Shown here: positions 1 through 64,000 of the stretch, piece by piece
Numbering within the stretch: the first letter of the stretch is position 1
Layout: each line of letters starts with the position of its first letter
NCBI RefSeq assembly: GCF_006345805.1
Contig: NC_043012.1
Span: forward strand, 34,844,001-34,908,000
Length of the DNA: 64,000 nucleotides
Direction of reading: 5' to 3'
Source of the DNA: Octopus sinensis
Lineage: Eukaryota
Position numbers and translations under genes: made by a program
Notes under the pieces: generated by a model
The model's input: the letters and a program-made list of their open reading frames with translations, nothing else
Database searches by the model: none
What the model was told of the DNA's origin: nothing

Positions 1-286
1 ATTTGTAGTTGTTTTTTCTTAAGTTTCTGCAATTTCAACCAATCAATGACGTCTATTGGAGGTGAAAACATTCTGTGCCGTATGAATATGTCCCTCGTTT
101 AAGAAACAGATTGGGTTTATTTACATTTCTGAAGAAAAAAAGATACCCTTCCTCCACCCCTAACCCTAACCCTAACTAACCCTAAAACAGATTGAAATGC
201 AATAGATCGATACTAGAGTCATAATTATGGGTGACAATTTCATATGACACCGGTAGAAAAAACTGCCGTTCAAACCGAAAAGATCC
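1..286. mobile_element. Partial MITE (cut by window edge), same family as 18923-19354
   Basis: Reverse complement of the 18923-19354 element. Ends in the TIR AAAAAACTGCCGTTCAAACCGAAAAGATCC at 286 and contains (TAACCC)n at about 162-184. Confidence 0.85.
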
Positions 287-579
287 GCTGGATCTTCATT
301 TGCTGCCTGTTTACAGCAAAATGTACTAACCTAACCAGAGTTACATGTTTTGGTTAGTACACCAGTTCATATTAAGTAGCGTCCATGACAAGGTGCGAAT
401 CTTGTCATGGACGCTACTTAGTAACAAGAACAACAGAAGCCGAAACAACAACAACGATAAGAATAACGGCAGCGTCAACATTTTTATGATGCTAGAACAG
501 CAACAACAACAACAACGGTGGCAGCCATCTATCAAGAACCTCTTATAACATAATCGGCTGCAGAGAGGTGAAAAGCAGA

Positions 580-930
580 AAGGAGAGGAGGAGGAGGAGG
601 AGGAGAAGAAGAAGAAGAAGAAGAAGAAGAAGAAGAAGAAGAAGAAGAAGAAGAAGAAGAAGAAGAAGAAGAAGAAGAAGAAGAAGAAGAAGACGAAGAA
701 GAAGAAGAAGAAGAAGGAGGGGAGGAGAAGGAGAAGAAGAAGAAGAAGGAGGAGGAGGGGGGGAGAAGGAGAAGAAGAAGAAGAAGTAGAAGACGAAGAA
801 GAAGAAGAAGAAGGAGGAGGAGGAGGAGGAGGAGGCCAAGGAAGAGGAGAAGAAGAAGGAGGAGGAGGCTAAGGAAGAGGAGAAGAAGAAGAAGGAGGAG
901 GAGGAGGACAAGGAGGAGAAGAGAAGGAAG
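580..930. repeat. Compound (AAG)n/(GAG)n polypurine microsatellite
   Basis: Seen directly; explains the poly-R/poly-L ORFs. Confidence 0.95.
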
Positions 931-1343
931 AGGGAATGACCCACGATGAATTGAAAGTCCTAAAATAGAGAGTAGTTGTTCTGATAAAATGTTTATTATT
1001 TATCAACAATAAACATTCTACAACAACAAGTATAGAGTAGAACCAGTACAGACAACCAGTACCAGAGGGAAAACCAGTAGATACAATAAATGGCATCAAG
1101 CAGTAAGCCGTTCAGACAGTCACCAGATAGCAATCCTTACGGCAACCGACTCCACACCACCCACCGCTACCACATAAACAACCGTCACAACACCATTACA
1201 ACAACAACAACGACAACAACCAGTAGTATACCAGCTACCACTGCACCGCCATAATTTGCAACACAACCACCAGCATAGCAGCCACCACCGCAATCACAAG
1301 CAATACCATAACACCGCAGCAGAACAAAGGCAGTTGTACAGTC

Positions 1344-1552
1344 TTAGCACGCCGGGCGAAGTGCTTAGCAGTATTTCGTCTGCCGTTGCGTTCTGAGTTC
1401 AAATTCCGCCGAGGTCGACTTTGCCTTTCATCCTTTCAGGGTCGAATAAATTAGTACCAGTTACGCACTGGGGTCCATATAATCGACTTAATCCCTTTGT
1501 CTGTCCTTGTTTGTCCCCTCTGTGTTTAGCCCCATGTGGGTAGTAAAGAAAT
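1344..1552 (+). mobile_element. SINE family A, 5'-truncated copy
   Basis: Body GAGTTCAAATTCCGCCGAGGTCGACTTTGCCTTTCATCC...TAAAGAAAT shared with more than 10 copies in the window; apparent 9-bp TSD TTGTACAGT. Confidence 0.9.
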
Positions 1553-2363
1553 ATTATTTTGTACAGTATGAAAGCTGTACACCTGACAGTCTCAAAAACA
1601 ACAACATTAGCAAGAAAATGAACAACAACAACAATATCAACTACAACAACTACAACAATGACGCAGTGAAAGTCTCCTGGGTATTTTCTACAATAGTTTA
1701 TGACGGTCTGAAGAAAAGTGATAGGTGCTGATACATTGCTGTCAGCTGTTATCAGTAAACGGTGGCTTGTAATAGAAAGTAAGACTAAACCAGAGATACA
1801 CACATAGAGGAAAAACATGTGTGGGTAGAAGAACACCATTGCTAGGGACATACATATAACTACCAGCAGTTACACACACACAATCGCATATTGCATACGC
1901 ACATACAGCATAACTCACACACATAATGGTGGTAAATTCTCCATCAATGTCGACGGTGAGAGCTTAGTTGTTTGATCCACTCACTAAATCAATAGTTGCC
2001 TATTTTACAAATATGTGAACCCACTTAATATCGTCGTATCCAGGATGTCGACAAACGTCATGCCAAATAATAATTACATATGCATAGAGCTGAGGGGGGG
2101 TCTGGTCTGAAGTCCCAATACATCGCATATATCAGGTCACTCTGATATAAAATTTTCGTTGCGTCTTGCAACCTTTTCAATAGTCTTGACTCTTGAGTCA
2201 AAACTATTGAAAAGGTTGCAAGACGCAACGAAAATTTTAGGAAAATAAAAATAAGAAAAAAGTGGAAATTTTACCAGTGTGTGTGTTACATTATAAGGCA
2301 CAAAAGGAAAATGACTCTCCCCAGACACAACAGTATATGCGTATATATATATATATATATATT

Positions 2364-2485
2364 ATGGCTGCCCCCTCGTTATCGAGTATGGCCATTGCAC
2401 GAAGCTTAACTGTTACTGGTCGAATGTGACGTTTTAGCCCAGCTAAAGATCTACAATGTCTTGTACAAAATTGGCAACTAAAACC
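2364..2485 (-). mobile_element. Extreme 3' stub of an RTE-type LINE
   Basis: Minus strand reads GFSCQFCTRHCRSLAGLKRHIR (C-terminal Cys/His motif typical of RTE ORFs) followed by a short 3' end. Second copy at 51736-51850. Confidence 0.6.
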
Positions 2486-2598
2486 TTATATATATATATA
2501 CACACACACATACATACATACATACATACATACATGCATACATACATACATACATGCATACATACATACATACATACATACATACATACATACATACA

Positions 2599-2631
<33 letters not shown>

Positions 2632-2932
2632 GCGCACATCATATGCATACATTCAAACCAACATGCCTAAAGTCACTGTAAACTGATACAATCACCAACG
2701 TGTTTCGCAGTGTCCCAAAGAACCGCCGGGGTACAAGCGCCTTTATATCAAACATCAGACGCAATATGTCTATCTATCAATGATGACTATCTGTCAATGT
2801 ACAGATTAGTTAGCCGAGAGAAGTGAATGAGTACAGTACACCGGTCTTCTATCGCGTGGAAGTCAGAACTAAGATATATTTATGATATATCCCGTTTTCA
2901 TTGACAGCTTCGTGTCGCTGCATACAAACACA

Positions 2933-3189
2933 TGTATGTATGTATGTATGTATGTATGTATGTATGTATGTATGTATGTATGTATGTATGTATGTATGTA
3001 TGTATGTATGTATGTATGTATGTATATATGTGTGTATGTATGTATGTATGTATGTATGTATGTATGTATGTATGTATGTGTTTGTGTATGTATGTATGTA
3101 TGTATGTATGTATGTATGTATGTATGTATGTATGTATGTATGTATATGTGTGTATGTATGTATGTATGTATGTATGTATGTATGTATGT

Positions 3190-3228
<39 letters not shown>

Positions 3229-3491
3229 CATGTATGTATGTATGTATGTATGTATGTATGTATGTATGTATGTATGTATGTATGTGTTTGTGTATGTATG
3301 TATATATATATATATATATGTGTGTGTGTGGTGTGCATGTATGTATGTATGTATGTATATATGTATGTATGTATGTATATATGTATGTATGTATGTATAT
3401 ATGTGTGTATGTATGTATGTATGTATGTATGTATGTATGTATGTATGTATGTATGTATATGTGTGTATGTATGTATGTATGTATGTATGTA

Positions 3492-3524
<33 letters not shown>

Positions 3525-3609
3525 ATGTGTGTATGTACGTATGTATGTATGTGTGTATGTATGTGTGTATGTATGTGTGTATATATATGTGTGTGTGTGT
3601 ATGTGTGTG
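2933..3609. repeat. (TATG)n/(TG)n array; flanking (CATA)n arrays at about 2499-2632 and 3730-3858
   Basis: Seen directly; source of the MYVC/HTYI ORFs. Confidence 0.95.
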
Positions 3610-4218
3610 GGTTGGGCAGTCGTATGGTGCTTGATTATGCATTCCACTTGTTATATTTATTGAACTGCGGCATAGCTGGAGCACTGACTGTAGAGATTTT
3701 CTCGATTGAACTTTTGCTTGTAAGCATAAACATATACATACATACGTACATACATACACACACACATACATACATACATACATGCACACATACATACATA
3801 CATACATACATACATACATACATACATACATACATACATACATACATACATACATACAGAAACATTTATGCATACACCTACACGCACTCGCGAACACACA
3901 CATACACACAAACACACGCACAAACACAAACACACGTATACACACACTCCCAACCCATAAGTGTATAAACCAAGGCATGCAATATATCAAATAAAGTATA
4001 TATACATATCTTTTTTTTTTCAAACTGACTCTTATAAAGATACTAGCTTAAAAGCCGCACTCCGCGCAGACTTTTAAGCTGGCTTCTGAGGAGGGCTGAA
4101 TAGGACTTGCATCTCGAAACCAAAGAGGGCTAAATAGCATGACTATATTACATCTATAATGACGATATGCTCTGGTGGTGTTGGATCAGCAGTTAAGGAC
4201 GGATGAGAATTAATTCTT

Positions 4219-4448
4219 ATTTCTTTATTACCCACAAGAGGCTAAACACAGAGAGGACAAACAAGGACAGACAAACAGATTAAGTCGATTATATCGACCC
4301 CAGTGCGTAACTGGTACTTATTTAATTGACCTCGAAAGGATGAAAGGCAAAGTCGACCTTGGCGGAATTTGAACTCAGAACGTGGCGGCAGACGACATAC
4401 TGCTAAGCATTTCGCCCGGCGTGCTAACGATTCTGCCAGCTCGCCACC
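4219..4448 (-). mobile_element. SINE family A, full-length
   Basis: Reverse complement of the family A consensus from head GGCGAGCTGGCAGAA to tail AAAGAAAT. Confidence 0.9.
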
Positions 4449-4770
4449 TTTACGCACATATTACGGCTGTCACTCGCAGTCGAGTGTTGCTTAGTATCAA
4501 CATGTAGCATGCATGCGTGAATAATTTTAGGTACCAGGTAGTCATAAGCAAATACAGATTATCTCGTTACTTTCACACCCTTGGACCCAGAGTAACATTC
4601 ATGATGCTACTGGTGGAGGGAATGGGTTGGCAGGGGTGAATCACAATTAGGCTGGATTTCGAAAAGACGAAAAGTTAATTTTGGCAAGATCCGAACTCGG
4701 CGCAGAAGAGTCGTAAGAAATATTGTCACGTATTCTATACAATACTCTAACGACTCTGCTAATCGGCTGC

Positions 4771-4773
<3 letters not shown>

Positions 4774-4831
<58 letters not shown>

Positions 4832-4845
4832 TGTGTGTGTGTGCG

Positions 4846-4894
<49 letters not shown>

Positions 4895-5020
4895 GTGCGT
4901 GTGTGTGTATGTGTGTGTGTGTGTGCGTGTGTGTGTGCGTGTGCGTGCGTGTGTGCGTGTTTGTGCGTGTGTGTGTGTGTGTGTGTGTGTGCGCTTGCGC
5001 GCGTGTGTGTGTGTGTGTGC
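4774..5020. repeat. (TG)n/(TGCG)n microsatellite
   Basis: Seen directly. Confidence 0.95.
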
Positions 5021-5646
5021 ATATAAGGCGTTTACGATTTACACTATTCTCTATAGATTTCCATCTGTTTAAATTTCTAAATATAGGCGAAAAAATATAA
5101 AGTTGCATTCACGCACGCCTGATAATCGGCAATGTATGACGTGTGTTTATGAAGATTTGATGGCTTACATATTTCTCTTGTATTTATATAACATCGCCAT
5201 CTAAGTAGCAATCAAAGTAGTTTGGCATTTTGAAACAAGAATTCATTAACGAACATTCCTCTTTTTGTGTTTTGTGTTTGTCGTTATGGTCACTTGTGGG
5301 TGGAGCATCACGTCCCTCTCAATGTTACTTGCTGTGGAGATGAAACAGCAAAGCAGTTTATTTTCTAGAAAGTTTATGTTTTCGCAAACAGAAACACATA
5401 AATAAACATAGATATAATTATAAATGCCTTCTACATAACTGGATGTACAAAGAGGGTGTTTATAATTATTAGCTGGTTCTGGTTCTCACGGAAGTTGACG
5501 GATGGGATGTGATGTTTAAACCTGGATAGGATATAGACTGTTGTATATCTATTTCTTTAAAGCCACATGTATTGAGAAGCATAAAATAAAGTGCTTGCTC
5601 CCACCAAATTCTCAATGAAATGTCTGCATTTACTGTGTGTTCCATG

Positions 5647-5718
5647 CACTAGCGTAGCTAGAGTGTGTGCCACCCGGGGCGGACTGCCCCTAACGCCCCA
5701 CCCCCAACTACGCTAGTG
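5647..5718. mobile_element. 72-bp hAT-type MITE
   Basis: Perfect 11-bp TIR CACTAGCGTAG/CTACGCTAGTG; 8-bp flanks GTTCCATG/GTTCCAAG (TSD with 1 mismatch). Confidence 0.75.
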
Positions 5719-5767
5719 GTTCCAAGCATCCGTCAGGTTTTCGAAGACAAAACACATTTAAACGCTG

Positions 5768-5993
5768 TTTCTTTACTACTCACAAGGAGCTAAACACAGA
5801 GGGGACAAACAAAGACAGACAAACGGATTAAGTCGATTATATCGACCCCAGTGCGTAACTGGTACTTAATTTATCGACCCCGAAAGGATGAAAGGCCAAG
5901 TCGACCTCGGCGGAATTTGAACTCGGAACGTAACGACAGACGAAATACGGCTACGCATTTCGCCCGGCGTGCTAACGTTTCTGCCACCTCGCG
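5768..5993 (-). mobile_element. SINE family A
   Basis: Matches the family A consensus on the reverse strand. Confidence 0.9.
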
Positions 5994-7050
5994 GCCCTTG
6001 AGAGAAGTAGTGTAAATATATGTGACGTCAATAACAATACTTGATAACGCTGAACTGATTGTCGGTCTAAGATGTAAGGAGACACGTTCAGAGTAAATAA
6101 GGTGTAATAATTGTGTGGGAGGTGCAAACAGCATGAAAGTGTTTGAGTGGGAATAGTAACGAGGTAGTAACAAGTGAATGCGTGGACATTTGTATGTATA
6201 GGGGGTTAGAGGGAAGCACCAGTTATTGGTACAAGGGTGTGACCGAATGGGAAAGTGATTGTTGTTCAGGACAAATCCAGGAAAAGGGACATCCGTGATA
6301 TCATACGAGACAGTAACAGTGAAATCAAGATGGAAATGGCCCGGAGATTTTCAAGTGACGGGCGAAAGGTTTGAGTGTTTCGATGCAATTTTGTTGGACG
6401 TCCGACAAATGCTCCCTATAACCATTGTTTTACTTTCAAGTAAGGATGTGATTCTATAGTTGTAGATGATTCAGTTTCCTTATCCGAGTAGGGATGATAG
6501 CATTCCAAGCTGGAATTCAACGGATTTTTCGATTATGTAATCGCTTTCCATGTGACTGTTACCTAAAGAGACAGATCTCGTTTACGAAGTCACGATAAGG
6601 AGTTTACCACGTCGCTACAAAACCACTGTTGGTGTCCACTCTTTCAATGCCCATGGAAAGTCTACTTGCGAAACATAATCATCACAAATGATGTTAGCTT
6701 TGATATAGATGAGAAAATACCTTGCTAGGACCAACAATTTCTTTTTGTACATATAGCAGGACAACTTGAGAAATATCAGTTTGATAAAATTGACTCGGTA
6801 CGAGGCCAAATATGTGCGAGAAGAGAAGTATATATCATTAAACTGACTTCACATAGTAAGTGACTAATTCTGTTTTGTCATGTCTTAGATGAATGCAAAA
6901 CCAAAATTTTATCATTTCGCAAGTTGAACTCAAGGTAAAAAAAGGAAATTCTTAATGTTATTTTTGAAAATCTAGTGGTTCCGTCAACTTGATTGAAATA
7001 TAAGAGTGTTGTTTCGTTAATTTAATTTCCATTGACTTTGAAGTTGCTGT

Positions 7051-7420
7051 TTGTTTGTTGAGCGAACGGTCTTCGTCCCAGAGCTCGCAAGATGGGAGAA
7101 GTCCGAAACGTGGTCCTTTGCTATTCGTAAGATCTGCAGAAGAGAAAGCAGGTCAACCCCCGACACCGAGAGCATCGACAGATGGATGAATGCGCATCTA
7201 GGCTCAGCGGTTGCGTAGGAAGTCGGAGACAAGAAACACGAAGAGAGAGTGAGAGAAAGTTGGAGCGAAAGAGTACAACAGGTGTCATCACCACCTGAGC
7301 CACATTGAGCTTTAGGTGTTTTCGCTCAATAAACACACACAACGCCCGGTCTGGGAATCGAAACCGCGATCCTCCGACCGCAAGTTCGCTGCCCTAACCA
7401 CTGGGCCATTGCACCTCCAC
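7051..7420 (-). mobile_element. tRNA-derived SINE family B, full-length
   Basis: Head GGAGGTGCAATGGCCCAGTGGTTAGGGC...GGTTTCGATTCCC with A/B-box-like motifs; 12-bp TSD TGAAGTTGCTGT at 7039-7050 and 7421-7432. Confidence 0.9.
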
Positions 7421-7680
7421 TGAAGTTGCTGTAAAATATAGATTGAGACTGGTTAGTTTTGCAAGGCAAGTAACAATTTAAAAGTAATATGACCTGGAGG
7501 TAGTTCATCCACAAATAATAAATAATCGATGAAAACGTAGCTAAATATTTCGTTAAATTAGCAAAATGTTTACTTCGCCAAAAAATGAAATGTAGAAAAG
7601 CGAAACAAAGTCTATGCATTTTCATTAATGTTTGTGTACTATACTCAATCAGTGGCAATAGAGATTATTTCTGTTGTTTT

Positions 7681-7900
7681 ACTACCCACAAGGGGCTAAA
7701 CACAGAGGGGACAAACAAGGACAGACAAACGGATGAAGTCGATTATATCAACCCCAGTGCGTAACTGGTACTTATTTAATCGACCCCGAAAGGATGAAAG
7801 GCAAAATCGACCTCGGCGGAATTTGAACTCAGAACGCAGCGGCAGACAAAATACCGCTAAGCCTTTCGCCCGGCGTGCTAACGTTTCTGCCAGCTTGCCG
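7681..7900 (-). mobile_element. SINE family A
   Basis: Family A consensus; apparent TSD TTCTGTTGT. Confidence 0.88.
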
Positions 7901-8595
7901 CTTTCTTCTGTTGTAAATAATTAACCATATTAATAACTGAGAATCAAGTATTTTTCAAATGATTTATTGCAATTGAAATGTAAATTCTTAATCCAAGAAC
8001 TGAAATCGGATCGCAAACTCGGCTGGTTCGCAGCCGACTAATTTTTCCTACGAGTCTTGATCTCATTTAGAAATACTTCATAGCTTTCACTCTTCTAGCT
8101 TAACTTCACCCCCAACTCACCCCCGCGCTCCCAGAACATCAACTGCATGACGCCTGTTATAGTGTAAATAGTATAATTATTCCAGGTAGAGTTAATGCTA
8201 TATTAAAACCATTTTTTTTTTTTTATCAGCTACAGCTAATTTTTTTCTGTCCCGAGGGAGCGTCATTTTACTACCAAGTCAAACTTAGGCGTAAATAAGT
8301 GGGTTATAAATGCATATTTTTTTTCTCTGTGTCATTCTTAGAAACATTTACATAAATCTGAAATGAAATTCAAGTGCAGCTTTTGAGCCAGCACCAACAG
8401 ACTCTACCACTTCTACTTCTAAAGCTTAAATTCTTTTTTAAAGTCTCAACTGGGACAACGCCCTTATTCATGATATATCTTTATATCAGACAACAAGGAC
8501 ATTTTTTCCCCTCCAGTTACAGTCTGGTGGAAACGAAATAGCATAAAGGATTAATTTGAATACCTACTGCAATGAAACATGTCAACTCCTGCCAT

Positions 8596-8660
<65 letters not shown>

Positions 8661-8668
<8 letters not shown>

Positions 8669-8953
8669 ATCACGTGACCGACCAGGCTATCAGATGTTGC
8701 TACACATCGCTGGTCACAATGGGCTTCGCGTTGTTTTAGCCATCAAATGACGCCACCCCGCTGGCTAAGCGAGCAGGTCAACATAAGAGAGAGTGAGAGA
8801 AAGTTGCGGCGAAAGAGTACAGCAGGGATTGCCCCCCACCCCTGCCGGAGCGTCGTAGAGCTTTAGATGTTTTCGCTCAATAAGCACTCACAACGAAACC
8901 GTGATCCTACGACCACGAGTCCGCTGCCCTAACCACTGGACCATTGCGCCTCC
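8661..8953 (-). mobile_element. SINE family B' (family B head and core with a different 3' tail)
   Basis: Shares head and core with family B up to CTCTCACTCT, then an unrelated tail ending ...GGTCACGTGATCACGTGAT(AT)n. Confidence 0.8.
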
Positions 8954-8955
8954 AT

Positions 8956-9673
<718 letters not shown>

Positions 9674-9678
9674 AAGAA

Positions 9679-9948
9679 GATATGTAGAGATCGACAAGAA
9701 ACAATAAATCATATTGTCTCTGGCTGCCCAGTCCTGGCTAAGAAGGAATATATTCACAGACATGACAGAGTTGGGACCTACATACACTGGAAGCTATGCC
9801 AGCACTATGGAATGACAACAGAAAAAGATGGTATAGGCACACACCAGAAAAGATCACAGAAAACGAGAAAGCAACCATACTCTGGGATATGCCGATACAC
9901 ATAGATAGAGAAATTAAGGCCAATAGGCCAGATATAATTGTCAGAAAT
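9679..9948 (+). pseudogene. Second, paralogous R4/Dong RLE-region fragment
   Basis: Reads ICRDRQETINHIVSGCPVLAKKEYIHRHDRVG, then a 1-bp frameshift, then WYRHTPEK...ILWDMPIHIDREIKANRPDIIV; ends in (TAT)n. Confidence 0.82.
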
Positions 9949-9985
9949 TATTATTATTATATTATATTATTATTATTATTATTAT

Positions 9986-10017
<32 letters not shown>

Positions 10018-10020
10018 ATC

Positions 10021-10215
10021 TACTATAGGCACAAGGCCTGAAATTTTATAGGGCTAGTCGATTATTTCGACCCCAGTTCTTGACTGGTACTTAATTTATC
10101 GACCCTTAAAGGATGAAAAGTAAAGTCGACCTCGGCGGGATTTGAAATCAGAACGTACAGACGGACGAAATGCCGCTGAGCATTTTACCCGGCGTGCTAA
10201 CGATTCTGCCAGCCC
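10021..10215 (-). mobile_element. SINE family A2 (A head and core, alternative tail ...AATTTCAGGCCTTGTGCC)
   Basis: Shared core with family A but a different tail; relatives at about 26095-26288 and 58620-58830. Confidence 0.8.
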
Positions 10216-10249
10216 ATAACCTTACTACTACTACTACTACTACTACTGC

Positions 10250-10288
<39 letters not shown>

Positions 10289-10645
10289 CATTTATCTGCG
10301 TCTCGGGCAGATATAAAGTGTGGGGGGTTTACATATAATGGAATGATAAAATTATGAAATAAGTACCAAAAATCATTGTAAGTATACACGGAATACAATG
10401 AAAAGGAAGGGAAATATACGTAGCATTGGAAGTTCAAAAAAACGGGGGGAATGATAATGATGTCCGCTCCAAATACAGGATGACCTTTAGGGATAATCGA
10501 AGAACCCCACTGTCCGAGATTTCCCTGAACACCGAGAGTAAGTGCTCTCTCCAATTCCTTCTCTCCGACTCACAGGTGCCATCCTCTCTTGTCATTTTCG
10601 CAACTTTCACCCACCTTTTAATAATCTCACTCGAGGACAGCACTT
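10250..10645 (-). mobile_element. 3' end of a LINE (family uncertain, L1/Tx1-like) with (CAT)n tail
   Basis: Minus-strand ORF remnant (IIKRWVKVAKMTR...) followed by a UTR-like stretch and AGATAAATGAAATCATCATC. Confidence 0.4.
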
Positions 10646-12256
10646 CCAGGCACAAGGCCTAGTTTTTAGGGAAGAGGTTTAAATTGATTCACAGTATTTG
10701 AATGGTACTTTATTTTAGCCAGTGTTAATAGTAAACTTAGGAAGATAAAAATAATTAACGAGAATTCATAGGAACTTTATTTTTTTAGGAGAATAAAATT
10801 ATGTAATAAGCCGACAGAAAGAAACTAACCCTCCCTTTTCCCAATTGATGACAAATTTTGGCACTTTGACTTCATGGTTCACTAACCACATGGAAATATT
10901 CTGGTCCTAAACAGATTTTGTTAAATCTAATTCTATTGTTGCAAGTCATTTCAAAATTTAGGCAATATATTTCTGTGACAGAAAAATCTAAAACAGAAGC
11001 CTTTCCTAGAAATGATTTATTATATTAGATGTTTGTCTCGTCTTTGAACCTAATGACTTCTGACAGAAAATTAATTCATCACGCTGGCACTTTATCTCTG
11101 GCTATCTCTTAGAACCCCTATCAAATGTGAATTCGGTTCTTATATAGAAAGATGTATTAAGAGGCAGATCTAGGTGGAGTTGATTGTTCGTGAAGATTAA
11201 TGAAATTATAACGTCTTTAATGCCTCATGTTCTGTCTTTCCTTTTTGGTTTGTTTAAATTGTCAAGAGAAGAGATATTAAAGAGATAATGAAGTACTTGC
11301 AATACTGATCTAGCATATAAAACCTGCTTGGAATAAACAGTATATTTCTGGTAAAAGATTTCATATGTTGAGTTTTGGGCGAGTCGTAATCTCATGCAAA
11401 TGTGTTGGCCTAATAAATAACAAGTTTCTCCCTCTTATATTAATGAGTTAATTAACGTATGTAAGGACCCAAGGCGAGAATTTTGAAAATATACCCTCCT
11501 ACCGCCATAGGAAAAAAATTCTTTTGATGTCTTATTGCTTTAATTTCTTATTTTTTTCTTTGAATATAATCAGAACAATTTCAGAAGCTGAAGTGGGTCG
11601 ATATCGGGAACACTTAAACAATAAATAAGGTAGTAAATATAAATGGGTTTTCGCCCCTTGCGACAATGAGTACTCAGTTGTTTGACCTCATGAACCACCG
11701 GCTCATTGGATTAACGTATAAGTGACCGAATATTCCACAGACACGTGTAACCTTAAGGTATACCTGAAGCAGAATCAGTGGGACATTATATGACAATGCT
11801 ATAACTTTGAAATGATGAACGCGGGATAAAGCATCAATGGTCCAGGTGTTGTCAATAGCAATCTGAGTAGTCACTTCTGAGAGACTTCCAAATTGGGGAC
11901 TAAAGACAACTTCAAAAGTCCTCACAATGGTAAAGCTGTAGGTTGGAGGGGTGAAGTGTAATTTGTTCGAAACAAGATCCTACAGGAATGAAAGGGCCGT
12001 GGAAGAGAAATCTGGGATTTTCTGTAGGGTTTCTTCCCAACTGGTGGGTTTTCCCTTGTTTTATAGAATTTTGCTTGTAAAACTTTTATTTTTTTATTCA
12101 TTTTTTTTGGGTGATATAAATCCCACTCTTCTGGTTGTACTTTGTTTTTGTATTGACCTTAATGACTTGAAACCTTTATCATCCGCCTTCTCCTCTTCCA
12201 CTTCCTCCTCCTCTTCATCATCATCATCATCACCATCATCATTATTATTATTGTTA

Positions 12257-12582
12257 TTGAGTGAGAGAGCAATGTATGCCATCAAAGTGACACTTGAGGT
12301 AAAATATACGAAGCCCAGTATACACATCATGACTACCCCTCTGATAAGGGCACACCAGACACATGCATCACAACCATATGCGCGCGACATGGTGATCTCA
12401 TATCAAGATAAACAGCGCATGACATTGCAGGTAGGGCCCAGTTAGAATTTTCATCAGGTCAGGCAACTTATCCCACTCAAGAAGTCCTTGAATAAGGGTT
12501 GTTTAAGGATGTTGAACGAAACATCTATGTTTCAAGAGGTGAATTATTCAAACCTCAAAGAATTTCTGGTCAACACATGGCT
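12257..12582 (-). mobile_element. Family C retroelement, 5'-truncated, embedded in (TAA)n
   Basis: Homologous to 20597-20915; both flanks are TTA/TAT repeats. Confidence 0.8.
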
Positions 12583-12697
12583 ATTATTATTAATAATCGT
12601 TTGCATGCTGGAGGAAATGCTTATCGGTATTTCGCCCATGGCTACCTTCCACCGAAGTCGACTTTCCCTTTCATCCTTTCGGATATATATACTGCTA

Positions 12698-12740
<43 letters not shown>

Positions 12741-12742
<2 letters not shown>

Positions 12743-12945
12743 CTCTTTACTGTTTTACTTGTTTCATTTGACTGCGGCCATGCTGGAGCACCGCCTTTAA
12801 TCGAGCAAATCGATCCCGGGACTTATTTTTTGTAAGCCCAGTAGTTATTCTATCGGTCTCTTTTGCCGAACCGCTAAGTGACGGGGACATAAACACACCA
12901 GCATCGGTTGTCAAGCGATGTTGGGGGGACAAACACAGACATACA
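12741..12945 (-). mobile_element. SINE family E, 3' half
   Basis: Homologous to 19586-19760 and 27473-27790. Confidence 0.82.
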
Positions 12946-13310
12946 AACATACACGTACACACACATATATATATACATATAAATATATATACATATATAT
13001 ATACATGTATATACACACATATATATACATATATACATGCATATATATATATACACACACACACATATATATACACACTTACATACATATATATATGCAT
13101 ATATATATATATATATAGTAATACTAAGTAATTAAGGGTTTAGCAACGATTTGCCTCACCACACACCGAATTTAGAAATAGCAGTCAAAGAGTTATAGCT
13201 ATTCTTTCTACTAAAAGGGAGATCTCAGTAAAACCGCAGCACTTGAAAGGCAAACACAGACAGGCAAGAGAGAAGGAAATGACGGCAATCTATCATACAA
13301 TTTTAAGTCA

Positions 13311-13401
13311 CCTACGGACGTACGTTTCGAAATTAAGTTTTAGGAAAGCATAAGAATTAGATAATTATGACTTACCCAACTTCTTTTCTCATCAGCGTAG
13401 G
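13311..13401 (-). ncRNA. Type I hammerhead ribozyme, copy 1
   Basis: Minus strand: CCUACG-CUGAUGA-[GAAA...UUUC, 60-nt stem II]-GAAA-CGUACG-UC-CGUAGG. Complete core, stem I of 6 bp, GUC triplet at 13319-13317. Confidence 0.85.
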
Positions 13402-13893
13402 ACACTACAATTATGAATAATTATATATTAAATTTCGAGATACTAGAAGGCATCATCTCAACTCAGTATCAGAGCGAGCTAAAACCGTTACCAGTATCAC
13501 CAAATTCAAAATGTGAATGAAAGTTTGTGTCACCAACCCCTTCCCACCAGCGTGTAGCCAAGACAAGATGTTGCGGTCATTTACTGGGATGAAATATGGT
13601 TATCAGTACTAATATAGGGTGAAATTAATTAATTTGGAATAATCATTAATTTCACCAAGTAGATTTCGGCATGTAAAAGCCTCATTCGAGGAAAGTTTAA
13701 GTAATACAAAGTAATTAAGGGTTTAGCAACGATTTGCCTCACCACACACCGAATTTAGAAATAGCAGTCAAAGAGTTATAGCTATTCTTTCTACTAAAAG
13801 GGAGATCTCAGTAAAACCGCAGCACTTGAAAGGCAAACACAGACAGGCAAGAGAGAAGGAAATGACGGCAATCTATCATACAATTTTAAGTCA

Positions 13894-13984
13894 CCTACGG
13901 ACGTACGTTTCGAAATTAAGTTTTAGGAAAGCATAAGAATTAGATAATTATGACTTACCCAACTTCTTTTCTCATCAGCGTAGG
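13894..13984 (-). ncRNA. Type I hammerhead ribozyme, copy 2
   Basis: Identical to copy 1, offset by 583 bp; predicted cleavage between 13900 and 13899. Confidence 0.85.
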
Positions 13985-14146
13985 ACACTACAATTATGAA
14001 TAATTGTATATTAAATTTCGAGATACTAGAAGGCATCATCTCAACTCAGTATCAGAGCGAGCTAAAACCGTTATATATATATACACATATATATACATAC
14101 ATATCTATATAGAAAGATATAAAAATATACATATACACACACACAC

Positions 14147-14189
<43 letters not shown>

Positions 14190-14199
14190 TCTCTAACTC

Positions 14200-14512
14200 C
14201 GCCGGTTACGACGACGAGGGTCCCAGCTGATACGATCAACGGAACAGCTTGCTCGTGAAATTAACGTGCAAATGGCTGAGCATTCCACAGACACGTGTAC
14301 CCTTAACGTAGTTCTCGGGGATAATCAGCGTGACACAGAGAGTGACAAGGCTGACCCTTTGAAATACAAGTACAACTCATTTTTGCCAGCTGAGTGGACT
14401 GGAGCAACGTGAAATAAAGTGTCTTGCTCAAGGACACAACGCGCCGCCGGGAATCGAACTCACAACCTTACGATCATGAGCCGAATGCCCTAACCACTAA
14501 GCCACGCGCCTT
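14200..14512 (-). mobile_element. tRNA-derived SINE family D
   Basis: Head GGCGCGTGGCTTAGTGGTTAGGGC...GAGTTCGATTCCC, core GTGTCCTTGAGCAAGACACTT; second copy at 29035-29346. Confidence 0.85.
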
Positions 14513-14799
14513 CACTATATATATATATATACATACATAATACATACATGCACACATACATGTATATAAATACACAGTGAAAGTAATAGAAAAGAAACTA
14601 AGATATATATATATTATATATATATATATATATAATATATGTATATATATACACACACATACACACACACCACACACACACACACACACCACACACACAT
14701 ATATATATATTATATATATATATATATATATTACACATATATATATACATATACACATACATAGTGAAAGTATTAAACTGCATGTATTATCTCACATTA

Positions 14800-15053
14800 C
14801 AATAGAGATGTTATTTTTCACTTTTGACACGTAATACCGAAATAGTTTAATAGATAAGAGATTGCACCGGTCTTGCATTAGGCAAGAAGTTGAAATTTTG
14901 GTGGGGGCGGGGCATGACATTGCATGGACCCTAAGTAAAACATGTGTAAAATTTGAATGAAATCGGCTGGGTAATTCTCGAGTTTTAGTGATGCCCACAT
15001 AGAGACATACACACACATACACACACTTAGATCCTCACTTTTATATATATAGA
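14800..15053 (-). mobile_element. Non-autonomous Helitron, 5' portion
   Basis: Begins A|TCTATATATATAAAAGTGAG and contains CCGATTTCATTCAAATTTTACAC; no 3' CTAG end found. Confidence 0.55.
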
Positions 15054-16166
15054 TAAACCGATTGGTTGTTTGTGTCTTTGGGGACTCGCGAAGTGAAGTA
15101 AACACCTTCGATGAGACACCCTTCCCCGCTCAAGTAAAGATCGAAAATTGATTAAGGCAATTAGTCCTTTTTTTCCCCCATTCTGCAGAGAAATGGCTAA
15201 ATTTGTCATATGTGTTTGTGTACAATATAGGTTTACACATATATACATATGTGAGTGTGTGTATGCTGTATGTGTAATTTTGTAAGCATTTATACCTTCG
15301 TATTTGTCTATTTCACCTTTTAGGTTTATGTTGTTTGTGTGCTTCGATGTGTATCATGGAAGGGGCGAGGATACGAGGGAAAAATTCCGAATTTCTGAGC
15401 TTGATTAATGAGGCCAGCGGCTGATAGATAACAATCTTTAGTAGAAGTAGTTATCTACGTAATTTTTGTTAACCCACTTCTTCTCTACGGCTGACCAGGA
15501 TACGCATACACATATACAAGCACCCGCAAGCGTACACATATCAACGAAGACGTACGTGTGCATATGTATGTATAGATAGATGGACAATTCAGATATGTAG
15601 ATAGGTGTAAAAAAGTATACTTGTATATGTGGAGGTTGGATGCATATCTATATATGTGTGTGTGCGTGTGTGCGTGTGCGTGTGTGCGTGTGCGGTATAA
15701 ACTTAGATGAAAGGTTTCCGGAATTGTAGGAAAATATTAATTTCATCTTCTAGTGTATGCTGAAGCGATTGGCCAACCAGCTGTGTATATACTAATCAGC
15801 TAATTACCCATCAGTTATGTGTATAGTAAGGAAAAGGTAGTGTCAACATATTTAATGTAGTGAGTTAAGATATGATATTTTAGTTAACTGAAATTACAAC
15901 TTTAGTAAAGAGATAATCAGTTTACTAATCATTAATTTACTAATGAATTAATTCTGGTCAAGAAAGACAAAGAAAGGAAGTACCGAAATTTTAATTAGAA
16001 TGAATTAACAAAGAATGTTAGTAGGGAATGGGTGAGGTAGTCTGATTTTGGTAGCACCGTGGGACTGTTTCGGTCTTGTTAGACTTCTTCAGCAAAAGAT
16101 AGCAATCACCATACTGCCAGATAGCAATGATTCAGGGAGTATCTTCTGCCTTTCTTCATCAGACCT

Positions 16167-16396
16167 ATTTCTTTATTACCCACAAAGGGCTAAACACAGA
16201 GGGGACAAACAAGGACAGACATAGGTATTAAGTCGAATACATCGAACCCAGTGCGTAACTGGTGCTTAATTTATCGACCCCGAAAGGATGAAAGGCAAAG
16301 TCGACCTCGGCGGAATTTGAACTCGGAACGTAGCGGCAGACGAAATACCGCTAAGCATTTCGCCCGGCGTGCTAACGTTTCTGCCAGCTCGCCGCC
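16167..16396 (-). mobile_element. SINE family A, full-length
   Basis: TSD CTTCATCAGACC at 16154-16165 and 16396-16407. Confidence 0.92.
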
Positions 16397-16662
16397 TTCA
16401 TCAGACCATTTAATGTAATGATTCTATGATTCTGTTTCTTCGTCACGGGTGTAACATGACTTGAAATCACTTATCTACACTAACACCGAACTTGCTTTTT
16501 GATTTCCAAGCCAAGCATGTACCTCACTACTCTTCCTCCACCCTTTTAACCTACAATCTGTATTGTATGCAGTCATCACCCAGCACACATGCGTATATAA
16601 ACTTTACACAATATGTAGAACTGACTAGTCGCACACCTTTGCGTATATATTATATACAACCT

Positions 16663-17076
16663 GGCGAGCTGGCAGAAACGTTAGCACGCCGGGCGAAATG
16701 CTTAGCGGTATTTCGTCTGTCGTTACGTTCCGAGTTCAAATTCCGCCGAGGTCGACTTTGCCTTTCATCCTTTCGGGGTCGATAAATTAAGTACCACTGA
16801 CGCACTGGGGTCGATGTAATCGACTTAATCCCTTGTCTGTCCTTGTTTGTCCCCTCTGTGTTTAGCCCCTTGTGGGTAATAAAGAAATAGGTATTTCGTC
16901 TGTCGTTACGTTCCGAGTTCAAATTCCGCCGAGGTCGACTTTGCCTTTCATCCTCTCGGGGTGGATAAATAAAGTACCAGTTTCGCACTGGGGTCGATGT
17001 AATCGACTTAATCCGTTTGTCTGTCCTTGTTTGTCCTCTCTATGTATATATGTATATATATATGTATGTATGTATG

Positions 17077-17110
<34 letters not shown>

Positions 17111-17120
17111 TGTATGTATG

Positions 17121-17198
<78 letters not shown>

Positions 17199-17253
17199 CA
17201 CACACATGCACGACCAAACGTATACATATGCCCCTTGTGGGTAGTAAAGAAAT
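16663..17253 (+). mobile_element. Dimeric SINE A (head+body+body) with a microsatellite expansion in the second tail
   Basis: Junction AAAGAAATA|GGTATTTCGTCTGTCG at about 16889; tail resumes at 17230. Confidence 0.85.
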
Positions 17254-17479
17254 AGCTATCGACTTCAATACATGAGTGGTACTTTACTTTATCACTCTTG
17301 AAAGTAAAAGTTGAACTCTGCGAAATTTGGTAAGTGAACATAAAGTGCAAAAAAAAAAATACAAAAAAAAGAAGCGAAAAACGCAAAGCCTTTTGTTGGA
17401 TGCTCTATCGATTCTACCAATCTTCATTTGATTAATTGTTTGTAACAGATGAAATGTTATCAGTTTTGAGTCAATACCT

Positions 17480-17710
17480 ATTTCTTTACTACCCACAAGG
17501 GGCTAAACACAGAGAAGACAAACAAGGACAGACAAACGGATGAAGTCGATTATATCGACCCCAGTGCATAACTGGTACTTATTTAATCGACCCCGAAAGG
17601 ATGAAAGGCAAAGTCGTCCTCGGCGGAATTTGAACTCAGAACATGGCGGCAGACGAAATACTGCTAAGCATTTCGCCCGGCGTGCTAACGATTCTGCCAG
17701 CTCGCCGCCC
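17480..17710 (-). mobile_element. SINE family A, full-length
   Basis: 13-bp TSD TTGAGTCAATACC at 17466-17478 and 17711-17723. Confidence 0.92.
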
Positions 17711-18184
17711 TTGAGTCAATACCATAGATATCAGTACTTGACTGGTACTTCATTTTATTGAACACTGAAGGATAAAAAGCAAAGTTTATATCGGTGAGAC
17801 TTGAACTCAATTATTTTTTAAGTTTTTGCTAAGAAGCAATAGCAGTATCTATGGCATTTTACGGGACCTCCAAGACTGGCAGAAGAAGGCCCAAATGCTT
17901 GCAACTGAGTGGACTCCTCTAAAGATATCTAAATTTCCATGGATGACGGACCAAGTCTACAAACCCTGGTAGGCTACAACGAGATTCCAAACAAGAACGA
18001 GAAAAGCCAATGCAACGCAAAAATTCACATTCAACACTCTGGTGGCGTTTCTGTGAATTCTTCACTCTAGATTGGAAGAATGGTAACATCGATCTTGGCT
18101 GGATTTGAACTTAGAATATAAAGCACCGGCATAAATAACATAAGACACTTCATCCCTCGCTCTGTTTTCTGTCAATCCACCGCT

Positions 18185-18261
18185 ACTGCTGCTGCTGCTG
18201 CTACTACTACTACTACTACTACAACTACAACAACCACTACTACTATCACTACTACTACTAT

Positions 18262-18300
<39 letters not shown>

Positions 18301-18407
18301 TACCACTACTACTACCACCACCACTACCACTATCACTACTACTATACTACTACTACTACCACCACCACACCACCACCACCACCACCACCACCACCACCAC
18401 CACCACC

Positions 18408-18456
<49 letters not shown>

Positions 18457-18475
18457 ATAATAATAATAATGATGT
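18185..18475. repeat. Compound (CTA)n/(CCA)n/(TAA)n microsatellite
   Basis: Seen directly. Confidence 0.95.
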
Positions 18476-18922
18476 TGTTTTTTTTACCATGTCTCACAAA
18501 TGGTATGAATTCAGAGTGATATTTTTCGTTGTTAGATATTGTCATGCAAATCCACATAAAGCGCTTCGGATCGCTGGATCTTTAATATGTACAATATTTG
18601 GTAAGAATGTATCACTTACATTGACATTTGCACACAGCATCTGAAGAATGCCATTAAAATAACTGAGTTAACGTCTCAAAAAGATTTCGTCTCAGATTCT
18701 AGAAACTTCGTTCTTAAAGCAGACATTTTCTCTAAGACATTCTTACTAGAACTCTAACCAAAAATGTAACATCAACTTATTCGTCTCTATAACAAACTAT
18801 TTGGCTGTTTGGCGTTAATGCTTCACTGTACAGTTTTTTAAAGGGACTTCCGGTTAAATTACAAGCATGGCTATGTGATTAAGAAGTTTGCTTGGCATCA
18901 CGTTGTTCCAGGTTCGATTCCA

Positions 18923-19354
18923 GGATCTTTTCGGTTTGAACGGCAGTTTTTTCTCGCGGTGTCATATGAAATTGTCACCCATAATTATGACCCTAGTATC
19001 GATCTATTACATTTCAATCTGTTTTAGGGTTAGGGTTAGTTAGGGTTAGGGTTAGGGGTGAGGGGAGGGGTATCTTTTTTTCTTCAGAAATGTAAATAAA
19101 CCCTATCTGTTTCTTAAACGAGGGGCATATTCATACAGCACAAAATGTTTTTCATCGCAATAGACGTCATTGATTGGTTGAAATTGCAGAAATTGAAGAA
19201 AAATCAACAAATACCTTACAAACTATAGAATTTTCCCAATAAAGCCAAGAGAAAAAGATGTTTTATAAACACATTCTACCAGTATACGAAGTTTAAAAGT
19301 GTTTAGTTACGAAGAAATTATTTTAAAAAACTGCCGGTCAAACCGAAAAGACCC
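18923..19354. mobile_element. 432-bp MITE, Merlin-like, with internal TTAGGG repeats
   Basis: 30-bp TIRs GGATCTTTTCGGTTTGAACGGCAGTTTTTT / AAAAAACTGCCGGTCAAACCGAAAAGACCC; exact 8-bp TSD CGATTCCA at 18915-18922 and 19355-19362. Confidence 0.88.
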
Positions 19355-19585
19355 CGATTCCACTCTACAGTAGCCCGGCCAAACTACTTTACTGAATCCT
19401 CAATGCCATAAACATAATGTTTATGAAAGGAATTGGGTTGACGGATCTGCACGGAAGACACACACACACACACACACACACACAACTAAAAGGGTTTTTA
19501 AACCCAATATTTACATCTTATTATTCATAGCTTTATCTGTTTCGACTTTCGAAATTTATAAGTTCTTATGACGTTAATATATATA

Positions 19586-19771
19586 TACTCTTTTACTCGT
19601 TTCAGTTATTTGACTGCGGCCATGCTGGAGCACCGCCTTTAGTCGAGCAAATCGACCCCAGGACTTATTCTTTGTAAGCCTAGTACTTATTCTATCGGTC
19701 TCTTTTGCCGAACCGCAAACACACCACCATCGGTTGTCAAGCGATGTTGGGGGTCATACACAGACACACAA

Positions 19772-19850
<79 letters not shown>

Positions 19851-20043
19851 ACACACATATATATATATATACACATACGACAGGCTTCTTTCAGTTTCTG
19901 TCTACCAGAACCACTCACAAGGCTTTGGTCGGCCCGAGGCTATAGTATAAGACACTTGCCCAACGTGCCACGCAGTGGGACTGAACCCGGAACCATATGG
20001 TTGGTAAGCAGGCTACTTACCACTCAGCAACTTCTGCGCCTAT
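19586..20043 (-). mobile_element. tRNA-derived SINE family E, full-length, with internal (CA)n/(TA)n
   Basis: Head with CCGGGTTCAGTCCC, core GGCACGTTGGGCAAGTGTCTT, tail ...CAGTCAAATAACTGAAACGAGTAAAAGAG. Confidence 0.88.
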
Positions 20044-20044
20044 G

Positions 20045-20134
<90 letters not shown>

Positions 20135-20596
20135 GAAACTTTCATTTAATCAAGATATCCTTGGCCTGAAGAGTAGCCTGCGGTATACACCTCATTTGGA
20201 TATTTATCACTTCCAAGGTTCTGCTCGCTATGAAAAATGTAGCCCGGATCTTATCTGTTCTGTTCCTTATCTCTTGTATTCTAATTCGCATATCCTGGTC
20301 GCCTACCGTGAAATATAAAAATAACTTTTTTTCCCGTTTATCGTACTTCGATACGAAAACTATCCACAACCTTCCGTCTCTATAAACTACTATCGTCTCT
20401 GAAAATTAAAAAAAAGATTTTTACTACGGATTGCTTGAAGCTAACTTTCTTCCTAGACCTCGATCCCTGTATATATATATATATATATACAATATGAATT
20501 AGAGATATACTGTGAAATTTGATTTAATACTAAATTGAATTTTTCCCTGTAAGTTTGGAACTATACTCCCTATTATTATTATTATTATTATTATTA

Positions 20597-21147
20597 TTGA
20601 GTGAGAGAGCAGTTCATGCCATCAAAGTGACACTGGGGTAAAATATACGAAGCCCAATATACCCATCATGACTACCCGTCTGATAAAGGTACACCAGGCA
20701 CATGCATCACAACCATATGTGCGCGACATGGTGATCTCATATCAAGATAAACAGCACATGACCTTGCAGGTGGGGCCCAGTTTGAATTTTCTTCAGGTTG
20801 AGTAGCCCATCCCGCTCAAACGGTCCCCGAATAAGGGTTGTTTAAGGATGTTGAAAGAACCACCCATGTTTCCAGAGGTGAACTATTCAAACCCCAAAGC
20901 ATCCCTCTCAACACATGGCTATGATGCTCCCCCACTACTTCTGCTCGTGATCAGAGATGCACATATCGTCAGCCACTAAGGGACATGCTCAACTGGTTAA
21001 GGTCAAACAACTGACAAGCAAATCTGTGGTATTGAGCAGAATGTTTGCTGTAGCCCATCTTTTATACCAAGACAAAACAATGTACATGATAACACTTCCA
21101 ATCAGTTAAGATCAGAAGCAATGAGAGCCACTGCCTGGTACTGCATC
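20597..21147 (-). mobile_element. Family C retroelement (551 bp) inside a (TAA)n tract
   Basis: (TAT)n on both sides (about 20570-20596 and 21148-21235); 3' end ...CTCTCTCACTCAATAATAAT; homolog at 12257-12582. Confidence 0.82.
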
Positions 21148-21202
<55 letters not shown>

Positions 21203-21355
21203 GTTATTACTATTGTTATTATTATTGTTATTATTATCATATATATATACATATACATATATATATATGTATAGATATGTATGTGTATATACATATGGCA
21301 TTCACACACATACACATATGACAGAGAGGGTGGTTGGAGAGTGAGAAAGAGAAAG

Positions 21356-21390
<35 letters not shown>

Positions 21391-21417
21391 AGAAAGCAAG
21401 AAAGAAAGAAAGAAAGC

Positions 21418-21448
<31 letters not shown>

Positions 21449-21839
21449 GAAATGAATAGACAAGACATTAAAAATAATTCTCTGCCATCTTGATAACCGA
21501 CACAGTTTAAAACACTTGACGAAGGAAGTAAATGAACAACTACTCCCCCAATCAATGATCTACTTAAAACCAGATTAGCTTCCACGCCCTCCTAACTGTC
21601 GAGCCGCACCACTCATCCCCACTGCCCTCCCATCATTGAACAAAAATCCTTTTATCTGATAGTCATATAATATAGAAAGGTCTCTCACTGTGAAACGCTG
21701 ATAGCAACTTCTGATTACATAGTATAAGAATATATGCGTGTGTGTGTGTGTATCTGTGTGTCCGTGCGTGTGCTTATGTGTATGTGTGTACGTTTGCGTG
21801 CATGTGTGTGTATGTATATATAATATTATATATATATGT

Positions 21840-21886
<47 letters not shown>

Positions 21887-21929
21887 TCATACACACATAC
21901 ATATATTATATATTTATATATATATATAT

Positions 21930-21967
<38 letters not shown>

Positions 21968-21982
21968 GTATTCATATTATAC

Positions 21983-22032
<50 letters not shown>

Positions 22033-22730
22033 TATTTATATATATACATATATATTTATATGTATATATATATATATATGTATGTATGTGTGTGTGTGAA
22101 GTGCTTGATGTTTGCGAGTGCACGTATGTGTGTACGAATGTGGTGTGTGTGAATATGTTTCAATATCGCAGTATACATACCATATAATGCACTCATTGGT
22201 TAAAACAATCAGCTATTTAGTAGTATCCTATTACTAAGGACGAACATAACTGACAAACATACTCAAAATTAATTCGTACATTAGAACCAAGTTTTCCTGG
22301 TAAGGCACCAATAACAGCATTTCAAATCTTAAGAATATTCTTGGGTTTTTGGCATAATTTGCAATGATTTCTTCCATCTTAATTTCTCTTTGAATTTCTG
22401 TTGTTGTTCTTTTTGTTGTGTACCTCACGAATGGAGTTAAGACGAATCGTTAAAATATAAGCTCAGTAAAAGAAAAAAAAAGAAGTTGAGGTTTTTAACA
22501 AATTTGTCCTTGGCCTTTGTCCCCCACCCCCGCACAATTGAAGACATCTTCAGGACAATGGCTCAAGGAATTCTGTGAGCGGGAAAACAACCGGAAGTAT
22601 GCTCTGAATGCTTGCAACAGAGCCCGGGTTGTTTTACGATCGTGTTAAACCAAAATGTGTGTTAGATCATCTTCCGCTCAAGTTCTCTTCTATTCAGGTC
22701 ATCTGTTCATTCCATACATTTTATAAATTA

Positions 22731-23113
22731 CTAGCAGTATCGCCCGGCGTTGCTCGGGTTTGTAAGGGAAATAACTATATAAGCATTTTTAGAGATGTAA
22801 AGTATAATAGCCATCTCAATATGGCTAACCACAAAGGGGGGTGTTACTGTACCTTTTTACGTTCTGAGATTTAATAATACATTTTTAGAGAGTTACTTCC
22901 CTTATATAATAGCAAAAAAATGCATTAAAAATGGGAAAAAATGATGATATTTTTCTTTTTGAATCGTAGACGCGCGCTAATACCCAGAAGGGCTCAATAT
23001 GAATCACGACTATAAGATACCCGCTTTTGGTTACACTGCACCGCAAAATGTGGGAGTAGTTAGGAATCTAAATCGTAGGAGACAGACACATAACTTCACT
23101 TTTATATATAAAG
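22731..23113 (-). mobile_element. Non-autonomous Helitron
   Basis: 3' end CCCGAGCAACGCCGGGCGATACTGCTAG|T; the 5' ~230 bp are homologous to 41719-41950. Confidence 0.85.
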
Positions 23114-25150
23114 GTATGTTTTATAATTTTTGTGAATATGAAAATTGAATTACTGGACTCTTTAGTTTTGGTGACAAAAAATTACTATGCATTCCAAGTA
23201 ATCATGGGCTGTATATGAAGTCTTTTCCATGAGATATGATAAATATTGACACAATATTTTGTTTTTTCATAATTAAGCTTTTATAAATGATTGAGCTTAC
23301 TTTAAGGGTTATGTATTATGGGATATAAGCATGAATTTCTATGAAGACTATATAATACTTATTTGATAATAGAATCCATCATTTATTTGAATCACTTGAA
23401 TCTTGTACAATTGCGAGTGCAATAACTGATAACTATTGTATCGGTATCGTGCACGGAGATAGTAATACCTCCCAAACATGAACATTAAATCCAGTCTTTC
23501 CTTTATGCTTCATGTGTAGAATGTTACTTTAGCTAACTTGTTCCTACATTTTTAAGGTGGAAAGATATGATTTTAGAAAGTTTGGGCTACTATTTTTTGC
23601 CGGTCAAATGACCTCAGAGAGGCTCCCACGCTGTTTTATACGAATTTGACACTTGATCGATTCAGATGACTTCTCATCTAACTGTTTGAAATTGATTTCT
23701 GTTTGAAATTGTTTGAAATTGTTTGAAATTGATTTCTGGAGTTTCTGACGTTTCTGTGAAAGATTTGCTGCCTGCCCCAGGTTATTATTTACTTATCATC
23801 CACTTCACTCAACTACACCAAACTCAAGCAGAGCAGATTCTTATGTATACTTTCAATTCGTGAAATAATTAACTGTTGGGTTATTTAACATAAGGTTCGG
23901 CAAAAATAAGGCCCAGTGGCATTCTGTTCATTGCCTCTAACCACTCTCTTCTCCCTGCTGAAACGGTCGTGTTCCTTGTCAAAGAAATCATTATTACTAT
24001 TGACATATGTTTCTTTGGCTTCTATTTTCTGTGAAAAATATCGTAACTAGTTTATCTTTTAATGCACTCATCCGAATACCACGGCTTTGTGAGTGCGTAG
24101 CTTTGTGAGTGTGCCTACGTGTATATGTGTGTAATTGCGTTAGTGGGTAGAGTGATGACCGTTTTTGTTTTGCTTCTGTGTGTGTACATATGTGTATATA
24201 TGTGTATGCGTGTGTTGTGTGTATGTTCAACCCGTGATATACATGTGTGTGTGTGTGTGTGCATGTCTCTGTGTGTGTTTCTGGATGTTTTTGCATGCAT
24301 TGTGTAATGTTTGTATTTTATCTGCGTGTGAATATGTAGGCATGTTTGCGCGTTTGTGCTCTTGTGTGTGTGAGTATGCTTACATGAATATGTGTGGGCG
24401 TCTATGCGTACATGTGTACTTACGAATACATTTGAAGAAGATATGCAGAATGTACCAATCATGGAAGGCCAGTGGTAGATGATAGGATTTGGACATGTGA
24501 TAACTATCTTTTCTAATTAATGGAGAGAAAAATATCTAGCTGATACGGGCGAAGAAAATGATTATAGATGAATCCCAAATCATATCCCATAAGGCAACAT
24601 AAAAATATAGTTTAGCTATTGAGCATAATAGCCAACCTCAAACACGACACACCAACATCACATACAACTGAAAAAATACAACTCACAAATAACAAAACAG
24701 CAAAATAACAGAAAAATAACGAAAAAGAGAAATAAAAGTAACAGAAAAATTAAAGAAGAAATCTTGGAAAACAAAACTGGAAAACATTTGTATCCAATAT
24801 AAACCTCAAAACAAACAATAAAACAAGATGTAATGTAATTAATGGCGTCATCAACGACAGAAAGAAAAGCGCCATGCCACAAAAATAATCAAAAATAACC
24901 TATCCACACTGAAACGCCCAGAAAACACCTTTCTAAGATATTTTTGAAAGAATCCAGCAGAAGTGGGCAAAGTACAAAGCAAAAAAATACGCACTTTCGC
25001 TTAAACTATGATTTGAACTCTCTCTCCAGTATCCCAAGAAGTAAAAAGAAAACTAAAATCTAAAACAAAAAGTAGGACTAGGCAAAATCCTAATCATACT
25101 CCCAAAACACATGAGGCGTGAAAAGTATCAATGAACTTACCAAAATATAT

Positions 25151-25383
25151 ATTTCTTTATTGCCCACAAGGGGCTAAACATAGAGGGGACAAACAAGGAC
25201 AGACAAAGGGATTAAGTCGATTACATCGACCCAAGTGCGTAACTGGTACTTAATTTATCGACCCCGGAAGGATGAAAGGCAAAGTCGACCTCGGCGAAAT
25301 TTGAACCCAGAACACGTAACGGCAGACGAAATACGGCTACGCATTTCGCCCGGCGTGCTAACGATTCTGCCAGCTCGCCGCCT
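25151..25383 (-). mobile_element. SINE family A
   Basis: Family A consensus; imperfect TSD ACTTACCAA(AA)TATATA. Confidence 0.9.
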
Positions 25384-25587
25384 TACTTACCAATATATAC
25401 AAATTATAACAGTTCTAAAGGCCAGCAAAGACCCTAAGCAAAAGAGAATCATTCAAACACTTTCATTGAAGGACAGTGAACCTACGGCAAAAACAGAATA
25501 CGTGAAGACTGATTTATCTTTGTTACACCAATTCTTGCCATTTACAAGCCTTCATTTTCCACGAATATATTTATATTAACTTACTGA

Positions 25588-26000
25588 GGTGGCGAGCTGG
25601 CAGAAACGTTAGCACACCGGGCGAAATGCATAGCTGTATTTTGTCTGCCGCTACGTTCTGAGTTCAAATTCCGCCGAGGTCAACTCTGCCTTTCATCCTT
25701 TCGGGGTCGATAAATTAAGTACCAGTTACGCACTGGGGCCGATATAATCGACTTAATCCGTTTGTTTGTCCTTGTTTGTCCTCTCTGTGTTTAGCCCCTT
25801 GAGGGTAGTAAAGAAGTAGGCATTTCGTCTGTCGTTACGTTCTGCGTTCAAATTCCGCCGAGGTCGACTTTGCCTTTCATCCTCTCGGGGTCGATAAATA
25901 AAGTACCAGTTTCGCACTGGGGTCGATATAATCGACTTAATTCCTTTGTCTGTCCTTGTTTGTCCCCTCTATGTTTATCCCTCGTGGGTAGTAAAGAAAT
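25588..26000 (+). mobile_element. Dimeric SINE A flanked by one TSD
   Basis: Head+body+body; flanks ATATATTTAT(AT)TAACTTACTGA at 25565-25587 and 26001-26021. Confidence 0.88.
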
Positions 26001-26094
26001 ATATATTTATTAACTTACTGAATTTACAAAACAAGATCGAGTTAATAAGGATGTGCTATATTCTACTTGTATTCGCATAGTACATATAGGTTTC

Positions 26095-26739
26095 AAACTT
26101 TGGCAGAAGGCCAACAAGTTTGGGCGGTGGGGAAGTCGTCGATTACATCAACCCCAGTGCTCAACTGTTACTTATTTTATTGACCTCGAAAGGATGAAAG
26201 GCACAATCGACCGCGAAAGAATTTGAATTCAGAACGTAAACACGGCCGAAATGTCGCTAGGCATTTTGCCGGACATGCTAACGATTCTTATTTCTTTACT
26301 ACCCACAAGGGGCTAAACATAGAGGGGACAAACAAGTACAGACAAACGGATTAAGTCGATTACATCGACCCCAGTGCGTCAGTGGTACTTAATTTATCGA
26401 CCCCAAAAGGATAAAAGGCAAAGTCCACCTAGGCGGAATTTGAACTCAGAACGTAAAGATGGACGAAATGTTGCTAAACATTTTGCCCGGCGTGCTAACG
26501 ATTCTTATTTCTTTACTGCTAACAAGGGGCTACACACAGAGGGAACAAACAAGAACAGACAAAGGGATTGAGTCGATTATATCGACCACCAGTGCGTAAC
26601 TGGTACTTATTTAACCGACCCCGAAAGGATATAAAGGCAAAGTCGACCTCGGCGGAATTTGAACTGAGAACGTAGCGACAGACGAAATACTGCTAAGCAT
26701 TTCGCCCAGCTTGCTAACGATTCTGTCAGATCGCTACCT
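26095..26739 (-). mobile_element. Head-to-tail SINE trimer (A, A, A2)
   Basis: Two identical junctions TGCTAACGATTCT|TATTTCTTTACT at about 26288 and 26505. Confidence 0.82.
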
Positions 26740-27106
26740 TCGGTCTTAATATATATGAATAACTTAAAATTGGTTTTACGTCATCTGCATTTCCTAATTG
26801 CTGAAAGCTTTGGAATAAATTGAGTTGTATTCCTGCAAATACGATTTGTGAATTTCTTTCATGCATTCATTTAATCGTAATTAGTCCGTTTCATTAAAAC
26901 TGCACATATCCACCCACCACCATCCCTACAGTATAAAGAAATATTGCAAGTGAGAGGTGTCAACCAATTCAGTTTACCAGGATATCCTTATAATTTGGTA
27001 TTATTACCACCGAGAAGCCAGCGAAGTGTGAAGGAAGCCTTCGAAACGGAAATGCAACATTTATGAGAGTGTGTGCGTGTGCATAACGATATAAGAATGA
27101 CTAACG

Positions 27107-27149
<43 letters not shown>

Positions 27150-27472
27150 TTGTGTTGCAAAGAAAATAATTTTCTTTAACTTCTTGTATTCTTCGAATGT
27201 GCTCTCACTCCTTGGAGAGGAACGGTTTTATTAAAGAATTTGGAAAAGATCTGTTGTGGTGAATTATTTGTAGACATTTTAGTTGTCAAAAAAAGAAAGA
27301 AAGAAAGAAAAAGAAATCAACGTGAAATACACGAACGTTTGTAATGTAAAGGTATAAACAGCCTTTCGATTGAGACATATAAAAGAATAAGAACTTAAGG
27401 GAGAAGGTAAGTCGGCGATCTTTCCACCCTGACAACCGAGACCGGCTTACGATAATGTTTACGTGCATGCAC

Positions 27473-27573
27473 TACTCTTTTTTACTCTTTTACTTGTTTC
27501 AGTCATTTGACTGTAGCCATGCTGGAGCACCGCCTTGACGGGTTTCTGTCAAACAAATAGACATACACACACA

Positions 27574-27604
<31 letters not shown>

Positions 27605-27972
27605 GCGCACGCACACACGCACACACACATACACACACACATACACACACGCACACACTTGGCACTTATTCATACATATAAGCTCGGTGCTTATTCTATC
27701 GTCTCTTTTGCCGAACTGTTAAGTTACGGAGACGTAAACACACCAACACCGGTTGCCAAGCGGTGGGTGGGGACAAATACAGACACACAGAAACACGCAC
27801 ATAGACGGCACATATATACGACGGGCTTCTTTCTGTTTCCGTCTACCAAATCCATTCACAAGGCTTTGGTCGACCCGAGGCTATAATAGAAGACATTTTC
27901 CCAATATACCACGCTGTGGAACTGAGCCCAGAACTGTGTGGTTAGGAAGTAAGCTCTTAGCACGCAACCATG
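27473..27972 (-). mobile_element. SINE family E, full-length
   Basis: Homologous to 19586-20043; possible TSD TGCATGCAC. Confidence 0.85.
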
Positions 27973-27996
27973 CATGCATGCACAAATACATACACT

Positions 27997-29011
27997 GGTT
28001 CACAAGGAAACAGAAATACCAAAATTACACACTGTTTATTTGCGGATGACTTGAAACTTTATGCAAAGAATAAGCATGAAATGAAAAAGAGCCTTGGCCT
28101 AGTTACGACATTCTCAAAGGATGTAAGGTTGGAGTTTGGTTAGGATAGATGTTGTTATATGGTTGTGAAAAGAGATAGAACTATAAACCAGACTAGCAAC
28201 ATCTCCATCAATGATTTGACTGTTTATCCTGTATCTGCCAAGGAATGTTACAGGTATCTAGGGGTGGATGAAAACATATCTTACAACGGCACCTGTAACA
28301 AAACACATGTCACTAAAGAATATTACAACCGAATAAAGGAAATTTGGACTTCAGAACTCTCTGCATTCAATAAAACAGTGGCCCACAATGAGTTTGCAGG
28401 GCCAGTACTCATACCAACATTTGGGCTGCTTGATTGGACGCTTGATGAAATCCGAGCCATTAATGCGAAAATCCGGAAAATACAAACAAGCACACAAAAT
28501 TTCCACATAAACAGCGACAGAGAACGCCTCTACCTAAAAAGAAAACAAAGCGGCAGAGGCTTAACATCGATCCAAAATGCTTTTGGATGTCATATTATAT
28601 CCCTTCGGCGACATCTTTTAGCCACCAAGTATCGAAGTGCATCCCTTGACCAAGTTTGCATACATGAGGCTGACAACATCATAAGACTTGGAATGCAACT
28701 CCTTGAACAACATTCCTCGTCTGATAACCTTAAATAGATGCCCAAAGAAGCCGTACAACTCTACCGCAACGTATCATCAAATGAAAGGACGAGCCTATAT
28801 GAGCAGAAGACTATGCATGGATATGCTAGTAGAAAACTCCGAGATGATATAATGATTTGGGATAGAGAAGAAAAACTGTGTACAATTGTGGAAATCAGCT
28901 GCCCAGCAGATGTTAACATAAAGAACATACCTACGCTGAACTATTGAAAAATCTGCAGTTACTCTACCTAGATTACAAGTTCAGGTGTATACCTATAATT
29001 ATTGGGGACCT
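27997..29011 (+). pseudogene. R4/Dong-clade retrotransposon relic: end of RT domain fused to the RLE region
   Basis: ITHCLFADDLKLYAK...LEFG*DRC...YRYLG...RLYLKRKQSGRG, then MHG...IMIWDREEKLCTIVEISCP; in-frame stops at 28141 and 28735. Confidence 0.88.
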
Positions 29012-29034
29012 ATAAACTGTTATAGTATCTTGTA

Positions 29035-29346
29035 TCGTCGGTTATGGCGACAAGTGTTTTAGTTGATGTGATCAATGAAACAGCATGCTCAAGAAATTGA
29101 AGTGCAAGTGGCTGAGTACTCCACAGACACGCGTACTCTTCACGTAGTTCTCAGAGAGATTCAACATGACACAGAATATGACATGGTTGGCCTTTTAAAT
29201 TACAGGTAAAGTTCATTTTTGCCAGCTGAATGAACTGGAGCAATGAGAAATAAAGTGTCTTGCTCAAGGACACAACCCTCTGCCAAGAATCGAACTCACG
29301 ATCTTACGATGGTGAGCTGAATACCCTACCCACTAAGTCACGCACA
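29035..29346 (-). mobile_element. SINE family D, diverged
   Basis: Homologous to 14200-14512. Confidence 0.78.
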
Positions 29347-29353
29347 ATTGCAG

Positions 29354-29401
29354 ATAGATAGATAGGTAAACAGACAGGCAGACAGATAGACAGACTGACA
29401 A

Positions 29402-29479
<78 letters not shown>

Positions 29480-29491
29480 TGACAGACAGAC

Positions 29492-29566
<75 letters not shown>
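29354..29566. repeat. (GATA)n/(GACA)n microsatellite
   Basis: Seen directly; similar arrays at about 61175-61370 and 61622-61725. Confidence 0.95.
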
Positions 29567-30155
29567 AGGAGACAGAGACAAAGACAGTGCCACTGAGAGG
29601 ATAGTTTCAACCGAGAAATATCTTCAGTACTTTGCAGCAGAGGGCTGGAACGAGAGGCTGCCTTGTTTGAATAGATCTCCAGTAAACAGCTGGGATGTAC
29701 AACAAAGCTGAACACATTTGATGACATATGACACCAATTAACATTGTCGTTTAGCACGTCCTCAGCCTAATGCTACTACTACTACCACTTCAGAAAGTCA
29801 TGAGATTGGAGCCATTCTTTGGTGGGGAGGGGCTACAGATAAAATGTATATAAGCATAAATAATGATGAAAAAAAAAAAAGGAAACAGATAAGGAGGGGA
29901 AAAGAATTGAATTTATTGTGGGAGAGAAAATGTGAAGGGGTTGAGATAATGAAAAGAAAGAAGAAAAAATGGAAAAGATAAAAATAAAAAAAATAAATGA
30001 AACAAATAACAAAAAGAAAAAGAAGTTTGATAAAGTTACAGATGAAAGTAAAAATTCTTAATTATTTTTCATAACAGCTCCATGGCTTTGTGAAGATTTA
30101 TGATGGGTGATGTGTGTGTTGTCATAGTCAAATAAGAGACAGCAGCAGCAGCGGT

Positions 30156-30522
30156 GGAGGCGCAATGGCCCAGTGGTTACGGGCAGCGAACTCGCGGTCG
30201 GAGGATCGCGGTTTCGATTCCCACACCGGGCGTTGTGTGTGTTTATTGAGCGAAAACACCTAAAGCCCCACGAGGCTCCGGCAGGGGTGGGGATGGGGGT
30301 GGCGACACCTGTTGTACTCTTTCGCCCCAACTTTCTCTCACTCTTTCTTCCTGTTTCTTGTCCCCGACTTCCTACACAACCGCTGAGCCTGGATGCGCAT
30401 TCATCCATCCGTCGATGCTCTCGGTGTCGGGGGTTGACCTGCTTTCTCTTCTGCGGGTCTTACGAATAGCAAAAGACTACGATTCGAACTTCTACTCTGG
30501 GACGAAAACCGCTTCGCTCAAC
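30156..30522 (+). mobile_element. SINE family B
   Basis: TSD CAGCAGCAGCGGT at 30143-30155 and 30522-30534. Confidence 0.9.
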
Positions 30523-30549
30523 AGCAGCAGCGGTTTGATGTCAGACAGG

Positions 30550-30590
<41 letters not shown>

Positions 30591-31286
30591 TATTAATGTC
30601 TGTGTATGCACTCATGTATACTTACATATATGAATGTTTTTGAGTTAATGTGTTCGTGAACGAACATTTCTATGTTCGAAGTTTCGAACTCACCGTCACC
30701 CCTTTTCTTGGAAACATATAATATATAAATGCAATTTGAATAGACCATGTGTTCAGAGCTTAGGGATTGCTAGGAGACGGAGGATGTCTTATAAAAACCT
30801 GCTTAAACCAAAGCAAGAAATTACTAGTAGTTCATATCTTTAAACTGTGTACACTAAATGATATGCATGCATGCGTATGTATGTATGTATGTATGTATGT
30901 ATGTATGTATGTATGTATGTATGTATGTATGTATGTATGTATGTATGTATGTATGTATGTATGTATGTATGTATGTATGTATGTATGTATGTATGTATGT
31001 ATGTATGTATGTACAGACAGATAGAGAGAGAAGGGGAGAGAGAGAAAGAGTGAATGTGAGAGAGTGAGTGAGTGAGAGAGAAAGAAATGAAGATATATAT
31101 CGCAGATCAAATGTTTTAGTTTGGAAACTCCACTTTCGTTAATGCAGTAGCTTATCAGTTTCCGATGAGCTTTAGAATTAGCGAAAGTAGAGTTTCTTTC
31201 CTATAACATTAAATCTGTACATTATCAGTAATTCGTATAGATTCCGCTTTGGATATCTGATTCAAGAATTTACATGAGTGTGTGCG

Positions 31287-31326
<40 letters not shown>

Positions 31327-33388
31327 TATTCTACACATGGAAATTCATACGAATATGCGAAAAAAATGGCGCGTATTTAGCTATTATTTTTAGCACATCT
31401 TATGACCACCTCATACCTCATATGTTTTAAGCATTTAGTAAGCGAGAAAGGACCACGTAATAAACAGCTTGGTTTCTTACTATGGAAACAAACATCTATA
31501 TGTCTGTGGCGTTCGATTAGCTAAAATTGACTTATGGCAAAAATGAATTTCATGCCAATAATTACCATACAAAACTACACCAACACACCAAATATGAAAT
31601 TAATTGCAACAAAAAATTAAAGAAATTGAAAGGTGGCAGCCAAACAGGAAAGATCCAAATCGGCGACTGGATTTTCGAAATATATTTGGAGATTAAAGCA
31701 AAACAGTTGCAATAACTTTAACATAAACTGGTCGATCCTTGTTTTCGCACCTGCTTAAGCATGGCAACCGTAGACAGAAGCTGGGTTGACACTTTTGCCA
31801 AAACGATTTTAATATCACTGAAGAACAGGAGAAAGTTGAATTCAAAGTCATTAGGAATTGTAGATGGAAGTATTGGCTATGTAGCGTTCCCAGGAGAAAT
31901 CCATTGCAGAAAAGTTTCCAAATGGAAGTTTTTTATTTTCTATTTTCAATTCCTTCTTCATTTTTAACGTACCTATTTCTTTAAAACCTAATCCACGTTG
32001 TAGATTGTTTTTTTAACATACTATATATAGCTTTTGAACGTGAAGTCAATTTGGAATACCTGAAAATGATATTTTTCTCACCGTGTGTTTCTCCAGTTCA
32101 TTTTCTCATTTACTGGCTTCTTTGATTTTTTTTAGTATATGAGCGTGAAAGACGTTTTGTGAACGGCCTCACACACCTCCACTAAATGTGATAGAATTGT
32201 ATCGTAATTTTTATTTATTTATCCATTTAGTTTTCAGTCAGTATGCATTTGGTAAGGTTACAATGATAATTTATTTATCAACCCCTTTAATTTCAGCTTA
32301 TGCATAGATAGATATTTTGAAGAAATTTGGTGTTATCTCAAGCTTGTACATGAGTTGTGAGCTTTGCGATGAGAGTAAAGGCAAAGAAATGGAATTGGGA
32401 TATAGTAAAAAAAAATATGGAGAGGAAGTGAGGATAGAGTTTATTTAGATTATTAACAGTATTAGCTAGCCTAATTAAGTATGGTGTAAGGCTCACTGTT
32501 TGTGCAAATAACCAGGGTTATTTTTGCTTTCTATTTAATGCTACGCAGACTCTCCCTATACCATTAATTCGATGTGTTATTAATAATGTCGACGATTCTT
32601 TTCCCTTCTTTCACTCCCTTTTATCCCCACATCTCTCTATCTGGTTGACATGCACTCTGTTTCCCTCCCACGGTCATCACATCCGCCTCTGGACTGAGTC
32701 ATCTTTTTCACTCGTTACTCCTGATTCTGCAACTAACTTCCTTTCCAACTTCACTTGTCATAATATGAGTGACGTAACTCTCATACAAAATGGCGTCCTA
32801 GGGCCTAACGTTTTCTCAGGACTACGTTTTTCATGCTCTTATGATTTATATATTTTATTTGTTTTATATTTTTACTTTAATGTTTTACAATTTTTGCTTT
32901 GTTTTTAAAGTTTTTCTAAGTTTCATTTTGTCTCGCGTACAAACGCATTTTTGTCAAACGTACAAGCTCCAATTTTTTAAATCTTACGTGCGAGCTCTCA
33001 AACTCCCAAACAGCGTTAATCTTCTTGTTTTAGCATACTTGAAACTGCTGAGTAGGCTGGTCTGCTTTTCGTGTCGAAACTGATGATATCAGCTGAGGAT
33101 GGGTTTTCCTTGTTTATGCAGTATCTTTTCGTTCATTCGTTGGTGTCTCTTCATCACCAACTCAAGAAACTCTTTTTTTAGTTCTACTTCTACTTGTAAT
33201 TTCCTTATTTCTTATGCAGTGGGTTTGTTAAAAATTTGTAGAGGGACCAATTGTTACCGATACTTTTATATTAGATTCATTTAATTAGAAATTTTAAAGT
33301 TTAAATAAAAGATATGAGCCCATACATACACACACACATACATACGTATATACCATATATACGTACATACATACATACATACATACAT

Positions 33389-33419
<31 letters not shown>

Positions 33420-34130
33420 AATACGTACGTACATACATACATACATACATACATACATACATACATACATACATACATACATACATACATACATACATAC
33501 ATACATACGTATGTGTGTGTGTTTGTGTATACGAGTAAATGAATATCTACACATATCGAACATAACAGGTTGCAGCTGCTCTGCTCTGAGACATACAATC
33601 TTAAAGTGCTCCATAAATAATGAACAACAAGTTAGAATATTCGGGCTACGGTACGGAATAATATATCTTTATCTATTTATTTATTTCTCTCAATATTCAT
33701 ATATATATATATATCTTCAACAACCGGTACATAGCAACATCGACCAGGTTTAACTCCACGCTGTTTGTGTGAATATTTCACCAAGGAAAAATAGTCTACC
33801 TAAAGAACTATCTGTATCAAGAGACTCGTGCACGGCATTGAGGCCACAACTTCTACATGTGTAGTAACCGGCCTCTGTCAACTGACAGCCAACATCTTGT
33901 TATAGAACTCTTACTATTGTGTACCTCATGAACTGGTAAACAATTTCCATCTTAACTCAATATGCTGAGACTTATCTTATGCTCTGTATTCCTGTTGTAT
34001 ATGTATACACCTTTGTCTGTAACTTCTGTCGCACACACGAACACACAGACACAAATACTATGCGCACGCATTCATACACAACACTACGCTAGCACTCACA
34101 ACACTTTCACTTTTTACACTGTGTAAATAA

Positions 34131-34745
34131 AGTTAGTTAGTTAATTTTTTGGCTCAAAAAGCAAAAAAGCAAGGCCATGTAGGGGGACATGGAGTTATGT
34201 ACAGGGTGGTGTTCATGTAAAGAGTTCAGGCCACTTGTGGTCAAGGGAGACTTTGAACCGAGCGGTCGTCGGCATCTTCACCATCTCGTCCGGCAGCTTA
34301 TTCCACGGATCCGCAACCCGGACGGAGAAAGCCCCTCCTTCGATTGAGATGAAATCGTCGCAGATAGAGCTTTTCGGAGTGACCCCGCAGCCGACGCTCT
34401 GGAGCAGGAGTGAAGAACAGCTCCTTCGAGAGGTTACACTTTCCGCTTATGATGTTGTGAGCAAGAATGAGATCACCACGGCGTCGTCGTTTTTCTAGAG
34501 AATAAAGGTCGAGCGTCTTCAGCCTTTCTTCATAAGACAAATTCTTGAGACCAAGAACTATGCGGGTAGCCAGCTTCTGGACTCTTTCGAGATGCTGTAT
34601 GTCTTTGAGGAGATAAGGAGAAGAGGCTTGAATCCCGTACTCCAATATGGGTCTCACCAGCGTGACATAGAGCGGTAGGAATAAGTCTTCTCTCTCAAAC
34701 AGTAGAACGGCTTGTCGTCCTTCATTATATCTTTTGGCACTGTAT
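34131..34745 (-). mobile_element. CR1-clade LINE, 3' fragment
   Basis: LYVTLVRPILEYG...LERVQKLATR...YEERLKTLDLYSLEKRRRRGDLI, then 3' UTR and (TAAC)n tail. Confidence 0.88.
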
Positions 34746-35899
34746 GTTATATCATGTATCTGGCTTCTTATTTTGTTAGGGACGACCGTGCGGCGTTCAA
34801 AAGGAGACATTTGTCACTAACTTCTTACGTACGATCGTATATATTTCCTACAAATTTTAGCGACATTTTTTATCCAGCTCTATTTCTTGGGGACTTTTCC
34901 CATCAGTTTTAACTCATAATTTATAGAAAAATTTTTTCGTCGTTTACAAAGGTTTAATAATCCTGTGTCCGTTTAAACCCCCTTAACTCCCTATCCTTGT
35001 CTTCTATCTGTGTCAACTAGAATTCTTTACGCTTTAAAATTCGTTCTCCTACTCAAATCGTTCGGAGCGGGTCTTATCTGCTTTTGAGCGATCTGAAATA
35101 TCTAACCCATTGTAATGCTTCATAACTTATTTCCAGTAAAAGTCTTGCAGATATAACCTTTCCATTTTTCTTTTTATCTAACTCTCTGAATTTTTCTTTT
35201 TTTTCAAATTAAGTTTTCCCTTTTTTTTCTTCCTGTCCGGTCTTCCGTAACTATAATTCATTGCATTATTTATTTATTTATTTATTTATTCACTTTTGCT
35301 TTCGTTAATTCCTCTCATCTGTTCTTGCTTAATTCCTTTTCCTCTTCCCTTACTTAGCCTTCCGTAATTCTTTCTCACTCGCCTTCCATACCACTTAAGT
35401 CTGCTTGTTTCACTTCAGTCTTAGATAAAACCGTATCAGTAATAGACACTTAAGCAAACAACTCGCCAAGGCATTAAGTTTTCAAATAAACCATTCCAGT
35501 TACATTTCAACGTTTTATTACAGCAATAAAAAAACAAGCTAAATAAATAAACAAATAAAACGATAGCTGACGTCATCATATATGCATTTTTCTTCGTCGG
35601 CGGCGGCGGCGGCGTGGATGTTTTTTTTATTTACTTATTTGTTTTATTTACCCGTTTTTTTTCCGTTTCCTTCTTTGGCTTCTTTCTCTCTGCCTTAATG
35701 ATGCCTATTTACCAGCCTTTGACAAGAGTAAAGAGAGGTCTTTACACTGTCCCCGCGATAAAGGAAGTAATGCATGTGCATGCGTGTGCGCGCGCTCGTG
35801 AGTACAGACTTGCTTTTTCTTCATCGTGGATGAGTCACATGAGGGACAAGGGTGACTTAGGAGACAGGAAAGACAGCGGACTTTCGATGGCGCAAAGGT

Positions 35900-35977
35900 G
35901 GCGGTGGTGGTGGTGGTGGCAATGATGTTATGATAGTAATGGTAATAGTGATGATGGTGATGATGATGATGATGATA

Positions 35978-36010
<33 letters not shown>

Positions 36011-36183
36011 GTGGTTGTAGTGGTGGTGGTGGTGGTGGTGGTGGTGATGATGATGATGGTGATGATGATAATGGTGATGATAATGATGATGATGATGGTG
36101 GTGGTGATGGTGGTGATGGTGGCAATGATGTTATGATAGTAATGGTAATAGTGATGATGGTGATGATGATGATGATGATGATA

Positions 36184-36240
<57 letters not shown>

Positions 36241-36333
36241 ATGATGATGATGATGATGATGGTGGTTGTAGTGGTGGTGGTGGTGGTGGTGGTGGTGGTG
36301 ATGATGATGATGGTGATGATGATAATGGTGATG

Positions 36334-36383
<50 letters not shown>

Positions 36384-36580
36384 GGTGGTGGTGATGGTGG
36401 TGATGGTGGCAATGATGTTATGATAGTGAGGGTAATAATGAAGATGATGATGATGATGGTGGTGGTGGTGGTGGTGGTGATGATGATTATGATGATGATG
36501 ATGGAGATGGTTGTGGTGATCATACTGGCGATGGAGATGATGGTGATATTGATAATGTTGATGGTAGTAATAATGATGGC
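35900..36580. repeat. Compound (GAT)n/(GGT)n microsatellite with higher-order duplication
   Basis: Anchor GGCAATGATGTTATGATAGT recurs at about 35918, 36121 and 36408. Confidence 0.9.
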
Positions 36581-36784
36581 AGAATCGTTAGCGCGCCGGG
36601 CGGTATTTCGTCTGCCGTTATGTTCTGAGTTCAAATTCCGCCGAGGTCGACTTTGCCTTTCATCCTTTCGGGGTTAATAAATTAAGTACCAGTTTCGCAC
36701 TGGGGTCGATGTAATCGACTTAATCCCTTTGTCTCTCCTTGTTTGTCCCCTCTGTGTTTAGCCCCTTGTGGGTAGTAAAGAAAT
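36577..36784 (+). mobile_element. SINE family A with small internal deletion
   Basis: Family A consensus; flanks TAATAATGATGG. Confidence 0.85.
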
Positions 36785-37213
36785 ATGTAATAATAATGAT
36801 GGGTGATGATGGTGGTGATAGTGATGGTGATGATGATAGTGATGGCATGGTAGTGATGGTGTTGATAGAATTGTTGATTGCCTATCCTATTACTGGTACA
36901 GTAACCAAGAAGCCTAATTCACTCTCTCCCTCTTTCTCTCTCCCACTCTCTTTCTAATCTCTACCTCTCTATATCTTCCTACATCTCTCACTGGACGTAA
37001 CCAACAACAGATGTATCTCATATGCGCCATTCCAATCTTCTTCATGTAACACCCCTAACCCCCTAAAATCACGAAGTATGCGTTAATAAACTCTGATGTG
37101 CAAAAAGACGGGAGGGGGTCGCGGCTGAAACCTATTGAATCATAGGTGTGTCCAGTCAGAGCTGTCTTGGGGCTAAGCAACAACACCAACAAACAGTATA
37201 AGCAGCAGCAACA

Positions 37214-37581
37214 GGAGGCGCAATGGCCCAGTGGTTAGGGCAGCGAACTCGCGGTCGGAGGATCGCGGTTTCGATTCCCAGACCGGGCATTGTGTGTGTT
37301 TATTGAGCGAAAACACCTAAAGCTCCACGAGGCTCCGGCAGTGGGGTGGGGTGTGACGACCCCTGTTGTACTCTTTCGCTCCAACTTTCTCTCACTCTTC
37401 CTCCCTGTTTCTTGTCCCCGACTTCCTACGCAACCGCTGAGCCTGGATGCGCATTCATCCATCCGTCGATGCTCTCGGTGTCGGGGGTTGACCTGCTTTT
37501 TCTTCTGCAGATCTTACGAATAGCAAAGGACCACGATTCGGACTTCTCAGAAGACCGCTTCGCTCAACAAACAAACAAACA
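37214..37581 (+). mobile_element. SINE family B
   Basis: 14-bp TSD AAGCAGCAGCAACA at 37200-37213 and 37582-37595. Confidence 0.9.
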
Positions 37582-37875
37582 AAGCAGCAGCAACAACAAC
37601 AACAACAGCAACAAGGACTGAAGCCTTAAGTTGCATCGCTACGGCCGAATGAGTTGCAGAATTCTTTACTGTCAGTCCAGTAATGCATTACACTTCCCCC
37701 TTTAACTTCATCCATCCCCTTCTCATTCTTTCTTAATAGTTTCCATTTATTAATGTCCTTGAACTCACACCTCCAGTTGTCTACTTTTCCTTATTTCTCA
37801 CCACCACCGACCGTAACCCAAATATTCATTTTGGTTCACCTTTTGAAGATCTGCTGCTGCTGTTGCTGTTGCTGC

Positions 37876-37938
37876 TGAGCGAACGGTCTTCGTCCCAGAT
37901 CTCGCAAGATGGGAGAAGTCCGAAACGCGGTCCTTTGC
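37876..37938 (-). mobile_element. SINE family B, 3' stub
   Basis: Family B tail abutting a (CTG/TTG)n run at 37851-37875. Confidence 0.8.
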
Positions 37939-38052
37939 ATTTCACTCGATTATTCTCCAAAACTGGAAAGGGTTTGTGTTTGTACTAATTGCCAATACAC
38001 TTTAGCCCTTACCCACTGTACAACTGTGTCATGGTATTTTCTGTATTACTAA

Positions 38053-38284
38053 CAAGCGGCGAACTGGCAGAAACGTTAGAACACCGGACGAAATGCTTAA
38101 CAGTATTTCGTCTGCCTTTATGTTCTGAGTTCAAATTCCGCCAAGGTCGACTTTGCCTTTCATCCTTTCGGGGTCGATTAAATAAGTACCAGTTACGCAC
38201 TGGGGTCGATATAATCGACTTAATCCGTTTGTCTGTCCTTGTTTGTCCCTTCTGTGTTTAGCCCCTTGTGGGTAGTAAAGAAAT
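38053..38284 (+). mobile_element. SINE family A
   Basis: 20-bp TSD GGTAT(T/G)TTCTGTATTACTAA at 38033-38052 and 38286-38305. Confidence 0.9.
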
Positions 38285-38440
38285 AGGTATGTTCTGTATT
38301 ACTAATAGACCAGTTTTGAGTATTTCTTAACTACATGTCTGTTTCAGAGGAGTTTCTGCACAATCTACACAGAAGTGCTTTTATTGTTTTATCAATGCTG
38401 TACTTATTATTATTATTATTGTTGGTGGTGATGTTGCTGT

Positions 38441-38815
38441 TAAGCGAACGGTCTTTGTCCCAGAGCTCGCAAGATGGGAGAAGTCCGAAACGTGGTCCTT
38501 TGCTATTCGTAAAACCCGCAGAAGTAAAAGCAGGTCAACCCCCGACACCGAGAGCATCGACGGATGGATGAATGCGCATCCAGGCTCAGCGGTTGCGTAG
38601 GAAGTCGGGGACAAGAAACAGGAAGAAAGAGTGAGAGAAAGTTGGGGCGAAAGAGTACAACAGGGGTCGCCACCTAACCCTAACCCTGCCGGAGCCTCGT
38701 GGAGAGTTAGGTGTTTTCGCTCAATAAACACACACAACGCCCGGTCTGAGAATCGAAACTGCGATCCTCCGACCGCGAGTCCGCTGCCATAACCACTGGG
38801 CCATTGCGCCTCCAC
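38441..38815 (-). mobile_element. SINE family B
   Basis: Full family B consensus; flanks GTTGCTGT and TTGCTGCTGCTG. Confidence 0.88.
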
Positions 38816-38907
38816 TTGCTGCTGCTGCTGTAGTAGTAGTGGTTGTTGTTGTTTTTGTTGTTGTTATATTCGAATGAAGAGACCTGAGTTAATTCAAAGA
38901 TTCAAGC

Positions 38908-39123
38908 GAGGTCATTGCCAGTACCGCCTGACTGGCCCCCGTGCCAGTGGCCCGTAAAAAGCATCCACTACACTCTCGGAGTGGTTGGCGTTAGGAAGGG
39001 CATCCAGCTGCAGAAACTCTGCCAAATCAAGATTGGAGCCTGGTGCGGCCGTCTGGTTCGCCAGCCCTCAGTCAAAATCGTCCAACCCATGCTAGCATGG
39101 AAGGCGGACGTTAAACGATGATA
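38908..39123 (+). mobile_element. 3' part of an RTE-tailed SINE (family F)
   Basis: GGCGTTAGGAAGGGCATCCAGCTG ... GCATGGAAGGCGGACGTTAAACGATGAT, typical RTE-type tail. Confidence 0.65.
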
Positions 39124-39476
39124 TCAGATATAAATTGATTGCCAGACATAAATCTAGATTGTTGCAGCAAGATTTAATTCGTAGAAATTACATGCTGACG
39201 ATTAGCAGAGTTGTCTCGTTCCACTTTTAGCAGATGTGCACGAAAACTGTTGATGGGACAGACACACCCTTTCCACATCCAAAACAGGAGTGGTTGCATC
39301 ATTGAAAGCAAAGTGGATAGAATTTATAACTGTCGCTTCATAAGACAAACTTTTAAAATTTCAGTGTAAAGTTTTAGAAACCACCAAAAATAAAGAAAAC
39401 AAAAATCTGATGGCTTTCATCAATAAACATCTGGATCCGGCTAAAATGTGTGCTCTTCCCGACAAAACAAGACTAT

Positions 39477-39660
39477 AGGCGCAGGCGTGGCTGTGTGGGA
39501 AGCTTGCTGCAGCCACATGGTTCCGGGTTCAGTCTCACTGCGTGGCACCTTGGATAAGTGTCTTCTACTAAAACCTCAAGCCAACCAAAGTCGTGTGAGT
39601 AGATTTGATAGACGGAAACTGAAAAAAGCCCGTTGAATATATACATACATTCATACATAC
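39477..39660 (+). mobile_element. SINE family E, 5' half, diverged
   Basis: Head and core homologous to the 19586-20043 element. Confidence 0.75.
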
Positions 39661-39689
39661 ATATATATATTTTACGAAAAAAACAAAAG

Positions 39690-39843
39690 ACGAAGACAGG
39701 TGGTGTACAAAACAAACAGATGTATAACGCTCAGGAATAGAAAAAAGTCTTTAATGTTTCGAGCCTACGCTCTTCTACAGAAAGGGACAGAGAAAAAACA
39801 AGGAGAGAAAAAGTGTGTGTAGTGGCTAACGATCTATCATGGG
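39690..39843 (-). mobile_element. Penelope-like terminal fragment with a degenerate minimal hammerhead motif (39749-39784)
   Basis: Minus strand: CUUU-CUGUAGA-A-GAGC(GUAG)GCUC-GAAAC-AUU-AAAG. Confidence 0.45.
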
Positions 39844-51896: not shown

Positions 51897-54800
51897 CACA
51901 GACATACATACACACATACATGCATACATACATGCATATATGCATACATACATACATACATACATACACGCATACATACATACATACATACTACATACCA
52001 TACATACATACATACATGCATACATACATACATATACATACATACATACATACATACATACATACATACACCTACATACACACGTACATACACAGTACAT
52101 ACATACATACATACATACATACACACATACATACACACGTACATACACACATACATACATACATACATACATACATACACACATACATGCATACACACAT
52201 GCATACATACATACATACATACTACATACATACATACATACATACATACATGCATACATACATGCATACATACATACACACATACATACATACATACATA
52301 CATACATGCATACATACATACATGCATACATACATACATACATACAAACATACAAGCATACATACATACATACATATACACATACATACATACACACATA
52401 CATGCATACATACATGCATATATGCATACATACATACATACATACACGCATACATACATACATACATACATACATACATACATACATACATACATACATA
52501 CAAACATACAAACATACATGCATACATACATACATACATACATACATACACACATACATACACATGTACATACACACGTACATACATACATACATACATA
52601 CATACACACATACATACACACGTACATACACACATGCATACATACATACATACATACATACATACATACACACATACATGCATACACACATGCATACATA
52701 CATACATACATACATACATACATACATACATACATACATGCATACATACATACATGCATACATACATACATACATACGTACAAACATACAAACATACATG
52801 CATACATACATACATACATACATACACACATACATACACACGTACATACACACATACATACATACATACACACATACATGCATACATACATACATACATA
52901 CATACATACATACATACATACATGCATACATACATACATGCATACATACATACATACATACAAACATACAAACATACATGCATACATACATACATACATA
53001 CATACATACACACATACATACACACGTACATACACACATACATACATACATACACACATACATACATACATACATACATACATACACACATACATGCATA
53101 CACACATGCATACATACATACATACATACATACATACATACATACATACATGCATGCATACATACATACATGCATACATACATACATACATACAAACATA
53201 CAAACATACATGCATACATACATACATACATACATACACACATACATACACACGTACATACACACATACATACATACATACACACATACATACATACATA
53301 CATACATACATACATACATACATACACACATACATGCATACACACATGCATACATACATACATACATACATACATACATACATACATGCATACATACATA
53401 CATGCATACATACATACATACATACAAACATACAAACATACATGCATACATACATACATACATACACACATACATACACACGTACATACACACATACATA
53501 CGTACATACAAACATACAAACATACATGCATACATACATACATACATACGTACATACACACATACATACACACGTACATACACACATACATACATACATA
53601 CACACATACATGCATAGATACATACATACATACACACATACATGCATACATACATACATACATACACACATACATGCATACATACATGCATATATGCATA
53701 CATACATACATACATACATACACGCATACATACATACATCCATACATACATACATACATACATACATACATACATACATACATGCATACATACATACATA
53801 CATACATACATACATACATACACACATACATACACACGTACATACACACGTACATACATACATACATACATACATACACACATACATACACACGTACATA
53901 CACACATACATACATACATACATACATACATACATACATACATACAACACATACATGCATACACACATGCATACATACATACATACATACATACTACATA
54001 CATACATACATACATACATACATACATGCATACATACATACATGCATACATACATGCATACATACATACACACATACATACATACATACATACATACATA
54101 CATGCATACATACATACATGCATACATACATACATACATACAAACATACAAGCATACATACATACATACATACATATACACATACATACATACACACATA
54201 CATGCATACATACATGCATATATGCATACATACATACATACATACACGCATACATACATACATACATACATACATACATACATACATACAAACATACAAA
54301 CATACATGCATACATACATACATACATACATACATACACACATACATACACACGTACATACACACGTACATACATACATACATACATACACACATACATA
54401 CACACGTACATACACACATGCATACATACATACATACATACATACATACACACATACATGCATACACACATGCATACATACATACATACATACATACATA
54501 CATACATACATACATACATACATACATGCATACATACATACATGCATACATACATACATACATACGTACAAACATACAAACATACATGCATACATACATA
54601 CATACATACATACACACATACATACACACGTACATACACACATACATACATACATACACACATACATGCATACGTACATACATACATACATACACATACA
54701 TACATACATACATGCATACATACATACATGCATACATACATTACATACATACAAACATACAAACATACATGCATACATACATACATACATACATACATAC

Positions 54801-55586
54801 ACACATACATACACACGTACATACATACTACATACATACAACATACATACATACATACAACATACATACACACCTACATGCATACACATGCATACATACA
54901 TACATACATACATACATACATACATACATACATGCATATACATACATACATGCATACATACATACATACATACAAACATACAAACATACATGCATACATA
55001 CATACATACATACATACACACATACATACACACGTAACATACACACATACATACATACATACACACATACATACATACATACATACATACATACATACAT
55101 ACATACATACACACATACATGCATACACACATGCATACATACATACATACATACATACATACATACATACATACATACATGCATACATACATACATGCAT
55201 ACATAATACATACAAACATACAAACATACGCATACATACATACATACATACACACAACTACACACGTACATACACACATACATACATCATACAAACATAC
55301 AAACATACATGCATACATACATACATACATACATACATACACACATACATACACACGTAAACACATACATACATACATACCACATACATGCATACATACA
55401 TACATACATACACACATACATGCTACATACATACATATCATACATACAATACATACATACATACATACATCACTACATACATACATAACATACATACATA
55501 CACACATACATACATGCATACATACATACATACAACACATACATAACATACAAATACATACAAACATACAAGCATACATACATACA

Positions 55587-55618
<32 letters not shown>

Positions 55619-56222
55619 CACGTACATACATACACACATACATGCATACATACATACATATATACATACATACATAGACGCATACATACATACATACATA
55701 CATACATACATACATACATACATACATGCATACATACATACATACACACACACATACATGCATACATACATACATACACACATACATACATGCATGCATA
55801 CATACATACACACACACATACATGCATACATACATACACACATACATACATGCATACATACATACATACACACACATACATGCATACATACATACATACA
55901 CACATACATACATGCATGCATACATACATACACACACACATACATGCATACATACATACACACATACATGCATACATGCATACATACATACATACACACA
56001 CACATACATGCATACATACATACACACATACATGCATACATGCATACATACATACATACATACATACACACATACATACATACATACATACATACATACA
56101 TACATACAAACATACAAACATACATACATACATACATACATACATACATACATACATACATACATACACATATACATACATACATACATACACACATGCA
56201 TACATACATACATACATACATA
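51852..56222. repeat. 4.4-kb (CATA)n-based modular array
   Basis: Seen directly; source of the 1510-aa and 1088-aa pseudo-ORFs. Confidence 0.97.
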
Positions 56223-56364
56223 TTCATTTGCAAATTGACAAGAAGGTAGAAAGAGAAAGCGAACGAGAATGTAAAAATGTTCATGACGATGGCACGAAAA
56301 CTTTTAATTAAAACCATTGGGTTTGGTTAATTTTTGCCAAATAGTAAGGAACGCACGCACACAC

Positions 56365-56427
<63 letters not shown>

Positions 56428-56689
56428 TACACACATTTGCATACACATTGATACACACTTATACACCCACACGGAAGCGCGCACATCTTTCTCACACATG
56501 AACCATTTACATCTCCATCAATCTAATTCCACATGTGTCAATCTCATTATAGATCTTAAACCTCACCTCCAAATTTGCCACATGTAAGCCAATATCAAAT
56601 GTGGTTACCCCATTACACAGTAAGAAGCTTCTCGGTTTTTTTTTTCTAATATAGAAAATTGCGGCATTAATAATTACACACACATACAT

Positions 56690-57043
56690 GTGTACACACA
56701 TACACATATATGAATTTATGTGCATATGTGTGTGTGTCTATGTGCGTGTATGTGTGTGTCTATGTGTATGTGTGTGTGTGTGTGTATGTGTATGTGTGTG
56801 TGTGAGTGAGTGTCTGTGTATGTGTATGTGTGTTAGTGTGTGTGTGCGTGTATGTGTGTGAGTGTGTGTGTATGTGTGTGTATGTTTATGTGTATGTGTG
56901 TGTTAGTGTGTATGTTTATGTGTGTGTGTGTGAGTGTGTGTGTGTATGTGTATGTGTGTGTATGTGTGTTGTGTGTGTGAGGGTGTGTGTGTATGTGTGT
57001 GTGTTTGAGTGTGTGTGTATGTCTATGTGTGTGTTGTGTGTGA

Positions 57044-57077
<34 letters not shown>

Positions 57078-57158
57078 GTGTGAGTGTGTGTGTGTGTGTA
57101 TGTGTATGTGTGTGTATGTGTGTTATGTGTGTGTGTGTGTGTGTGTGGTGTGTGTGTG
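56690..57158. repeat. Degenerate (TG)n/(TATGTG)n tract
   Basis: Seen directly. Confidence 0.9.
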
Positions 57159-57602
57159 TATTTAAAGAGAGCTGAAGGGAGAAAGAGAGATATCTACTCT
57201 TGTGAAAGCCGTAGTATTATTTTACAAGCATTTACAGACCAAACTCACCAAAGATCTTCACTGCCCAGTCAACCCTTGTGCGTATGCAAAACGTATTACC
57301 GCTATTTCATTCTCTGTGTTACATCTCACACACACCGTAGCACCGAAGACATTGAATTACTGAATATTTTATAATTATTAACTCGATTCTATAAGAGGTT
57401 GATTCGACCGGTTAAACTTTCCACAGACAAAATGTGTCACTTTTTTCTCCAAATGTTGCACAGCTTGAAAAATATCAGTTTACCGTAACGTCATATTGCT
57501 GCTCTCCACGAAGTTTAGCAAACTAGCTTGATAAAGGGTCGGGGGCCTTTTTGCCTTGTCCCTATTTTTCTTTCCATATAGTATTTCCCATCGGAGACAG
57601 TA

Positions 57603-57684
<82 letters not shown>

Positions 57685-57761
57685 ATGAGATTATAAATAA
57701 AAGGTAACACACACACATCACACACACACATTTTTGTAATTATTTCAGTATACTGCCTGTG

Positions 57762-57796
<35 letters not shown>

Positions 57797-58107
57797 TTCA
57801 TTGATTCTTTACTTTGGCCTAAGTAGTGAATGTAATTAATTATACTGAGTTTTTATTTTAATGTAATAATGATTTTTTTAAATTGATGCAAGACCCAAAA
57901 ACGATTAGGGAAAGCTAGACTCAATTCAACTAATCTCATTATATAATTAATGCTCATTTTAACAATTCTAAATGAAATCAGAAACGCAAGATTGAGATAA
58001 AAGACAAAGCGGAATTTGAACTTGGAATGTTCAAAGGAAGAGACTAAACACTAAACACTTAAAGACCCTTCCCGTTTCATTTTCCCCATTCCTCCTATAG
58101 CATATAT

Positions 58108-58324
58108 ATTTCTTTACTACCCACAAGGGGCTAAACACAGAGGGGACAAACAGATTAAGTCGATTATATCGACCCCAGTGCGTAACTGGTATTTAATTTA
58201 TCGATCTCGAAAGGATGAAAGGCAAAGTCGACCTCGGCGGAATTTGAACTCAGAACGTAACGGCAGACGAAATACGGCTGCGCATTTCGCCCGGCGTGCT
58301 AACATTTCTACCAGCTCGCCGCCT
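58108..58324 (-). mobile_element. SINE family A
   Basis: Family A consensus; flanks share TAGCATATAT. Confidence 0.88.
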
Positions 58325-58583
58325 TTCTTCCTCTAGCATATATTTCTGATATTCTCCTGTTCTACATAGTTTTTATTATTGTTACAAAAAAGGCAAACAT
58401 CCATGAGGAAGTTACGAAACTATAAAGTTGCCGGTACATTAGCACTGAATTCCGATTGTGTCTGTCCGACTTGCAGCAGAATGTTTCGCTCTCGCATTTA
58501 GAAAGTGAAAAACTTCCGGAAACAACGCTTGGGTCTTTTGAAGCCTGGAGTGATGTCATATTCATTATCCTTGTGGATAGGTA

Positions 58584-59934
58584 AGTGAGAATAATAATAA
58601 TACTAAAAAAAGGGCCTTAAAAGCGGCGATCAGCCAGAATTGTTCGCAAACTGGACAAAATGCTTAGCCGCATTTCGTCTAGCAGTGAGTTCAAATTCCA
58701 CCGAGGTCGACTTTGCCTTTCGTCCTTTCAAGGTCGTTAAAATAAGTTCGTCAAGCGCTAGGGGTGATTTAATCGACTTATCATCAACCCCAAAATTACT
58801 GGCCTTGTGCCAAAATTTGAAACCAATATTAAAGAATGGCCTAGTATTCACTACGCCTGCAACTTATAACATGCAAATATCCAACTACATTACATTCACG
58901 TTATTGTTTCAGCAACGTTACTATATTCATTTGTATGTCTGTGTGTCAGTCCATTATAGAGACAATGCCACGCAGCAAAGAAGCAATATTAAAAAGTTCC
59001 TTCATTAGCCAACATAATTCCTTGACGGGTCAACGTGCTCGCTCGACATGCTAGATACAACAGCCAGATCTTCTTCAAATCGTACCTTAGGATAGTGCTG
59101 TCTGATATAGTGTAAAAGAAAGTGGAATGATCACGGCTGAAACGCCTTCGATTATTAGTAGTCTGCTCAATCAGGGAGTGAGAATAATAATAATACAAAA
59201 AAAGGGCCTTAAAAGCGGCGATCAGCCAGAATTGTTCGCAAACTGGACAAAATGCTTAGCCGCATTTCGTCTAGCAGTGAGTTCAAATTCCACCGAGGTC
59301 GACTTTGCCTTTCGTCCTTTCAAGGTCGTTAAAATAAGTTCGTCAAGCGCTAGGGGTGATTTAATCGACTTATCATCAACCCCAAAATTACTGGCCTTGT
59401 GCCAAAATTTGAAACCAATATTAAAGAATGGCCTAGTATTCACTACGCCTGCAACTTATAACATGCAAATATCCAACTACATTACATTCACGTTATTGTT
59501 TCAGCAACGTTACTATATTCATTTGTATGTCTGTGTGTCAGTCCATTATAGAGACAATGCCACGCAGCAAAGAAGCAATATTAAAAAGTTCCTTCATTAG
59601 CCAACATAATTCCTTGACGGGTCAACGTGCTCGCTCGACATGCTAGATACAACAGCCAGATCTTCTTCAAATCGTACCTTAGGATAGTGCTGTCTGATAT
59701 AGTGTAAAAGAAAGTGGAATGATCACGGCTGAAACGCCTTCGATTATTAGTAGTCTGCTCAATCAGGGAGTGAGAATAATAATAATACTAAAAAAAGGGC
59801 CTTAAAAGCGGCGATCAGCCAGAATTGTTCGCAAACTGGACAGAATGCTGAGCCGCATTTCGTCTAGCAGTGAGTTCAAATTCCACCGAGGTCGACTTTG
59901 CCTTTCGTCCTTTCAAGGTCGTTAAAATAAGTTC
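58584..59934. repeat. Tandem duplication, ~592-bp unit, about 2.3 copies; each unit starts with a decayed A2 SINE
   Basis: Unit starts AGTGAGAATAAT at 58584, 59177 and 59769; copies near-identical. Confidence 0.93.
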
Positions 59935-60081
59935 AGAGAAACGCAGTGATATATTCACTTTGAAACAGTTTATAAAACAATACGTTCTACATAAACATAT
60001 GTCAACATCAAACAGGTTTCACCTGAGAGTTGATAGTTTTAAGCATGTTTTACTATGACTGAGAATTTCATTTTTCATTCA

Positions 60082-60300
60082 GAAAATATCCCAAATGAAT
60101 ATAGCTACGCTGGCCGTTATCAGTTTGTGCTGGTCGCCGTCGAAACGTCAGGTGTTGTAGGACCCCATACCACCGATTTCGTCTGCAAGAAAGGGACAAT
60201 GGCAACCAGTCGGAGAAATGAGTCCCGCGAGTTGGAGCGGCTCCTGCAACGAGTGTCGTTGGCCATTCTCCACGGCAACGCCATCGAGGTCAATACCACG
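60082..60300 (+). pseudogene. CRE-clade-like non-LTR retrotransposon RLE C-terminal remnant
   Basis: YQFVLVAVETSGVVG...ERLLQRVSLAILHGNA matches the F.P.A.ET.G..G ... QR.S.A..RGNA pattern. Confidence 0.7.
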
Positions 60301-60779
60301 GGTGCAGCTGAGCACATCATTTGTTCTGGGATATCGCACCCCTCATCTTCCGCTGCTTTATCTCCACCCCGGCACCATCACCACACCACAACACACCTTT
60401 TTCTCCTTTTCTTTCTTTTCCTTTCTTATATCTCTTCTTTCCCGACTCTTTTGTATTCGAATGTTCTAATAAAATAAAGATGTTTCACCGTTAAAAAAAC
60501 ACAAAACATTAAAACGTTTCGTATATTTCACCCATCTCAGCTCCGAATGGAAGCAGCGATGATCCTCACGATAGGTTCATTTGACGAGTCGGGGTTCCTA
60601 CATTCTTACACGACAAACTTGTCCGACAGCTCGGACTCACTTCTTATAAAATGGCGATGTTCAACCTAAATAGAGAAGAGGGATATGGAGTATAACGCTG
60701 GTATTTGTCTAATTGATATCTGGAGAAATGTAAAAGGAAGAAGATTCTGGTGGGATGGTAAAAATATCACGCACACCAT

Positions 60780-60949
60780 CTTGTTTGTTGTTGACACAAC
60801 GTTTCGGCTGATATACCCTCCAGCCTTCAACAGGTGTCTTGGGGGAAATTTTTGAACCAGAGTTCTCATTCTTAAGGTTGTTTTTTTTTTATGTTGTTAT
60901 TATTATTATTAAGGTCACTGTCTGAAATCGAACTCGGAATCTTGGGGTT
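60780..60949 (-). mobile_element. tRNA-headed SINE remnant ending in a minimal hammerhead-like motif (60793-60838)
   Basis: B-box-like GAGTTCGATTTC, AT-rich linker, then GACAC-CUGUUGA-A-GGCUG(loop)CAGCC-GAAAC-GUU-GUGUC. Confidence 0.55.
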
Positions 60950-61250
60950 AAATTCACTCCATAATTGCCCGTAGGTAATTATGGAGTGAATTTTAGGGCT
61001 TATAAATCTAATATTTTTCTATCCTTGCTTAATATTCTCCGAAAGTAAGGCAAGCGAGACAACTCACATTAGGTCCCTTTCTAATAGATGTTTCGTCATT
61101 GTTGTGACTTCTCAATGCCGTGTACTGAATAAGGCCTTGCTGCAAGCCATATCCCCGACCACGACTATATTGATAAACAGATAGATAGACAGACATATGG
61201 ACAGACAAACAGACAGATAGATAGATAAATACATTGATAAGTAGATTGAT

Positions 61251-61295
<45 letters not shown>

Positions 61296-61312
61296 TAGAC
61301 AGACAGACAGAC

Positions 61313-61369
<57 letters not shown>

Positions 61370-61396
61370 TAAGAGAATAAAAGTGTACGTACGCCG

Positions 61397-61429
<33 letters not shown>

Positions 61430-61438
61430 TATATATAT

Positions 61439-61500
<62 letters not shown>

Positions 61501-61621
61501 CAAAATGGGACAAGAACGCAAAACATCCAGAAGACGATACAAAAAACACGGACGGGTCATTCGAAGCCTTTAATCTTCAGTCAAGAACCGGATCATCCTC
61601 ACAATTTCGGCTGATTAATCT

Positions 61622-61713
<92 letters not shown>

Positions 61714-62295
61714 GATAGATAGATAAACTGTTGCGTAAGATACAATTATGTTCTGTATATGATATGGACGGCATCCTGTGTAATACTGTATAACACAACG
61801 CATTCTTTATAACACGGCGGTTTCATTATAGAACATGACCGACTTCCAACATAGTATTCCACATAACACGACTACGTTCCATTTAGCACGGCTACGTTTT
61901 AAACGACTCAGTTCTGTATTACACGAGTGTCTTCTAAGTATTATACAGAACACAATATATGTTCTATATAAGCACGATTGTGTTTTTGTTTAACATTATC
62001 CCGTTATCATACAACTGACTCCCGGTATAATGACCATCCTTTTTTTTCTTCATTGAATCAATTTAGTTACGTCTCATCTCACTTCCTTTCAATTGTTACC
62101 TGTAGCGCTGGAGGATGGTGGATGGCGGTGGTGGTGGTGGGGTGGTGGTGGTGGTGGTGGTGGATGGCGGTGGTGGATGGCGGTGGTGGTGGTGGTGGTG
62201 GTGCATGGGTGATCTGAACATAACAAATCTTCAACATTTCACTTCGCCATCATCATCATCATCATCATCATCAATCATCATCATCATCTCATCAT

Positions 62296-62349
<54 letters not shown>

Positions 62350-62809
62350 CAGCAGCTTCAACGTCGACATCATCGCCACTGTCTTTCTCCTGCTCAGCAT
62401 CAGAATCACCATGATCCCCCTGCCCCTCTCCCCCTCACCTCCTCCTCCTCCTTATCATCATCATCATCATCATCACTACTAAAACCAATACCACTGATTG
62501 ATTTCATGAGGACCCATACTCCATATCTGCACCCACCAAAAAGACACGTTCCTCCCTAACCCCCCCCCCCTCCACTTCTAACCACTGCAACCAAAGCAAT
62601 ATTTTTCCTGCTGTCCCCTACACTATCGTCAACACTACCTTAGCCTCGACTGCTGCAACATATGTCCCCCACATATATCCCCCCTCTCTCACTGCAACTA
62701 TGATCTCCAATTACTCCCCACTACCACTACCACCATCACCACCACTGCCACCACCACCACCACCACCACACCACCACCACCACCACCACCACCAATACCA
62801 CCACCACCA

Positions 62810-63910
62810 CCACCACCACCGGCTCAACCCAGGCCCTACACTCCTTTGAAATCTTCAATCTTTATTAACACCATTATAACCACCACCAACCCCGTCACAC
62901 TGATCTTACACCCCGTCCTCGTCCTCTCCCTCCTTCCCCTCTTCTCCCCCCCCCCAAAGAACTCTCGGTGCAACCCGACCCATCATCAACATCACAACCT
63001 ACCGTTTCCGGTCTTTAGACTCCTGTGCATTTCATGTTTTAGGAATTTAGTGGAGCGAATATCGCATCGTATGTCACCCACCCAGCAACCCCGCCCTTCT
63101 CTCGCCCGACACACAAAAATCAACTGTTTTTGTTGGTCTTCTTCTCTCAACATCCTGCTTTTCTACAAAGGGGATTCATCACAATTTGATCCCTCGCCGC
63201 TTTTATTCGTCGTTCTCTTTACACCACCCCTTTACACAAAATACAATTCTTTTACAACTACCACTACTACCACAACCAACATCACTACTACCACCACGAC
63301 CACCACGACCACCACCACGACCACCACTACCACCACCACCACCACACCACCACCACCACCACCACCACCCACCACCACCACCACCACCACCGGCTCAACC
63401 CAGGCCCTACACTCCTTTGAAATCTTCAATCTTTATTAACACCATTATAACCACCACCAACCCCGTCACACTGATCTTACACCCCGTCCTCGTCCTCTCC
63501 CTCCTTCCCCTCTTCTCCCCCCCCCCAAAGAACTCTCGGTGCAACCCGACCCATCATCAACATCACAACCTACCGTTTCCGGTCTTTAGACTCCTGTGCA
63601 TTTCATGTTTTAGGAATTTAGTGGAGCGAATATCGCATCGTATGTCACCCACCCAGCAACCCCGCCCTTCTCTCGCCCGACACACAAAAATCAACTGTTT
63701 TTGTTGGTCTTCTTCTCTCAACATCCTGCTTTTCTACAAAGGGGATTCATCACAATTTGATCCCTCGCCGCTTTTATTCGTCGTTCTCTTTACACCACCC
63801 CTTTACACAAAATACAATTCTTTTACAACTACCACTACTACCACAACCAACATCACTACTACCACCACGACCACCACGACCACCACCACGACCACCACTA
63901 CCACCACCAC
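62810..63910. repeat. Tandem duplication, ~571-bp unit, 2 copies bounded by (CAC)n tracts
   Basis: Anchor GGCTCAACCCAGGCCC at 62821 and 63392. Confidence 0.93.
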
Positions 63911-64000
63911 CACCACCACCACCACCACCACCACTACTACCACCACAACTACTACTAGTACTATTACTACGACCACAACAACGACCACCGCAACTACCAC

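What the first reader, a model, noticed from the sequence alone, without database searches (positions are those of the whole stretch)
13117..14073. Retrozyme-like element: paired hammerhead ribozymes defining a 583-nt self-excising RNA unit
Seen: two 374-bp direct repeats (2 mismatches) around a 209-bp core, inserted in (TA)n, with no ORF. Each repeat holds a complete minus-strand hammerhead (stem I CCUACG/CGUAGG, CUGAUGA, stem II, GAAA, stem III, GUC). Established: plant retrozymes have this repeat-unique-repeat layout with one hammerhead per repeat; metazoan retrozymes and Penelope-like pseudo-LTRs carry type I hammerheads in tandem and yield circular RNAs. Inference: cleavage after 13900 and after 13317 releases an exact 583-nt monomer that could circularise. 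The 1.6-mer genomic copy is what reverse transcription around such a circle would leave. This may be an undescribed cephalopod retrozyme family.
Basis: partly seen in the sequence, partly recalled or inferred. Interest (0 to 1): 0.92.

Follow-up and report, generated by a model that had tools for sequence, protein, structure and literature searches.

The report
Octopus hammerhead retrozyme, Penelope-style insertion
This is one young copy of a non-coding 583-base mobile repeat whose RNA carries a well-formed self-cutting hammerhead motif; it belongs to the known class of animal "retrozymes", and its insertion scars point to Penelope-like retrotransposon enzymes, but cutting, transcription and RNA circles were not shown.

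Summary
Window 13117-14073 is a 1.64-mer of a 583-nt unit. Its two 374-nt overlaps differ at 2 positions, it sits inside (TA)n, and it has no ORF. Each unit junction carries a complete type I hammerhead on the minus strand.

Rfam's hammerhead models miss it, probably because helix II is 60 nt long. The fold is supported by covariation across four sequence families and by compensatory series within this clade.

The family is dispersed. The genome holds 464 exact cleavage-junction 21-mers and 228 fully intact ribozymes. The wider long-helix-II design gives 6,801 matches against 10 for the control.

Insertions have variable 5' ends. Their 3' ends fall at four internal positions abutting (TA)n, and never at the cleavage site. 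Inverted neighbours are always 5'-to-5'. These are Penelope-type scars, and they imply a template longer than one unit, either circular or multimeric. Intact Neptune-like Penelope elements that also end on (TA)n are present but share no sequence with the unit.

The plant-like "LTR" reading is wrong, because the repeats are only rolling overlap. Transcription, cleavage and circles remain unshown, since the public runs were contigs only.

Verdict: a new member of a known kind. Other agents of this scan reported sister families (349-505 nt) in the same genome, but not this 583-nt family.

The parts
13117..14073 (-). Whole insertion, 957 nt. Read on the minus (ribozyme-sense) strand it is unit positions s410-583 (14073-13900), then s1-583 (13899-13317), then s1-200 (13316-13117).
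   Evidence: L001 is the window region
13317..13899 (-). One full 583-nt unit. This is the predicted self-excised monomer, with 5'-OH at 13899 and C17 at 13317.
   Evidence: geometry of the two hammerhead sites
13889..13989 (-). Upstream hammerhead. Helix I 5' strand is 13984-13979 (outer pairs to 13989). CUGAUGA is 13978-13972. Helix II is 13971-13912. GAAA plus helix III plus GUC is 13911-13900. The cut is at 13900|13899. Helix I 3' strand is 13899-13894 (outer pairs to 13889).
13306..13406 (-). Downstream hammerhead, identical in sequence. The cut is at 13317|13316.
13117..13490 (.). Direct repeat copy 1 (374 nt). It is overlap of more than one unit length, not an LTR.
13700..14073 (.). Direct repeat copy 2 (374 nt, 2 mismatches to copy 1).
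12940..13116 (.). (TA)n/(CA)n microsatellite abutting the element's 3' end (sense), which is at s200 = 13117.
14074..14190 (.). (TA)n/(CA)n microsatellite abutting the element's 5' end (sense), which is at s410 = 14073. The junction shares TA.
13618..13657 (-). Strong 40-nt hairpin (s243-282) just upstream of the alternative 3' ends s299 and s306. It may be a recognition feature; this is inference only.

Best explanation
The stretch is one young insertion of a non-autonomous, non-coding retroelement of the metazoan non-LTR retrozyme class, with a 583-nt unit. The proposed life cycle runs as follows. The minus strand is transcribed (inferred). A type I hammerhead at each unit junction cuts after GUC, giving a 583-nt monomer. 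Helix I holds the monomer's two ends together, so a host RNA ligase can close it into a circle (inferred from the motif and from published retrozymes). A Penelope-like reverse transcriptase/GIY-YIG endonuclease nicks a (TA)n microsatellite. It then primes cDNA synthesis at one of a few internal UA-ending sites of the RNA (s196, s299, s306, s176). It copies across at least one intact unit junction and stops at a variable point. In this copy that left 1.64 units. Often the second target strand primes as well, leaving a 5'-to-5' inverted partner. Shown here: the motif, the family, the insertion anatomy and the covariation. Inferred: transcription, catalysis, circularity and the identity of the mobilising enzyme.
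For: Motif: every conserved hammerhead position is present, and helices I, II and III have type I topology. The competent fold is only 3.2 kcal/mol above the MFE. Helices I and II also form in the MFE of the whole 583-nt RNA, which folds much better than shuffles on the ribozyme strand (z -5.8) than on the other strand (z -3.0).

Covariation: families A, B, C and D keep the same architecture with different helix I and II sequences. Within the A clade, helix II shows compensatory series at position 2 (A-U/G-C), position 3 (A-U, G-U, G-C), position 8 (A-U/G-C) and position 11 (U-A, U-G, C-G). The 8-nt helix III sequence stays self-complementary in every family (GUAC, GCGC, AUAU, AAUU).

Family: there are 2,643 first-look candidates at 94-99% identity on many chromosomes, 464 exact junction 21-mers and 228 fully intact ribozymes. 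The long-helix-II pattern gives 6,801 matches against 10 for the control.

Insertion anatomy in ribozyme sense: 5' ends are variable. 3' ends fall at s196, s299, s306 or s176, and all abut (TA)n. No 3' end lies at the cleavage site. All 11 inverted neighbours are 5'-to-5'. Units differ by 1.9% within insertions and 3.3% between them.

Candidate mobiliser: intact 781-aa RT plus GIY-YIG ORFs carry a CX2-5CxxC linker, their copies are 97.9% alike, and they end on (TA)n. These traits match what PMC8557442 describes for Penelope-like elements. The class is described in PMC7229834.
Against: No RNA evidence. All runs found were Logan contigs with only a guessed RNA label, and their depth profile fits the genomic gradient of 5'-truncated copies.

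Rfam Hammerhead_1 and its relatives do not match, even at E<=10.

The unit shares no sequence with the Penelope loci sampled.

Within-family conservation of the ribozyme is only weakly better than the rest of the unit: 1 of 95 sites has a shared variant, against 25 of 488 elsewhere.

The palindrome symmetry test is not significant (9 against 3).

No 5' end lies at the cleavage site, so cleaved templates left no footprint.

Genomic data cannot separate a circular template from an uncleaved multimeric one.
Confidence: 0.78

Rival explanations
1. Same retroelement, but no circle. The template is a long, uncleaved multimeric or read-through transcript of an existing genomic tandem. The hammerhead is inactive or slow, a passenger inherited from a Penelope pLTR, and plays no part in propagation.
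For: All long copies cross the junction uncut, and no 5' or 3' end lies at the cleavage site. Helix III has only 2 bp as a monomer. There is no RNA evidence. Craig et al. note that Penelope-like elements can thrive without hammerheads.
Against: Compensatory changes in helices I and II, and self-complementary helix III in several active lineages, argue that selection acts on the fold. Units within one insertion are more alike than units between insertions. Published animal retrozymes of this layout do form circles (PMC7229834).
Confidence: 0.17
2. A local tandem duplication or small satellite in a microsatellite, with a chance hammerhead-like motif.
For: It lies inside simple repeats, and there are only 1.64 units at this locus.
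Against: There are hundreds to thousands of dispersed copies with the same unit, defined 3' ends and inverted partners. The motif is kept with covariation in sister families.
Confidence: 0.01
3. A plant-type LTR retrozyme, in which the two 374-bp repeats are LTRs flanking a unique core with a primer-binding site and polypurine tract, mobilised by a Gypsy-type element.
For: The layout at this one locus is repeat-unique-repeat with one hammerhead per repeat.
Against: The overlap length differs from copy to copy, and there are up to 3.2 tandem units. The hammerhead is type I, not type III. There is no fixed 4-bp TSD, the target is (TA)n, and inverted 5'-truncated partners occur.
Confidence: 0.01
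4. A SINE-like element moved by a LINE.
For: It is non-coding, with a defined 3' end and variable 5' truncation.
Against: There is no poly(A) or LINE-type tail and no tRNA or 5S head. Units are tandem, the target is (TA)n, and every inverted partner is 5'-to-5'. tRNAs were not sought with ARAGORN.
Confidence: 0.03

Closest known systems
Metazoan non-LTR retrozymes (Cervera and de la Pena 2020, PMC7229834; coral, mussel, axolotl)
   Same: Non-coding and A+U-rich (36% G+C here). Dispersed short tandems, from dimers to multimers, with one type I hammerhead per unit. Helix III is 2 bp capped by a tetraloop, as in invertebrate examples. The RNA is highly self-paired.
   Different: The unit is 583 nt, against the usual 170-400 nt. 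Helix II is 60 nt, against about 14 nt, so Rfam and standard descriptors miss it. The host is a cephalopod. RNA circles were not shown here.
Penelope-like elements and their pLTRs (Craig et al. 2021, PMC8557442; preprint 10.64898/2026.07.22.740005)
   Same: Partial tandems, an adjacent inverted 5'-truncated copy, a (TA)n target, and a hammerhead in the repeated part.
   Different: No RT/EN ORF. No detectable sequence similarity to the Neptune-like Penelope copies sampled in this genome.
Newt/axolotl satellite hammerheads (HHR_Amex1) and the ASBVd double hammerhead
   Same: Weak helix III with a palindromic loop that could pair between two copies. Here the self-duplex is 8 bp at -9.8 kcal/mol.
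   Different: Helix III here has 2 bp, not 1, so monomer activity is plausible. A need for the dimer form was not tested.
Plant LTR retrozymes (PMC4918200)
   Same: A hammerhead-delimited RNA of about 600 nt, with a circRNA intermediate proposed.
   Different: Those have type III hammerheads, true LTRs, PBS/PPT, 4-bp TSDs and high G+C. None of these is present here.

Membership tests
Hammerhead ribozyme, type I | Conserved core: C3 U4 G5 A6 N7 G8 A9, G12 A13 A14, the A15.1-U16.1 pair, and C17 (an H) at the cleavage site | tested here: met
   CUGAUGA ... GAA-A ... U-C is read directly on the minus strand at both junctions.
Hammerhead ribozyme, type I | Three helices around the core, with helix I open and helices II and III closed, plus the G10.1-C11.1 pair | tested here: met
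   Helix I is 6 bp, then a 2x2 internal loop, then 3 bp. Helix II is 4 bp, then a 2x2 loop, then a long hairpin. Helix III is A-U and C-G capped by GUAC.
Hammerhead ribozyme, type I | Helices supported by covariation | tested here: met
   Four families have different helix I and II sequences. Compensatory series occur at helix II positions 2, 3, 8 and 11 within the A clade. The counts were made by eye or script, not with a formal covariation statistic.
Hammerhead ribozyme, type I | Match to the curated Rfam models (RF00163 and relatives) | tested here: not met
   No hit at the gathering score or at E<=10. RF00163 does find seven other short-helix-II hammerheads in this genome. The 60-nt helix II is the likely reason for the miss; this is inference.
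Hammerhead ribozyme, type I | Site-specific self-cleavage | not testable with these tools
   Needs an in vitro transcription and cleavage assay.
Metazoan non-LTR retrozyme | Non-coding short tandem repeats, dispersed in the genome, with one type I hammerhead per unit and low G+C | tested here: met
   (G+C 0.36).
Metazoan non-LTR retrozyme | Expressed as linear and circular RNA of unit length | tested here: inconclusive
   Only Logan contigs with a guessed RNA label were available, giving no ends, no strand and no proof of transcription.
Metazoan non-LTR retrozyme | Co-occurs with autonomous Penelope-like elements | tested here: met
   There are 5,029 GIY-YIG candidates. Intact 775-883-aa RT plus GIY-YIG ORFs are present.
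Non-autonomous derivative of a specific Penelope pLTR | Sequence similarity to the terminal region of an autonomous Penelope-like element | tested here: not met
   blastn of the unit against 26 Penelope loci gave nothing significant. Only a small sample of the genome's Penelope copies was tested.
Plant LTR retrozyme | True LTRs of fixed length carrying type III hammerheads, plus PBS/PPT | tested here: not met
   The overlap varies between copies and the hammerhead is type I.

The most novel reading that the evidence does not exclude
The octopus genome holds a large superfamily of hammerheads with a 50-65-nt helix II (about 6,800 motifs, at least four families) that standard ribozyme models cannot see. 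Their insertion anatomy is direct genomic evidence for one mechanism. A Neptune-like Penelope enzyme would start reverse transcription inside an endless (circular) ribozyme RNA, at a few preferred UA sites paired to nicked (TA)n, and would roll around the circle. The evidence is that 3' ends fall only at a few internal UA-ending sites abutting (TA)n, never at the cleavage site, and always after crossing an intact junction.
Probability: 0.35. Interest if true: 0.6.

Novelty: new member of a known kind. Interest (0 to 1): 0.42.

Why it matters
Animal retrozymes are recent discoveries, and how they are copied back into DNA is still a matter of inference. This family gives an unusually clean picture of the insertion step: a (TA)n target, a few preferred internal start sites, no ends at the ribozyme site, and 5'-to-5' twin copies. 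It sits beside intact Neptune-like Penelope elements, so the partnership could be tested directly. It also shows that ribozyme censuses based on Rfam or short-helix descriptors undercount hammerheads in cephalopods. If the RNAs circularise as predicted, octopus tissues should contain abundant ~0.5-0.6-kb ribozyme circRNAs. That is relevant to a lineage already noted for unusual RNA biology.

Tried and rejected
1. Rfam at the gathering score and at E<=10 on the region gave no hammerhead hit, only chance snoRNA and miRNA matches.

2. RNA evidence: the single run search returned only contig-level runs with a guessed RNA label. Laying four of them showed the family in four studies and a permuted 582-nt contig in a second organism, but no ends, strand or proof of transcription. 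The depth profile matches the genomic copy gradient.

3. Sequence link to Penelope elements: none was found in 26 loci. No hammerhead was found in the 781-aa element's 3' region by Rfam or by regex.

4. RNA editing or strand-asymmetric substitutions before reverse transcription: not supported (A>G at 29 of 160 sites, T>C at 28 of 212, p=0.23).

5. Symmetry test for selection on the helix III palindrome: 9 compatible against 3 incompatible transitions, not significant.

6. Footprint of cleaved templates (5' ends at s1): none. The three apparent cases start at s574-581 or continue into an older unit.

7. Within-family depletion of variants in the ribozyme: only a weak trend.

8. MAFFT misaligned the proximal helix II bases, so pairs were tabulated from a structure-anchored parse instead of the count of structure pairs.

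The diverged A-clade copies were therefore read from the pattern listings, and their helix I could not be examined.

Full report
OBSERVATION. Window 13117-13490 and 13700-14073 are 374-nt direct repeats with two mismatches (13125 T/A, 13423 A/G). Their starts are 583 nt apart, around a 209-nt unique core. Impure (TA)n/(CA)n microsatellite lies on both sides. No ORF of 40 aa or more lies inside the element.

On the minus strand each repeat reads CCUACG-CUGAUGA-G...C-GAA-A-C-GUAC-G-U-C followed by CGUAGG. C17 is the complement of 13317 and of 13900, so two cuts would free minus strand 13899 to 13317. The 16-nt core word occurs twice in the window against 0.01 expected.

I number the unit s1-s583 on the ribozyme strand. 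s1 is the C of CGUAGG and s583 is C17. The copy is then s410-583, s1-583, s1-200.

IS THE HAMMERHEAD REAL? Rfam gives no hammerhead hit at the gathering score or at E<=10. The same Rfam model does find seven ordinary short-helix-II hammerheads elsewhere in this genome.

Read directly, however, the motif has every conserved position:
- C3-A9, G12-A14, A15.1-U16.1, C17 and G10.1-C11.1 are all present.
- The topology is type I.
- Helix I is 6 bp, then a U.U/G.G internal loop, then 3 bp.
- Helix II is 4 bp, then a 2x2 purine loop, then a long imperfect hairpin (60 nt in all).
- Helix III is A-U and C-G capped by GUAC.

The competent fold is 3.2 kcal/mol above the MFE of the 106-nt motif. Helices I and II also form in the MFE of the whole 583-nt RNA, both linear and circular. 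The most likely reason for the Rfam miss is the 60-nt helix II set against a 45-position model. This is inference.

COVARIATION. Two similar motifs turned up by accident in unrelated loci. A genome-wide pattern, CTGANGAG-N40-65-CGAAAC-N4-GTC, then gave 3,427 + 3,374 matches against 5 + 5 for the reversed control. The matches fall into several sequence families.

Four families are present in loci I hold:
- A, this one.
- B, at L062:9830-9930 on the minus strand.
- C, at L058:9115-9212.
- D, at L028:609-708 on the minus strand.

All four keep the same architecture with different sequences:
- Helix I is 5-7 bp, then a small internal loop, then 3-7 bp.
- Helix II is 4-6 proximal pairs, then a small internal loop, then a hairpin.
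- Helix III is A-C-NNNN-G-U.

Helix II inserts fold better than shuffles in each family (z -1.6 to -3.5).

Within the A clade (341 matches, control 0), helix II shows four compensatory series:
- Position 2: A-U or G-C.
- Position 3: A-U, G-U (L015), G-C (L028 and at least seven more loci).
- Position 8: A-U or G-C.
- Position 11: U-A, U-G, C-G.

The AA/AA (or AG/AA) internal loop four pairs above the core stays unpaired throughout.

The eight helix III bases are a perfect palindrome in every family consensus: ACGUACGU, ACGCGCGU, ACAUAUGU and ACAAUUGU. The common variants (AUGU, GUAU, GCGU, GUGC) keep self-pairing through G.U. The self-duplex is worth -6 to -13 kcal/mol. This fits the double-hammerhead mode known from newt and axolotl repeats (PMC7229834). 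A 2-bp helix III with a tetraloop is also the form that paper calls typical of efficient invertebrate ribozymes.

Two weaker tests added little:
- Shared variants are rarer in the ribozyme (1 of 95 sites) than elsewhere (25 of 488) among 28 units.
- A symmetry test on the palindrome gave 9 wobble-compatible against 3 incompatible transitions around 464 exact junctions, which is not significant.

THE FAMILY. The unit has 2,643 first-look candidates. The 40 that were scored gave 151 pieces at 94-99% identity on many chromosomes and scaffolds, as 1.2- to 3.9-mers of 583 nt. Exact 21-nt junctions number 464. Ribozymes intact through both helix I strands number 228, against 0 for the control. Contigs of the family occur in runs of four studies. 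One is a circularly permuted 582-nt contig in a second, coded organism.

INSERTION ANATOMY. Among 37 same-strand blocks in 26 independent loci, read in ribozyme sense, the 5' end varies widely, from s13 to s557. The 3' end falls at s196 (commonest, range 194-202), s299, s306 or s176. Every 3' end abuts (TA)n, and the element's last bases are ..UAU..AUA or ..CUA.

The 3' end is never at the cleavage site (s583). No 5' end is at s1. Every long copy crosses at least one intact junction.

Eleven of eleven inverted neighbours are 5'-to-5'. Their junction overlaps or gaps range from -6 to +13 nt, and their arms are 0-2.3% apart. Units differ by 1.9% within an insertion and 3.3% between insertions. 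The window's two overlaps differ by 0.5%, so it is among the youngest copies.

A defined 3' end with variable 5' truncation on the ribozyme strand is independent evidence that the RNA intermediate has ribozyme polarity. The ribozyme strand also folds far better than shuffles (z -5.8), while the opposite strand does less well (z -3.0).

Partial tandems, an adjacent inverted 5'-truncated copy and (TA)n targets are the hallmarks of Penelope-like elements in Craig et al. 2021 (PMC8557442).

CANDIDATE MOBILISER. The genome has 5,029 GIY-YIG candidates, many with open frames of about 781 aa. Six that I fetched encode RVT_1 plus a C-terminal GIY-YIG. They carry a CX2-5CxxC linker, CGRPNCGIC. The literature ties this Neptune/Nematis-type feature tentatively to (TA)n targeting. 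Two copies are 97.9% identical over 4 kb, and the element ends directly on (TA)n. No sequence similarity to the 583-nt unit was found, so the partnership is plausible but unproven.

MECHANISM.
- Shown: a complete, covariation-supported type I hammerhead at each unit junction; a dispersed young family; Penelope-type insertion scars; and templates longer than one unit.
- Inferred: minus-strand transcription; self-cleavage to a 583-nt monomer whose ends are held together by helices I and III; ligation by a host tRNA-type ligase, as published for other retrozymes; priming of reverse transcription on nicked (TA)n at a few internal UA sites; and rolling or read-through copying for 0.2-3.9 units.
- Not resolved: a circular template cannot be told from an uncleaved multimeric one with genomic data.
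- Not explained: the 3' ends use only s176-306, although a longer UA run near s470-483 is never used. A hairpin at s243-282 may be a recognition feature.

COMPARISON AND NOVELTY. The element meets the structural definition of metazoan non-LTR retrozymes (PMC7229834). It differs in unit size (583 nt against 170-400 nt), in its very long helix II, and in its host. It is not a plant-type LTR retrozyme. I found no description of cephalopod retrozymes in the searchable literature. A giant-squid genome paper only counts 235 Rfam hammerhead_1 hits. A 2026 preprint derives animal retrozymes from Penelope pLTRs, mostly in vertebrates.

Other agents of this scan have already reported sister families (349-505 nt units) in this same genome with the same reading. 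None covers the 583-nt family and none has RNA evidence. Those notes call the host an octopus. The assembly size (2.72 Gb, 13,516 contigs) fits my recollection of an Octopus assembly, but that is unverified.

It is a new member of a known kind, with catalysis, transcription and circles still to be tested.

Noticed in passing
L036/L037 (G000:C16:25146363-25146408 and 25146794-25146839, minus strand): Two Rfam-positive canonical short-helix-II type I hammerheads lie 431 nt apart. This looks like another retrozyme-like tandem of a different family.
   Followed up: partly
L058:8264-9368: Family C: a 535-nt unit with a long-helix-II hammerhead (CUGACGA, AAUU loop). It is present as tandem plus inverted arms 99% alike, inside (TA)n.
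   Followed up: partly
L062:9830-9930 (minus strand) and L028:609-708 (minus strand): Families B and D: the most abundant long-helix-II hammerheads (AUAU loop). In the list they often occur as 5'-to-5' inverted pairs 200-1400 nt apart.
   Followed up: partly
L058:3621-7530 (also L059, L061, L063): A Neptune-like Penelope element with an intact 781-aa ORF. Its 3' region (about 6740-7060) holds five spaced copies of TGATGACGTC, a CRE/ATF-like word. No hammerhead was detected in it.
   Followed up: partly
L062:9511 (+ strand): A short-helix-II hammerhead with a palindromic UCGA loop, on the strand opposite a 775-aa Penelope ORF.
   Followed up: no
window 14190-14300; flanks of L017 and L018: SINE-like sequence (GGTCCCAGCTGATACGATCAACGG...) next to the microsatellite. 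It is probably an abundant host repeat.
   Followed up: no
G000:C1:4162365/4162952 and C3:38541446/38542034: Family A tandems with 586-588-nt spacing, meaning subfamilies with slightly longer units.
   Followed up: no
window 13618-13657 (minus strand s243-282): A strong 40-nt A+U-rich hairpin inside the unit. Rfam gave chance miRNA-like hits there. It lies just upstream of the alternative 3' ends s299 and s306.
   Followed up: partly
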